The notes beneath the pieces were generated by a model, which worked only from the letters and a program-made list of their open reading frames with translations, was not told the origin of the DNA and made no database searches. A stretch of DNA of 40,054 nucleotides from a virus. Lineage: Duplodnaviria > Caudoviricetes. This document shows, piece after piece, positions 1 through 40,054 of the stretch; the first letter of the stretch is position 1; each line of letters starts with the position of its first letter. The position numbers and the translations under genes are program-made. Location of the stretch: IMG/VR virus record IMGVR_UViG_3300017700_000644, positions 1 to 40,054 of that record; one strand, 5' to 3'.

Positions 1-123
1 GACAGACCGGAGGGCCAAAGCCGCTTCAATTCCGCTTCCTCGTCCTCGCTCCAGGTCTTCAGATTGACGGGCTGAACGGGGCTAAGGCTTCCAATGTCGT
101 ACTTGCGACGGACGCGGGCAACC
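1..123. repeat. Terminal direct repeat (123 bp), left copy; circular contig overlap
   Basis: Positions 1-123 are identical to 39932-40054. The repeat lies inside a continuous ORF, so it is probably an assembly overlap of a circular or permuted genome. Confidence 0.95.
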
Positions 124-548
124 CATGATTGGTTTCGGCCAAGGACTTTGCCGATCTGAACGTCTGTCTTGCCGTCATCCTTCAGAGAGCGGACTTGTTC
201 GGCCAACTCTGATTCGACCGGGCCAGCACGACGCACGGGAGCCCTTCGTTCTTTAGGGCCGTGGACCGCCAACATTTTCTTGATGGCAGCGAGCGGACGA
301 CCTAGCACCTTCTGAACCTCTGAAATGTGAACACCCTTTGTCCACATGGACAGAAGCGTATTTACTTCCTGTTCGTCATGTTCCGCCTTCGGACGCCCCG
401 TCATCTTGACCAGAAGGCCAGCGCGGATTGCCTCGGTAGCCCATCCATCTACCGTCTGATGGCTGACGCCAAATTCAGCGCCAATCTCTTTATGGGTCTT
501 TCCAGCTTTCTTCATTTCGATGAAGCGCGGGTTTTCAAAGCGTCTCAC
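1..548 (-). CDS. gcrA: 5' part of an origin-spanning GcrA-like regulator with tandem HTH domains (about 309 aa in total; continues at 39931 down to 39550)
   Basis: Manual translation from GTG at 548 (GTGA overlap with the upstream stop) gives MRRFENPRFIEMKKAGKTHKEIGAEFGVSHQTVDGW...TWSEDEEAELKRLWPSGLS with no stop. It is in frame with ORF 39550-39960 and is missed by the ORF track. Confidence 0.8.
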   Translation of the reverse strand, partial: MRRFENPRFIEMKKAGKTHKEIGAEFGVSHQTVDGWATEAIRAGLLVKMTGRPKAEHDEQEVNTLLSMWTKGVHISEVQKVLGRPLAAIKKMLAVHGPKERRAPVRRAGPVESELAEQVRSLKDDGKTDVQIGKVLGRNQSWVARVRRKYDIGSLSPVQPVNLKTWSEDEEAELKRLWPSGL

Positions 549-931
549 GTTCTGTCTCCCTTTTTCGGCCAAGGCCGTGATGGAATTTTCTGTTTCGGGC
601 CGTCTTTCGAGAACCCGCGTGACTGAATGAGGCCGTGTCCGCGCTTGGCTAGGCGGGCCTGCTGGCCTGTAACCAGACCTTGCCGGTTGCTCTTGTGGAC
701 TATCTTCATATCCGCGTCGGTCTTGGCCTTGTGGCAGACTTCCTTGTGGGCAACCTTCAGATTTTCGTCGCTGTCGTCGCCGTAGATCGTCCACGCCTTG
801 ACGTGTTCGGCATCCCACGGCTCGCCAGCCAGAACCTTGCGCTCACAGAGGTAACAGACCCCTTTTTCCTTCTCCCATATGCGGAGACGGCGAGCCTTGG
901 TCATGGCTGGCCTGGCGGGCGCTTTGGTCAT
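545..931 (-). CDS. HNH endonuclease (small, CxxC-HNH type)
   Basis: CYLC...WDAEHVKAW..G.DSDENL..AH..CH..KT motif; translationally coupled to both neighbours. Confidence 0.8.
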   Translation of the reverse strand: MTKAPARPAMTKARRLRIWEKEKGVCYLCERKVLAGEPWDAEHVKAWTIYGDDSDENLKVAHKEVCHKAKTDADMKIVHKSNRQGLVTGQQARLAKRGHGLIQSRGFSKDGPKQKIPSRPWPKKGDRT

Positions 932-1443
932 TCCCCAGGCTCAATCTCTATCACTACAGCCCCGCCCTTAATCTCGGGTGGCGTCGGAACGTGTGCCCAT
1001 TTTTGGCGCGCCCGGATTTTGCAGACCGTCTGGTTAGAGACGCCAAGTTTGCGCCCCAGCGCCCCGCTTGTTTCGGTGGAGGACCGGATGGCAAAAATGT
1101 CGGCTTCGTTGAGCCTTGCGTTCCAATGCGTTTCGCCTGTCGAACTCCGTCCTTTGGAGACCATATCCCTCATGTTTTCGGCTTGGGTGCCGAGCCAAAG
1201 ATGATCGGGGTTTACGCACGCAGGCGTGTCGCAGCGGTGAAGGACGAGTAGGGGGCCGGGGCAGACTCCTGTTGCGGTTTCGTATGAAACGCGGTGGGCT
1301 TTATGCTTTTTTCTGCGAATCTGCATATAGCCGTAGCCCTTTTCGCTGACCGGTCCCGTCCATAGCCAGCACCCTGAGTTAAGGTCCGGTTCGGATCGAG
1401 CCCTGAAATAATCGCTGTTTATTGTGGCGGCGCGCTTGCTCAC
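928..1443 (-). CDS. HNH homing endonuclease (HNH_3 plus C-terminal HTH)
   Basis: GCWLWTG, GYG, AHRVSY, LHRCDTPACVNPDHLWLGTQAENMRDM, followed by a C-terminal HTH. Confidence 0.92.
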   Translation of the reverse strand: MSKRAATINSDYFRARSEPDLNSGCWLWTGPVSEKGYGYMQIRRKKHKAHRVSYETATGVCPGPLLVLHRCDTPACVNPDHLWLGTQAENMRDMVSKGRSSTGETHWNARLNEADIFAIRSSTETSGALGRKLGVSNQTVCKIRARQKWAHVPTPPEIKGGAVVIEIEPGE

Positions 1444-1805
1444 TGACGGCCCTCCTGTTTATCGGGAGCCAATTCAATGACTACCGCGCCTCCTTTTATT
1501 GGCTCTGCGAAACGGACGACAGGGCTATTGAATGTCGAATCGTTGACGCCAAGAGCTTGTGCGATCCCGTCAAGATGCGCCTTATTGGCACTGACGGCGT
1601 TGTCGGCGTCTATCGCGTGGGCTGTTTTCGGGTGTATAATCAGGGTCACGTTGACGCGGCCTGTAGGCTTTGGAACCTTGGCCTCAAGGGTTGCGTAAAA
1701 AGCAGCGCTTCGGTGTGTGCGAGTGGCCCGGAGCTTGGCTCCCCAGTGAGGCCGTTTGTTGGGCCACAGAGCGGGCGCGGGGAAAGGGAGGCGGATAGCG
1801 GTCAA
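1440..1805 (-). CDS. rusA: RusA-like Holliday junction resolvase
   Basis: N-terminal LPFPAPALWPN and the DADNAVSANKAHLDGIAQALGVNDS acidic catalytic pattern. Confidence 0.75.
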   Translation of the reverse strand: MTAIRLPFPAPALWPNKRPHWGAKLRATRTHRSAAFYATLEAKVPKPTGRVNVTLIIHPKTAHAIDADNAVSANKAHLDGIAQALGVNDSTFNSPVVRFAEPIKGGAVVIELAPDKQEGRQ

Positions 1806-1993
1806 AACATAGCCTCCGGTCTGCGCGGATGATCCTGAACCAAGTCCTCATCATCCGTGGCGATATGGGTCCAAAGCGCCTTATCAAGTTCAGACGACGG
1901 GATGACATCAAGGGCCAAAGCGGCGTCCTGCATGGAATGACCACGCCTCATCATCTGTCTTGCCGCCAAGACGTGAGCGGGGGAGGCGGTCAT
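1802..1993 (-). CDS. Small HTH-like protein
   Basis: ATG at 1993 coupled to the upstream stop; ARQMMRRGHSMQDAALALDV is HTH-like. Confidence 0.55.
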   Translation of the reverse strand: MTASPAHVLAARQMMRRGHSMQDAALALDVIPSSELDKALWTHIATDDEDLVQDHPRRPEAMF

Positions 1994-2151
1994 TGCGACT
2001 GAATCACATAGAGAGAGACAAGGCAGAGAGCGGTCCCACACAGAAGGCTTCCCATAGCTCGCGCAAAGCCCTGTTTTGAGTGGAAGTCGAGCATCACGCC
2101 GCAGAAGCACAGAAAGACGCCGCAGCCCAAGCAAATCCAAGCCGCGTTCAC
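1990..2151 (-). CDS. Small two-TM membrane protein (53 aa, not in ORF track)
   Basis: GTGA and ATGA overlaps at both ends; MNAAWICLGCGVFLCFCGVML...LLCGTALCLVSLYVIQSQ is hydrophobic. Confidence 0.55.
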   Translation of the reverse strand: MNAAWICLGCGVFLCFCGVMLDFHSKQGFARAMGSLLCGTALCLVSLYVIQSQ

Positions 2152-2426
2152 CGGCCCAACTCCAGCTTGATTTCCTCGTTCGTCAGAGCCCGAAGCGCCC
2201 GGTCAATGTCACTGACCTTTTTCTTCTGGCTGACGGCTTTCTTGCGGGCGTCCTTAAGCTCTCCACGCTCTCTAGCTATGGAAGCGAGACGTTCGGTTTT
2301 GGCGCGGTGGATTGTGAAAAACTCAGCGTCTTTCCAGTTGTCAGAGCCGGGAACGAACCCGACCTGAACGGTGCGGCGTCCGAACCCGAACTGACGCCAG
2401 AAGGCTTTCCATGCAGATATGATCAT
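2148..2426 (-). CDS. Hypothetical protein
   Basis: ORF coupled within the leftward operon, GGAGG RBS. Confidence 0.6.
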   Translation of the reverse strand: MIISAWKAFWRQFGFGRRTVQVGFVPGSDNWKDAEFFTIHRAKTERLASIARERGELKDARKKAVSQKKKVSDIDRALRALTNEEIKLELGR

Positions 2427-2662
2427 TATGCAATCCTCCAGATGCGATAGCCGTTGTTTGCTTTGTCCTTACGCGTGGCGAATCTCATGGCGGGGTCTGA
2501 CTTCCGCATGTAGCCAATCGTTCCAGAGCATCGCGGGCCAGTGAAGCCGGGGCAGAAAATGCTGTCACCCACTTCCGTCTTGCGAAGCGCCGCGACAAGC
2601 CCCTCAGACTCGTAATCTTTGCGCGGTGGGATAGTGACGCCCTTTTCAATCACGAAGGTCAC
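2426..2662 (-). CDS. Conserved small phage DNA-binding-like protein
   Basis: IEKGVTIPP...EVGDSIF...YRIWRIA pattern is common in phage proteins. Confidence 0.65.
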   Translation of the reverse strand: MTFVIEKGVTIPPRKDYESEGLVAALRKTEVGDSIFCPGFTGPRCSGTIGYMRKSDPAMRFATRKDKANNGYRIWRIA

Positions 2663-2889
2663 TTGCTATCCTCCATAGCGGCTTTCAGCAGCGTGGACGC
2701 CGAAACTCCGTAAGCCGCAGAGAGCGCAGCCAAGGTCGCGGTCGTCGGGTTGGTGTTCTTCCCACTCTCCAGAACCCAGAGGTTCGGGGTTGATATGCCG
2801 GTGAGCTTTGCAGCTTCGCGGAATGACAAGCCTCGCGCCTCGCGCTTGGTCTTGAGAATGGAGCCTAGGCGGTTCGGTTCGTTTTCCAT
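2659..2889 (-). CDS. XRE-family HTH regulator (Cro/repressor-like), probably leaderless
   Basis: LKTKREARGLSFREAAKLTGISTPNLWVLESGKNTNPT; TATAGT lies 6 nt upstream of the ATG at 2889. Confidence 0.85.
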   Translation of the reverse strand: MENEPNRLGSILKTKREARGLSFREAAKLTGISTPNLWVLESGKNTNPTTATLAALSAAYGVSASTLLKAAMEDSK

Positions 2890-2993
2890 GCGCGGACTAT
2901 AGGACGAACAGAAGCGTTCAATCAAGTATCATTTTCCGCTTGCAATCGTTTTGCCGCTGCGTATTGTGTGAAGAACAAACGGGAGCCAAGCCA
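2890..2993. promoter_or_regulatory. Divergent promoter region (leftward TTGATT..TATAGT; rightward TTGCAA-N16-TATTGT)
   Basis: Divergence point of the two operons, sigma70-like hexamers, imperfect palindrome GAACAGAAGCGTTC. Confidence 0.6.
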
Positions 2994-3242
2994 ATGACCG
3001 ATCCGACCCAAGTTTACAGAGGCGAGTGTGACGCCTGCGCCTGCACGGTGCGAGATAACGAAATCGACCTGTACCCGCATGGCCGTCTGATGGTCTGTTT
3101 CGACTGTCTGGAGACGCTGGAAGCCGAAGCCGAGGACGAAGCCCGCCAAGAGGAAGAAGAAGCCTTTTCGGGCCATGACCGTGATAGCTGGTTCAACTTC
3201 GCGGCTGACATTGCTCTCGCTCCGTTCAATGGGAGGGCGTGA
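2994..3242 (+). CDS. Small Zn-finger-like acidic protein
   Basis: CDAC...CFDC with an acidic tail; GGGAG RBS. Confidence 0.6.
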   Translation: MTDPTQVYRGECDACACTVRDNEIDLYPHGRLMVCFDCLETLEAEAEDEARQEEEEAFSGHDRDSWFNFAADIALAPFNGRA

Positions 3243-3517
3243 TGGGCGAATTCAAGCCGGGCGATGAGGTGGTGTGTGTGGACGATGAAGGAACCAGCGT
3301 CGTCATCAAGGGACAGAGGTACGTCGTCGTTGACGCTTACCGTCACTTCATTGCCCTTGCTGGCGTATATGGAACGTTTGCGCCGGGTATGTACGCCCGA
3401 CGCTTCCGCAAGGTCCAGAAGCGCAACGACCGCCTGACCATAGAAGCCTTATCCGTCATCAAGGACGGATTCGAGGAGCCTAAGCGCGCTCCAGCCAAGA
3501 AAAGGGAGAAAGTCTGA
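3242..3517 (+). CDS. Hypothetical protein (SH3-like FKPGDEVVCVDD start)
   Basis: Coupled ORF with a typical phage motif. Confidence 0.6.
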   Translation: MGEFKPGDEVVCVDDEGTSVVIKGQRYVVVDAYRHFIALAGVYGTFAPGMYARRFRKVQKRNDRLTIEALSVIKDGFEEPKRAPAKKREKV

Positions 3518-3696
3518 TGGACCCGAAAGAGGCTTACATCGAAGAACATGAGCGCCTTGTCGGTGAATACATGGACGCAGGCATGACGGAAGCCGAGGCT
3601 GAACGAAAGGCTGACGGCGAGGCATACGGAGCCATGACGGATCGGTATGCGGATATGGCGGACCAGGCCCGCCAGCGTGAAAAGGATGGTTGGTGA
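3517..3696 (+). CDS. Hypothetical protein (59 aa, not in ORF track)
   Basis: TGATG overlaps at both ends, AGGGAG RBS; MDPKEAYIEEHERLVGEY... Confidence 0.65.
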   Translation: MDPKEAYIEEHERLVGEYMDAGMTEAEAERKADGEAYGAMTDRYADMADQARQREKDGW

Positions 3697-4001
3697 TGGT
3701 CGATCATACCGAAGGCCCGTTTACGCAGCTTCCGACCGACAACGGGATTTACATTCTCGGTCAGGGGCAAAAGCATATCGCCACGGTCCTGCCGTTCTAC
3801 GCGGGCCTGAACCGTAACGTCGCGAACGCTAACCTGTTTGAAGCGGCTCCCGATCTTCTGGCTGCGCTTAAGTGGTTGTTGGAGGAAGTCGCTGACAGTG
3901 ACGTAACGGAAGCGCAAATGTGGTCAGCGGGCCTAGGCGGAAACTTCATCAACGGCGTGGTTTCAGCGCGCGCAGCAATCGCGAAGGCGGAAGGAAAATG
4001 A
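3696..4001 (+). CDS. Hypothetical phage protein (HTEGP...ANANLFEAAPDLLAAL family)
   Basis: The AAPDLLAALK...ARAAIAKAEG motif is widespread in phage early genes. Confidence 0.75.
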   Translation: MVDHTEGPFTQLPTDNGIYILGQGQKHIATVLPFYAGLNRNVANANLFEAAPDLLAALKWLLEEVADSDVTEAQMWSAGLGGNFINGVVSARAAIAKAEGK

Positions 4002-4243
4002 GGACGGTTTTCATCCGCGACGGCGACGAACCGTCAGACCTTGAGGTTGGCGCGTCTGCCATCCAAAAAGCCCAAGAGCGCGGTTCTGTCCTTTCTTTCG
4101 ATATGAGCATGAGTACTTTGCTTTTCGCCATCGGCTCCATAGAGCGCATCAAGGCGCTTGACCCGGAACAGCAGACTAGATTGCGCCAAGCCACAATCCG
4201 TCTTTCCAATGCAGAGAGGAAACATAGCCGTGAATCTCAATAG
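3998..4243 (+). CDS. Hypothetical protein
   Basis: ATGA-coupled ORF. Confidence 0.5.
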   Translation: MRTVFIRDGDEPSDLEVGASAIQKAQERGSVLSFDMSMSTLLFAIGSIERIKALDPEQQTRLRQATIRLSNAERKHSRESQ

Positions 4244-4811
4244 CGACTACCGGCCTCTAGCGCGCGTGGCGTTGCCGTTCGCTGGCCGCCAAAAGTATAT
4301 GCACGGTTTCGACTGTGCGGCCCCCGTCATGCCTGACGGGTTTGAGGACTACCTAGAGCCAGTCCTTACGCTTCTGGATGCTGCTGGCGTTCGGTGCGGC
4401 AAGGCGTGGATGACAGTTGACGAAAAGGTGGTTAAGGCCGGTGAAAGCCAGCGCCGTCCCGGCCCTCACGTTGACGGCAAGTTTAACATGAAAGCTGTCC
4501 GTTGGGGAGGTGGGGGAGGTGGCGGCTGGAATCATTCCTGCAATCTGGTTCCAGTATCGCGGACGCCTGTTATCGTCGTGGCTTCTGCGGTAGGGTGCCG
4601 GGCGTGGCGGGGTCAGTTTGAGGCTCAGCCTCGCGATGATGGCGACCTTTCGCACATTGCGGACGCTCTGGGCGCTGGTGAGATTTTGCCCGCCAATATC
4701 GGCTACTTGCTCTCAGGCGACTGCGTACACGAAAGCATTATGCTGACTGAGGACACGCAGCGAACATTCCTTCGCATTGCCCTGCCACAGTTAGAGGGCG
4801 TCAATGAATGA
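4230..4811 (+). CDS. Putative 2OG-Fe(II) dioxygenase-like protein
   Basis: RPGPHVDG (HxD), CVHES (distal His) and QRTFLRI (Arg); GAGGA RBS before the GTG. Confidence 0.65.
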   Translation: MNLNSDYRPLARVALPFAGRQKYMHGFDCAAPVMPDGFEDYLEPVLTLLDAAGVRCGKAWMTVDEKVVKAGESQRRPGPHVDGKFNMKAVRWGGGGGGGWNHSCNLVPVSRTPVIVVASAVGCRAWRGQFEAQPRDDGDLSHIADALGAGEILPANIGYLLSGDCVHESIMLTEDTQRTFLRIALPQLEGVNE

Positions 4812-5043
4812 CCAGCCCCTAGCCATATTCCGCGACGGCCAGCTCTGGATCAACGACGGTGGAGCATTTGAGCCCGTTGAGCGCTGGCGTCTGGTTCTGT
4901 GGCGCGAACACTTTCTAGAGAAAGCAGCGGAAACCAAAACACCTAACCCGCTATCCGCTACCTATGCGGCCCAACTACAAGCGGCACTGACCGCGTTTGA
5001 AGAATATGAAAGGGAGAGAAAATGCGAAGTAGCGAAAGCCTAG
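4804..5043 (+). CDS. Hypothetical protein
   Basis: Coupled ORF with RBS. Confidence 0.55.
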   Translation: MNDQPLAIFRDGQLWINDGGAFEPVERWRLVLWREHFLEKAAETKTPNPLSATYAAQLQAALTAFEEYERERKCEVAKA

Positions 5044-5702
5044 GCAAGATCAGCCCCGCGCTGGTTGCGGCTATCAACGCCATTGAGGGCGTTAAGAAGG
5101 GCGCAGATAATCCGTTCTTCAAGTCCAAGTATGCCAACCTAGAATCCGTCATTGAGGCCGCGCACGGCGCTCTCTCGGCTAACGGTTTGGCGGTCATGCA
5201 GGGGCCTGGTCCTATGGACGGCAATTGCATCACCCTGACCACGCGCCTGATCCATGAGAGCGGAGAATGGGTGGAGACGGACTTCTCTCTCCCTGCTGGC
5301 AAGATGGACCCGCAAGCGGCAGGGTCGGCCATCACCTACGCCCGCCGTTACTCGCTCATGGCAATGTTGAATATGCCAGCGGTTGATGATGACGGCGAAG
5401 CGTCTATGCCGCGAACCACAAAGCCCGGCGAGCCTAAAAACCCAACGGTCAACGTGCATCAAGAGGGCCCGGATTGGTGGAAGGCAGAAGGGCCGGGAAT
5501 GTCGTCGTCAGCAGCCAAAAAGGAAGGCTGGGGCGACACATTCGACGTATGGCGGCAAGAGATTGAAGCCCTGACCACGGCACAGGACTGGAAAGACTGG
5601 TGCGCCCTCAACAGCACCGACATCAAGGCGCTGCCGAAAGGTTGGCGTGTTATTCTCCGCGAGGAAGCGGAACACAGAGGCAAAGAGCTAGGAGCGATCT
5701 AA
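5022..5702 (+). CDS. erf: ERF-family single-strand annealing protein
   Basis: NPFFKSKYANLESV, HESGEW, QAAGSAITYARRYSL...DDDG. Confidence 0.93.
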   Translation: MRSSESLGKISPALVAAINAIEGVKKGADNPFFKSKYANLESVIEAAHGALSANGLAVMQGPGPMDGNCITLTTRLIHESGEWVETDFSLPAGKMDPQAAGSAITYARRYSLMAMLNMPAVDDDGEASMPRTTKPGEPKNPTVNVHQEGPDWWKAEGPGMSSSAAKKEGWGDTFDVWRQEIEALTTAQDWKDWCALNSTDIKALPKGWRVILREEAEHRGKELGAI

Positions 5703-6028
5703 TGGCGTTTGAAATGAAACCGGGAAGCGGAACCCTTTTCCGAAACGACAAGGACGGCAACGACAAGCGTCCTGATTATCGCGGTGAGCTTAAGTTGGCT
5801 GACGGCGAGGTCATCAAGCTGGCGGGCTGGATCAAGGAAGGCGCTAAAGGCAAATTCCTGTCGTTGTCCGTCGACAAGCCTAAAGAGCAATCGGATGCAG
5901 CCTTTCCTAGCAGCCGTGATGAAGGCTTTTCCGGGGACAATCGTCATGGAAAGGGTCAGGACGCGGGGCGGCGGGCTGCTTACGAGGCCAGCCAGCGAGA
6001 CGACCCATTCGGGGAGCCGCCGTTCTGA
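5702..6028 (+). CDS. Putative ssDNA-binding protein
   Basis: GTLFRNDK...PDYRG...LAGW...GKFLSLSV with an acidic DDPFGEPPF tail; follows erf. Confidence 0.65.
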   Translation: MAFEMKPGSGTLFRNDKDGNDKRPDYRGELKLADGEVIKLAGWIKEGAKGKFLSLSVDKPKEQSDAAFPSSRDEGFSGDNRHGKGQDAGRRAAYEASQRDDPFGEPPF

Positions 6029-6354
6029 TGCTTGTATCAGATGACGATATGCACCACGTCCTAGAGGTTCTTGGCGATGAGTCTGGAGCCGCGCACAGGG
6101 CTGCACATGAGTACCTTGACGCCCTGACCAAGACAGTTCTAGCCGAGCTAATGGGCGAGAGTGACGCCAAGAGCGCGACAGAGCGTGAGCAATGGGCGAG
6201 AGCGCAGCCACGGTTCAAGGAGCATCTAGCCAAGGTCGGAGCGCAGGCTAAAGCTGATTACACAGCCCGCCAACGGTATGCGGCAGCCAACGCCAAGATG
6301 GAAGTGTGGCGCACACAGAACGCCAATAACAGGGCAGCGGAGCGGGTTCGATGA
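6028..6354 (+). CDS. Hypothetical coiled-coil protein of the recombination module
   Basis: SATEREQWARA...MEVWRTQNANNR conserved-looking motif; coupled. Confidence 0.65.
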   Translation: MLVSDDDMHHVLEVLGDESGAAHRAAHEYLDALTKTVLAELMGESDAKSATEREQWARAQPRFKEHLAKVGAQAKADYTARQRYAAANAKMEVWRTQNANNRAAERVR

Positions 6355-6539
6355 ACGACGGATTTGACGCGATATTCCACGTCCGCTCTTACGACTGCCC
6401 GAAAAGCAGAGCGAGCCGGGACAAGTGGCTTGCACACAGGGAAGCGGCGGGAATGCCTGTCGTGCAGCAGCTACAGCGTTTCGATACGATCCCGAACGAG
6501 TTCCAGAAGCAATTTGAGCGGATGAGAAATAGGACTTGA
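6351..6539 (+). CDS. Hypothetical protein
   Basis: ATGA-coupled short ORF. Confidence 0.45.
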   Translation: MNDGFDAIFHVRSYDCPKSRASRDKWLAHREAAGMPVVQQLQRFDTIPNEFQKQFERMRNRT

Positions 6540-6587
6540 CAGCGACCGGTCGCTGCGTATGGTCTCCCTAATAAAAGGGAGAGACAG
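6536..6587 (+). promoter_or_regulatory. Sigma70-type promoter with palindromic operator and RBS
   Basis: TTGACA(6536)-N16-TATGGT(6558); perfect palindrome CAGCGACCGGTCGCTG at 6540-6555; AAGGGAG RBS. Confidence 0.7.
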
Positions 6588-6953
6588 ATGAACACCGCCT
6601 TTGACACCAGCGGCGCTGTAGGAGAAATGCCGGGATGGCGCACGCCTGTCCCGTCCTGCAACCGCTTTATGCGTTGGTATGACCTCTCGCCCTTCACGCA
6701 AGGCTATATCGAGGCGTTGTTTTCTAGCAGTGTCGCTCCACACACAATGTGGCCCTGTCGGTTCCAAGACCTCGCCCCGGATACTCTCGCGCGGATCATT
6801 GCGGACTGTGAGGCTCGCGTTGCGGATCGGGGTGTCGCCAACCGTTGCGACGGCGCGTGGTTCTGGAACGGCCGCCAGTCCAAGTCGGTGAAAGGCTTCC
6901 CGCCCCTGACCGTCCAGCTAGGCGACGACGGAAAAGTAAGGTTCGCAGCATGA
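6588..6953 (+). CDS. Hypothetical protein
   Basis: Strong promoter and RBS upstream; LSPFTQGYIEALF motif. Confidence 0.7.
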   Translation: MNTAFDTSGAVGEMPGWRTPVPSCNRFMRWYDLSPFTQGYIEALFSSSVAPHTMWPCRFQDLAPDTLARIIADCEARVADRGVANRCDGAWFWNGRQSKSVKGFPPLTVQLGDDGKVRFAA

Positions 6954-7126
6954 CCCGCGCAGAGCAAAAACAGAAAGAGCGCGACAAGCTCAAGGCGGAC
7001 GGCTGTAAAAGGGTAGAGGTGGTCCTTACAGCCTCTCAATCCCTGAAGCTTGACCTTATGGCTTCTGAAGCAGGAAAGCCCAAAGCATCCATCATTGCAG
7101 GGCTTATAGAGGGGGCGGGCAAGTGA
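6950..7126 (+). CDS. Small ribbon-helix-helix-like DNA-binding protein
   Basis: MTRAEQKQKERDKLKADGCKRVEVVL...LDLMASEAGKPKASII. Confidence 0.6.
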   Translation: MTRAEQKQKERDKLKADGCKRVEVVLTASQSLKLDLMASEAGKPKASIIAGLIEGAGK

Positions 7127-7260
7127 ACTTTTGGCAAATGATCAAAGCGGCGCGAGCGAAGCCGATGAACCCGCGCGCTGATCTTACTGAGGCGGTCGTT
7201 CTTGTTGCTATCGCTCTCGTTATGGCCGGTATGCTTATCGGTAGCGTGGTTCTACCATGA
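7123..7260 (+). CDS. Small membrane protein (45 aa, not in ORF track)
   Basis: GTGA overlap; C-terminal hydrophobic helix AVVLVAIALVMAGMLIGSVVLP. Confidence 0.5.
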   Translation: MNFWQMIKAARAKPMNPRADLTEAVVLVAIALVMAGMLIGSVVLP

Positions 7261-7290
7261 GCGCGCAACTCAGGCTTATAGAGGGGGCTA

Positions 7291-7494
7291 GTGATGGAGT
7301 GGCAACCGATTGAGACTGCGCCGCAGGACGGGACGGAAATCCTGATCGCGGGCCGGTATGATTTCTCGGGCGTGTGGGACATGGCGGTAGGCGACTGCCG
7401 AGGGGGCAAGGCGCGTCCCTTTGTGGGCGAACACACCGCGACCCACTGGATGCCCCTGCCTGCCCCGCCCCAAACAAAAGGCAACCAATCATGA
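7291..7494 (+). CDS. DUF551-like protein
   Basis: WQPIETAPQDGTEIL...THWMPLPAPP signature. Confidence 0.85.
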   Translation: MMEWQPIETAPQDGTEILIAGRYDFSGVWDMAVGDCRGGKARPFVGEHTATHWMPLPAPPQTKGNQS

Positions 7495-7778
7495 CAGAGA
7501 CGATGTTTGATAGGCTGACCGCCGCCATCGGAACGCATCTATACGGGTTTGTTCATCCTGAGGGGACGCCTAACACTTGGGCCACGTCTCGCGATACCGC
7601 CCGCGCTGCTCTTGAAGCCATCAGGGAGCCAACTTCGGAGGTGGTTTCCGCTGGCTACCCTGCCTTTGCAGACCCGTGTTGGCCGGAGGATGCGGCGCGT
7701 GGCTACACTGCCATGATCGACGCCATCCTCTCCCAATCCCAAGAGGGGCCGCAACCTAACAGCCCCGCTTCCCGTTAA
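7491..7778 (+). CDS. Hypothetical phage protein
   Basis: ARAALEAIREPT...AMIDAIL motif. Confidence 0.7.
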   Translation: MTETMFDRLTAAIGTHLYGFVHPEGTPNTWATSRDTARAALEAIREPTSEVVSAGYPAFADPCWPEDAARGYTAMIDAILSQSQEGPQPNSPASR

Positions 7779-7798
7779 GCCGAGACAAGGAGAAAGCC

Positions 7799-7945
7799 AT
7801 GTCGATCCTGTTCGCCGTTCTCGTCCTGCTAGGCTTCATCGCCATGCTGGTCCACAAGCTGACCGCTCCCCGCCTGCCTGAATGGCCTGCCTGGGCGCTG
7901 TGGACCGTAGCTGCTCTGATCTGGGCCTTGCCAAGCCTCAACTGA
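7799..7945 (+). CDS. Small two-TM membrane protein (48 aa, not in ORF track)
   Basis: AAGGAG RBS; MSILFAVLVLLGFIAMLVHKLTAPRLPEWPAWALWTVAALIWALPSLN. Confidence 0.65.
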   Translation: MSILFAVLVLLGFIAMLVHKLTAPRLPEWPAWALWTVAALIWALPSLN

Positions 7946-8014
7946 TAGGCCAATATCCTCACGCTCTAAGCCCGAGCCAAGGCAATAAGGCTAGATGCAA
8001 CAGGAGACTATCTG

Positions 8015-8455
8015 ATGGCCGGTGTAGGCCGACCTTCAGTCTATACGCCAGAGTTGGCGGACGAGATTTGCACAAGGCTCGCTAACGGGGAATCGTTGCG
8101 GGCTATTTGCAATTCAGAGCGCGATGACTTCATGCCGTCGATTGGCACTATCTTGCGTTGGGTAGGCGAGAACGACGAGTTTCAGCAACAGTACGCGAGA
8201 GCCAGAGAGATTCAGGCTGAGACACACGCGGACGACATCGTAACGATTGCTGACGGCGCTGCGGGTGATGATTCGGTGAAGACCGCTCGCGACAGGCTCA
8301 GGGTCGATGCTCGCAAATGGGTGGCGTCCAAGCTCCTGCCGAAGAAGTACGGCGATAAGCAGACGACCGTTCTGGAAGATGCAAACGGCAACAATCCATT
8401 CATGGCGCTGATGGAGGCGGTGAGCAACAATGGCCGTCCCCGCCCAAGTTCTTGA
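8015..8455 (+). CDS. terS: Terminase small subunit (Sf6 gp1-like)
   Basis: GRPSVYTPELADEICTRLANGESLRAIC...RLRVDARKWVASKLLPKKYGDK. Confidence 0.93.
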   Translation: MAGVGRPSVYTPELADEICTRLANGESLRAICNSERDDFMPSIGTILRWVGENDEFQQQYARAREIQAETHADDIVTIADGAAGDDSVKTARDRLRVDARKWVASKLLPKKYGDKQTTVLEDANGNNPFMALMEAVSNNGRPRPSS

Positions 8456-9977
8456 CTGTTTCACCGACCAGCGTTGGCGGCTGAACAATCTCTACTGGAT
8501 CACGGACAAGGAGGGTAAGCGCGTCAAGTTCCAGATGAACTGGGCGCAGGCCGAGCTTCTGGACGAACTGCATTACCTCAACATCATCCTGAAGGCCCGT
8601 CAGCTAGGGTTCACGACCTTCATCCAGATTTACATGCTGGATATGGCGGTGTTCTACCCGGACACGCGCTGCGGTGTGATTGCGCATACGCTGGACGATG
8701 CGACGGTGATCTTTCGCGACAAGATCAAGTTCCCGTATGACAATCTGCCTGAGCAGATCAAGGCGGCGAACCCGATCAGGAAGAACAACACGACTGAGTT
8801 GGAGCTATCCAACAACAGCGTGATTCGCGTTGGCACGTCGCTTCGTTCGGGGACGCTTCAGTTCCTGCACATCAGCGAGTTCGGGAAGATATGCGCCAAG
8901 ATGCCTCACAAGGCGCGGGAGATCGTGACGGGCGCGCTCAACACGCTCCAGGCTGGACAGATCGCTTTCATCGAAAGCACAGCGGAGGGCCAAGAGGGCA
9001 AGTTCTACGACATGTGCCAGACGGCGCAGTCCCGTAAGCGTCAGGGCGTGACGGACACCGAGTTAGACTGGCGCTTTCACTTCTATTCGTGGTGGCGAGA
9101 GCCTGCTTATGAAATGGACCCCGGCGATGTCGTGATCACGTCAGCCATGCGGACCTATTTCGACAAGCTGATTGAACAGGGCATACCGCTCAATCCACGC
9201 AAGGAAGCATGGTACGCCAAGAAGGCCGAGGTCCAAGGCGCGGACATGAAGCGGGAGTTCCCATCCACGCCGGAAGAGGCTTTCGAGGCCAGCGTGGAGG
9301 GGGCTTACTACGCGGAGCAGATGGCCAAGGCTGACAGTGAGCAGCGGGTGGGTTCGTTCAAGGCTGTGGAGGGCTATCCGGTTCATGCGGTGCATGACAT
9401 CGGCGTGGGCGACCGTCACGCTATTTGGTTCTTCCAGATACTGCCGGGAGAGGTTCGTCATGTGGGCTTCTGGTCATGCAGTGGCGAGGGGATGCCGTTT
9501 ATCGTCCGCTATATGCGCAAGAAGTTGGAGGACATGGGTTGGGTTATGGGCCGCAACTTCATGCCGCATGATGTGCGGGTGAAAGAGTGGGGGACCGGAC
9601 TGACCCGCATTGAGCAGTTCATCAAGGAGTTCAAGGACACCAAGATGGTCCCCATCGGCAATGTCGATGACGGGATCAACGCGGTGCGTGAGGTCCTGGC
9701 TATCAGCACGTTCGATGAGGAAGAGTGCGCGGACGGCCTGAAATGCCTGCGGAACTATCGCAAGGAGTGGGACGAAGACCTTGGGACGTGGAAGGACAAG
9801 CCTCGCCACGATTGGGCCTCTCACGGTGCGGACGCTGAACGCTATCTGGCGATGAGCTACAAGGAATTGCCGGTGGAGACGATTGAGCCGCCCAAGCCCA
9901 TCCTTGGCGTCAAGGACATGACGTGGGACCAGATGATGAAGCGCCAGCCGGTCAACACGGGGTATGAGCGGGCATAG
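8430..9977 (+). CDS. terL: Terminase large subunit
   Basis: Walker A LKARQLGFTT, Walker B LHISEFG, ESTAEG coupling motif, C-terminal nuclease (DIG...HD..SHGADA). Confidence 0.95.
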   Translation: MAVPAQVLDCFTDQRWRLNNLYWITDKEGKRVKFQMNWAQAELLDELHYLNIILKARQLGFTTFIQIYMLDMAVFYPDTRCGVIAHTLDDATVIFRDKIKFPYDNLPEQIKAANPIRKNNTTELELSNNSVIRVGTSLRSGTLQFLHISEFGKICAKMPHKAREIVTGALNTLQAGQIAFIESTAEGQEGKFYDMCQTAQSRKRQGVTDTELDWRFHFYSWWREPAYEMDPGDVVITSAMRTYFDKLIEQGIPLNPRKEAWYAKKAEVQGADMKREFPSTPEEAFEASVEGAYYAEQMAKADSEQRVGSFKAVEGYPVHAVHDIGVGDRHAIWFFQILPGEVRHVGFWSCSGEGMPFIVRYMRKKLEDMGWVMGRNFMPHDVRVKEWGTGLTRIEQFIKEFKDTKMVPIGNVDDGINAVREVLAISTFDEEECADGLKCLRNYRKEWDEDLGTWKDKPRHDWASHGADAERYLAMSYKELPVETIEPPKPILGVKDMTWDQMMKRQPVNTGYERA

Positions 9978-10037
9978 ACGTTCTATCGACAAGCCGAACC
10001 TAGCAAGTTATTGTCCCGCTAACGCTTGCGAGGGGCT

Positions 10038-12149
10038 ATGGCTTCCAAAGAACTGACCACCGAGGCCACGGACGCGAACAAACTCTGCGCGCGTTGGATC
10101 GAGGAAATCGAAGCCGCTGAGAAGGCGTGTGCGTCTTGGTGGCGATCTGGCGACGTGATCATCCGTCGTTACAAGAACGAGGTCAGGAACGGACGGGGCG
10201 GCGCTAACGCCAACGTCAATCCGATCAGGCGTTTTGCTATCCTGTGGTCCAATGTGCAGACGCTGGCTCCTGCGATCTATGCGAAGCGTCCAGTTCCCGA
10301 GGTATCGCGCCGGTTCAATGACCCCGATCCTGTCGGCAAGGTCGCGGCTGACGTTCTGGAAAGGGCGCTGTCCTACAGTCTGGAGTCCTACGACTTCGAC
10401 GGACGGATGCAGCTATGCCGGAACGACTATCTGTTGGCCGGTCGTGGTCAGCTTTGGGCTCGCTATGTCCCGCATATCCGCACAGTCGAGGGCGGGGATG
10501 TAGATAAGGCTGAGGGCGTAGAGGATCAGGACGGCTCGGACGGGTCTGAGCCCGGTGAAGAGGTCGAGTACGAAGAGGCGCTGTGTGATCACGTCGCTTG
10601 GAAGGACTTCCTGACCAACACCACGCGGGAATGGGCTGAAACCCGTTGGGTCAGTCGTCGTGTGTTCATGACGCGGGGCGAACTGAAGAAGCGGTTCGGC
10701 GACAAGATCGGCAACGCTGTTCCGTTGGACGGAGCCGACAAGAAGAACGAGGACGGCGTTGATCGTGATGGGGAGCGAGACGCTTCCAAGAAGGCTCAAG
10801 TCTATGAGATTTGGGACATCACGACCCGCAAGGCCTATTGGGTGTCCAAGAGCTATCCGGTCGAATGCCTTGACGTTCGGGATGATCCGCTGGGGCTGAA
10901 AGGGTTCTTCCCTTGCCCGCCTCCGCTCAATGCGACGGTTGGGCCTGATTCGACCATTCCGGTTCCCGATTACGTCCAGTACCAGGATCAGGCCGAAGAA
11001 CTTGACGACCTGACGCAGCGCATCGGCAAGCTGCAACAGGCTCTGCGGATGGTTGGTGTGTATGCGGGCGACGAGAACGTCACCCTCCAGAACATGTTCA
11101 CGCCGGGGAATGAGAACGCTCTGATCCCGATTGATGCTTACGACCTGTTCAAGGAGAAGGGCGGGATCAAGGGGCTGATCGAGTGGGTTCCCATTGATAT
11201 GGTGATCCAGTGCCTGAAGGGCTGCTATGAGGCCCGCGCCCAGATCATTCAGGACATCTACCAGATCACCGGCCTGTCTGACATCCTGCGGGGTGACTCT
11301 GACCCGAACGAGACGGCGACGGCTCAGGGGATCAAGGCTCAGTGGGGTAGCCTGCGGGTTCGGGATCGTCAGAAGGACGTTCAGCGGTTTGCGCGTGACG
11401 CAATCGAAATCAAGGCTGAAATCATCGCAGAGCATTTCAGCATCAACACGCTGAAGGCGATGACGAACGTAAAGCTCATGACGAATGAGGAAAAGCAGGC
11501 TGCTCAGATGCAGATGCAGAAACAGGCCATGATCTATCAGGGGCAGGCCCAACTTGCACAGGCTCAGGGCCAGCAACCGCCCCCGCCGCCCGAGCCTGAT
11601 CCCGAGATCATGGAACTGCTTGAGCAGCCGTCATGGGAAGACGTGAAGGAACTGCTGGCTAATGACGCCATGCGTTCGTTCCGCATCGACATCGAAACGG
11701 ACTCCACGATTGAGCCTGACGAGACGGCGCAGAAGCAGGCGTTTACGGAGTACGTCGGGTCGATCACGCAACTGATGCAAGTGGCATCCACGATCCTGCC
11801 CGCCGCGCCTTATGTCGCTCCGCTGTTTGCGGAAATCTTCAAGCAGTCGGCGCGGGTGTTCAAGGTGTCCCGGACGTTGGAAGACACGATTGACAAGGTG
11901 TTTGAGACTGCCGAGGCCCAACCGCCTGCTCAACCTGCTGGACCGCCAGCACCGCCGCCTGTTGATCCTACGGTGCTGCAAGCCGAACAGATCAAGGGGC
12001 AGACGGCTATGGTAGAGGCTCAGAACGAGCAGGCCCGGACGCAGATGGATGGCGAGATCGCCAAGATTGATGCGGCGGTGAAGATTCAGGAACTTGATGT
12101 GAAGCGCGAAGCCCTCGCGCGTGACCCAACCCCACAAGGATCAGCATAA
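10038..12149 (+). CDS. Portal protein (P22-like)
   Basis: About 700 aa, directly after terL; ETATAQGIKAQWGS motif; Q/P-rich C-terminal coiled coil. Confidence 0.88.
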   Translation: MASKELTTEATDANKLCARWIEEIEAAEKACASWWRSGDVIIRRYKNEVRNGRGGANANVNPIRRFAILWSNVQTLAPAIYAKRPVPEVSRRFNDPDPVGKVAADVLERALSYSLESYDFDGRMQLCRNDYLLAGRGQLWARYVPHIRTVEGGDVDKAEGVEDQDGSDGSEPGEEVEYEEALCDHVAWKDFLTNTTREWAETRWVSRRVFMTRGELKKRFGDKIGNAVPLDGADKKNEDGVDRDGERDASKKAQVYEIWDITTRKAYWVSKSYPVECLDVRDDPLGLKGFFPCPPPLNATVGPDSTIPVPDYVQYQDQAEELDDLTQRIGKLQQALRMVGVYAGDENVTLQNMFTPGNENALIPIDAYDLFKEKGGIKGLIEWVPIDMVIQCLKGCYEARAQIIQDIYQITGLSDILRGDSDPNETATAQGIKAQWGSLRVRDRQKDVQRFARDAIEIKAEIIAEHFSINTLKAMTNVKLMTNEEKQAAQMQMQKQAMIYQGQAQLAQAQGQQPPPPPEPDPEIMELLEQPSWEDVKELLANDAMRSFRIDIETDSTIEPDETAQKQAFTEYVGSITQLMQVASTILPAAPYVAPLFAEIFKQSARVFKVSRTLEDTIDKVFETAEAQPPAQPAGPPAPPPVDPTVLQAEQIKGQTAMVEAQNEQARTQMDGEIAKIDAAVKIQELDVKREALARDPTPQGSA

Positions 12150-12556
12150 TGGCCGGTGAAACTCTCAACGAAATCCAGTATCTCGCGGCGCAGCGGACGA
12201 TTGCCAACGGGACGACCGTTCCGACCACGGCAAGCCGTATTCCGTCCAGTGCGGCGACGGTAAACGCGACCAGCGCCAAGGCGACGGCGGGGAGCCTGTT
12301 TGGCGTCAATGGCTACAACTCGTCGGCTACTGTCACCTATCTGAAGTTCTACAACAAGGCGACGGCTCCGACCGTGGGGACAGACGTTCCAGTCCTGACG
12401 CTGGCCATCCCGGCGTCGGCGGTGTTCGCTTACGCCTTCAGCGGCTTCGCATTCGCGACGGGCATTGGCTACGGCCTGACCACCGACGCGGCGGACGCGG
12501 GGACCACAGCGGTTGCGGCTGGAGCAATCCTTGGCCTGAACGTGGTGTATGCCTAG
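12149..12556 (+). CDS. Putative virion structural protein (beta-rich)
   Basis: Ala/Thr-rich; YLKFYNKATAPTVGTDVP motif; located in the head module. Confidence 0.6.
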   Translation: MAGETLNEIQYLAAQRTIANGTTVPTTASRIPSSAATVNATSAKATAGSLFGVNGYNSSATVTYLKFYNKATAPTVGTDVPVLTLAIPASAVFAYAFSGFAFATGIGYGLTTDAADAGTTAVAAGAILGLNVVYA

Positions 12557-12884
12557 AGCGACATATCGCAAGTGCAAGTCGTGCGGCGACATCCACTCTA
12601 CGTCTGAGTGGCCGTCTGCCTGCATGGAGCAGTTCCGCAGAGCCCGGTCTGATCTGCCTATGCCAGCGATCCGCGCTGACGGCATGGACCCGACCATGAA
12701 CCACGCGAACGGCCTGCTCTACGATTCCAGGTCAGCCTATGAGCGCGCCGTAAAGGATGCGGGCTGCGTCATCGTCGGCAATGACACGATGGACGCACCG
12801 AGAGAACCAACCCCCGATGTTCGGGACATGAAGCAGGACATCAAAACAGCAATCGAGCAAGTGGAGGCAGGCTATGTTGGATAA
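12549..12884 (+). CDS. Hypothetical head-module protein (Zn-ribbon-like N-terminus)
   Basis: CKSC..H motif; DSRSAYER...GCVIVGND; lies between portal and scaffold. Confidence 0.65.
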   Translation: MPRATYRKCKSCGDIHSTSEWPSACMEQFRRARSDLPMPAIRADGMDPTMNHANGLLYDSRSAYERAVKDAGCVIVGNDTMDAPREPTPDVRDMKQDIKTAIEQVEAGYVG

Positions 12885-13869
12885 CGTGGAAGACGATATT
12901 GCGGGCGACATCCGCAAGGCGCTGGCGGGCGATGAGCCTGCGGAAACGGTAGTCGATCCGGTTCTCGAAGAGCCGGTAGAACTTCCCGAGGAACAGGAAG
13001 AAAAGACTTCTGAGGGTCGCGAGCGCGGTCCTGACGGGAAGTTTGTTGCCAAGCCTGCGGAAACGGCGCAAGATACTACCGAACAGCAAGCCGCTACGGA
13101 AACTCCGCAAGAGTCCATCCGACCCCCGGCAAGCTGGTCAGCGGCTGCGAAAGCCAAGTTCGCGACGCTTGATCCCGATGTTCAGAGAGAGGTTCTGAAG
13201 CGGGAGCAGGATGTTGAGAAGGGTTTCCGTGATCGCGCGAACGAACTGAAGCGGTATCAGCCGTTAGAGGATATTCTAGCCCCCCGGCGCGCTCTATGGG
13301 CTGCGCAGGGTCTGGACGAAACTCAGGCGATCAAGACGCTTCTGGCGGCGCAAGACTTGCTGGAGAAGAACCCTCAACAGGGTTTGGAGTTTCTGGCGAA
13401 GTCCTACGGCGTCTCTCTGGCCCAGCCCCAAGGACAGCCTGATACGGCTCAGCCTCAAGGGAACAGCCCTCAATACGATCAACTGCTGGCAAAGTTCAGC
13501 CAGCTTGAGCAACGATTGCAGGAAGCCCAATCGGCCCCTGTGGTCTCTCAGGTCGAATCGTTCTTCTCTGATCCGAAGAACCTGTATGCCGAGAATGTCC
13601 GTCAAGATATGGCGGTGCTTCTGCGGGAAGGCAGGGCCAAGGATTTGCCGGAAGCCTACGAGATGGCCTGTTGGATGCGCCCGGACATTCGCCCCCTGTT
13701 GCAGACGCCTCAGGTGACGAAGGACCCGGCTCAGGTTGCGAGAGCGAAGGCTGCGGCGGTGTCAGTGACGGGTTCTCCGGCTCAACCGAGGACGCCCGCG
13801 ACCAACGCTAATTCATCAATTGAGGATGACATCCGGGCTTCCCTCGCGGAGCTTTCGGGTCAGGCCTAG
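12874..13869 (+). CDS. Capsid scaffolding protein
   Basis: Acidic N-terminus, RGPDGKF, PPASWS, coiled coil; directly upstream of the MCP. Confidence 0.8.
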   Translation: MLDNVEDDIAGDIRKALAGDEPAETVVDPVLEEPVELPEEQEEKTSEGRERGPDGKFVAKPAETAQDTTEQQAATETPQESIRPPASWSAAAKAKFATLDPDVQREVLKREQDVEKGFRDRANELKRYQPLEDILAPRRALWAAQGLDETQAIKTLLAAQDLLEKNPQQGLEFLAKSYGVSLAQPQGQPDTAQPQGNSPQYDQLLAKFSQLEQRLQEAQSAPVVSQVESFFSDPKNLYAENVRQDMAVLLREGRAKDLPEAYEMACWMRPDIRPLLQTPQVTKDPAQVARAKAAAVSVTGSPAQPRTPATNANSSIEDDIRASLAELSGQA

Positions 13870-13880
13870 GGGACTAAAAA

Positions 13881-14885
13881 ATGGCATCGCCGAATCTGAG
13901 TGAACTGGTCACGACTACCCTGCGTTCGCGCACGGGCAAGCTGGCTGACAACATGACCAAGAACATTGCCCTCTTGAACCGCATGAACAAGCGCGGGACC
14001 ATCAAGAAAGTCGATGGCGGTCGGACCATCGTGCAGGAACTGGCATACGCCGAGAACGTCACTTACCAACGTTACTCGGGCTACGAAGTCCTGAACATCT
14101 CGCCCAGCGACGTGTTCACGGCTGCTGAGTTCGACTGGAAGCAAGCTGCCGTCAACGTGACGATTTCGGGCCTTGAAGGCTCGGTGATCAACACCGGCAC
14201 GGAAGCGATCATCGACCTGTTGGCTTCGCGCATCCAGAATGCCGAAGACACGATGAAGAACAACCTGTGGCTGGACATGTATTCCAACGGGACGGCCTCG
14301 GGCGGGAAGCAGATCGGCGGTCTGCAACTGCTTGTGGCGGATGACCCGACCACCGGCACTGTCGGCGGCATCAACCGTGCGACGTGGAACTTCTGGCGCA
14401 ACCAGAAATTCCAAGCGTCCACGGACGGCGGTTCGGCTGCCTCGGCTGCCAACATCCAACGCTTCATGAACTCGCTGTATTTCAAGCTGGTTCGCGGCAC
14501 GGATCGTCCTGACCTGATTCTGGCGGATACCAACTACTACGGTTTCTACCTGAGCAGCCTTCAGGCCATTCAGCGCATCACCTCGGACGAAATGGCTTCG
14601 GCGGGCTTTACCTCGCTGAAATACATGGACGCCGACGTGGTTCTGGACGGCTTCGGTTCGGGCGCGGCTGGCGTGGCTGGTTCGTCTGCGGGCGGTTGCC
14701 CGACCAACCACATGTATATGCTTGACACCAAGTATATCCATTGGCGTCCGCACTCGAACCGCAACATCGTCCCGCTTGAGTCGGTCAACTCGATCAACCA
14801 GGATGCGACGGTGAAGCCTATCGTGTGGGCTGGCAACATGACCCTCTCGAACGCCTTCCTGCAAGGCGTCCTCTTCCAAGACTAA
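13881..14885 (+). CDS. Major capsid protein
   Basis: 334 aa after the scaffold; LADNMTKNIALL, GGRTIVQEL, YGGINRATW-like motif; strong codon bias. Confidence 0.9.
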   Translation: MASPNLSELVTTTLRSRTGKLADNMTKNIALLNRMNKRGTIKKVDGGRTIVQELAYAENVTYQRYSGYEVLNISPSDVFTAAEFDWKQAAVNVTISGLEGSVINTGTEAIIDLLASRIQNAEDTMKNNLWLDMYSNGTASGGKQIGGLQLLVADDPTTGTVGGINRATWNFWRNQKFQASTDGGSAASAANIQRFMNSLYFKLVRGTDRPDLILADTNYYGFYLSSLQAIQRITSDEMASAGFTSLKYMDADVVLDGFGSGAAGVAGSSAGGCPTNHMYMLDTKYIHWRPHSNRNIVPLESVNSINQDATVKPIVWAGNMTLSNAFLQGVLFQD

Positions 14886-14906
14886 GCCCCCGAAAGGAGC
14901 AAAGAC

Positions 14907-15194
14907 ATGGCATCGACTGCCGCAACGGTCTTCTCGACCACTCCGACTGCGGGGATTGATCTGGACGCGAAATCGTCCACCCCGGCCTTTGCGCTCAACA
15001 CTCGCATCAATGCGAACGACGGGCGCAGCCACTTGTACGTCCGTGCTTCCGAGGCTTTGGCCTCTACGGCAACCATCCTGATCGGCACTGGCGGCTCTGC
15101 GTCGTCGGATTCTGGTTCGGCTGGCTGGACGGTCAACACCACGGGCGGCGTTACCGCTTCGCAGTACTTTTGGGCGAAGAAAACCGCGCTGTAA
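14907..15194 (+). CDS. Capsid decoration/cement protein
   Basis: Small Ala/Thr/Ser-rich ORF after the MCP with AAGGAG RBS, followed by a terminator. Confidence 0.7.
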   Translation: MASTAATVFSTTPTAGIDLDAKSSTPAFALNTRINANDGRSHLYVRASEALASTATILIGTGGSASSDSGSAGWTVNTTGGVTASQYFWAKKTAL

Positions 15195-15241
15195 GCGTCT
15201 GTCCCTTTCCCTAGCCTCCACTGGGGCTTGGTGATAGCTTA

Positions 15242-15278
15242 GCGGCTCCTGACTTCGGTTGGGGGCCGTTTTGCTTTT
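15242..15278 (+). terminator. Rho-independent terminator
   Basis: GCGGCTCCTGAC-TTCG-GTTGGGGGCCGT stem-loop followed by TTTGCTTTT. Confidence 0.85.
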
Positions 15279-15288
15279 GGAGGGAAGC

Positions 15289-15513
15289 GTGAAGCGAACA
15301 TTAAGCCAGCGTAACTGCCGCAAGAAGGGCCGCTATCCGACTGAAGCGCGCGCCCGCATCCTTGGAGCCTACAAGGCGACATCCGGCGTTCCTCTGTGGC
15401 CCTATGTCTGCCCTGAATGCGGGCATTGGCATCTGACCAAACAACAAGGCAGCACAGCGAAAGAGCCAGCGATCATGCCGGGAAACTCGGGTATCTTTGG
15501 AGCGGCCACATGA
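15289..15513 (+). CDS. Small Zn-ribbon protein
   Basis: CRKKGRY...YVCPECGHWHLT; GGAGGG RBS before the GTG. Confidence 0.65.
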   Translation: MKRTLSQRNCRKKGRYPTEARARILGAYKATSGVPLWPYVCPECGHWHLTKQQGSTAKEPAIMPGNSGIFGAAT

Positions 15514-16940
15514 TCCACGTTGTCAGCGTCCGCGTCGGGACGAAATACGGCCCTGAGTACGTCGAACGCCTTCATGACGGCATTGCCCGCCATCTGGACG
15601 AGGAACAACGCCATTGGTGCCTGACGGACGATCCTGACAGCCTTCCCGAAGGCATCGCGGCCATTCCGCACAATCCCGATCTGCCGGGTTGGTGGCAGAA
15701 GGTGTTTCTGTTCTCGCCTGATATGCCGTGGCGGGGCGGCGACAAGATTCTGTATATGGACCTAGACGTATGCGTGACGGGACGGCTTGAGGAGCTTCCG
15801 CTAGGCATCATCAAGGACTGGCATTGGCCGACATATAACAGCAGCGTCATGCATTGGATGCACGGCCAACACGCGGCGATATGGGACCGGTTCGGACCCG
15901 AGATAATCGACCGTCCAACTGACATTCTGCATGGCCTCTTGCCTGCCGGTCAGGTCAACGGCGGGGACCAGGAATGGATCAGCCATGTAAGCGCATGGGA
16001 GCCATTTCCGGCTGAATGGTTCGTCTCCTACCGCAGCGCCGTTGCATGGCCTCCTGATACGTCAAAAGCGGTCGTGTTCCACGGCGAGCCCAAGCCCCAT
16101 GACGTGACGGAGGGATGGGTTCCGGGCGTGTGGAGGGTCGGCGGCTTCACGGCCATGCCAGAACTTAAGGGAATGAACGTCTCCCATGAGTTCGCCTACA
16201 ACAACGTCCGCGCCAATGTCCTGCGGGATGTTCCGTGGTTCTCGGGCTTCGGAGAGCAGGACAAGCCGTGCGTCATCGTCGGCGGCGGTCCCTCGCTTTC
16301 GGACAGTGTGCGGGCAATCCGCGACTGGAAACGCAAGGGCGCGAAGATCATCACCGTGAACAACGCCTTGCGGTTTCTCATGGCGAAGGGGATCAGGCCT
16401 GACGCCCATGTGATGTTGGATGCGCGGGAAGAAAACCTGTCTATGGTCGAGGATGCGCCTAAAGATGTGCGCTACTTCATCGCTTCTCAGGTTCATCCGT
16501 GCGTGTTTGACGCTCTTTCGGGGCATGATGTTGTTCTGTGGCACAACGGCATGGGTTCGGGGGACGAACTGAGGGAGATAATCGACCCGTGGTTTGATGA
16601 AGGGCCGAACCAGAGGCCGTGCGTCTTTGTTCCTGGTGGCGGGACCGTGGGGCTCAGGGCCATCAATCTGGCTTGGCTGTCGGGGTACAGGAAGATTCAC
16701 CTGTATGGGTTCGACAGTTCGTATTCAGAGGGTCAACATCACGCCTATCCGCAGGGCCTGAACGACGGCGAGGCCACCATGTTGGTGACGATAGCCGGAA
16801 AGACCTACACTTGCGCCCGGTGGATGATCAGGCAGGCGATGGAGTTCCAGCAGCAGTTTTTGTATCTGCGGGACCACGGCGTTAAGGTGGTGGCTCACGG
16901 TAAGGGATTGATACCGGATATGGGGAGACTGTTGCGGTGA
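15510..16940 (+). CDS. Two-domain glycosyltransferase: N-terminal GT-A plus C-terminal Maf/DUF115 (MptE-like, sialyltransferase-like) domain
   Basis: GTKYGPEYVERL, GWWQKV.LF, YMDLDV (DxD), NSSVM, GDQEWI, VFHGEPKP; then CVIVGGGPSL, PDAHVMLD, GGTVGLRAINLA..SGYRKIHLYGFDS. Confidence 0.82.
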   Translation: MIHVVSVRVGTKYGPEYVERLHDGIARHLDEEQRHWCLTDDPDSLPEGIAAIPHNPDLPGWWQKVFLFSPDMPWRGGDKILYMDLDVCVTGRLEELPLGIIKDWHWPTYNSSVMHWMHGQHAAIWDRFGPEIIDRPTDILHGLLPAGQVNGGDQEWISHVSAWEPFPAEWFVSYRSAVAWPPDTSKAVVFHGEPKPHDVTEGWVPGVWRVGGFTAMPELKGMNVSHEFAYNNVRANVLRDVPWFSGFGEQDKPCVIVGGGPSLSDSVRAIRDWKRKGAKIITVNNALRFLMAKGIRPDAHVMLDAREENLSMVEDAPKDVRYFIASQVHPCVFDALSGHDVVLWHNGMGSGDELREIIDPWFDEGPNQRPCVFVPGGGTVGLRAINLAWLSGYRKIHLYGFDSSYSEGQHHAYPQGLNDGEATMLVTIAGKTYTCARWMIRQAMEFQQQFLYLRDHGVKVVAHGKGLIPDMGRLLR

Positions 16941-17521
16941 GGGCTTTTGACGGGCTTTGGTGGCCTGACGCGGACGTTAGGGCTAGGCCAGCAATAGTCG
17001 CACAGTGCGCGGAAGCCCTTCCCCTTGTTCTTCCGCTGGTCGAGGAAAAACGGGTCTGCGTTCAGGCGGGCGGCAATGTCGGCGTTTACCCGATGGCGCT
17101 TGCGGCGTTTTTTGACCGCGTGATTACCTTTGAGCCAGACGCGGAAAACCTTGCTTGTCTTTCCAAGAACGCGACTCAAGGATCAATCGCCATATTCAAG
17201 GCCGCGCTTGGAGCGACGGCGGGGACGTGTTCGGTTCAGGTAGTTGAACCCGATAACTGCGGGGCGCACAAGACGGTTCCGAGTGGTCCCATTCCTGTGA
17301 TGACGATTGATGGCCTGTCGCTGGATCAGTGCGATTTGATCTGGTTGGACATTGAGGGGGCCGAAGCTGATGCGATTGAGGGCGCGAGGGCGACAATTGC
17401 AAGGTTCTCGCCTATCATCGTGTTGGAAGAAAAGGGGTTGGGGTCTGTCGCTGATCTGCCGGGTTATCAGCGGGTCACACGCATTGGAAACGACACTGTT
17501 TACATGAGGAGCCCATCATGA
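16937..17521 (+). CDS. FkbM-family SAM-dependent methyltransferase
   Basis: VQAGGNVGVY, TFEPD, LIWLDIEGAE. Confidence 0.88.
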   Translation: MRAFDGLWWPDADVRARPAIVAQCAEALPLVLPLVEEKRVCVQAGGNVGVYPMALAAFFDRVITFEPDAENLACLSKNATQGSIAIFKAALGATAGTCSVQVVEPDNCGAHKTVPSGPIPVMTIDGLSLDQCDLIWLDIEGAEADAIEGARATIARFSPIIVLEEKGLGSVADLPGYQRVTRIGNDTVYMRSPS

Positions 17522-17601
17522 TCGTTGCCGTTATTATCGCCGCCGTCCTGTGGTTTGCCTTCGTCAGCGGCGTTGGCATCTACATGGACCGCAACCCGTA
17601 A
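17518..17601 (+). CDS. Single-TM micropeptide (27 aa, not in ORF track)
   Basis: GAGGAG RBS, ATGA overlap; MIVAVIIAAVLWFAFVSGVGIYMDRNP. Confidence 0.55.
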   Translation: MIVAVIIAAVLWFAFVSGVGIYMDRNP

Positions 17602-17630
17602 CCGCGCTATAGTCAAGATTGGAGGGTCTG

Positions 17631-18170
17631 ATGACCGAGACTGCACGAGACAACCTGATTCCGGTCTTCTACATGAAGGCCGTTCAGAACAATTTCGAGA
17701 GCGAGAAGCAGGGCCGCGCCATTTGGGAAGAGGTGGCCTATGTTGAAATCATGATTCCGGGCGACAAGCTCTCCGAGGTTCATGAGAAGGTGAAGGACCA
17801 CCACAAGGAGCGTTGGCCTGACAAGTGGGCTGCTTTCCTCGCCAATCAGGAAGCGCCGACAGACGGGACGCCTCTGAATGATTGGCCTCCGATTAGCCGT
17901 GCGATTGCGATGCAGCTTTCCAGTGAGAAAGTCAGGACCGTTGAAGCGTTGGCCGGTCTGTCCGATCTTCAGCTTGGCAAGGTCATGCCGATGGGCGGAA
18001 ACGCTCTGCGCGAGAAGGCGCGGGTCTGGCTGAAGCAGTCCGAGGACATGGCTCCGATGGCTGAGCTACAGGCCACGCTTGCCGCTGAGACGGCTAAACG
18101 TGAGGCGCTTGAGCGTCAGGTTCAAGAGCTTTCCGCCCTCCTTCCCCGCAAACAGGATCAAGCCGCATGA
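17631..18170 (+). CDS. Conserved hypothetical protein (head-tail region, HhH-like)
   Basis: GRAIWEEVAYVEIMIPGDK, GTPLNDWP, VRTVEALAGLSD; GGAGG RBS. Confidence 0.75.
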   Translation: MTETARDNLIPVFYMKAVQNNFESEKQGRAIWEEVAYVEIMIPGDKLSEVHEKVKDHHKERWPDKWAAFLANQEAPTDGTPLNDWPPISRAIAMQLSSEKVRTVEALAGLSDLQLGKVMPMGGNALREKARVWLKQSEDMAPMAELQATLAAETAKREALERQVQELSALLPRKQDQAA

Positions 18171-18445
18171 CCGCGACCGTGGAACGTGACGCGCGCCCCT
18201 CTCCGGGTCCGCAATTCTTTGAGCATGAAGGCGTGACCATGTTCCGCTTCGTCATCGACTCGGGAAGCGTTATTGGCCCGCGCAAGGCGACGAAGGCCGA
18301 CAAGGAAGATCACAAGGGCGCGTGGGAGCAGTTCAACAAGGGACGGCTTCCGCAGCTTGACCATGACCACGATGGAGTGCCGGGAGGGGCAGCGCCAGCC
18401 GTAGAGGCTCCGCGTCGGGGCCGTCCACCCAAACAGAAGGGCTAG
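18167..18445 (+). CDS. Hypothetical protein
   Basis: Coupled ORF ending in RRGRPPK. Confidence 0.6.
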   Translation: MTATVERDARPSPGPQFFEHEGVTMFRFVIDSGSVIGPRKATKADKEDHKGAWEQFNKGRLPQLDHDHDGVPGGAAPAVEAPRRGRPPKQKG

Positions 18446-18448
18446 GCC

Positions 18449-19156
18449 TTGTCGCTCCTCACTGTCGTCCAGAAGACCTGTCGGCTTCTGTCCCTCCCTG
18501 TTCCTACGGAAGTCGTCGCCTCGACTGACGTTCAGGTTCAGCAGCTTTACGAGCTTGCCAACGAGGAGGGTAACGAACTTGCCGGATCGTATGACTGGCA
18601 AGTCATGCGTAAGCAGCACACGTTCGTAACGGCTGCGACGCCTGCACAGGCTACAGCGGTTCCGGCTGATTGGGACAGGTTCTGCGCCAATACCTTCTTC
18701 AACCGCTCGCAACAGCGGTCGGTGATTGGTCCGATAACGCCCCAGCAATGGCAGGCGATTCAGGCCCAACCCCAACTCAATCGCGTATTCCTTGCTTTCA
18801 TTGAGCGAGACGGTCAGTTTCTGATCACGCCAACGCCCGCCGCTGGCGAAACCATCGCCTACGAGTATGTGACGAAGGATTGGGTTTACAGCGACGACAC
18901 GATTCCCGTCGCGCGCTCGGACTATGAGGCCGACACCGACACGTCGTATCTGGATGAGAAGATCATCATCCTTGGCCTTCGGTGGCGCTTCCTGAAGTCC
19001 AAAGGGCTGGAATATTCGGAAGACTACCGCACGTACATGAGCGAACGCCAACAGAGGCAGGCTCGCGACGGCGGCAACGGCATGATTACGACCACAGGTG
19101 ACGGCGCGTACCTTTTGTCACCTAACATGCCTGTCGGCTCCTTCCCTGGTCCGTAA
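18449..19156 (+). CDS. Head-tail adaptor / tail tubular protein A
   Basis: MSLLTVVQKTC start, size and position before the nozzle gene; LGLRWRFLKSKGLEY. Confidence 0.75.
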   Translation: MSLLTVVQKTCRLLSLPVPTEVVASTDVQVQQLYELANEEGNELAGSYDWQVMRKQHTFVTAATPAQATAVPADWDRFCANTFFNRSQQRSVIGPITPQQWQAIQAQPQLNRVFLAFIERDGQFLITPTPAAGETIAYEYVTKDWVYSDDTIPVARSDYEADTDTSYLDEKIIILGLRWRFLKSKGLEYSEDYRTYMSERQQRQARDGGNGMITTTGDGAYLLSPNMPVGSFPGP

Positions 19157-19350
19157 TGGTTCTCGCTCTCCGTATCTCAGACACCAAGAACCAAGAGACG
19201 CAGCGCAAGCGGATCAATACGCTTCTGGCTGACTATGCGCCTTCGTATGGCTCTGCGCTGCCTGATCCCGCGCTTTCCCCTGATGGCCGACTGTTCTATG
19301 TCGGGACGCAGGGTTATCAGAACCGTTCGGGGGCATGGGTCGCGCTATGA
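19156..19350 (+). CDS. Small hypothetical virion protein
   Basis: Coupled ORF between the tail genes. Confidence 0.55.
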   Translation: MVLALRISDTKNQETQRKRINTLLADYAPSYGSALPDPALSPDGRLFYVGTQGYQNRSGAWVAL

Positions 19351-21041
19351 GACAGGCTGTTCAGCGTACAGGGCGTCAGGCCCTCCAGCCGGTCAATCAG
19401 AACCGCGTGACCATCGGTAAGGCTATCCCTGCCCCTGTGGGGGGGTGGGACGCGCAATCTCCGTTGGCTAACATGCCGCCAGAGAATGCGGTGATCCTCG
19501 ACAACTTCATTCCCCGCGCTGGCTACGTAGAACTACGCAAGGGCTATATCCCGTGGCAGGAGGGGCTTCCTCTTCCGACCGAGACAATCATGGTCTGGCG
19601 CGGCGGAACCACGTCTGTTGCAGATGATATTTTCGCGGCCTGTGGCGGGTCGATCTATGACGTGTCCAACCAGAACGACGCGCCGATTGAGGTCTACAGC
19701 GGCTCGGGCAATGCGCGGTGGCAGTGGGTCAACTTCGCCAACGACGCAGGAACGTTCCTGATCGCCGCTAACGGCGCGGTGGCTCCCGTCTATTACCAAG
19801 GATCATCCTTCGTTGATTCGGCCATCACCGGAACGTCAGGGGTCATCACGCTTGATCCTCGGACGCTGATCGACGTGATGGATCACAAGGGCCGTCTGTT
19901 CTTCGTCCAGAAGGACAGTCTGCGGGTTTGGTTCCTTGCGCCCTTCGCCATTCAGGGTGAGGCGAATCTGCTGGACCTTGGCCCGATATTCGACAAGGGC
20001 GGTTCTATCCTCTGTCAGGCGACGTGGACGCTGGACGGCGGTTCAGGTGCTGACGATCTGGCGGTGTTCGTCACGACGCAGGGCCAGGTTGCAGTCTACC
20101 AGGGCCTTGATCCCTCGGACGCCGATAGTTGGGCTTTGGTTGGGGTGTATGACCTTGGCTTGCCTCTCTCGCGCCGGTCCTTGATCAAGTACGGCTCCGA
20201 CCTGATGCTTCTGACGACGGATGGCGTTGTACCTCTGTCGCAGGCCCTGAAGCTGGACCGGGCGCAAGAGAACCTTGTTGCCCTGACGCAGAAAATCCAG
20301 AACGCCTTTCAGAAGGCGACGCAGCAGTATCGAGGCAATTTCGGTTGGGAAGGCGCTCTCTACACCAAGGGAACGCTGGCGATCTTCAACGTCCCCACGG
20401 CGAGCCTTTCCCGGTCTGAGCAATACGTTCAGAACGTCCAGACGGGCGCATGGTGTCGCTTTACCGGCATTGATGCATTCTGTTGGGCGGTGGCGAATGA
20501 CCAAATGTATTTCGGCGGGGCCGGGGCCGTGTACCTGTGGGACACCGGCTATGCGGACGATACGAACGGGATCACGGGCGACATCAAGACGGCGTTCAAC
20601 TACTTCGGCTCGCGGGGGAGCTTGAAGAAATTCGAGATGCTTCAGCCCATCCTTCGCATTGCCTCGGACATCGCTCCGGCTGTGGAGGTCATTACGGACT
20701 TCAAGGAACGGGTTCCGACCGCTGTTCCCACGTCGATCACCACGACGGGCGGTCAATGGGATTCGGGTCTGTGGGATGTGGCTCTATGGTCCCCTAGCGT
20801 CCAGACGCGGGACAGTTGGACGAGCGTGACCGGCATTGGCTATTGCGGCGCGGTTCGTCTGAGGGTCCAGCCCACGCCGGTTCTCTACATTGACCTTGCC
20901 GTAGGGGATGAAGACGATTCAATCGTCTCGTATGACGGTGACGGGCTTGTGGTGGTTCAGGCCGCTCGGAACACCAACGCAGCCGTGGAAATCATCGCCT
21001 TCAACGTGAAGTACCAGAACCAGACGGGCGGGCAGTTGTAA
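19347..21041 (+). CDS. Tail nozzle / tubular protein B (P22 gp10-like beta-propeller)
   Basis: PAPVGGW, LDNFIP...RKGY, HKGRLFF; beta-rich, about 565 aa. Confidence 0.8.
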   Translation: MRQAVQRTGRQALQPVNQNRVTIGKAIPAPVGGWDAQSPLANMPPENAVILDNFIPRAGYVELRKGYIPWQEGLPLPTETIMVWRGGTTSVADDIFAACGGSIYDVSNQNDAPIEVYSGSGNARWQWVNFANDAGTFLIAANGAVAPVYYQGSSFVDSAITGTSGVITLDPRTLIDVMDHKGRLFFVQKDSLRVWFLAPFAIQGEANLLDLGPIFDKGGSILCQATWTLDGGSGADDLAVFVTTQGQVAVYQGLDPSDADSWALVGVYDLGLPLSRRSLIKYGSDLMLLTTDGVVPLSQALKLDRAQENLVALTQKIQNAFQKATQQYRGNFGWEGALYTKGTLAIFNVPTASLSRSEQYVQNVQTGAWCRFTGIDAFCWAVANDQMYFGGAGAVYLWDTGYADDTNGITGDIKTAFNYFGSRGSLKKFEMLQPILRIASDIAPAVEVITDFKERVPTAVPTSITTTGGQWDSGLWDVALWSPSVQTRDSWTSVTGIGYCGAVRLRVQPTPVLYIDLAVGDEDDSIVSYDGDGLVVVQAARNTNAAVEIIAFNVKYQNQTGGQL

Positions 21042-21044
21042 GCC

Positions 21045-21512
21045 ATGCGCTTGATCAGCGGTCCCTTCTCTCCGCTAGTCGCTCAATGGGTTGCAGACCA
21101 GATCGGGCATGGTCTGGATTGGGGGCCGTGCGAGGCAATCGGGGTCGTGGACAAGAACGATACGCTCATTGGCGGCGTGGTTTTTAACTCGTATCAACCT
21201 CAGTACCGGAACATAGAGGTAAGTTTTGCCGCGATCCGGCCCAACTGGTTGACGCCTAACCTAGTGACGGGCATACTCAGCTACGCTTTCGACCAGCTCG
21301 ACTGCCAGCGGATCACCAGCCTAACGCCCAAGAAACTGCGTCGGGCTCGCCAGTTCCTCCAAAAGTTTGGGTTCAAACACGAGGGGACTGTGCGACGTGG
21401 TTACGGTGATGACGACTGTATCATATCCGGCCTTCTCAAAAGCGAATGGCAAAACCATCGCTTCAATAAAGGCCGCGTAGATGTCGAAACCGAAGCCCCC
21501 CGCAGCACCTGA
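21045..21512 (+). CDS. GNAT-fold protein (P22 gp14 / T7 gp13-like position)
   Basis: YAFDQLDCQRIT...FLQKFGFKHEGTVR GNAT signature. Confidence 0.8.
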   Translation: MRLISGPFSPLVAQWVADQIGHGLDWGPCEAIGVVDKNDTLIGGVVFNSYQPQYRNIEVSFAAIRPNWLTPNLVTGILSYAFDQLDCQRITSLTPKKLRRARQFLQKFGFKHEGTVRRGYGDDDCIISGLLKSEWQNHRFNKGRVDVETEAPRST

Positions 21513-22371
21513 TCCGGTCCAGCTTGCGAACGCTCAAAGCGCCGCGAATATGCAGACGGCGCAAGCCCAACAAAAGTTGAACCTCATAAATTCCCGAGGT
21601 CCACAAGGCTCGGTGAGTTATGTCGCTGATCCGTCTGCTCCCGGAGGCTTCCGCCAAGAGACGGCGCTTTCCCAACCCGAACAGCAGAACTATGACCGCT
21701 CCACGGCTGTCTATGGCGGCGCTCTGGACACGGCGGGTCAGCAGCTTGGGCGGGTCAATGACGCGCTAGGCCAAGGCTTGAACACCGAAGGGCTTCCGGG
21801 TCTGCAAGGATTCGACCCCGCTGCGTTTGACCGTCAGAAGTACGAGGACAACGCCTATCAGCAGGCGACTCGCCGTCTGGACCCGCAGTGGCAGAAAATC
21901 GAGGATTCGACAGACGCGAAACTCGCCGCTCAGGGCTTGGGTGCAAACAGCGACGCAACCCGCAATCTGCGCCAAGACCTGATCCGGGATCGTAACGACG
22001 CCTACGGACAGGCGCGGGCTGACTCTCTGAACCAAGGCGGCGTTGAACAGGCGCGAGCCATTCAGCAGGGCCTAGCGGGCTCCACGTTCAACAATCAGGC
22101 GCGGACGCAGGGCCTTCAAGAGCGTGCCTATGTCCAGAACCAACCGCTTGCTCAACTTCAAGCCCTGCTTGGAACGGGTCAGGTCGGAATGCCGCAAGGC
22201 GTCCAATACACGCCAACCAGCGTTGGTCAGACCGATGTTCTCGGGGCTCAGGGTCTCGCGCTGAACCAGCAAAACCAGAACTACCAAACGAAGATGCAGC
22301 AGCAACAGGGCATGTTGGGCGGCCTGTTCAGTCTCGGGTCTGCTGGCCTCGGTGCTTGGGGAGCGCGCTAA
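21481..22371 (+). CDS. DNA ejection / internal virion protein
   Basis: KPKPPAAPDP start; Gln/Ala-rich; Gly-rich hydrophobic C-terminus. Confidence 0.7.
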   Translation: MSKPKPPAAPDPVQLANAQSAANMQTAQAQQKLNLINSRGPQGSVSYVADPSAPGGFRQETALSQPEQQNYDRSTAVYGGALDTAGQQLGRVNDALGQGLNTEGLPGLQGFDPAAFDRQKYEDNAYQQATRRLDPQWQKIEDSTDAKLAAQGLGANSDATRNLRQDLIRDRNDAYGQARADSLNQGGVEQARAIQQGLAGSTFNNQARTQGLQERAYVQNQPLAQLQALLGTGQVGMPQGVQYTPTSVGQTDVLGAQGLALNQQNQNYQTKMQQQQGMLGGLFSLGSAGLGAWGAR

Positions 22372-23904
22372 ATGGCCCGTGAGCCTATGCCCGCGCCGCG
22401 TCCGCTTGAAAGTCCGGCTGTACGCCGTAGCGCCCTGCTGGCTAAAATGCTGGAGGAACAGCGCCAGCCGACCGAAATCAAGGGCGGTTATGGCGAACTT
22501 GCGGCCCGTCTGCTGGCTCAGGGAATCACGCAGTTCGGAGCCAATCGCGCTGACAAGGCGGTGAAGACCGAGCGCGACACGCGGGACAACGCTCTACGGG
22601 CTTCGCTTCTTGCTGGCCTTGGTGGTGGCGTTCCTTCGGCCTCTCCAACCCCCGCTCCCGTCTCTCCCGGTCCTGTCGGTCAAGGCCCCGTGTTGGCTAA
22701 CGCTATCGCGCCACAACCGGCTGCTCCGGCTCCTATTCCGAATCCGTCTGTTCCCACGCCGGGTCCGACCATGCAGGGCGTAATGCCGTCCGCTCCGCAG
22801 GCCGCTTCTCCGGTCGCGGCTTCCGCTCCAACCCCAACACCTAGCCCAACACCCGCACCTGCTGCGCCTCAATCGGCCCCGCCTCCGCAAAGCAACACTG
22901 ATGGTCCGACGCCCCAAGAGGCCGCACTTATCCGTCAGGCGATCAATAGCGGCGATCCTGGTCAGCTTGCGTGGGCTCAACAGTTGTACGGAGAGATTCA
23001 GTTGCGCGCCGCTGCGCCTTCCGAATGGAAGGACGTTTCGGTTAACGGCGTCCAGTATATCCGCGACCAGCGCGGCAACTCTCGTCCGCTGTTTGGCGAC
23101 GAAGGCGTTCCCGAGGCTGCACAAAGCCAGACGTTTGTTGCGGGCGAGAACAACGAATACGGCGCTCCCGCTGGAACTCTTCTGTCGCGTTCACCGTCTG
23201 GCGTTGTGTCGGTGGTCAACAAGCCGTCTGAAGGCTACGAACTGGTCGGCGGGACGCTGCGCCCCCAACGCGGGGGCCGTGAAGACATCACATCGCCTAG
23301 CCGCTCGTTCCAAGAGCTTTCGGCGGTGCGTCAGGAAATCCGGCCCATTCTGGACCAGGCGACGGCGCTTCAACGCGCTCACAACTCGCTTATTTCGGGT
23401 GTCGCTCAACGCAACGGCCCCGGAGACGTGGCGGCAATCAATGGTTTCCAGAAGCTTGTTGATGATGGCGTGGTGCGCGAGGGCGACGTTACGACCCAAC
23501 TGCGGGCGGCGGGCCTTGAAGGCGGCATTGCAGGCCTGACGGCGTACCTCACCTCCAGCGGACGCCTGAACGATGAAATCCGCGACAAGATGAAGATCGC
23601 GGGCGATGCTATTTTCGCAGCCCAAAACCGGACGTTCCAAGAGCGGGCCTTGGGCTATGCGCCGCTGGTCAATCGCACATTCGGAGAGGGGGCCTTTGAC
23701 GACATTCTGCCTCCGTCCACGCGCGAGGCGTTCGGTTGGACGGGTCCGGTTCCGGGCGGCGGAACTGACCGCCGCGCTCCATCCCGTCCGCAAGGCGCGC
23801 GCCCCGCTGCACGGCCATCGGGCAATAACGGCAACGTACTGCGTCAGACCTTCACGCCAGAACAGGCGGCGGCGGAACTGCGTCGCCGTCAGGGCGGTCG
23901 ATAA
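22372..23904 (+). CDS. DNA ejection / internal virion protein with Pro-rich linker
   Basis: Position among the ejection genes; Pro/Ala-rich segment; VVREGD motif. Confidence 0.65.
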   Translation: MAREPMPAPRPLESPAVRRSALLAKMLEEQRQPTEIKGGYGELAARLLAQGITQFGANRADKAVKTERDTRDNALRASLLAGLGGGVPSASPTPAPVSPGPVGQGPVLANAIAPQPAAPAPIPNPSVPTPGPTMQGVMPSAPQAASPVAASAPTPTPSPTPAPAAPQSAPPPQSNTDGPTPQEAALIRQAINSGDPGQLAWAQQLYGEIQLRAAAPSEWKDVSVNGVQYIRDQRGNSRPLFGDEGVPEAAQSQTFVAGENNEYGAPAGTLLSRSPSGVVSVVNKPSEGYELVGGTLRPQRGGREDITSPSRSFQELSAVRQEIRPILDQATALQRAHNSLISGVAQRNGPGDVAAINGFQKLVDDGVVREGDVTTQLRAAGLEGGIAGLTAYLTSSGRLNDEIRDKMKIAGDAIFAAQNRTFQERALGYAPLVNRTFGEGAFDDILPPSTREAFGWTGPVPGGGTDRRAPSRPQGARPAARPSGNNGNVLRQTFTPEQAAAELRRRQGGR

Positions 23905-26372
23905 TGGCCGGTCCCATTCCGCAGGACATCACCCAACTGACGGACGCGCAACTTGACGCGCTGATGAATCTCGGCTCCCCGCGTGGCGTTCGGAACAACA
24001 ATCCGGGCAATGTCGAGGACGGGGATTTTGCCAAGGGACTGCCAGGATATGCGGGCTCAGACGGACGCTTCGCCATTTTCGACACGCCGGAAAACGGCAA
24101 GAACGCGAATCTGCGCCTGCTCCAGCGATACGGGGAGACAGGCCGAAACACTGTCGCCAAGGTCATTGCTGATTGGGCTCCGTCCACGGAAAACGACACG
24201 GCGGCTTATGTGGCGCGTGTTTCGCAACAACTTGGCGTGGAGCCTGACGCGCCGCTGAACCTGTCTGATCCGGCTGTGCAATCGGCCCTGTACGACGCGA
24301 TTCATGGCGTGGAAAACGGTCAATCAGCTGACGACATTTCGATGGTCGATGATGCGGAGTTGAACCGTATAGCGTTTGGCGCGGCGGGAACCGAGGATGA
24401 TCCCATTGATCTGGCGACCATCGCACGTGAGGACGCTGCTGCTCTGGTTCGCGGTATGTGGGTTCGCGGCCCTGATGGGACTGTTTACGCTCTCCCGTCT
24501 GATCCGACTGAAGGCGTGGCTAAGGCGGGTGATGAGCCTCAGTCGCCGGGGGTTCTGGTTCGTCCGCAGAGCGTCGCGGAGGACATGGCGAAGTCGCTTC
24601 CGACCGGCGTTGTAGAGGGCATTACGGGCGCTGTGGGGCTTCCGGGTTCGCTGGCTCAGATGGTCGGAGCGGGTCCGCAGTTGTTTGGCCCGTCTGGCGA
24701 GCAACTGAACGAGGGCATCCGTCAGGGCTTGGGCCGCGACTACTATCAGCCCCAGACCGTTCCCGGCGAGTATGCGCGGACGGTTGGGGAGTTCCTTCCG
24801 GGAGCGTTCACGCCCGGAGGTGTGGGGACCAAGATCGCGTCTGCTCTGGTTCCGGCCTTGACCAGCGAGACAGCGGGACAAGGCGCAAGGATGCTCAATG
24901 GAGGCCAAGAGGGCTCTATGGGTGAAGGAATCGCTCGCATGGCCGGGGGGTTTGCGGGCGGTTTGGGGGTTGGCGGCGTAACGGCTATTCGCGGGGGTGC
25001 GGATAACGTGCTGAACAGCGCGGCCCGAGGCGTAACGCCGGAACAGTTGGCGATGGCTGCGGCTCTCCGCGCTCGCTCTCCTGTCCCCCTGACCAATGCG
25101 GAGGCCCTTCAGCAAGTGACGGGCGGCGGGACCGGTTTGGGCCGCGTCCAACGGGTTGTGGAGGGCGCAACGTCGCGGTTGGCTCCGACAATGGCTGAGC
25201 GTCCCAACGCGGTGAATGCTGCGATTGCGAACGTGTTGGATCAGATCAGCCCGTCGGTTCCGGGTCCGCAAGTCGCTGGGCAGGCTCAAGAGGCGGCGGG
25301 CGGCGTTCTCAACACCATGCGCCAGCGCGTGAACGAGAGTGCGGACCCGTTCTATGGCCGCCTTCCGGGGCAGACGCTTGCGCCTGATGATCTGGCGACG
25401 CTGCAAGCCAATCCATCGTACCGTCTTGCATCAGATCAACTGATGGGCGACCCGGAGCTTGCCGCATTGGTGAGCGGAGGCCCTGAAGACCTTTCAACCG
25501 TCAATCGCGTCATTCAGCAACTCGACACGATGGAGGGGCAGGCGCGTCCGGGCGTGATGAACCCGACCGGCAACAATACGCTGGCCTCTCAGCGCGAGCA
25601 GGCGGCGTCTCTTGCTCGTCAATTGGCTGGAGACGCTTCGCCTGACTTTGCGACAGCACGGCAAACGGTTGCGACAGGTCGTGAGGCCTTTGTTGAGCCG
25701 CTTCGTCGCGGGCCAATCGGAGCCATTGCCGGTCAGTCCGAGGTTCAGCCGAACCTTGCCGGTCAGACTCAAGCCCTGTTCCCGTCTCAGCCCTTTGAAG
25801 GCCAAGCAGCGGAAACCACGCAAGCCCTTCGTCTCATGAACGAAGTTGATCCGAACGTCGCAGGGCCGCTTGTGCGTCAGCATCTGGCGCGATCCGCTGC
25901 GGAAGCCAATCAATCCAATGTCGGCGGCGCTAATGCGTTCGGCGGGGCCAAGTTTGCGGCTCAGACCTTCGGCAACCCCATCCAGAATGAAACAATCATG
26001 GGCGCGGTCGATACGGCGGCTCCGATGGCAAGCCGTGACTTGCGCGATCTGGTCGAGGCGTTGCAAGCGACGGGTCAACGCGAGGCTGGCGGCTCCAACA
26101 CGTCGTTCAACAACGAGCTTATCGGGCAGATGCGGGGCGGGAACGCTGCAAACGCTGCGGCTCAATCGATCACCAACCCGATGGGTATTCCGGGCCGTAT
26201 CGCCGGGTCCATTGATGATTGGACCGCTCGCCGCAATGCGGACGCTCTGGCTGATCTGCTGCTTGCCAACTCGGACGAGTTCAGCGCCCGTCTGACCCGC
26301 GCTATCAATCGCCCCCGTGGCGCTAACCGTTTCCGTACCGGCGTCGCCGTCGCGGCAGGGCAGGAGGACTAG
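23904..26372 (+). CDS. Large ejection protein with N-terminal lysozyme-like domain
   Basis: PRGVRNNNPGN...FAIFDTPENG...WAPSTENDTAAY motif; Gly/Ala-rich amphipathic region. Confidence 0.75.
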   Translation: MAGPIPQDITQLTDAQLDALMNLGSPRGVRNNNPGNVEDGDFAKGLPGYAGSDGRFAIFDTPENGKNANLRLLQRYGETGRNTVAKVIADWAPSTENDTAAYVARVSQQLGVEPDAPLNLSDPAVQSALYDAIHGVENGQSADDISMVDDAELNRIAFGAAGTEDDPIDLATIAREDAAALVRGMWVRGPDGTVYALPSDPTEGVAKAGDEPQSPGVLVRPQSVAEDMAKSLPTGVVEGITGAVGLPGSLAQMVGAGPQLFGPSGEQLNEGIRQGLGRDYYQPQTVPGEYARTVGEFLPGAFTPGGVGTKIASALVPALTSETAGQGARMLNGGQEGSMGEGIARMAGGFAGGLGVGGVTAIRGGADNVLNSAARGVTPEQLAMAAALRARSPVPLTNAEALQQVTGGGTGLGRVQRVVEGATSRLAPTMAERPNAVNAAIANVLDQISPSVPGPQVAGQAQEAAGGVLNTMRQRVNESADPFYGRLPGQTLAPDDLATLQANPSYRLASDQLMGDPELAALVSGGPEDLSTVNRVIQQLDTMEGQARPGVMNPTGNNTLASQREQAASLARQLAGDASPDFATARQTVATGREAFVEPLRRGPIGAIAGQSEVQPNLAGQTQALFPSQPFEGQAAETTQALRLMNEVDPNVAGPLVRQHLARSAAEANQSNVGGANAFGGAKFAAQTFGNPIQNETIMGAVDTAAPMASRDLRDLVEALQATGQREAGGSNTSFNNELIGQMRGGNAANAAAQSITNPMGIPGRIAGSIDDWTARRNADALADLLLANSDEFSARLTRAINRPRGANRFRTGVAVAAGQED

Positions 26373-26374
26373 AC

Positions 26375-27424
26375 GTGAGTCGGAACGGATCGGGCACTTA
26401 CACGCCCCCAGCAAATACCTGGAATCCCGCAACGCCCGACACGGCGATTCTGTCGGACGACTGGAATACGACGCTCTCTGACATTTCCACGGCGCTTAGT
26501 CAGTCGCTGGCTAACGACGGTCAGACTACGGCTTCCACGGTCATTCCGTTTGCTCAGGGGATCACGGTCTCCAACGGCCTTCTCGCCTCCCCGTCCATTG
26601 CCGCGATCAGCGACGATGATACGGGCGTCTATTTCCCCGCTGCGAATAGCGGAGCCATTGTTGCTGGCGGTGTTGCGGCGATGGTGTGGACTGATACGGG
26701 CGTCACCTTCCCGCTTGCTGTAACGTTTGCGGGCTCGCCTTCTATCACGGGGAACCTGACCGTAACCGGAAACCTGACGGTCAACGGCGATACGGCCATT
26801 GGAAACGCTTCGGGCGACACGCTCACGGTGGCTGCTACAGGCACTTTTACTGGTCCGCAGACATTCAACGGAGCGGCAACGTTTACCTCTACGGTGACGG
26901 TCCCTGACGCGTCGTTCTCGAATGCCAAGCTGGCTACCGTAGCCACGGCGACGTTCAAAGGCCGCACAACGGCGGGGACGGGCGCGGTTGAAGACCTGAC
27001 CGTTACGCAGGCCACGGCCCTGCTTAACAACGTCGTGGGCGATTCCGGCTCTGGCGGGACGAAGGGCCTTGCTCCGGCTGCTGCTGCGGGTGATGCGGCG
27101 AAGCAATTTTATCTGACGGCAGCAGGTACTTACGCCAATGAGCGCAAGGCGTGGGCTGCCATCACGGGAGCATCTGGCGCGCTGATCGCCGGACGAAATG
27201 TCTCAATTTCCCGGACGGGGACGGGGGCTTATACGGTCACATTCTCAACGGCATTGGCTAGTGCTGCGTTTGCCGTCGTTTTCGGCATCAGCGGTAACTT
27301 CACGGCGCTGTGCCGTGTGACGGACGCAACGCGGGCGACAACCGGATTTCAGTTTACGGTCGTAACCGCCGCTGGCGCGGCCATTGATGTTACAGAAGTC
27401 TTCTTTGATGTGGTGGGTGCCTGA
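26375..27424 (+). CDS. Tail fibre protein
   Basis: MSRNGSGTYTPP anchor; LTVTGNLTVNG repeats; C-terminal SRTGTGAYTVTF domain. Confidence 0.8.
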   Translation: MSRNGSGTYTPPANTWNPATPDTAILSDDWNTTLSDISTALSQSLANDGQTTASTVIPFAQGITVSNGLLASPSIAAISDDDTGVYFPAANSGAIVAGGVAAMVWTDTGVTFPLAVTFAGSPSITGNLTVTGNLTVNGDTAIGNASGDTLTVAATGTFTGPQTFNGAATFTSTVTVPDASFSNAKLATVATATFKGRTTAGTGAVEDLTVTQATALLNNVVGDSGSGGTKGLAPAAAAGDAAKQFYLTAAGTYANERKAWAAITGASGALIAGRNVSISRTGTGAYTVTFSTALASAAFAVVFGISGNFTALCRVTDATRATTGFQFTVVTAAGAAIDVTEVFFDVVGA

Positions 27425-29049
27425 TGGCTCAGATTCCTCGCAAGACATATCCCGAGCTTTCGGCCCTCACCGCACCCGTTCAAGGCGGTGACGTTCTGGC
27501 GGCCTATCGCTCGCCCGGTCCCCTCAAGCGGGTAACAGCCGCTATGCTGCTCGACTACGTTCAGGACGCGTTTGCCGAACCAGACGGCGCGGACCTTGTG
27601 GGATTCAACGCGGATGTAACCGGGTCAGTTGATCGCACAGTTCAAGCCAAGCTGACCGACTTCCGCACGTTTGAAGACTTCGGCGCGGTGGGCGACTATG
27701 ACAGCGGAACCGGAACCGGAACAGACGACACGCTGAAAATCCAGGCCGCGATTGATTGGGCTTACGGCGGCGGTGCGGCGGCTGCTCGCGCTATCCTCAT
27801 GACGGCCAAGAACTTCCTGACCGGCCCGCTGACGCTCTATCCAACGACTTGCATCATCGGGACCGGTTCCCACACGTCCGCTTTCTGGTGCAAGACTGGA
27901 TCGACGGGACGCTTTATCACCGACAACGGGCAAGCCGCGAAAATCAACTTGTCGGGCTTCACTGTCTATGGGCGGAACAACGCGGCTATTACGTCGGGTA
28001 TATACCTCGGCAACGGGGGCGGCCCGAACGCTCAGTTCGGAACGGAGGGGCTGCTTAAGGACGTTATTGTCCGCGACTTCATCAACGGCGACGGGTGGAA
28101 CGTAAACGCCAACGTGGGCCGGTTCCAGAACCTGACGGGCCAAAGCTGCCGCCGTAATGTTTACATCACCGGCACGGCCAACAAGGTGTTCTGCGTCGAG
28201 AGCATGCAGGCCGGTGAAGGCACGACGGGGGCGATCACCAACGGCCCTGCGGACATTATCGGGCTAGACCTCCTTGGCTGCTTGGTCGATCAAATGGAGA
28301 TCGAAGCGACAGTTACGGGCGGTATTCCCCTGCGGATGAGCGGCAATTGTCATGTAGATAAGTACGTAATCTCGTCAGCCAGCGGGACGGTTTTCAGTCA
28401 TCTGGTCGAGATTGACATAAGCGTCTATGATGAATGGTCTCTTGGGGCCGCTGTCCTGTTGGTCACAGGAACCCCTGTGGTCATCACCAACGGCATCCTT
28501 AAGGTAGGATCGCTTTACCAAGGCGGGACGAGCCCCCTGACATTCTCTGGCCGGTCCATTTCCTCGGCCATAGAGGTTCAGTCCGGTTCGTTCAGGATGA
28601 GAAACGCCCTTTATCAGGCGATCACCGTGCAAATCTACAACGACGGAGGCACGGTCAAACACCGGATCGGTTCTCTGGCGGACGCCAGTTTGGCCGGGAC
28701 CTACTGCACAAAGATTTCCGGCTCCAGCACAAGCCTTACGGTCACGCCTACGGGCGCGGCTGCTTTTGCTGCTGGCGCGTCGATTCTCGGAAGTGGTGGT
28801 CAAGTCGCTTTGAACACGACCAATCCTCAGGCCGAAGCGACCCAAACCGTCAGCGCCTTCCTCACTCTCAACACCACGACGACGGCGCTCAACGTAGCGG
28901 TTTTGGTGTATGATGCGACCGTTGGCGGCGTCAGCGCAAAGCGGATGGTTCTGGAAGTCCGCAACGCTGCTACGGGCGCATTTTACAACATAACTTCTAT
29001 GCCTTCGGGCGCGTTTCTCACGGTCGGAATGACCGGGTTTATTCTGTAA
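27424..29049 (+). CDS. Tailspike / beta-helix depolymerase (pectate-lyase-like)
   Basis: RTVQAKLTD...FEDFGAVGD...DDTLKIQAAID signature. Confidence 0.85.
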   Translation: MAQIPRKTYPELSALTAPVQGGDVLAAYRSPGPLKRVTAAMLLDYVQDAFAEPDGADLVGFNADVTGSVDRTVQAKLTDFRTFEDFGAVGDYDSGTGTGTDDTLKIQAAIDWAYGGGAAAARAILMTAKNFLTGPLTLYPTTCIIGTGSHTSAFWCKTGSTGRFITDNGQAAKINLSGFTVYGRNNAAITSGIYLGNGGGPNAQFGTEGLLKDVIVRDFINGDGWNVNANVGRFQNLTGQSCRRNVYITGTANKVFCVESMQAGEGTTGAITNGPADIIGLDLLGCLVDQMEIEATVTGGIPLRMSGNCHVDKYVISSASGTVFSHLVEIDISVYDEWSLGAAVLLVTGTPVVITNGILKVGSLYQGGTSPLTFSGRSISSAIEVQSGSFRMRNALYQAITVQIYNDGGTVKHRIGSLADASLAGTYCTKISGSSTSLTVTPTGAAAFAAGASILGSGGQVALNTTNPQAEATQTVSAFLTLNTTTTALNVAVLVYDATVGGVSAKRMVLEVRNAATGAFYNITSMPSGAFLTVGMTGFIL

Positions 29050-29061
29050 GGAGACCGTGCA

Positions 29062-29178
29062 ATGACCGATGAAGGACCAGGGGGACATCCCGCTCCACCG
29101 CCTCCCCCGCTCTGCCCCATCTGCAACAAGCAGCATACGGGCGCTTGTCCTGAACAGCCGGAAGGCCCGCCCGAGTGA
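29062..29178 (+). CDS. Pro-rich, Cys/His micropeptide (38 aa, not in ORF track)
   Basis: TAAGGAG RBS; MTDEGPGGHPAPPPPPLCPICNKQHTGACPEQPEGPPE; GTGA overlap with the next gene. Confidence 0.55.
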   Translation: MTDEGPGGHPAPPPPPLCPICNKQHTGACPEQPEGPPE

Positions 29179-29633
29179 TTGGCTTCGGCATAGCGTTGGC
29201 GGTTGTCTGCGCTCTGTCCCTCTTTGACCGGAGAGCCCTTCCGTACGCCCTGTTGCTCTCCGCTGGTTGGCTTCTGGGTTTCGGTCCCGCTGAGGCTTGG
29301 CCCTTTGTAAGCATCCTGTCGGGCTTGGGCTTTGTCTGGCTGCTGCGGAAGGGTGGGCCGCCGTGGGCTTGGATCGCCGCCTGCTGTGTTCCCCCAATGC
29401 TACTTTGTGACGCAATCTATTTCTGGATGCTATCTCAGGGCGTGTATTTGGGGCCTGAATATGCAACAACTCTGAATACGTTGTTTGCCGTGCAATTGCT
29501 GGCGATTGGCTGGCCGGGAGCATTGAGGGGTGGGCGATCCTTTGTTTCTTGGCTGTGCCGCCCTCGCGGGCGCTCTGTGGATTGCCTGCCTGCTCAGCGT
29601 GTCAGCGGGCAAGGTTCCCGAGACGGACGATAA
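29175..29633 (+). CDS. Multi-pass membrane protein
   Basis: 4-5 hydrophobic helices. Confidence 0.6.
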   Translation: MIGFGIALAVVCALSLFDRRALPYALLLSAGWLLGFGPAEAWPFVSILSGLGFVWLLRKGGPPWAWIAACCVPPMLLCDAIYFWMLSQGVYLGPEYATTLNTLFAVQLLAIGWPGALRGGRSFVSWLCRPRGRSVDCLPAQRVSGQGSRDGR

Positions 29634-29667
29634 GGAAGCGGACGAACCCGCAAGGAAAGACTGAACC

Positions 29668-30003
29668 GTGGACGCAGAGCCAGTGCCAATGACCATCAGT
29701 ATGTTGCCCCTGCTCTCGCTCGGGATGGCTATCCTTGTGCAAACAGGGGTGGTCGCGTTCTTTGGCGGCAAACTGTCTCAGCGCATGACTTCTGCGGAGG
29801 CTCGGATTGTCGAGCAAGACCTTCAGATAGAGCGCAAGATCGGAGATCAGTCGGCGTTGGTTGAGAAGGTGGTTCGGCTCCAGGTTCAGATGGAACACGC
29901 GACAAACGGCATTGAGAAGGTAGGGCATACGTTGGAGGGCGTGAACCGCCAACTAGGCAACATCGCTATGGGTCGGGTTGGTCAGGGTGGAGAATTGCCG
30001 TGA
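29668..30003 (+). CDS. TM plus coiled-coil protein (lysis region)
   Basis: N-terminal TM followed by a coiled coil, upstream of holin and lysin. Confidence 0.6.
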   Translation: MDAEPVPMTISMLPLLSLGMAILVQTGVVAFFGGKLSQRMTSAEARIVEQDLQIERKIGDQSALVEKVVRLQVQMEHATNGIEKVGHTLEGVNRQLGNIAMGRVGQGGELP

Positions 30004-30305
30004 AGGGCGCGAAGGATTACGAGGTTCTTGACGCTGTAGTCGTCATCTTCGCGCTGGCGATCATCGCGTTTATCGCGTGGGCGTTGGTGTTTCGGACGGT
30101 TCCAGAGAACCAGCTCGCCATCCTTGCTTCTATCGCTTCCGGCATTCTCGGAGGCATTGTTGGAGCCTATTGCGGGTATCGGTGGGCCACGTCCAAGCAG
30201 GCCAGCGAGACTATCGCGAATCTGGCTGTGAAAAACTCGACTCCGCAGGAGGTTACGGTCATGAACGATACCGATAGTCCCGTGCCAGTGGAGGGGCCGC
30301 AATGA
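30000..30305 (+). CDS. Putative holin
   Basis: Two TM helices (VPENQLAIL...GAYCGY); immediately upstream of the endolysin. Confidence 0.65.
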   Translation: MKGAKDYEVLDAVVVIFALAIIAFIAWALVFRTVPENQLAILASIASGILGGIVGAYCGYRWATSKQASETIANLAVKNSTPQEVTVMNDTDSPVPVEGPQ

Positions 30306-30892
30306 GCCAGAAAGACGTTGATAACGAATCATTCGCCCGAACAGCCCAAGAGTGGCTTGGCGTTCCTGTTGACGGCCATGCAGGGGTTCTGACCCTCGCG
30401 GCCTTCCTCGCCAAGACGGGTCACAACGGCGTCAGGGTTGTAACGAGCGGAAAGCACGTCAGCCCTAAAGGCATTGCGCTGATCCACTCTTTCGAGTCGT
30501 GCAAGTTGACGGCCTATGCTGATCCTGGCTCTGCTGACGGCAGGCCGCACACGATAGGTTGGGGCTCTACGGGGCCTGATATTCGCCTTGGCATGACGTG
30601 GACGCAAAAGCAGGCTGATGAGCGGTTCGCGGCTGACCTTGGCTCGTTTGAAAAGGCGGTTTCCAACCTTGCTCCCAAGACGACACAGAACCAGTTCGAT
30701 GCGCTTGTGTCTTTTGCCTACAACGTCGGCACTCAGGCTCTGAGAACCTCCACGCTGCTGCGGATGCACAACGCGGGCGACTATGCGGGGGCCAAGGCGC
30801 AGTTTGCGCGGTGGAACAAGAACGACGGCAAGGTGATGCCGGGACTGACGCGACGACGGGCTGCCGAAGCCCAATTGTACGGAGAGCCCTGA
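30302..30892 (+). CDS. Endolysin, GH24 lysozyme with a short N-terminal PG-binding-like motif
   Basis: FESCKLTAYADPG...TIGWGST, QNQFDALVSFAYNVG, GLTRRRAAE; N-terminal QEWLGVPVDGHAG. Confidence 0.93.
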   Translation: MSQKDVDNESFARTAQEWLGVPVDGHAGVLTLAAFLAKTGHNGVRVVTSGKHVSPKGIALIHSFESCKLTAYADPGSADGRPHTIGWGSTGPDIRLGMTWTQKQADERFAADLGSFEKAVSNLAPKTTQNQFDALVSFAYNVGTQALRTSTLLRMHNAGDYAGAKAQFARWNKNDGKVMPGLTRRRAAEAQLYGEP

Positions 30893-31122
30893 TGAGTCCG
30901 CTTGCCGCTATCGACGCCCTGCTAGACCCGATCATCGTCAGCGCGAACAAGGTCCGAGAGGTTCGGGACTCCCTGCCTGTCGTCGCTTGGCAGATTGTCC
31001 CGCTTCCGATTCGTGGGCCGCTAGACGCTCTATTCGCCGCCGTGGAGGCTTATGACCGCAAGATAGGCTTGCTGAAGGCTGCGGGCCTGATCGGTGACGA
31101 TGTAGGGACTGACGCTCCCTAG
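30892..31122 (+). CDS. Hypothetical protein after the endolysin
   Basis: TGATG coupling; no lipobox seen. Confidence 0.55.
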   Translation: MSPLAAIDALLDPIIVSANKVREVRDSLPVVAWQIVPLPIRGPLDALFAAVEAYDRKIGLLKAAGLIGDDVGTDAP

Positions 31123-31202
31123 CGGTCCTTATCCATCAGGATGGAAATCTGGCACCCTATAACAAGGATCAGAAACACGGCTAGAGATACGAGGAAGATC
31201 AT
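31119..31202 (-). CDS. Single-TM micropeptide (27 aa, not in ORF track)
   Basis: ATGA overlap; MIFLVSLAVFLILVIGCQISILMDKDR; stop overlaps the convergent gene stop in CTAG. Confidence 0.45.
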   Translation of the reverse strand: MIFLVSLAVFLILVIGCQISILMDKDR

Positions 31203-31498
31203 TCAGACCCCCCTACAATAGGAAGAGCTGCTCTGGCGATGTCCGCCGCTTCAAGTCTGGCGGCTCGGGCGCCCTTGTCGAAGTCATCACCCCCAACGAC
31301 GGACAGCGAAGCCAGATCGGCAATCTCCTCCAGTGCCCCTTCAGCAGCACGAAGGCGGCGGGACAGGTCTTCGAGCATGTCGGCGGCGTCTTCCTTCAGC
31401 ACGTTGTCGCAGTTGGCGCACCCGCCGTGATGGGGCGACGACGTGTCTTCGCGAAGCCGGGCACACAGCCTTTCCAGTTCTCCAAGGTCAGCGGTCAT
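31199..31498 (-). CDS. Hypothetical protein
   Basis: MTADLGELERL...ALEEIA...ARAAL phage-typical pattern; GGGAG RBS. Confidence 0.6.
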   Translation of the reverse strand: MTADLGELERLCARLREDTSSPHHGGCANCDNVLKEDAADMLEDLSRRLRAAEGALEEIADLASLSVVGGDDFDKGARAARLEAADIARAALPIVGGSE

Positions 31499-31679
31499 GG
31501 GTTTCACTCCCGCTCGCTGCGGCGAGAGTTTCGACGCATCGGCTCCAATGCCGCCGTGCTTCCCGCCGAGCGGCCTCGGACGCGCTCTGGTCATGGGTGC
31601 GCTGCCAGTGATCGCGTTCCACCAGCAACTCTGCGCGCGTCATCTGAGCGAAGGGCTTGTTCGTCGGTTCGCCCATCAC
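31488..31679 (-). CDS. Hypothetical protein
   Basis: GGAGGGGAG RBS; coupled to the upstream stop. Confidence 0.5.
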   Translation of the reverse strand: MMGEPTNKPFAQMTRAELLVERDHWQRTHDQSASEAARREARRHWSRCVETLAAASGSETHDR

Positions 31680-32218
31680 TCCCCTCCTTCACTATTAGCC
31701 GTAGTGTTTTGTGCAGTCGCTTCGCTCCTACCCACCGCATCAGCTTCAGCGGCTGTTCTGGCCTTCAAAATGGCGATGCAGAGGGCCAGCGGAGCGGTGT
31801 TTCCCGTCGCGGCCTCCTGCCCTCCAGCAGGGCCGAACGTGGCCCAATAGGGCGCGTACACGGCCTCCAGCGGCGGCAGACGATGAACGCGCCAGTACCC
31901 GCCCGGCAGAACACGATCAGCCAAAGCCAGAGCGGCGTCTATGCTTTGGGTCAGGCGCGGCGGATCGCGGTAAATGCTGGTTCCGTGGAGGCCATCCAGT
32001 TTCGGAGAGCCGTCACCGTTGAGGCCGATGAAGTCTTCTGGTGCGATCCAGCCGCCCGCGCTCCCTCGCATATGGCGGGGCTCAACGCGATGCCAGCAGA
32101 AGTGACGGGCCAGCAGACCGTCAATCTCCCGACTGCCCACGGAAGCAGCCTCCAGCCGTGCAACAATCTCGGTGGGGATCGGCGTCTTCGCCGATGAACC
32201 CTGATGATCCTGGCTCAT
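31676..32218 (-). CDS. Phage ABA-sandwich-like protein
   Basis: RLEAASVGSREIDGLL...P.LTQSIDAALALA..VLPG...TAPLALCIAILKA. Confidence 0.7.
   Translation of the reverse strand: MSQDHQGSSAKTPIPTEIVARLEAASVGSREIDGLLARHFCWHRVEPRHMRGSAGGWIAPEDFIGLNGDGSPKLDGLHGTSIYRDPPRLTQSIDAALALADRVLPGGYWRVHRLPPLEAVYAPYWATFGPAGGQEAATGNTAPLALCIAILKARTAAEADAVGRSEATAQNTTANSEGGE
31711..31735 (-). repeat. Hairpin element copy A: GTGGGTAG-GA-GCGAAGC-GA-CTGCAC
   Basis: Read directly; member of the 7-copy family. Confidence 0.8.
32172..32199 (+). repeat. Hairpin element copy E: GTGGGGAT-CGGCG-TCTT-CGCCG-ATGAAC
   Basis: Read directly. Confidence 0.8.
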
Positions 32219-32397
32219 GACCGCTCTCCAGACTGAAGGGAAAGGATGGTGTTGACGGCCACATCGAGCGAGACCATGCGATTACGATAGGCGATCAACG
32301 CCAGTTCCAGCTTCGCCCGGTCTACTGGCTCTGGGGCGGGATGGGCTTGGTTCACGTCGCTACGCGCCGTACCCACTGAGTTTGCAGTGCTAGTCAT
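32215..32397 (-). CDS. Hypothetical protein (N-terminus encoded by hairpin element B)
   Basis: GGAGG RBS before ATG at 32397. Confidence 0.5.
   Translation of the reverse strand: MTSTANSVGTARSDVNQAHPAPEPVDRAKLELALIAYRNRMVSLDVAVNTILSLQSGERS
32350..32376 (-). repeat. Hairpin element copy B: GTGGGTAC-GGC-GCGTAGC-GAC-GTGAAC
   Basis: Read directly. Confidence 0.8.
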
Positions 32398-32725
32398 GCT
32401 GCCTCCGGTGTCTGGCATTTTCTTCGATCTCGATACGAAGGCGCTTCATGGTCTGGCGGTCGCGGGCGTCTCGGGCATCGCGACCAAAGCCCCACGCCCA
32501 AGCGTTCTGCCGGTCCATCTTCTGCCGGTAGTCGCGCGACCACGCCTTTTTCGCGTAGGCCAAGGCGTCGTCGGCCCACTCAAGGCGGGTGACGTTTTGC
32601 TTGATCCAGAGCAGATAGGCCGGGTCAAACTTCGCCACCGACTCGACGGTGAGCCCCTGGTACTTGCCGAACGTGAGCGGCGTGGTCAGACCGAGGGCCG
32701 GGGCTCGTTCTGTGGTGGTGTTCAT
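32390..32725 (-). CDS. DUF3820 / ExoX C-terminal-like domain protein
   Basis: LTFGKYQGLTVESV...DPAYLLWI motif. Confidence 0.65.
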   Translation of the reverse strand: MNTTTERAPALGLTTPLTFGKYQGLTVESVAKFDPAYLLWIKQNVTRLEWADDALAYAKKAWSRDYRQKMDRQNAWAWGFGRDARDARDRQTMKRLRIEIEENARHRRQHD

Positions 32726-33165
32726 CAGCTTGTCCATCCGGGGCGCTCCACTTCCTTGCGGGCATCAGTGATGCAGGCGGCGCAGACGCGACCCGCGAAG
32801 CCAACCCGCTGCGTCTCCACGTCGGACGCTTCGCAACGGCTGCACAGCCGCGTGGCCGCTTCTAGCGCCTGTTCGTCGAAGAACGGCGGCACGTCCACGG
32901 CGAGGCCGTCAGGCCCCCACACGTAGATCATGGCGGTGGCCCCTCCCCTCTCATGGGGTCGGGCGAGCGTCTGAGCGGTCCAGCCGCGCGGACCATGCAG
33001 GCGCATCGCCCGGTCTTCGCTTTCGCTCTCGCCGTAGGTCGGCTCATGCGTCCAGCCCGCCGCGATGGCATCGGCTCGCCACTGACGGACGCCAGCCAGC
33101 GCAGCCTCGGATTCGATCGCGCTCCTGAAACCGTGTTCACCTTTCGGAGTATAAGGCTCGCCCAT
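32725..33165 (-). CDS. Hypothetical protein with C-terminal Zn finger
   Basis: CSRC...VGFAGRVCAAC. Confidence 0.65.
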   Translation of the reverse strand: MGEPYTPKGEHGFRSAIESEAALAGVRQWRADAIAAGWTHEPTYGESESEDRAMRLHGPRGWTAQTLARPHERGGATAMIYVWGPDGLAVDVPPFFDEQALEAATRLCSRCEASDVETQRVGFAGRVCAACITDARKEVERPGWTS

Positions 33166-33336
33166 CTATTTGCTCCCAGCGGGGGTGGCGGGGGTGGCTC
33201 TGCTGGCCAGCATCCGAAGCATGTCGGCGCATTCCCGGAGGGTTTCACGGCGTCCCGGTTTCGGTGCGGCCTCCATTTCGGCCATCGTTTCCCATGTTTC
33301 AGCCACCTCAAGGGCCAGCGCCTCGGAGATACCCAT
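33166..33336 (-). CDS. Hypothetical protein
   Basis: GGAGG RBS; TGATG coupling; [12 protein letters not shown]. Confidence 0.55.
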
Positions 33337-33734
33337 CAGTCGTTTCCTCCGAGCATGTGCCGCACCATTTCGGTTGCCTGCGTGTGATCGAGCAGGTTTG
33401 TCCCGCTCGGCCAGTGCTGTGGGTGCAGCCGTTCCTTGTCGAAGTGGACCCCGCCATCTGGATTGAAGTTCGCGGGCAGACGCCACGTCAGGAAACGATC
33501 AACCATCCGGGCGAGAACAGCCCCCTCCGCGTCTCCGGTGGGGACGGACGGCGAAGCCGGGAGTGCGCTAAAACCATCATCAGGGACTGCTGAGAGGGCG
33601 CGGAGGATGGCGGTCGCGCAAGAGTTCAGGCCAGCGACGCGGGCAAGCGATGGGCTGTGCTTCGACATGACGTAGGTGTGCTTTTCGATCAGGTCAGCGA
33701 CCATTTCGATTTGCTCGGGCGTTGGATCGCTCAT
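33336..33734 (-). CDS. Hypothetical chimeric protein (two segments joined at hairpin element D)
   Basis: C-terminal [19 protein letters not shown]...PSGTNLL motif follows the element. Confidence 0.65.
33538..33568 (+). repeat. Hairpin element copy D: GTGGGGAC-GGA-CGGCGAAGCCG-GGA-GTGCGC
   Basis: Read directly. Confidence 0.7.
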
Positions 33735-34267
33735 CGTCCCGCCCCTTCCGCAGGAGGAGTGGGAAGGACGCGGTAGGCGATGATGTCTTCTTCCCAGTCG
33801 CTGTTCGGCGCGAACCATGCCCACGCGTAGGTTTCCGACCATCCCTCGTTTTCAGTGTCGTCTCTCAGTCGGACGCGAACCTCCTTCCCTGGAACCGGAT
33901 TCTCCCCGCCAGCCCACTCGATCCAGTCCGTCTCCACCTGTTCAGCGGGACTGACGGGGGCTTGGTGGGCGAGGGCGTTGGCCAACTGGATCGAGAGCCA
34001 GCGGATGCGGTCCTTCGCAGCGGTCTGGAATACGATCAGGTCGAGGCTGTTGCGGTCCGCCATGAACTGCGCGTTCGCAAGCTCGAAGTCCGTCATGTGG
34101 CCCATGCCAAGCTCAGTGCGATCCTGATGGCCGTAGCGAGCCACAAACCTCGTCCACGCGTCCTCATCGACACAATGACCGGCAGGCCGTTCAGCTACAG
34201 CAGCCGCATCCTGACCCTCGGTAGGTAGGAGCGCGTCTTGCGCGACTGCACCCTGATCTTCAGGCAT
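33731..34267 (-). CDS. Hypothetical modular protein (C-terminal WIEWAGGENPV...DIIAYRV domain)
   Basis: AAAGGAG RBS before ATG at 34267; a common phage C-terminal domain. Confidence 0.7.
   Translation of the reverse strand: MPEDQGAVAQDALLPTEGQDAAAVAERPAGHCVDEDAWTRFVARYGHQDRTELGMGHMTDFELANAQFMADRNSLDLIVFQTAAKDRIRWLSIQLANALAHQAPVSPAEQVETDWIEWAGGENPVPGKEVRVRLRDDTENEGWSETYAWAWFAPNSDWEEDIIAYRVLPTPPAEGAGR
34221..34251 (+). repeat. Hairpin element copy F: GTAGGTAG-GA-GCGCG-TCT-TGCGC-GA-CTGCAC
   Basis: Read directly; outer arms almost identical to copy A. Confidence 0.8.
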
Positions 34268-34311
34268 GGCGAACTCCTTTTCTACCTGTAGGGCGGTGAG
34301 AGACGGGCTGG

Positions 34312-34461
34312 TCATGACCACGCCCCGAAAAGGCAGATCGCGCCCAAGCCGTTGAGCAGATACCGGCCCACCCGCGCATGGCCCTCGCTGACCGAGGAAG
34401 TAACCAGCGGCGACACCGCGAGCAGCAGGGTGCCGACAGCAGCAAGAATGACGTTCGCCAT
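34312..34461 (-). CDS. Small two-TM membrane protein (49 aa, not in ORF track)
   Basis: TGATG and ATGA coupling; MANVILAAVGTLLLAVSPLV...YLLNGLGAICLFGAWS. Confidence 0.5.
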   Translation of the reverse strand: MANVILAAVGTLLLAVSPLVTSSVSEGHARVGRYLLNGLGAICLFGAWS

Positions 34462-34934
34462 CACGCAGCCCCCAGCTTGTCGGATAGGGGGTCAGGGTTC
34501 ACGGCTTCCGCCGTACCCACCGAGCTTGCAGCGGTAGCCTTGATGCCGCCGTGGTCGATCACGGCCTGCGCGACGATCTCAAGCGGAACGTAGCCGTAGA
34601 CCGTCTCGGTGGGGTCAACGTCAGAACCGTCGATGTAGGGCATGAACGCCTCGACCTTGGCGCTCGGAAAGCCCACCTCGACCTCGTACCATCCGCCGTG
34701 GCTCTCGCGCGGCGAGCAGTAGTGGAAGCGGCTGGCCTGCACCGACATGCTGAACCCGTCAGCGCAGCGAACCGTCTCGGCGTGCTTCAGGTGACCCGGC
34801 GAGATCGCCTCGATCTTGGGGTCAGCGGGTCGGGTTTTCGGGTCGAGGATTGCCCGAAGGTGAGCGACGGTAGCCGCAACATCACCGGCCGGTATGGAGG
34901 CTGCGTCAGCAGCCGTAATGCACCCATCACTCAT
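34461..34934 (-). CDS. Conserved hypothetical phage protein
   Basis: CADGFSMSVQASRFHYCSPR...EVEVGFPS...TVYGYVP...HGGI motif. Confidence 0.8.
   Translation of the reverse strand: MSDGCITAADAASIPAGDVAATVAHLRAILDPKTRPADPKIEAISPGHLKHAETVRCADGFSMSVQASRFHYCSPRESHGGWYEVEVGFPSAKVEAFMPYIDGSDVDPTETVYGYVPLEIVAQAVIDHGGIKATAASSVGTAEAVNPDPLSDKLGAA
34497..34520 (-). repeat. Hairpin element copy C: GTGGGTAC-GGC-GGAA-GCC-GTGAAC
   Basis: Read directly. Confidence 0.8.
34888..34923 (+). repeat. Hairpin element copy G: GCCGGTAT-GGA-GGCTGC-GTCA-GCAGCC-GTA-ATGCAC
   Basis: Read directly; divergent 5' arm. Confidence 0.65.
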
Positions 34935-34980
34935 GGCTAAATCTCCATTTCCAGTTGTCCGTCTATTGGTGCTGCTGCTC

Positions 34981-35163
34981 TCACGACATAACCCACAGAG
35001 ACAAAGCTACAGCCGGAACAGCCACAGCAATAAACAGAACCATCCAGACAGGTGTTTCAGAACGGGGCTTGGCGGGCTCAAAACTCCAACCCTTTCCGCC
35101 TCCCTGGTTCGTCCGTTGGGCTGCGATGTATGTTGCGCTTGCGGAAGTGAAGGGGTCAGCCAT
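34981..35163 (-). CDS. Small membrane protein
   Basis: C-terminal TM helix. Confidence 0.5.
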   Translation of the reverse strand: MADPFTSASATYIAAQRTNQGGGKGWSFEPAKPRSETPVWMVLFIAVAVPAVALSLWVMS

Positions 35164-35302
35164 TGGCGATAGCCTCGGCTAACTTAATGGTCCACGCGTT
35201 GATCCGGCTGACGCGGATTTCCACAACAGGATCATCACCCGCCGATTCCATGAACGCTTCCATAGCGTCAATGACTTCCTCGATGTTTTCAGGGTCAATC
35301 AT
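35156..35302 (-). CDS. Hypothetical protein
   Basis: AGGGAG RBS; MIDPENIEEV... Confidence 0.5.
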   Translation of the reverse strand: MIDPENIEEVIDAMEAFMESAGDDPVVEIRVSRINAWTIKLAEAIANG

Positions 35303-35450
35303 CGGCCTTCGTCTCCCTATTGTTAGAAGCAGCGAAGGCCCATTCATGGAGCTTGTCCGCCATGTTGTTCTTGAGTTCCGTCTGTATGCGCTCAAGGTCT
35401 GAGCCTCGGCGTGGACGGACGGCGATAATCGGGGTTCGCTTCTGGTTCAT
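35295..35450 (-). CDS. Small putative DNA-binding protein (51 aa, not in ORF track)
   Basis: ATGA overlap; MNQKRTPIIAVRPRRGSDLERIQTEL gives a beta-then-helix, RHH-like pattern. Confidence 0.45.
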   Translation of the reverse strand: MNQKRTPIIAVRPRRGSDLERIQTELKNNMADKLHEWAFAASNNRETKADD

Positions 35451-35689
35451 GCGCCCCACGCCAGAACGCGGTCACCGAAGCGGTTCAGGGGGCTAAAGTC
35501 GCGCTGCGTAGCCCGTTCGGCCAGCGTTTCGCGGTAAGCCTTCTTGGCCTCCGAGGCGCGGGCGTAGAAAGCGCCATCAGCGCCAACGCCGTGATTGACG
35601 ACGTAACCGCCATCGACGCGGGCAATGCTGCCACGGTTCATGCCGAACCCGCCGTTGCGGAACTCGAAGGCGGCGATCTGTTTACGCAT
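35447..35689 (-). CDS. Hypothetical protein
   Basis: Own promoter and AAGGGAG RBS. Confidence 0.65.
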   Translation of the reverse strand: MRKQIAAFEFRNGGFGMNRGSIARVDGGYVVNHGVGADGAFYARASEAKKAYRETLAERATQRDFSPLNRFGDRVLAWGA

Positions 35690-35745
35690 GGCGTTTCTCC
35701 CTTTTGTTAGGTCAACCATACTCCCCTAAACGCATTGGTCAACCA
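35690..35745 (-). promoter_or_regulatory. Sigma70-type promoter with direct-repeat operator and RBS
   Basis: TTGACC(35742-35737)-N16-TATGGT(35720-35715); TGGTTGACC occurs twice; AAAAGGGAG. Confidence 0.65.
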
Positions 35746-35796
35746 CTTTCTTTGCCTCTTTCTTCCCGGTCTTCTGTCTAATGGTGGAGGGGTTTT

Positions 35797-36063
35797 TTAG
35801 TCAGCGGGCCACCAAAAGCCGCGCCCTTTCTGGATGATCCTTCCGGCACGTCGTTCTGCCTGTAGAACCTGGTCAGCCATCCTGTCCGCGTCCGTTGCGC
35901 GGCCCTTCAGTTCAGGGCAAAAGCCCTCGGCTGCCCTTCGCGCCACGCCAGACAGGTGCCTGTAGGTCATGGGGAAGGGGCCTTCCTCCAGAGCGACCAT
36001 CACGGCGTTTTTGGCTACGCGCCGCTGATCCTCGTTCAGTTTGGTAATCAAAGGAAACCTCAT
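35797..36063 (-). CDS. Hypothetical protein (winged-helix-like)
   Basis: GGGAG RBS; ADQVLQAERRAGRIIQKGRGFW. Confidence 0.55.
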   Translation of the reverse strand: MRFPLITKLNEDQRRVAKNAVMVALEEGPFPMTYRHLSGVARRAAEGFCPELKGRATDADRMADQVLQAERRAGRIIQKGRGFWWPAD

Positions 36064-36147
36064 CGTCTCTCTCCCATTCTCATATCCTGGACCTTTTGAA
36101 AGGTATTGGATTCATTTCGCTGCGCGAAATACCCACCGTGGACGAGG

Positions 36148-36552
36148 CTAATAGCCCGGATCATCCCTTGGCAGGTCGTTCCAAAAGCGGGCACATTCAG
36201 CCTTGTAATCCAGCGCGGTCGCGTCGCTCTGCATCAGGTAGGCCGACTCCTCCGCGTCAGTCATCTTCGCAGGCCACGGCTCTGGGTAGACCATCGGAAA
36301 TAGCCTAACCGCCGTCAACATACAGGCGGGGCATCTGTTAGAGGCTTCACGCAGACCGGCCATGCCGTTGGCCCTCATGGCGTCGTGCATCACTGGAACG
36401 GGCGTCACGCACTCGCCTAGCTGGTCGCACATACGACAGGATCGGTCTGGGTTCTTCGTGCAGTGCTTTTCGTGGCTTTCCATGTGGAAGCGCGACCCGC
36501 CAGCCTTTTTGCAGTGGTCGCAATAATAGCGCCTAACTGTCCGCTCTCTCAT
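36148..36552 (-). CDS. Cys-rich Zn-binding hypothetical protein
   Basis: YYCDHCKK...HEKHCTKNPDRSCRMC...CPAC. Confidence 0.75.
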   Translation of the reverse strand: MRERTVRRYYCDHCKKAGGSRFHMESHEKHCTKNPDRSCRMCDQLGECVTPVPVMHDAMRANGMAGLREASNRCPACMLTAVRLFPMVYPEPWPAKMTDAEESAYLMQSDATALDYKAECARFWNDLPRDDPGY

Positions 36553-36606
36553 TTTCGTCTCTCCCGTTTCGTTTCGCCGCGACCAAATTTGAAAGGGTCG
36601 GGCTGG

Positions 36607-37221
36607 TTAGAGGGCCTGTAAAAGTTGCTGACGCTGCGCCGTGGCCCGCTCACAGGCGTCGTTCAGTTCGGATAGCGTGGGGAAAAAGTTGGGCTTGTCG
36701 GACCGGTAGATAAACCGCTCAACCACGGCCTTAGCCACGTCAGCCGGATAGCGGGCTAGGCAATCGCTGTAGAGGCGAAGGATCAACCGCAACGAATCGT
36801 CACTGTCCTGCCGGTGAGCCGTAACCGCGTGGAGCGTTGAAACGTGCTCCTCGCATCGTTCGTAGGCCGCTGGCGTCATAGCGCTCTGGACTGCCTTGCG
36901 AGCCTCAGAACGGTTGTCCGCCGTTAGGCCCTCGAACAAAAACCCCGTCACTTTCCGTTGGTATCCACCCGTCGTCGGATACGTCAGGCTGATTTGCGGC
37001 TGCGGCACGATTTGCAAGGAGCACGTCAACCATTGAAGCAGGTTTCTGTCGGTGTCCTCCGGCGCTTGGCTTTCCAGCTTGGCCCGAACCGTTGCGAGGT
37101 TGCCCGCGCTCGTCGTTCCATCGTTCGGCGTTAAGCCACGTTGCGGCGTGGGGGCTATATTCGGGGTCTGCCCAGACGCCCCAACTGATTTGAGCAGAGA
37201 CAGCGGCGACAAGCGTTGCAT
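36607..37221 (-). CDS. Replication partner protein (helicase-loader / P-like position); start uncertain
   Basis: LARYPADV...FFPTLSEL motif is typical of genes following phage initiators; overlaps the initiator. Confidence 0.65.
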   Translation of the reverse strand: MQRLSPLSLLKSVGASGQTPNIAPTPQRGLTPNDGTTSAGNLATVRAKLESQAPEDTDRNLLQWLTCSLQIVPQPQISLTYPTTGGYQRKVTGFLFEGLTADNRSEARKAVQSAMTPAAYERCEEHVSTLHAVTAHRQDSDDSLRLILRLYSDCLARYPADVAKAVVERFIYRSDKPNFFPTLSELNDACERATAQRQQLLQAL

Positions 37222-37702
37222 GATCTGTGGCCTTTCGAGCTTTTGCGTAGGCTTTTCGGGCTGCGCCCTTGGCCCGTTTGTGGGGGTAGACCTTCCAGAA
37301 CTCCTCAAACTCGGCTGGTTTGAATGACTCCGAAGAAGCTTTAGCTTCTGAGGAAGGGTTAGAGACAGGTTCCGTGTCCCGTTTTCGGTACTCTTCTCGT
37401 CCGTTTTCGGAACCGTTCCGGTTTTGGGACTCTTTACCAACGTTGATTGTGTAGACCTTAACCTGACGGGTAGAGCCAACGCGCCGTCCAGAGTCGGCTA
37501 TAAGGCCGCAAGCCTCAAGCCTGTCGAGCGCAGAGATAACCGTTTTTCTGTTCAGGCTACTGAACTCACAAAGCCAATTTATGGACGGGTAGGCAAACCC
37601 TGTTTCATCGTTGTGGCGGTCACAGAGAGCAATAAGGATTAGCTTTTCGCTGGCCCTTTCGACGCGCGTTTTTGACGCCCACGCGAGCGCGCCCCAACTC
37701 AC
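36905..37702 (-). CDS. Replication initiator (N-terminal HTH_36, O-like)
   Basis: KLILIALCD...AYPSINWL...LNRKTVISALDRLEACGLI; FEEFWKVYP; HAATWLNAERW. Confidence 0.85.
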   Translation of the reverse strand: MSWGALAWASKTRVERASEKLILIALCDRHNDETGFAYPSINWLCEFSSLNRKTVISALDRLEACGLIADSGRRVGSTRQVKVYTINVGKESQNRNGSENGREEYRKRDTEPVSNPSSEAKASSESFKPAEFEEFWKVYPHKRAKGAARKAYAKARKATDHATLVAAVSAQISWGVWADPEYSPHAATWLNAERWNDERGQPRNGSGQAGKPSAGGHRQKPASMVDVLLANRAAAANQPDVSDDGWIPTESDGVFVRGPNGGQPF

Positions 37703-38160
37703 TCTTCAAGCCCTTGTTTTGACAGCCAGTCCAGGATGACAGAAACGTCGTCGTAGCACTCGGCTACTCGTCCGATCTCGTCTAGGTCGGAGGCTTCGTA
37801 TCCGCAGGCATAAGCGCGGGAAATTGCCGATATAGCGGCGTTCTGCTCTTCTTTGGGCCATGTCAGATAGGGCCACAAAAGCGAATAAAGAGTCTGCTGG
37901 TGCTGCTCTTGCTGATTTATAATGTCTTCGGTTGACTTGCCCGCGTTGCAGTCCTGACAGGCAGCAACGAGATTGTCCTCATCGTTATCGCCTCCGAAAC
38001 AAACAGGAGTTATGTGATCAACGTGAAGGACTACAGACGGAGCGGATTGACCGCAGTACCGGCACGTAAAGTTGTCGCGGTTCAGGACGCGAAAACGCTT
38101 CTTGGCGCTAAGCCCTCTCCGGCGCTTGCGCCCGCGCGGCTCTAAACGTATATTCTGCAT
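37699..38160 (-). CDS. HNH endonuclease
   Basis: RFRVLNRDNFTCRYCG...LHVDHITP...GG...NLVAACQDCNAGKS. Confidence 0.9.
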   Translation of the reverse strand: MQNIRLEPRGRKRRRGLSAKKRFRVLNRDNFTCRYCGQSAPSVVLHVDHITPVCFGGDNDEDNLVAACQDCNAGKSTEDIINQQEQHQQTLYSLLWPYLTWPKEEQNAAISAISRAYACGYEASDLDEIGRVAECYDDVSVILDWLSKQGLEE

Positions 38161-38245
38161 GGTCATTGGCTCCCTAAAGCCGGTGGCAGGGTGGGATCGA
38201 GACGGACCGCCAGATGCGTCTCTCCCACCCACCCACTTTCACTCA

Positions 38246-38354
38246 TTGCGGCATCGAAAGCAAGGCGGTACAAAAGCTGGCGGCTGGGGTTATTCCCTTT
38301 CACCAGTCGTAAAGACATTGGCCCGGCTGGATTCGCTCCACGCCGGGCCTTTTT
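38246..38354 (+). ncRNA. Candidate antisense small RNA (promoter, hairpin and terminator)
   Basis: TTGCGG-N17-TACAAA; hairpin at 38280-38310; GC-rich terminator at 38320-38354 with T5, on the strand opposite the operon. Confidence 0.5.
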
Positions 38355-38355
38355 G

Positions 38356-39036
38356 TTACCCGAATAGCTGTTCCTGGATCGGTTTCGCTACTGGTTCAGC
38401 GAATAGGCGGGGCTGACGGTAAGCGGCTTCAATACGGCGGCAGGCGATGTCGAAATAGGTTTCCTCCCGTTCGATTCCGATGAAAGAGCGTTCGCGCCGG
38501 ATACAGGCAACGCCGGTCGTTCCAGACCCAAGGAAGGGGTCGAGGATGGTTTCAGCCTTCGGAACAAACCCTAGACACCACTCCATCACGGCTACGGGCT
38601 TTTGGGTCGGGTGTTCGCGCCCGTCTTGCCTGACTTCTGTTCCTTGAATGGGCATCTCGAAAATGCGGAGGGTTCCCGTCTTGAGACTAGTCCACGCAAA
38701 CTCACCATCGGCGTAGTGCATGCCTCGGTTTTTCTTGTCCCATATCAGCGGAGAGCGGCAGTTACCCAAGAGCGAGATGAAGTAGTTACCGCCCCAAAAG
38801 ATTTGCTCTTTCGACATTGACCGCAGCGCGTCGAAAACCTCCGCGTCAGGCGCAACATCCCATTCGTTTGCCTTCTTGGCCTCAGCGGCAGAGAGCGAGT
38901 TTCCGCCAGTGCTGGACCATGAACCGATCCCATACGGCGGATCAGTCACAACAGCATCAACAGGCCCAAGCGTCGGCAGAATGTCTCGGCAGTCGCCCAA
39001 AATCAGGCGGCAATCCCCGATGATTTCCTCTCTCAT
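38356..39036 (-). CDS. DNA N6-adenine/N4-cytosine methyltransferase (beta class)
   Basis: TDPPYG precedes HPTQKP and ILDPFLGSGTTG. Confidence 0.92.
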   Translation of the reverse strand: MREEIIGDCRLILGDCRDILPTLGPVDAVVTDPPYGIGSWSSTGGNSLSAAEAKKANEWDVAPDAEVFDALRSMSKEQIFWGGNYFISLLGNCRSPLIWDKKNRGMHYADGEFAWTSLKTGTLRIFEMPIQGTEVRQDGREHPTQKPVAVMEWCLGFVPKAETILDPFLGSGTTGVACIRRERSFIGIEREETYFDIACRRIEAAYRQPRLFAEPVAKPIQEQLFG

Positions 39037-39224
39037 CCGATGAGCCGAAGTTCAATCGGCTGGCCTGACGGAACATGATCGCCCCGCTGAAACGCAGCCG
39101 CCAAAGCCCGAACAAACAGCCTGTCCCTTTCCCGTTGAGACGCTTCCTCATCTAATGGTGAGCGCCAGTCTTTCGGAGCGTCCTTTGGGGTTGAGACGCG
39201 AGGCTTCCAATAGTGATGGGTCAT
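39033..39224 (-). CDS. Hypothetical protein
   Basis: ATGA-coupled at both ends. Confidence 0.55.
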   Translation of the reverse strand: MTHHYWKPRVSTPKDAPKDWRSPLDEEASQRERDRLFVRALAAAFQRGDHVPSGQPIELRLIG

Positions 39225-39553
39225 GATCCTGCTTCCTCTATCAGTCGGTTGAGGATTGCGGTTCGGCCAGGTTCGGGGATGGCGTAGCCTTGACGTTCAT
39301 GCGTAACGATAAGATCGGGACCGATTCCCACGTCCTCCAACTTGGAACGCAGAAGACAGATGCGGACCTTGATCGCGTTCCGGCTCGGCAAGTCGCCCTC
39401 TACCATGCGCCATTTCCGCGCCCGCCCGAGAACATCATAGCTCGCCACTCGCCCGCGAACGTCCAGCAAGGCGCAGAGTAGGGCCGATTCCATGCGGGAG
39501 CCTAGAAGCGTAAAGGCGACAACCTCTAGTCCTAGCCGCTCCAGCGGGTTCAC
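39221..39553 (-). CDS. Stand-alone OmpR/PhoB-type winged-helix protein (CtrA DNA-binding-domain-like)
   Basis: ESALLCALL...GRVASYDVL...IKVRICLLRSKL...IVTHERQGYAI; no receiver domain. Confidence 0.75.
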   Translation of the reverse strand: MNPLERLGLEVVAFTLLGSRMESALLCALLDVRGRVASYDVLGRARKWRMVEGDLPSRNAIKVRICLLRSKLEDVGIGPDLIVTHERQGYAIPEPGRTAILNRLIEEAGS

Positions 39554-40054
39554 GCGCGCCTCTTTTGGCGGTCAAGGTCATGGCAGAGCGCGTAATGGCT
39601 CTCGCACTGATTCGTGTCATTCCAGACGGGCAAGCAGCACGAATGAATCTCACCACGCGGGCCGTATGGGTAGGAACACTCGCCTCGTTCGCGCGTCAGC
39701 CAAGGACGGGCGGTCAACGGAATGACGTTGGAATCCTCTTTCGGTCCTGCCTTCGGTCGCGGCTTCATCGTAGTGCCTGCTCTGGCCTTCGCTGCGGCGG
39801 CTACGGTATCATACGTCCGATCAGCCGCTTTCCGAACCTTCGGGACGCCCTTGGGAGGCAGACCCATGCGCTTGGCCTTGGAACCGACCTGACCTTCGCT
39901 GCGTCCGATCTGTTGACCGATAAGGAAGCAGGACAGACCGGAGGGCCAAAGCCGCTTCAATTCCGCTTCCTCGTCCTCGCTCCAGGTCTTCAGATTGACG
40001 GGCTGAACGGGGCTAAGGCTTCCAATGTCGTACTTGCGACGGACGCGGGCAACC
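39550..40054 (-). CDS. gcrA: 3' part of the GcrA-like regulator (HTH plus Cys-rich C-terminal domain)
   Basis: WSEDEEAELKRLWPSGLSCFLIGQQIGRSEGQVGSKAKRMGL matches the GcrA N-domain; WLTRERGECSYPYG...CC.P......CESH matches the GcrA C-domain. Confidence 0.8.
   Translation of the reverse strand, partial: VARVRRKYDIGSLSPVQPVNLKTWSEDEEAELKRLWPSGLSCFLIGQQIGRSEGQVGSKAKRMGLPPKGVPKVRKAADRTYDTVAAAAKARAGTTMKPRPKAGPKEDSNVIPLTARPWLTRERGECSYPYGPRGEIHSCCLPVWNDTNQCESHYALCHDLDRQKRRA
39932..40054. repeat. Terminal direct repeat (123 bp), right copy
   Basis: Identical to positions 1-123. Confidence 0.95.

What the first reader, a model, noticed from the sequence alone, without database searches (positions are those of the whole stretch)
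31711..34923. Family of covarying hairpin elements bracketing accessory genes: candidate undescribed gene-cassette system
SEEN: seven 24-36 nt elements occur in a 3.2-kb stretch of the accessory arm, and I found none elsewhere by eye. The consensus is 5'-(ctcg)GTRGGKA-N-[stem-loop]-N'-TGMRC. Copies are A 31711-35(-), E 32172-99(+), B 32350-76(-), D 33538-68(+), F 34221-51(+), C 34497-520(-) and G 34888-923(+). N and N' are complementary in all 7 (G:C twice, C:G three times, T:A twice). Inner stems differ in sequence and length yet always pair. Orientation mostly alternates, so inverted pairs (E/A, G/C) enclose a single gene. Several copies carry GCGAAGC or GCGTAGC mini-hairpins, tandem GA/GA pairs and GGA/GGA or GGA/GTA internal loops. 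KNOWN: these motifs are unusually stable in single-stranded DNA. Folded ssDNA sites with conserved ends and variable cores are used by integron integrases (attC) and by HUH enzymes (RAYT on GTAG/GTGG-led REPs, IS200/IS605 TnpA). Alternating inverted sites flank mobile pdif modules. INFERENCE: these are strand-specific recombination or nicking sites that let small genes be swapped as cassettes. No cognate recombinase is visible in this genome, so the enzyme would be host-supplied, or the phage's own ERF/HNH machinery would be used.
Basis: partly seen in the sequence, partly recalled or inferred. Interest (0 to 1): 0.85.

Follow-up and report, generated by a model that had tools for sequence, protein, structure and literature searches.

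The report
Hairpin joints that shuffle phage genes
Brevundimonas-type phages carry a family of short folded-DNA repeats, not found in our literature searches, that are joined at one fixed base to the ends of many unrelated accessory genes, often as inward-facing pairs around one gene, and are likely the handles by which an unidentified single-strand cut-and-join enzyme attaches and swaps those genes.

Summary
Observation confirmed. All seven copies are at the stated coordinates. Six fit the strict motif (shuffles: mean 0.39, max 2), and an eighth copy (36110-36136) and a truncated relic were missed. The window is a complete 40 kb Brevundimonas-type phage. About 250 distinct copies were collected from related phages and prophages; the few hits in 151 Brevundimonas genomes lie almost all in prophage-like regions. 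Stems covary, and loops are of the DNA mini-hairpin type on one strand. Sense copies sit at gene 3' ends and antisense copies at 5' ends, so inward pairs enclose one domain (25/54 vs 9/63), including an Acb3 anti-CBASS gene. New here: a box 17 or 25-27 nt upstream of the hairpin is joined to unrelated gene ends at one base (RRC|NA, mostly C|TA), like the C|T cuts of the REP enzyme RAYT. Against: no cognate enzyme in the phages or linked in hosts; the GTAG tag is not conserved; breakpoint excess over ordinary gene ends is modest; no excision or inversion seen. It is not a REP, attC, pdif, PeSL or known ssi. The scan had not noted this family before, though it noted analogous hairpin pairs in other genomes.

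The parts
31711..31735 (-). Copy A: sense-type hairpin element in the C-terminal tail of the ABA-sandwich ORF
31752..31761 (-). Upstream box of A (10/10), 26 nt 5' of the motif; inferred junction after C at 31761
32172..32199 (+). Copy E: antisense-type element in the N-terminal tail of the ABA-sandwich ORF; box weak (8/10 at 32150)
31676..32218 (-). Cargo ORF of the E/A inward pair: phage ABA-sandwich-like protein; homologues occur with and without element-coded tails
   Evidence: Pfam PF18066 hit on a homologue
32350..32376 (-). Copy B: sense-type element right after the stop of ORF 32390-32737
32384..32393 (-). Upstream box of B (10/10), 17 nt form; inferred junction after C at 32393
32690..32717 (-). 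Truncated relic: box, spacer and left end only, hairpin lost; forms the N-tail of the ExoX-like ORF 32390-32737
33512..33521 (+). Upstream box of D (10/10), 26 nt form
33538..33568 (+). Copy D: antisense-type element at a domain junction inside ORF 33336-33734
34195..34204 (+). Upstream box of F (10/10), 26 nt form
34221..34251 (+). Copy F: antisense-type element in the N-tail of the ORF ending at 33731
34497..34520 (-). Copy C: sense-type element in the C-tail of ORF 34461-34934
34528..34537 (-). Upstream box of C (10/10), 17 nt form; inferred junction after C at 34537
34461..34934 (-). Cargo ORF of the G/C inward pair; its core has element-free relatives in distant phages (Curvibacter, Acinetobacter, Vibrio, Pseudomonas)
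34888..34923 (+). Copy G: antisense-type element with variant left end; box weak (8/10)
34965..35002 (-). Possible decayed sense-type copy (doubtful, E 0.2)
36110..36136 (-).

Best explanation
These are copies of a 45-65 nt phage DNA element (box, spacer, CNCG-NY-RGGKA-Y, hairpin, R-TG-M-AC) that is joined at one fixed base to the ends of many unrelated accessory genes; the stems covary and are predicted to fold best on one strand, and the joins are likely made by an unidentified, probably host-supplied, RAYT/HUH-like enzyme that would bind the hairpin in single-stranded DNA, nick at C|N in the box and join the element-carrying strand to a new RRC end. SHOWN: the anatomy, covariation, orientation relative to genes, the sharp junction and the mosaic flanks. 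INFERRED: each join is one-ended and replaces a natural gene end (no empty allele keeps both flanks; no target duplication seen at the one pair checked by eye, E/A); a gene that gains an antisense copy at its start and a sense copy at its end becomes an inward-flanked cassette; spacers, hairpins and outer linkers are then reshuffled between co-infecting phages by crossovers anywhere in the shared 50-60 nt, probably helped by the phages' own annealases (ERF in this genome; Rad52 or RecT in relatives). UNTESTED: the enzyme, single-strand folding in vivo, and transfer of whole cassettes.
For: Fixed junction: selected on the spacer alone, 30 short-form copies carry the box at -17 (C at position 0 in 28/30, A at position 2 in 29/30), and upstream of it lie many different gene ends. 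123 distinct junctions have 122 distinct 12-nt upstream contexts, with purines at -1 (81%) and -2 (88%) (distinct strings are not all independent genes). In 10 element-free alleles identity runs through position 0 in 9/10 and position 1 in 1/10 (6/7 and 1/7 without three rows from one doubtful box). E. coli TnpA-REP cuts C|T 5' or 3' of the REP at variable distance; quoted sites are GACC|TACA and GGCC|TACA; it recombines strands in vitro and is proposed to sequester flanking genes (PMC3333891 passages; PMC8266576 passages). The commonest boxes begin CTAC, the inverted GTAG end. Two spacing classes (17 and 25-27 nt) share one box, so the box seems read by sequence, not measured by distance. Covariation: a pattern that allowed any Y..R pair gave 87 of 89 matches with T-A or C-G, 2 with T-G and 0 with C-A (my count of the rows); 89% of cells paired and 36 two-sided changes in 29 aligned copies, 0/500 shuffles. 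DNA-type loops: C-GAA-G 40, C-GTCA-G 10 and C-GCA-G 9 of 121; GCGNAGC mini-hairpins are described for DNA in PMC13037366. The top strand folds lower than the bottom in 147/180. Polarity: antisense at 5' ends 35 and sense at 3' ends 34, against 10 and 7 the other way, with 33 outside called genes. Inward pairs of 250-500 nt: 25/54 vs 9/63, p=2e-4; orientation alternates in 95/117 neighbours. 63 pairs of copies share one flank only and 1 shares both.
Against: No enzyme: no protein family is shared by all 22 element-bearing genomes by BLAST or own HMMs (best: an HNH-like family in 16/22 vs 11/14). No Y1_Tnp in 50 phage records and no HUH or recombinase among 101 cargo proteins. Y1_Tnp occurs in only 13 of 276 Brevundimonas genomes, not in G314 whose prophage has 7 copies, and those genes are flanked by other repeats. 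The GT of GTAG/GTGG is replaced by CT, CC, AT or AC in a minority of copies. Guide-to-cut-site covariation is weak (GTAG with CT 21/30 vs GTGG with CT 49/100, p=0.06) or absent, and about 45% of boxes have C|G or C|C, not C|T. Only 133 of 253 copies keep a box at >=9/10. Homology breaks at elements 50/60 vs 346/478 at element-free gene ends (p=0.087); a nearer test gives 48/60 vs 268/478 (p=4e-4); pairs are not independent. Truncated relics break at several positions. No shared core was found flanked at both ends in two different phages.
Confidence: 0.45

Rival explanations
1. Single-strand initiation (priming) signal. A host primase or primosome would recognise the folded top strand and start a primer at the conserved R-T-G just 3' of the hairpin, or at the box, copying into the gene. 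An inward pair would then be a self-amplifying gene-sized amplicon that recombines into other phages.
For: Layout parallels RSF1010 ssiA/ssiB (six specific 5' nt, hairpin with a CCGAAGG loop, GTG start 3' of it, inverted pair; PMC8567376 and PMC13037366 passages) and the G4 origin (GCGAAAGC hairpin with CTG 3' of it). R-T-G is conserved at 97/93/91% when the right end is not required. Bearers have unrelated replication and virion modules, so a universal host factor fits. It would explain inward polarity directly.
Against: R2 finds nothing in the G4 and alpha3 genomes and only a chance-level hit (E 1.1) in phiX174. No phage primase is shared. Sense and antisense copies are about equal (81 vs 72), so there is no lagging-strand bias. 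It does not by itself explain the single-base junction with foreign gene ends.
Confidence: 0.2
2. No dedicated enzyme. The hairpins are nuclease-resistant caps at the 3' end of each strand of a cassette and shared 50-60 nt homology anchors, which phage annealases use for ordinary relaxed-homology recombination, as with PeSL cassettes.
For: ERF in the window and Rad52 or RecT in relatives. Spacers, hairpins and linkers are mosaic, with crossovers spread through the element: of 221 linker-sharing pairs 72 share the hairpin and 63 the spacer; of 21 core-sharing pairs 2 and 7. No cognate enzyme found. PeSL-mediated shuffling is described in T4-type phages (PMC2839356 abstract).
Against: Homologous recombination cannot attach the element to new, unrelated gene ends, least of all at one base in more than 100 contexts. 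Sequence-specific conservation of both ends in unpaired positions suggests protein recognition. It probably accounts for the secondary shuffling, not for the joins.
Confidence: 0.17
3. Cutting by another nuclease or recombinase: a host Ssn-type GIY-YIG single-strand nuclease, a phage HNH nickase, a type IA topoisomerase or a tyrosine recombinase acting on the folded strand.
For: Ssn binds a hairpin repeat as ssDNA and cuts a few bases upstream (PMC11893778 passages); all 5 host genomes tested have GIY-YIG genes. N.phiGamma nicks YCG|GT (PMC4027164 abstract in listing), which matches CTCG-GT in 101/180 copies. An HNH-like gene is the most widespread family in these phages.
Against: The 8 host GIY-YIG loci examined carry other hairpins or none. 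The observed junction is 17-27 nt from CG|GT. An integrase family is in only 7 of 22 bearers, and the window has none.
Confidence: 0.13
4. RNA-level or coding feature (terminator, antiterminator, processing site, or conserved peptide linker).
For: Copies lie in transcribed early operons and often keep one reading frame (VGT in sense, IPTE in antisense).
Against: Both orientations are equally common, so half would present the less stable strand in mRNA. Loops are GNA triloops, not GNRA/UUCG. No Rfam hit; no promoter or terminator call overlaps a copy. Copies also lie after stop codons and in several frames.
Confidence: 0.05

Closest known systems
REP/BIME repeats with RAYT (TnpA-REP, Y1 HUH)
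   Same: 20-40 nt strand-specific hairpin with a GT(A/G)G-like 5' foot and purine-rich internal loop; alternating orientation; join at a C|T-type site 5' of the hairpin at variable distance, in a CTAC context (PMC3333891, PMC8266576 passages).
   Different: Confined to phage accessory genes and mostly inside ORFs; not repeated on host chromosomes; GT not invariant; extra conserved 3' end R-TG-M-AC; no linked Y1 gene.
PeSL cassettes of T4-type phages (Arbiol et al. 2010, PMC2839356, abstract read)
   Same: Repeated stem-loop motifs among nonessential phage genes at which modules are shuffled.
   Different: PeSLs are promoter-terminator units; these copies have no promoter or terminator call, lie in coding tails, come as inverted pairs and show a fixed single-base junction.
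ssiA/ssiB of RSF1010 and G4-type complementary-strand origins
   Same: Specific 5' sequence, GNA/GNNA mini-hairpin, NTG just 3' of the stem; ssiA/ssiB form an inverted pair of about 40 nt.
   Different: No model match to G4 or alpha3 and a chance-level one to phiX174; many copies per genome at gene ends; no RepB'-like primase seen.
IS91-family ends (oriIS/terIS)
   Same: The words CTCG (terIS cleavage site) and GTTC/GTGC (targets) both occur at the ends of the core motif (PMC13181058 passages).
   Different: Here the two words are on opposite strands of one copy, the observed junction is at neither, and no IS91 transposase family appeared in the Pfam scans.
Integron attC sites and pdif modules (definitions recalled, not read here)
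   Same: attC: folded single strand with conserved ends and variable core. pdif: alternating inverted sites around single genes.
   Different: The order of the GT and AAC ends is the reverse of attC, and cassettes lie between inverted, not direct, copies; no 28-bp XerC/XerD site with two 11-bp arms and a 6-bp centre.

Membership tests
REP/BIME (RAYT-associated) | Hairpin-forming palindrome active on one strand | tested here: met
   Covariation and strand asymmetry of predicted folding; activity itself untested
REP/BIME (RAYT-associated) | Conserved GTAG (GTRG) tetranucleotide at the 5' foot | tested here: inconclusive
   GTGG/GTAG in most copies, but CT, CC, AT and AC variants keep the rest intact
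REP/BIME (RAYT-associated) | High copy number in extragenic host chromosome | tested here: not met
   1 of 401 Caulobacteraceae genomes with the strict pattern; 8 of 151 Brevundimonas genomes with R2, at most 7 hits each, nearly all in prophage-like regions (only 43 candidates scored per genome); 1 of 151 alphaproteobacterial genomes
REP/BIME (RAYT-associated) | A Y1 HUH gene flanked by the same repeat | tested here: not met
   0 of 50 phage records; 13 of 276 host genomes have Y1_Tnp, flanked by other repeats
REP/BIME (RAYT-associated) | Cleavage and strand transfer at C|T near the hairpin | not testable with these tools
   The junction maps to C|N, with T in 54%; cleavage needs a bench assay
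Integron attC | RYYYAAC ... GTTRRRY order, direct repeats, IntI nearby (recalled definition) | tested here: not met
   GT-end first and AAC-end last on both strands, inverted pairs; no integrase in the window
pdif module | 28-bp XerC/XerD site with two 11-bp arms and a 6-bp centre (recalled definition) | tested here: not met
   Inner length varies from 11 to 26 nt and forms a hairpin
PeSL cassette | Sigma70-like promoter plus terminator stem-loop | tested here: not met
   No promoter- or terminator-like site overlaps a copy in 31000-36600
ssi / primosome assembly site | Sequence-structure match to known origins | tested here: not met
   R2: no hit in G4 or alpha3, one chance-level hit (E 1.1) in phiX174; RSF1010 record not in the collection
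ssi / primosome assembly site | Directs primer synthesis on ssDNA | not testable with these tools
   Needs a priming assay
MITE / TIR-flanked insertion cassette | Empty site with both flanks contiguous; target duplication | tested here: not met
   No empty allele found among 253 copies; element-free alleles share only the gene side
IS91-family end | Ori and ter tetranucleotides on the same strand, with a Y2 transposase | tested here: not met
   Opposite strands within a copy; no such family in Pfam scans
Ssn-associated repeat (SRM/NTS) | Repeat flanks a small GIY-YIG gene | tested here: not met
   8 host GIY-YIG loci carry other hairpins or none; no R2 hit

The most novel reading that the evidence does not exclude
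An undescribed gene-capture system of phages: a short ssDNA element that carries no enzyme borrows a host single-strand nick-and-join (or priming) activity to graft itself onto both ends of foreign genes, including anti-defence genes such as Acb3 and Lar. This turns them into interchangeable in-frame modules shared across unrelated virion types of one host genus, an integron-like outcome reached by different chemistry.
Probability: 0.3. Interest if true: 0.9.

Novelty: new variant of a known kind. Interest (0 to 1): 0.72.

Why it matters
How phages acquire and swap small accessory and anti-defence genes precisely at gene and domain boundaries is a long-standing question, usually put down to random illegitimate recombination plus selection. 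Here more than 100 junctions fall on one base of a conserved box next to a covarying DNA hairpin, across podo- and sipho-type phages of one host genus. That gives a defined 60-nt substrate and a predicted cut site, so the enzyme can be fished for directly. If confirmed, it is a sequence-programmed route to phage mosaicism and domain fusion.

Tried and rejected
Rfam: no match. Host REP: the loose pattern in 5 genomes was at control level; strict pattern 1/401. The first loose viral scan gave mostly chance hits. Cultured phage and plasmid collections gave only chance-level DNA hits and no tblastn hit for two cargo proteins, so no cultured carrier was found. Covariance model R1 was built with a structure string out of register, which exposed; searches used it. 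It was rebuilt as R2 and the genus and window searches were repeated; the order-level search was not repeated. Lists of new copies taken from R1 hits were checked by eye. The mutual-information test is circular at the first pair because the finder required it, so searches are cited instead. My first split into bearers and non-bearers was too strict: several 'non-bearer' proviruses hold variant copies, which weakens the gene-association contrast but not the absence of a shared enzyme. No box-to-left-end pairing or spacer hairpin covariation; no guide/cut-site covariation. Sequencing runs: one DNA run holds the stretch and may be its source; no RNA holder listed. Its contigs show no excision or inversion of this genome, and the two joints listed come from short contigs that run on into other genes, i.e. 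other phages with mosaic copies (contigs drop rare variants). A Chi-like role (recalled Caulobacter motif) was considered and dropped untested because the left end varies. Rows dropped before counts: 4 chance hits, 9, and 31 of 211. Literature searches with no paper on this element: (0 papers); the listings showed none. PMC6006769 passages gave nothing relevant. Supplements were not read.

Full report
CONTEXT. The window is a complete 40,054 bp phage record with direct terminal repeats. It has a podovirus-like virion module, an ERF annealase, three HNH genes, a lambda-O-like initiator, GcrA- and response-regulator-like genes, and no integrase or HUH hit. Homologues of the gene between E and A are named from Brevundimonas, and related loci are Brevundimonas prophages and 20-70 kb viral contigs. 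The finding lies in the leftward early operon of small genes.

OBSERVATION. The seven copies are real and as described. The strict motif occurs 6 times, all in 31711-34520, against a shuffle mean of 0.39 (max 2 of 100); G has a variant left end. There is no Rfam match.

THE FAMILY. Protein-led and pattern-led scans and whole records gave 128 copies against 19 in reversed controls over 1.8 Mb, and 253 distinct copies after relaxing the left end. Carriers have P22-like, SU10-like, HK97-like and other virion genes and several replication modules. The consensus is C-N-C-G-N-Y-R-G-G-K-A-Y, an 11-26 nt symmetric inner part, then R-T-G-M-A-C-C. The right end is conserved at 89-97% per position when not required (176 copies, 17 in control). 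With a pattern that allowed any Y..R, 87 of 89 matches are T-A or C-G (my count). In 29 aligned copies 89% of cells pair, 36 change on both sides, and 0/500 shuffles reach this (the tool warns that relatedness alone can do so). Loops are mostly C-GNA-G and C-GTCA-G, internal loops GGA/GGA, GA/GA and variants, the DNA mini-hairpin type of PMC13037366 (passages). The motif strand folds lower than its complement in 147 of 180. In hosts the element is not a chromosomal repeat: 1 of 401 family genomes with a strict pattern, 8 of 151 genus genomes with model R2 (six in prophage-like accessory regions, one of these six with an extra hit of unclear context on a second contig, one a chance hit), and 1 of 151 class genomes. 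Only 43 candidates per genome were scored, so weak copies can be missed.

PLACEMENT. Only 2 of 155 copies lie in genes over 1300 nt, which cover 28% of the bases. With my own gene calls, antisense copies sit at 5' ends (35) and sense copies at 3' ends (34); 10 and 7 are the other way, most of them at domain junctions of fusion proteins or just after an upstream stop; 33 fall outside called genes. Neighbours alternate in 95 of 117 cases, and pairs whose left motifs face inward enclose 250-500 nt in 25 of 54 cases against 9 of 63 for other pairs (p=2e-4). Cargo includes ABA-sandwich, DUF6197, DUF551, DUF4326, Lar, dATP/dGTP pyrophosphohydrolase, a DNA methylase and an Acb3 CBASS inhibitor that fills an inward pair. 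The same domains occur without elements in other phages.

THE JUNCTION. A box C-[TCG]-A-[CG]-[AC]-A-C-[ATC]-G-C lies 17 or 25-27 nt 5' of the motif, on the gene side, in both orientations; 133 of 253 copies keep it at 9/10 or better. Copies chosen by spacer alone carry it at the fixed distance, and the sequence just upstream belongs to many different genes. 123 distinct junctions have 122 distinct upstream 12-mers, purine-rich at -1 and -2. In the 10 element-free alleles that stay homologous up to the junction, identity includes position 0 in 9 and position 1 in 1 (6/7 and 1/7 without one doubtful query). The join is therefore RRC|NA, with T after the bar in 54%. This is a small sample. No allele keeps both flanks without the element, so joins look one-ended.

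SHUFFLING. Among 124 copies, 63 pairs share one flank only and one pair shares both. Hairpins travel more with the outer linker (72 of 221 pairs) than with the gene (2 of 21), and spacers are mosaics, so later crossovers are spread through the element. Homology breaks at 50 of 60 element comparisons against 49-57% at random accessory points. Element-free gene ends, however, break at 346 of 478 (p=0.087), or 268 of 478 against 48 of 60 in a nearer test (p=4e-4). The excess is modest and the pairs are not independent. No core was seen flanked at both ends in two phages. The one run holding this DNA shows no excision or inversion; it holds other phages with recombined copies, one combining the hairpin of H with the linker of C.

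ENZYME. None was found. No family is common to all 22 carriers. Y1_Tnp is in 0 of 50 phage records and 13 of 276 host genomes, with different flanking repeats. Host GIY-YIG genes carry other hairpins. One host Y1 gene (L478) is flanked by repeats that contain both end words of the element without the inner hairpin; this is a lead only.

MECHANISM. E. coli TnpA-REP binds a single-stranded REP, cuts C|T on either side at variable distance (sites GACC|TACA and GGCC|TACA are quoted), exchanges strands and is proposed to sequester genes (PMC3333891 passages; PMC8266576 passages). The phage element has the form of the piece such a cut would release: the remainder of an inverted GTAG end, a linker, then a GTRG-footed hairpin. 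I therefore favour a RAYT/HUH-like nick-and-join at the box (0.45). The enzyme, the nick and folding in vivo are inferred. Rivals are an ssi-like priming signal (0.2; layout as ssiA/ssiB, PMC8567376 passages), annealase-only shuffling of protected fragments (0.17; probably true for the secondary mosaicism), another nuclease or recombinase (0.13) and an RNA or peptide role (0.05).

KNOWN FAMILIES. It may work like REP/RAYT and has the outcome described for PeSLs (PMC2839356, abstract and outline). It fails tested features of REP, attC, pdif, PeSL, MITE, IS91 ends, Ssn repeats and known ssi sequences (see the membership table; attC and pdif definitions are recalled). Three targeted literature searches returned no paper, and the library lacks most subscription journals. 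The scan's own notes held nothing on this genome or look-alike DNA but list analogous strand-specific hairpin pairs around genes in other genomes, unchecked here.

VERDICT. A real, apparently undescribed family of phage DNA hairpin elements with cassette-like placement and a single-base junction. Interest 0.72; new variant of a known kind, with a 0.3 chance of being a new gene-capture system.

Noticed in passing
L419:76-1023: An Acb3 CBASS-inhibitor gene (Pfam PF25187, E 2e-71) lies exactly between an antisense and a sense copy.
   Followed up: partly
L478:1097-1215 and 1927-1953; L470:1348, 2176: Brevundimonas Y1 (RAYT-like) genes flanked by inverted repeats containing GTAGGGAC and GCACC, the two end words of the phage element, but without the inner hairpin.
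   Followed up: partly
L433, L471-L476: A second group of Brevundimonas Y1 genes is flanked by GCGGACCTYCAGGTCCGC palindromes, usually preceded by GGAGC rather than GTAG.
   Followed up: no
L459:1258-1830; L460:1805-1890: Small host GIY-YIG genes flanked by hairpins, some CGTCA-led, as expected for Ssn-type repeats.
   Followed up: no
window 6588-6953: Element-free allele of a gene that carries a sense copy at its 3' end in G418.
   Followed up: partly
window 15417-17521 and 21045-21512: Glycosyltransferase/MptE-like, FkbM methyltransferase and GNAT genes inside the virion module, shared with five related phages (FkbM with four); possibly virion or surface modification.
   Followed up: no
window 39221-39960: Phage-borne GcrA-like and Trans_reg_C (response-regulator-like) genes, i.e. 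cell-cycle regulator homologues.
   Followed up: no
window 34505-34541 and 32127-32171 (run X1): The same sample holds contigs at about 9,400-9,800 depth (window 601) that share the ABA gene and element parts: a much more abundant related phage co-occurs.
   Followed up: partly
L422 about 5000; L018 about 8781; G417:39027: Decay by deletion: inner hairpin removed cleanly, right half lost, or left motif deleted between CGG repeats.
   Followed up: partly
L468 (G004 contig 2, 39907-39940): A variant copy on the second contig of a complete Brevundimonas genome; whether plasmid or phage was not determined.
   Followed up: no
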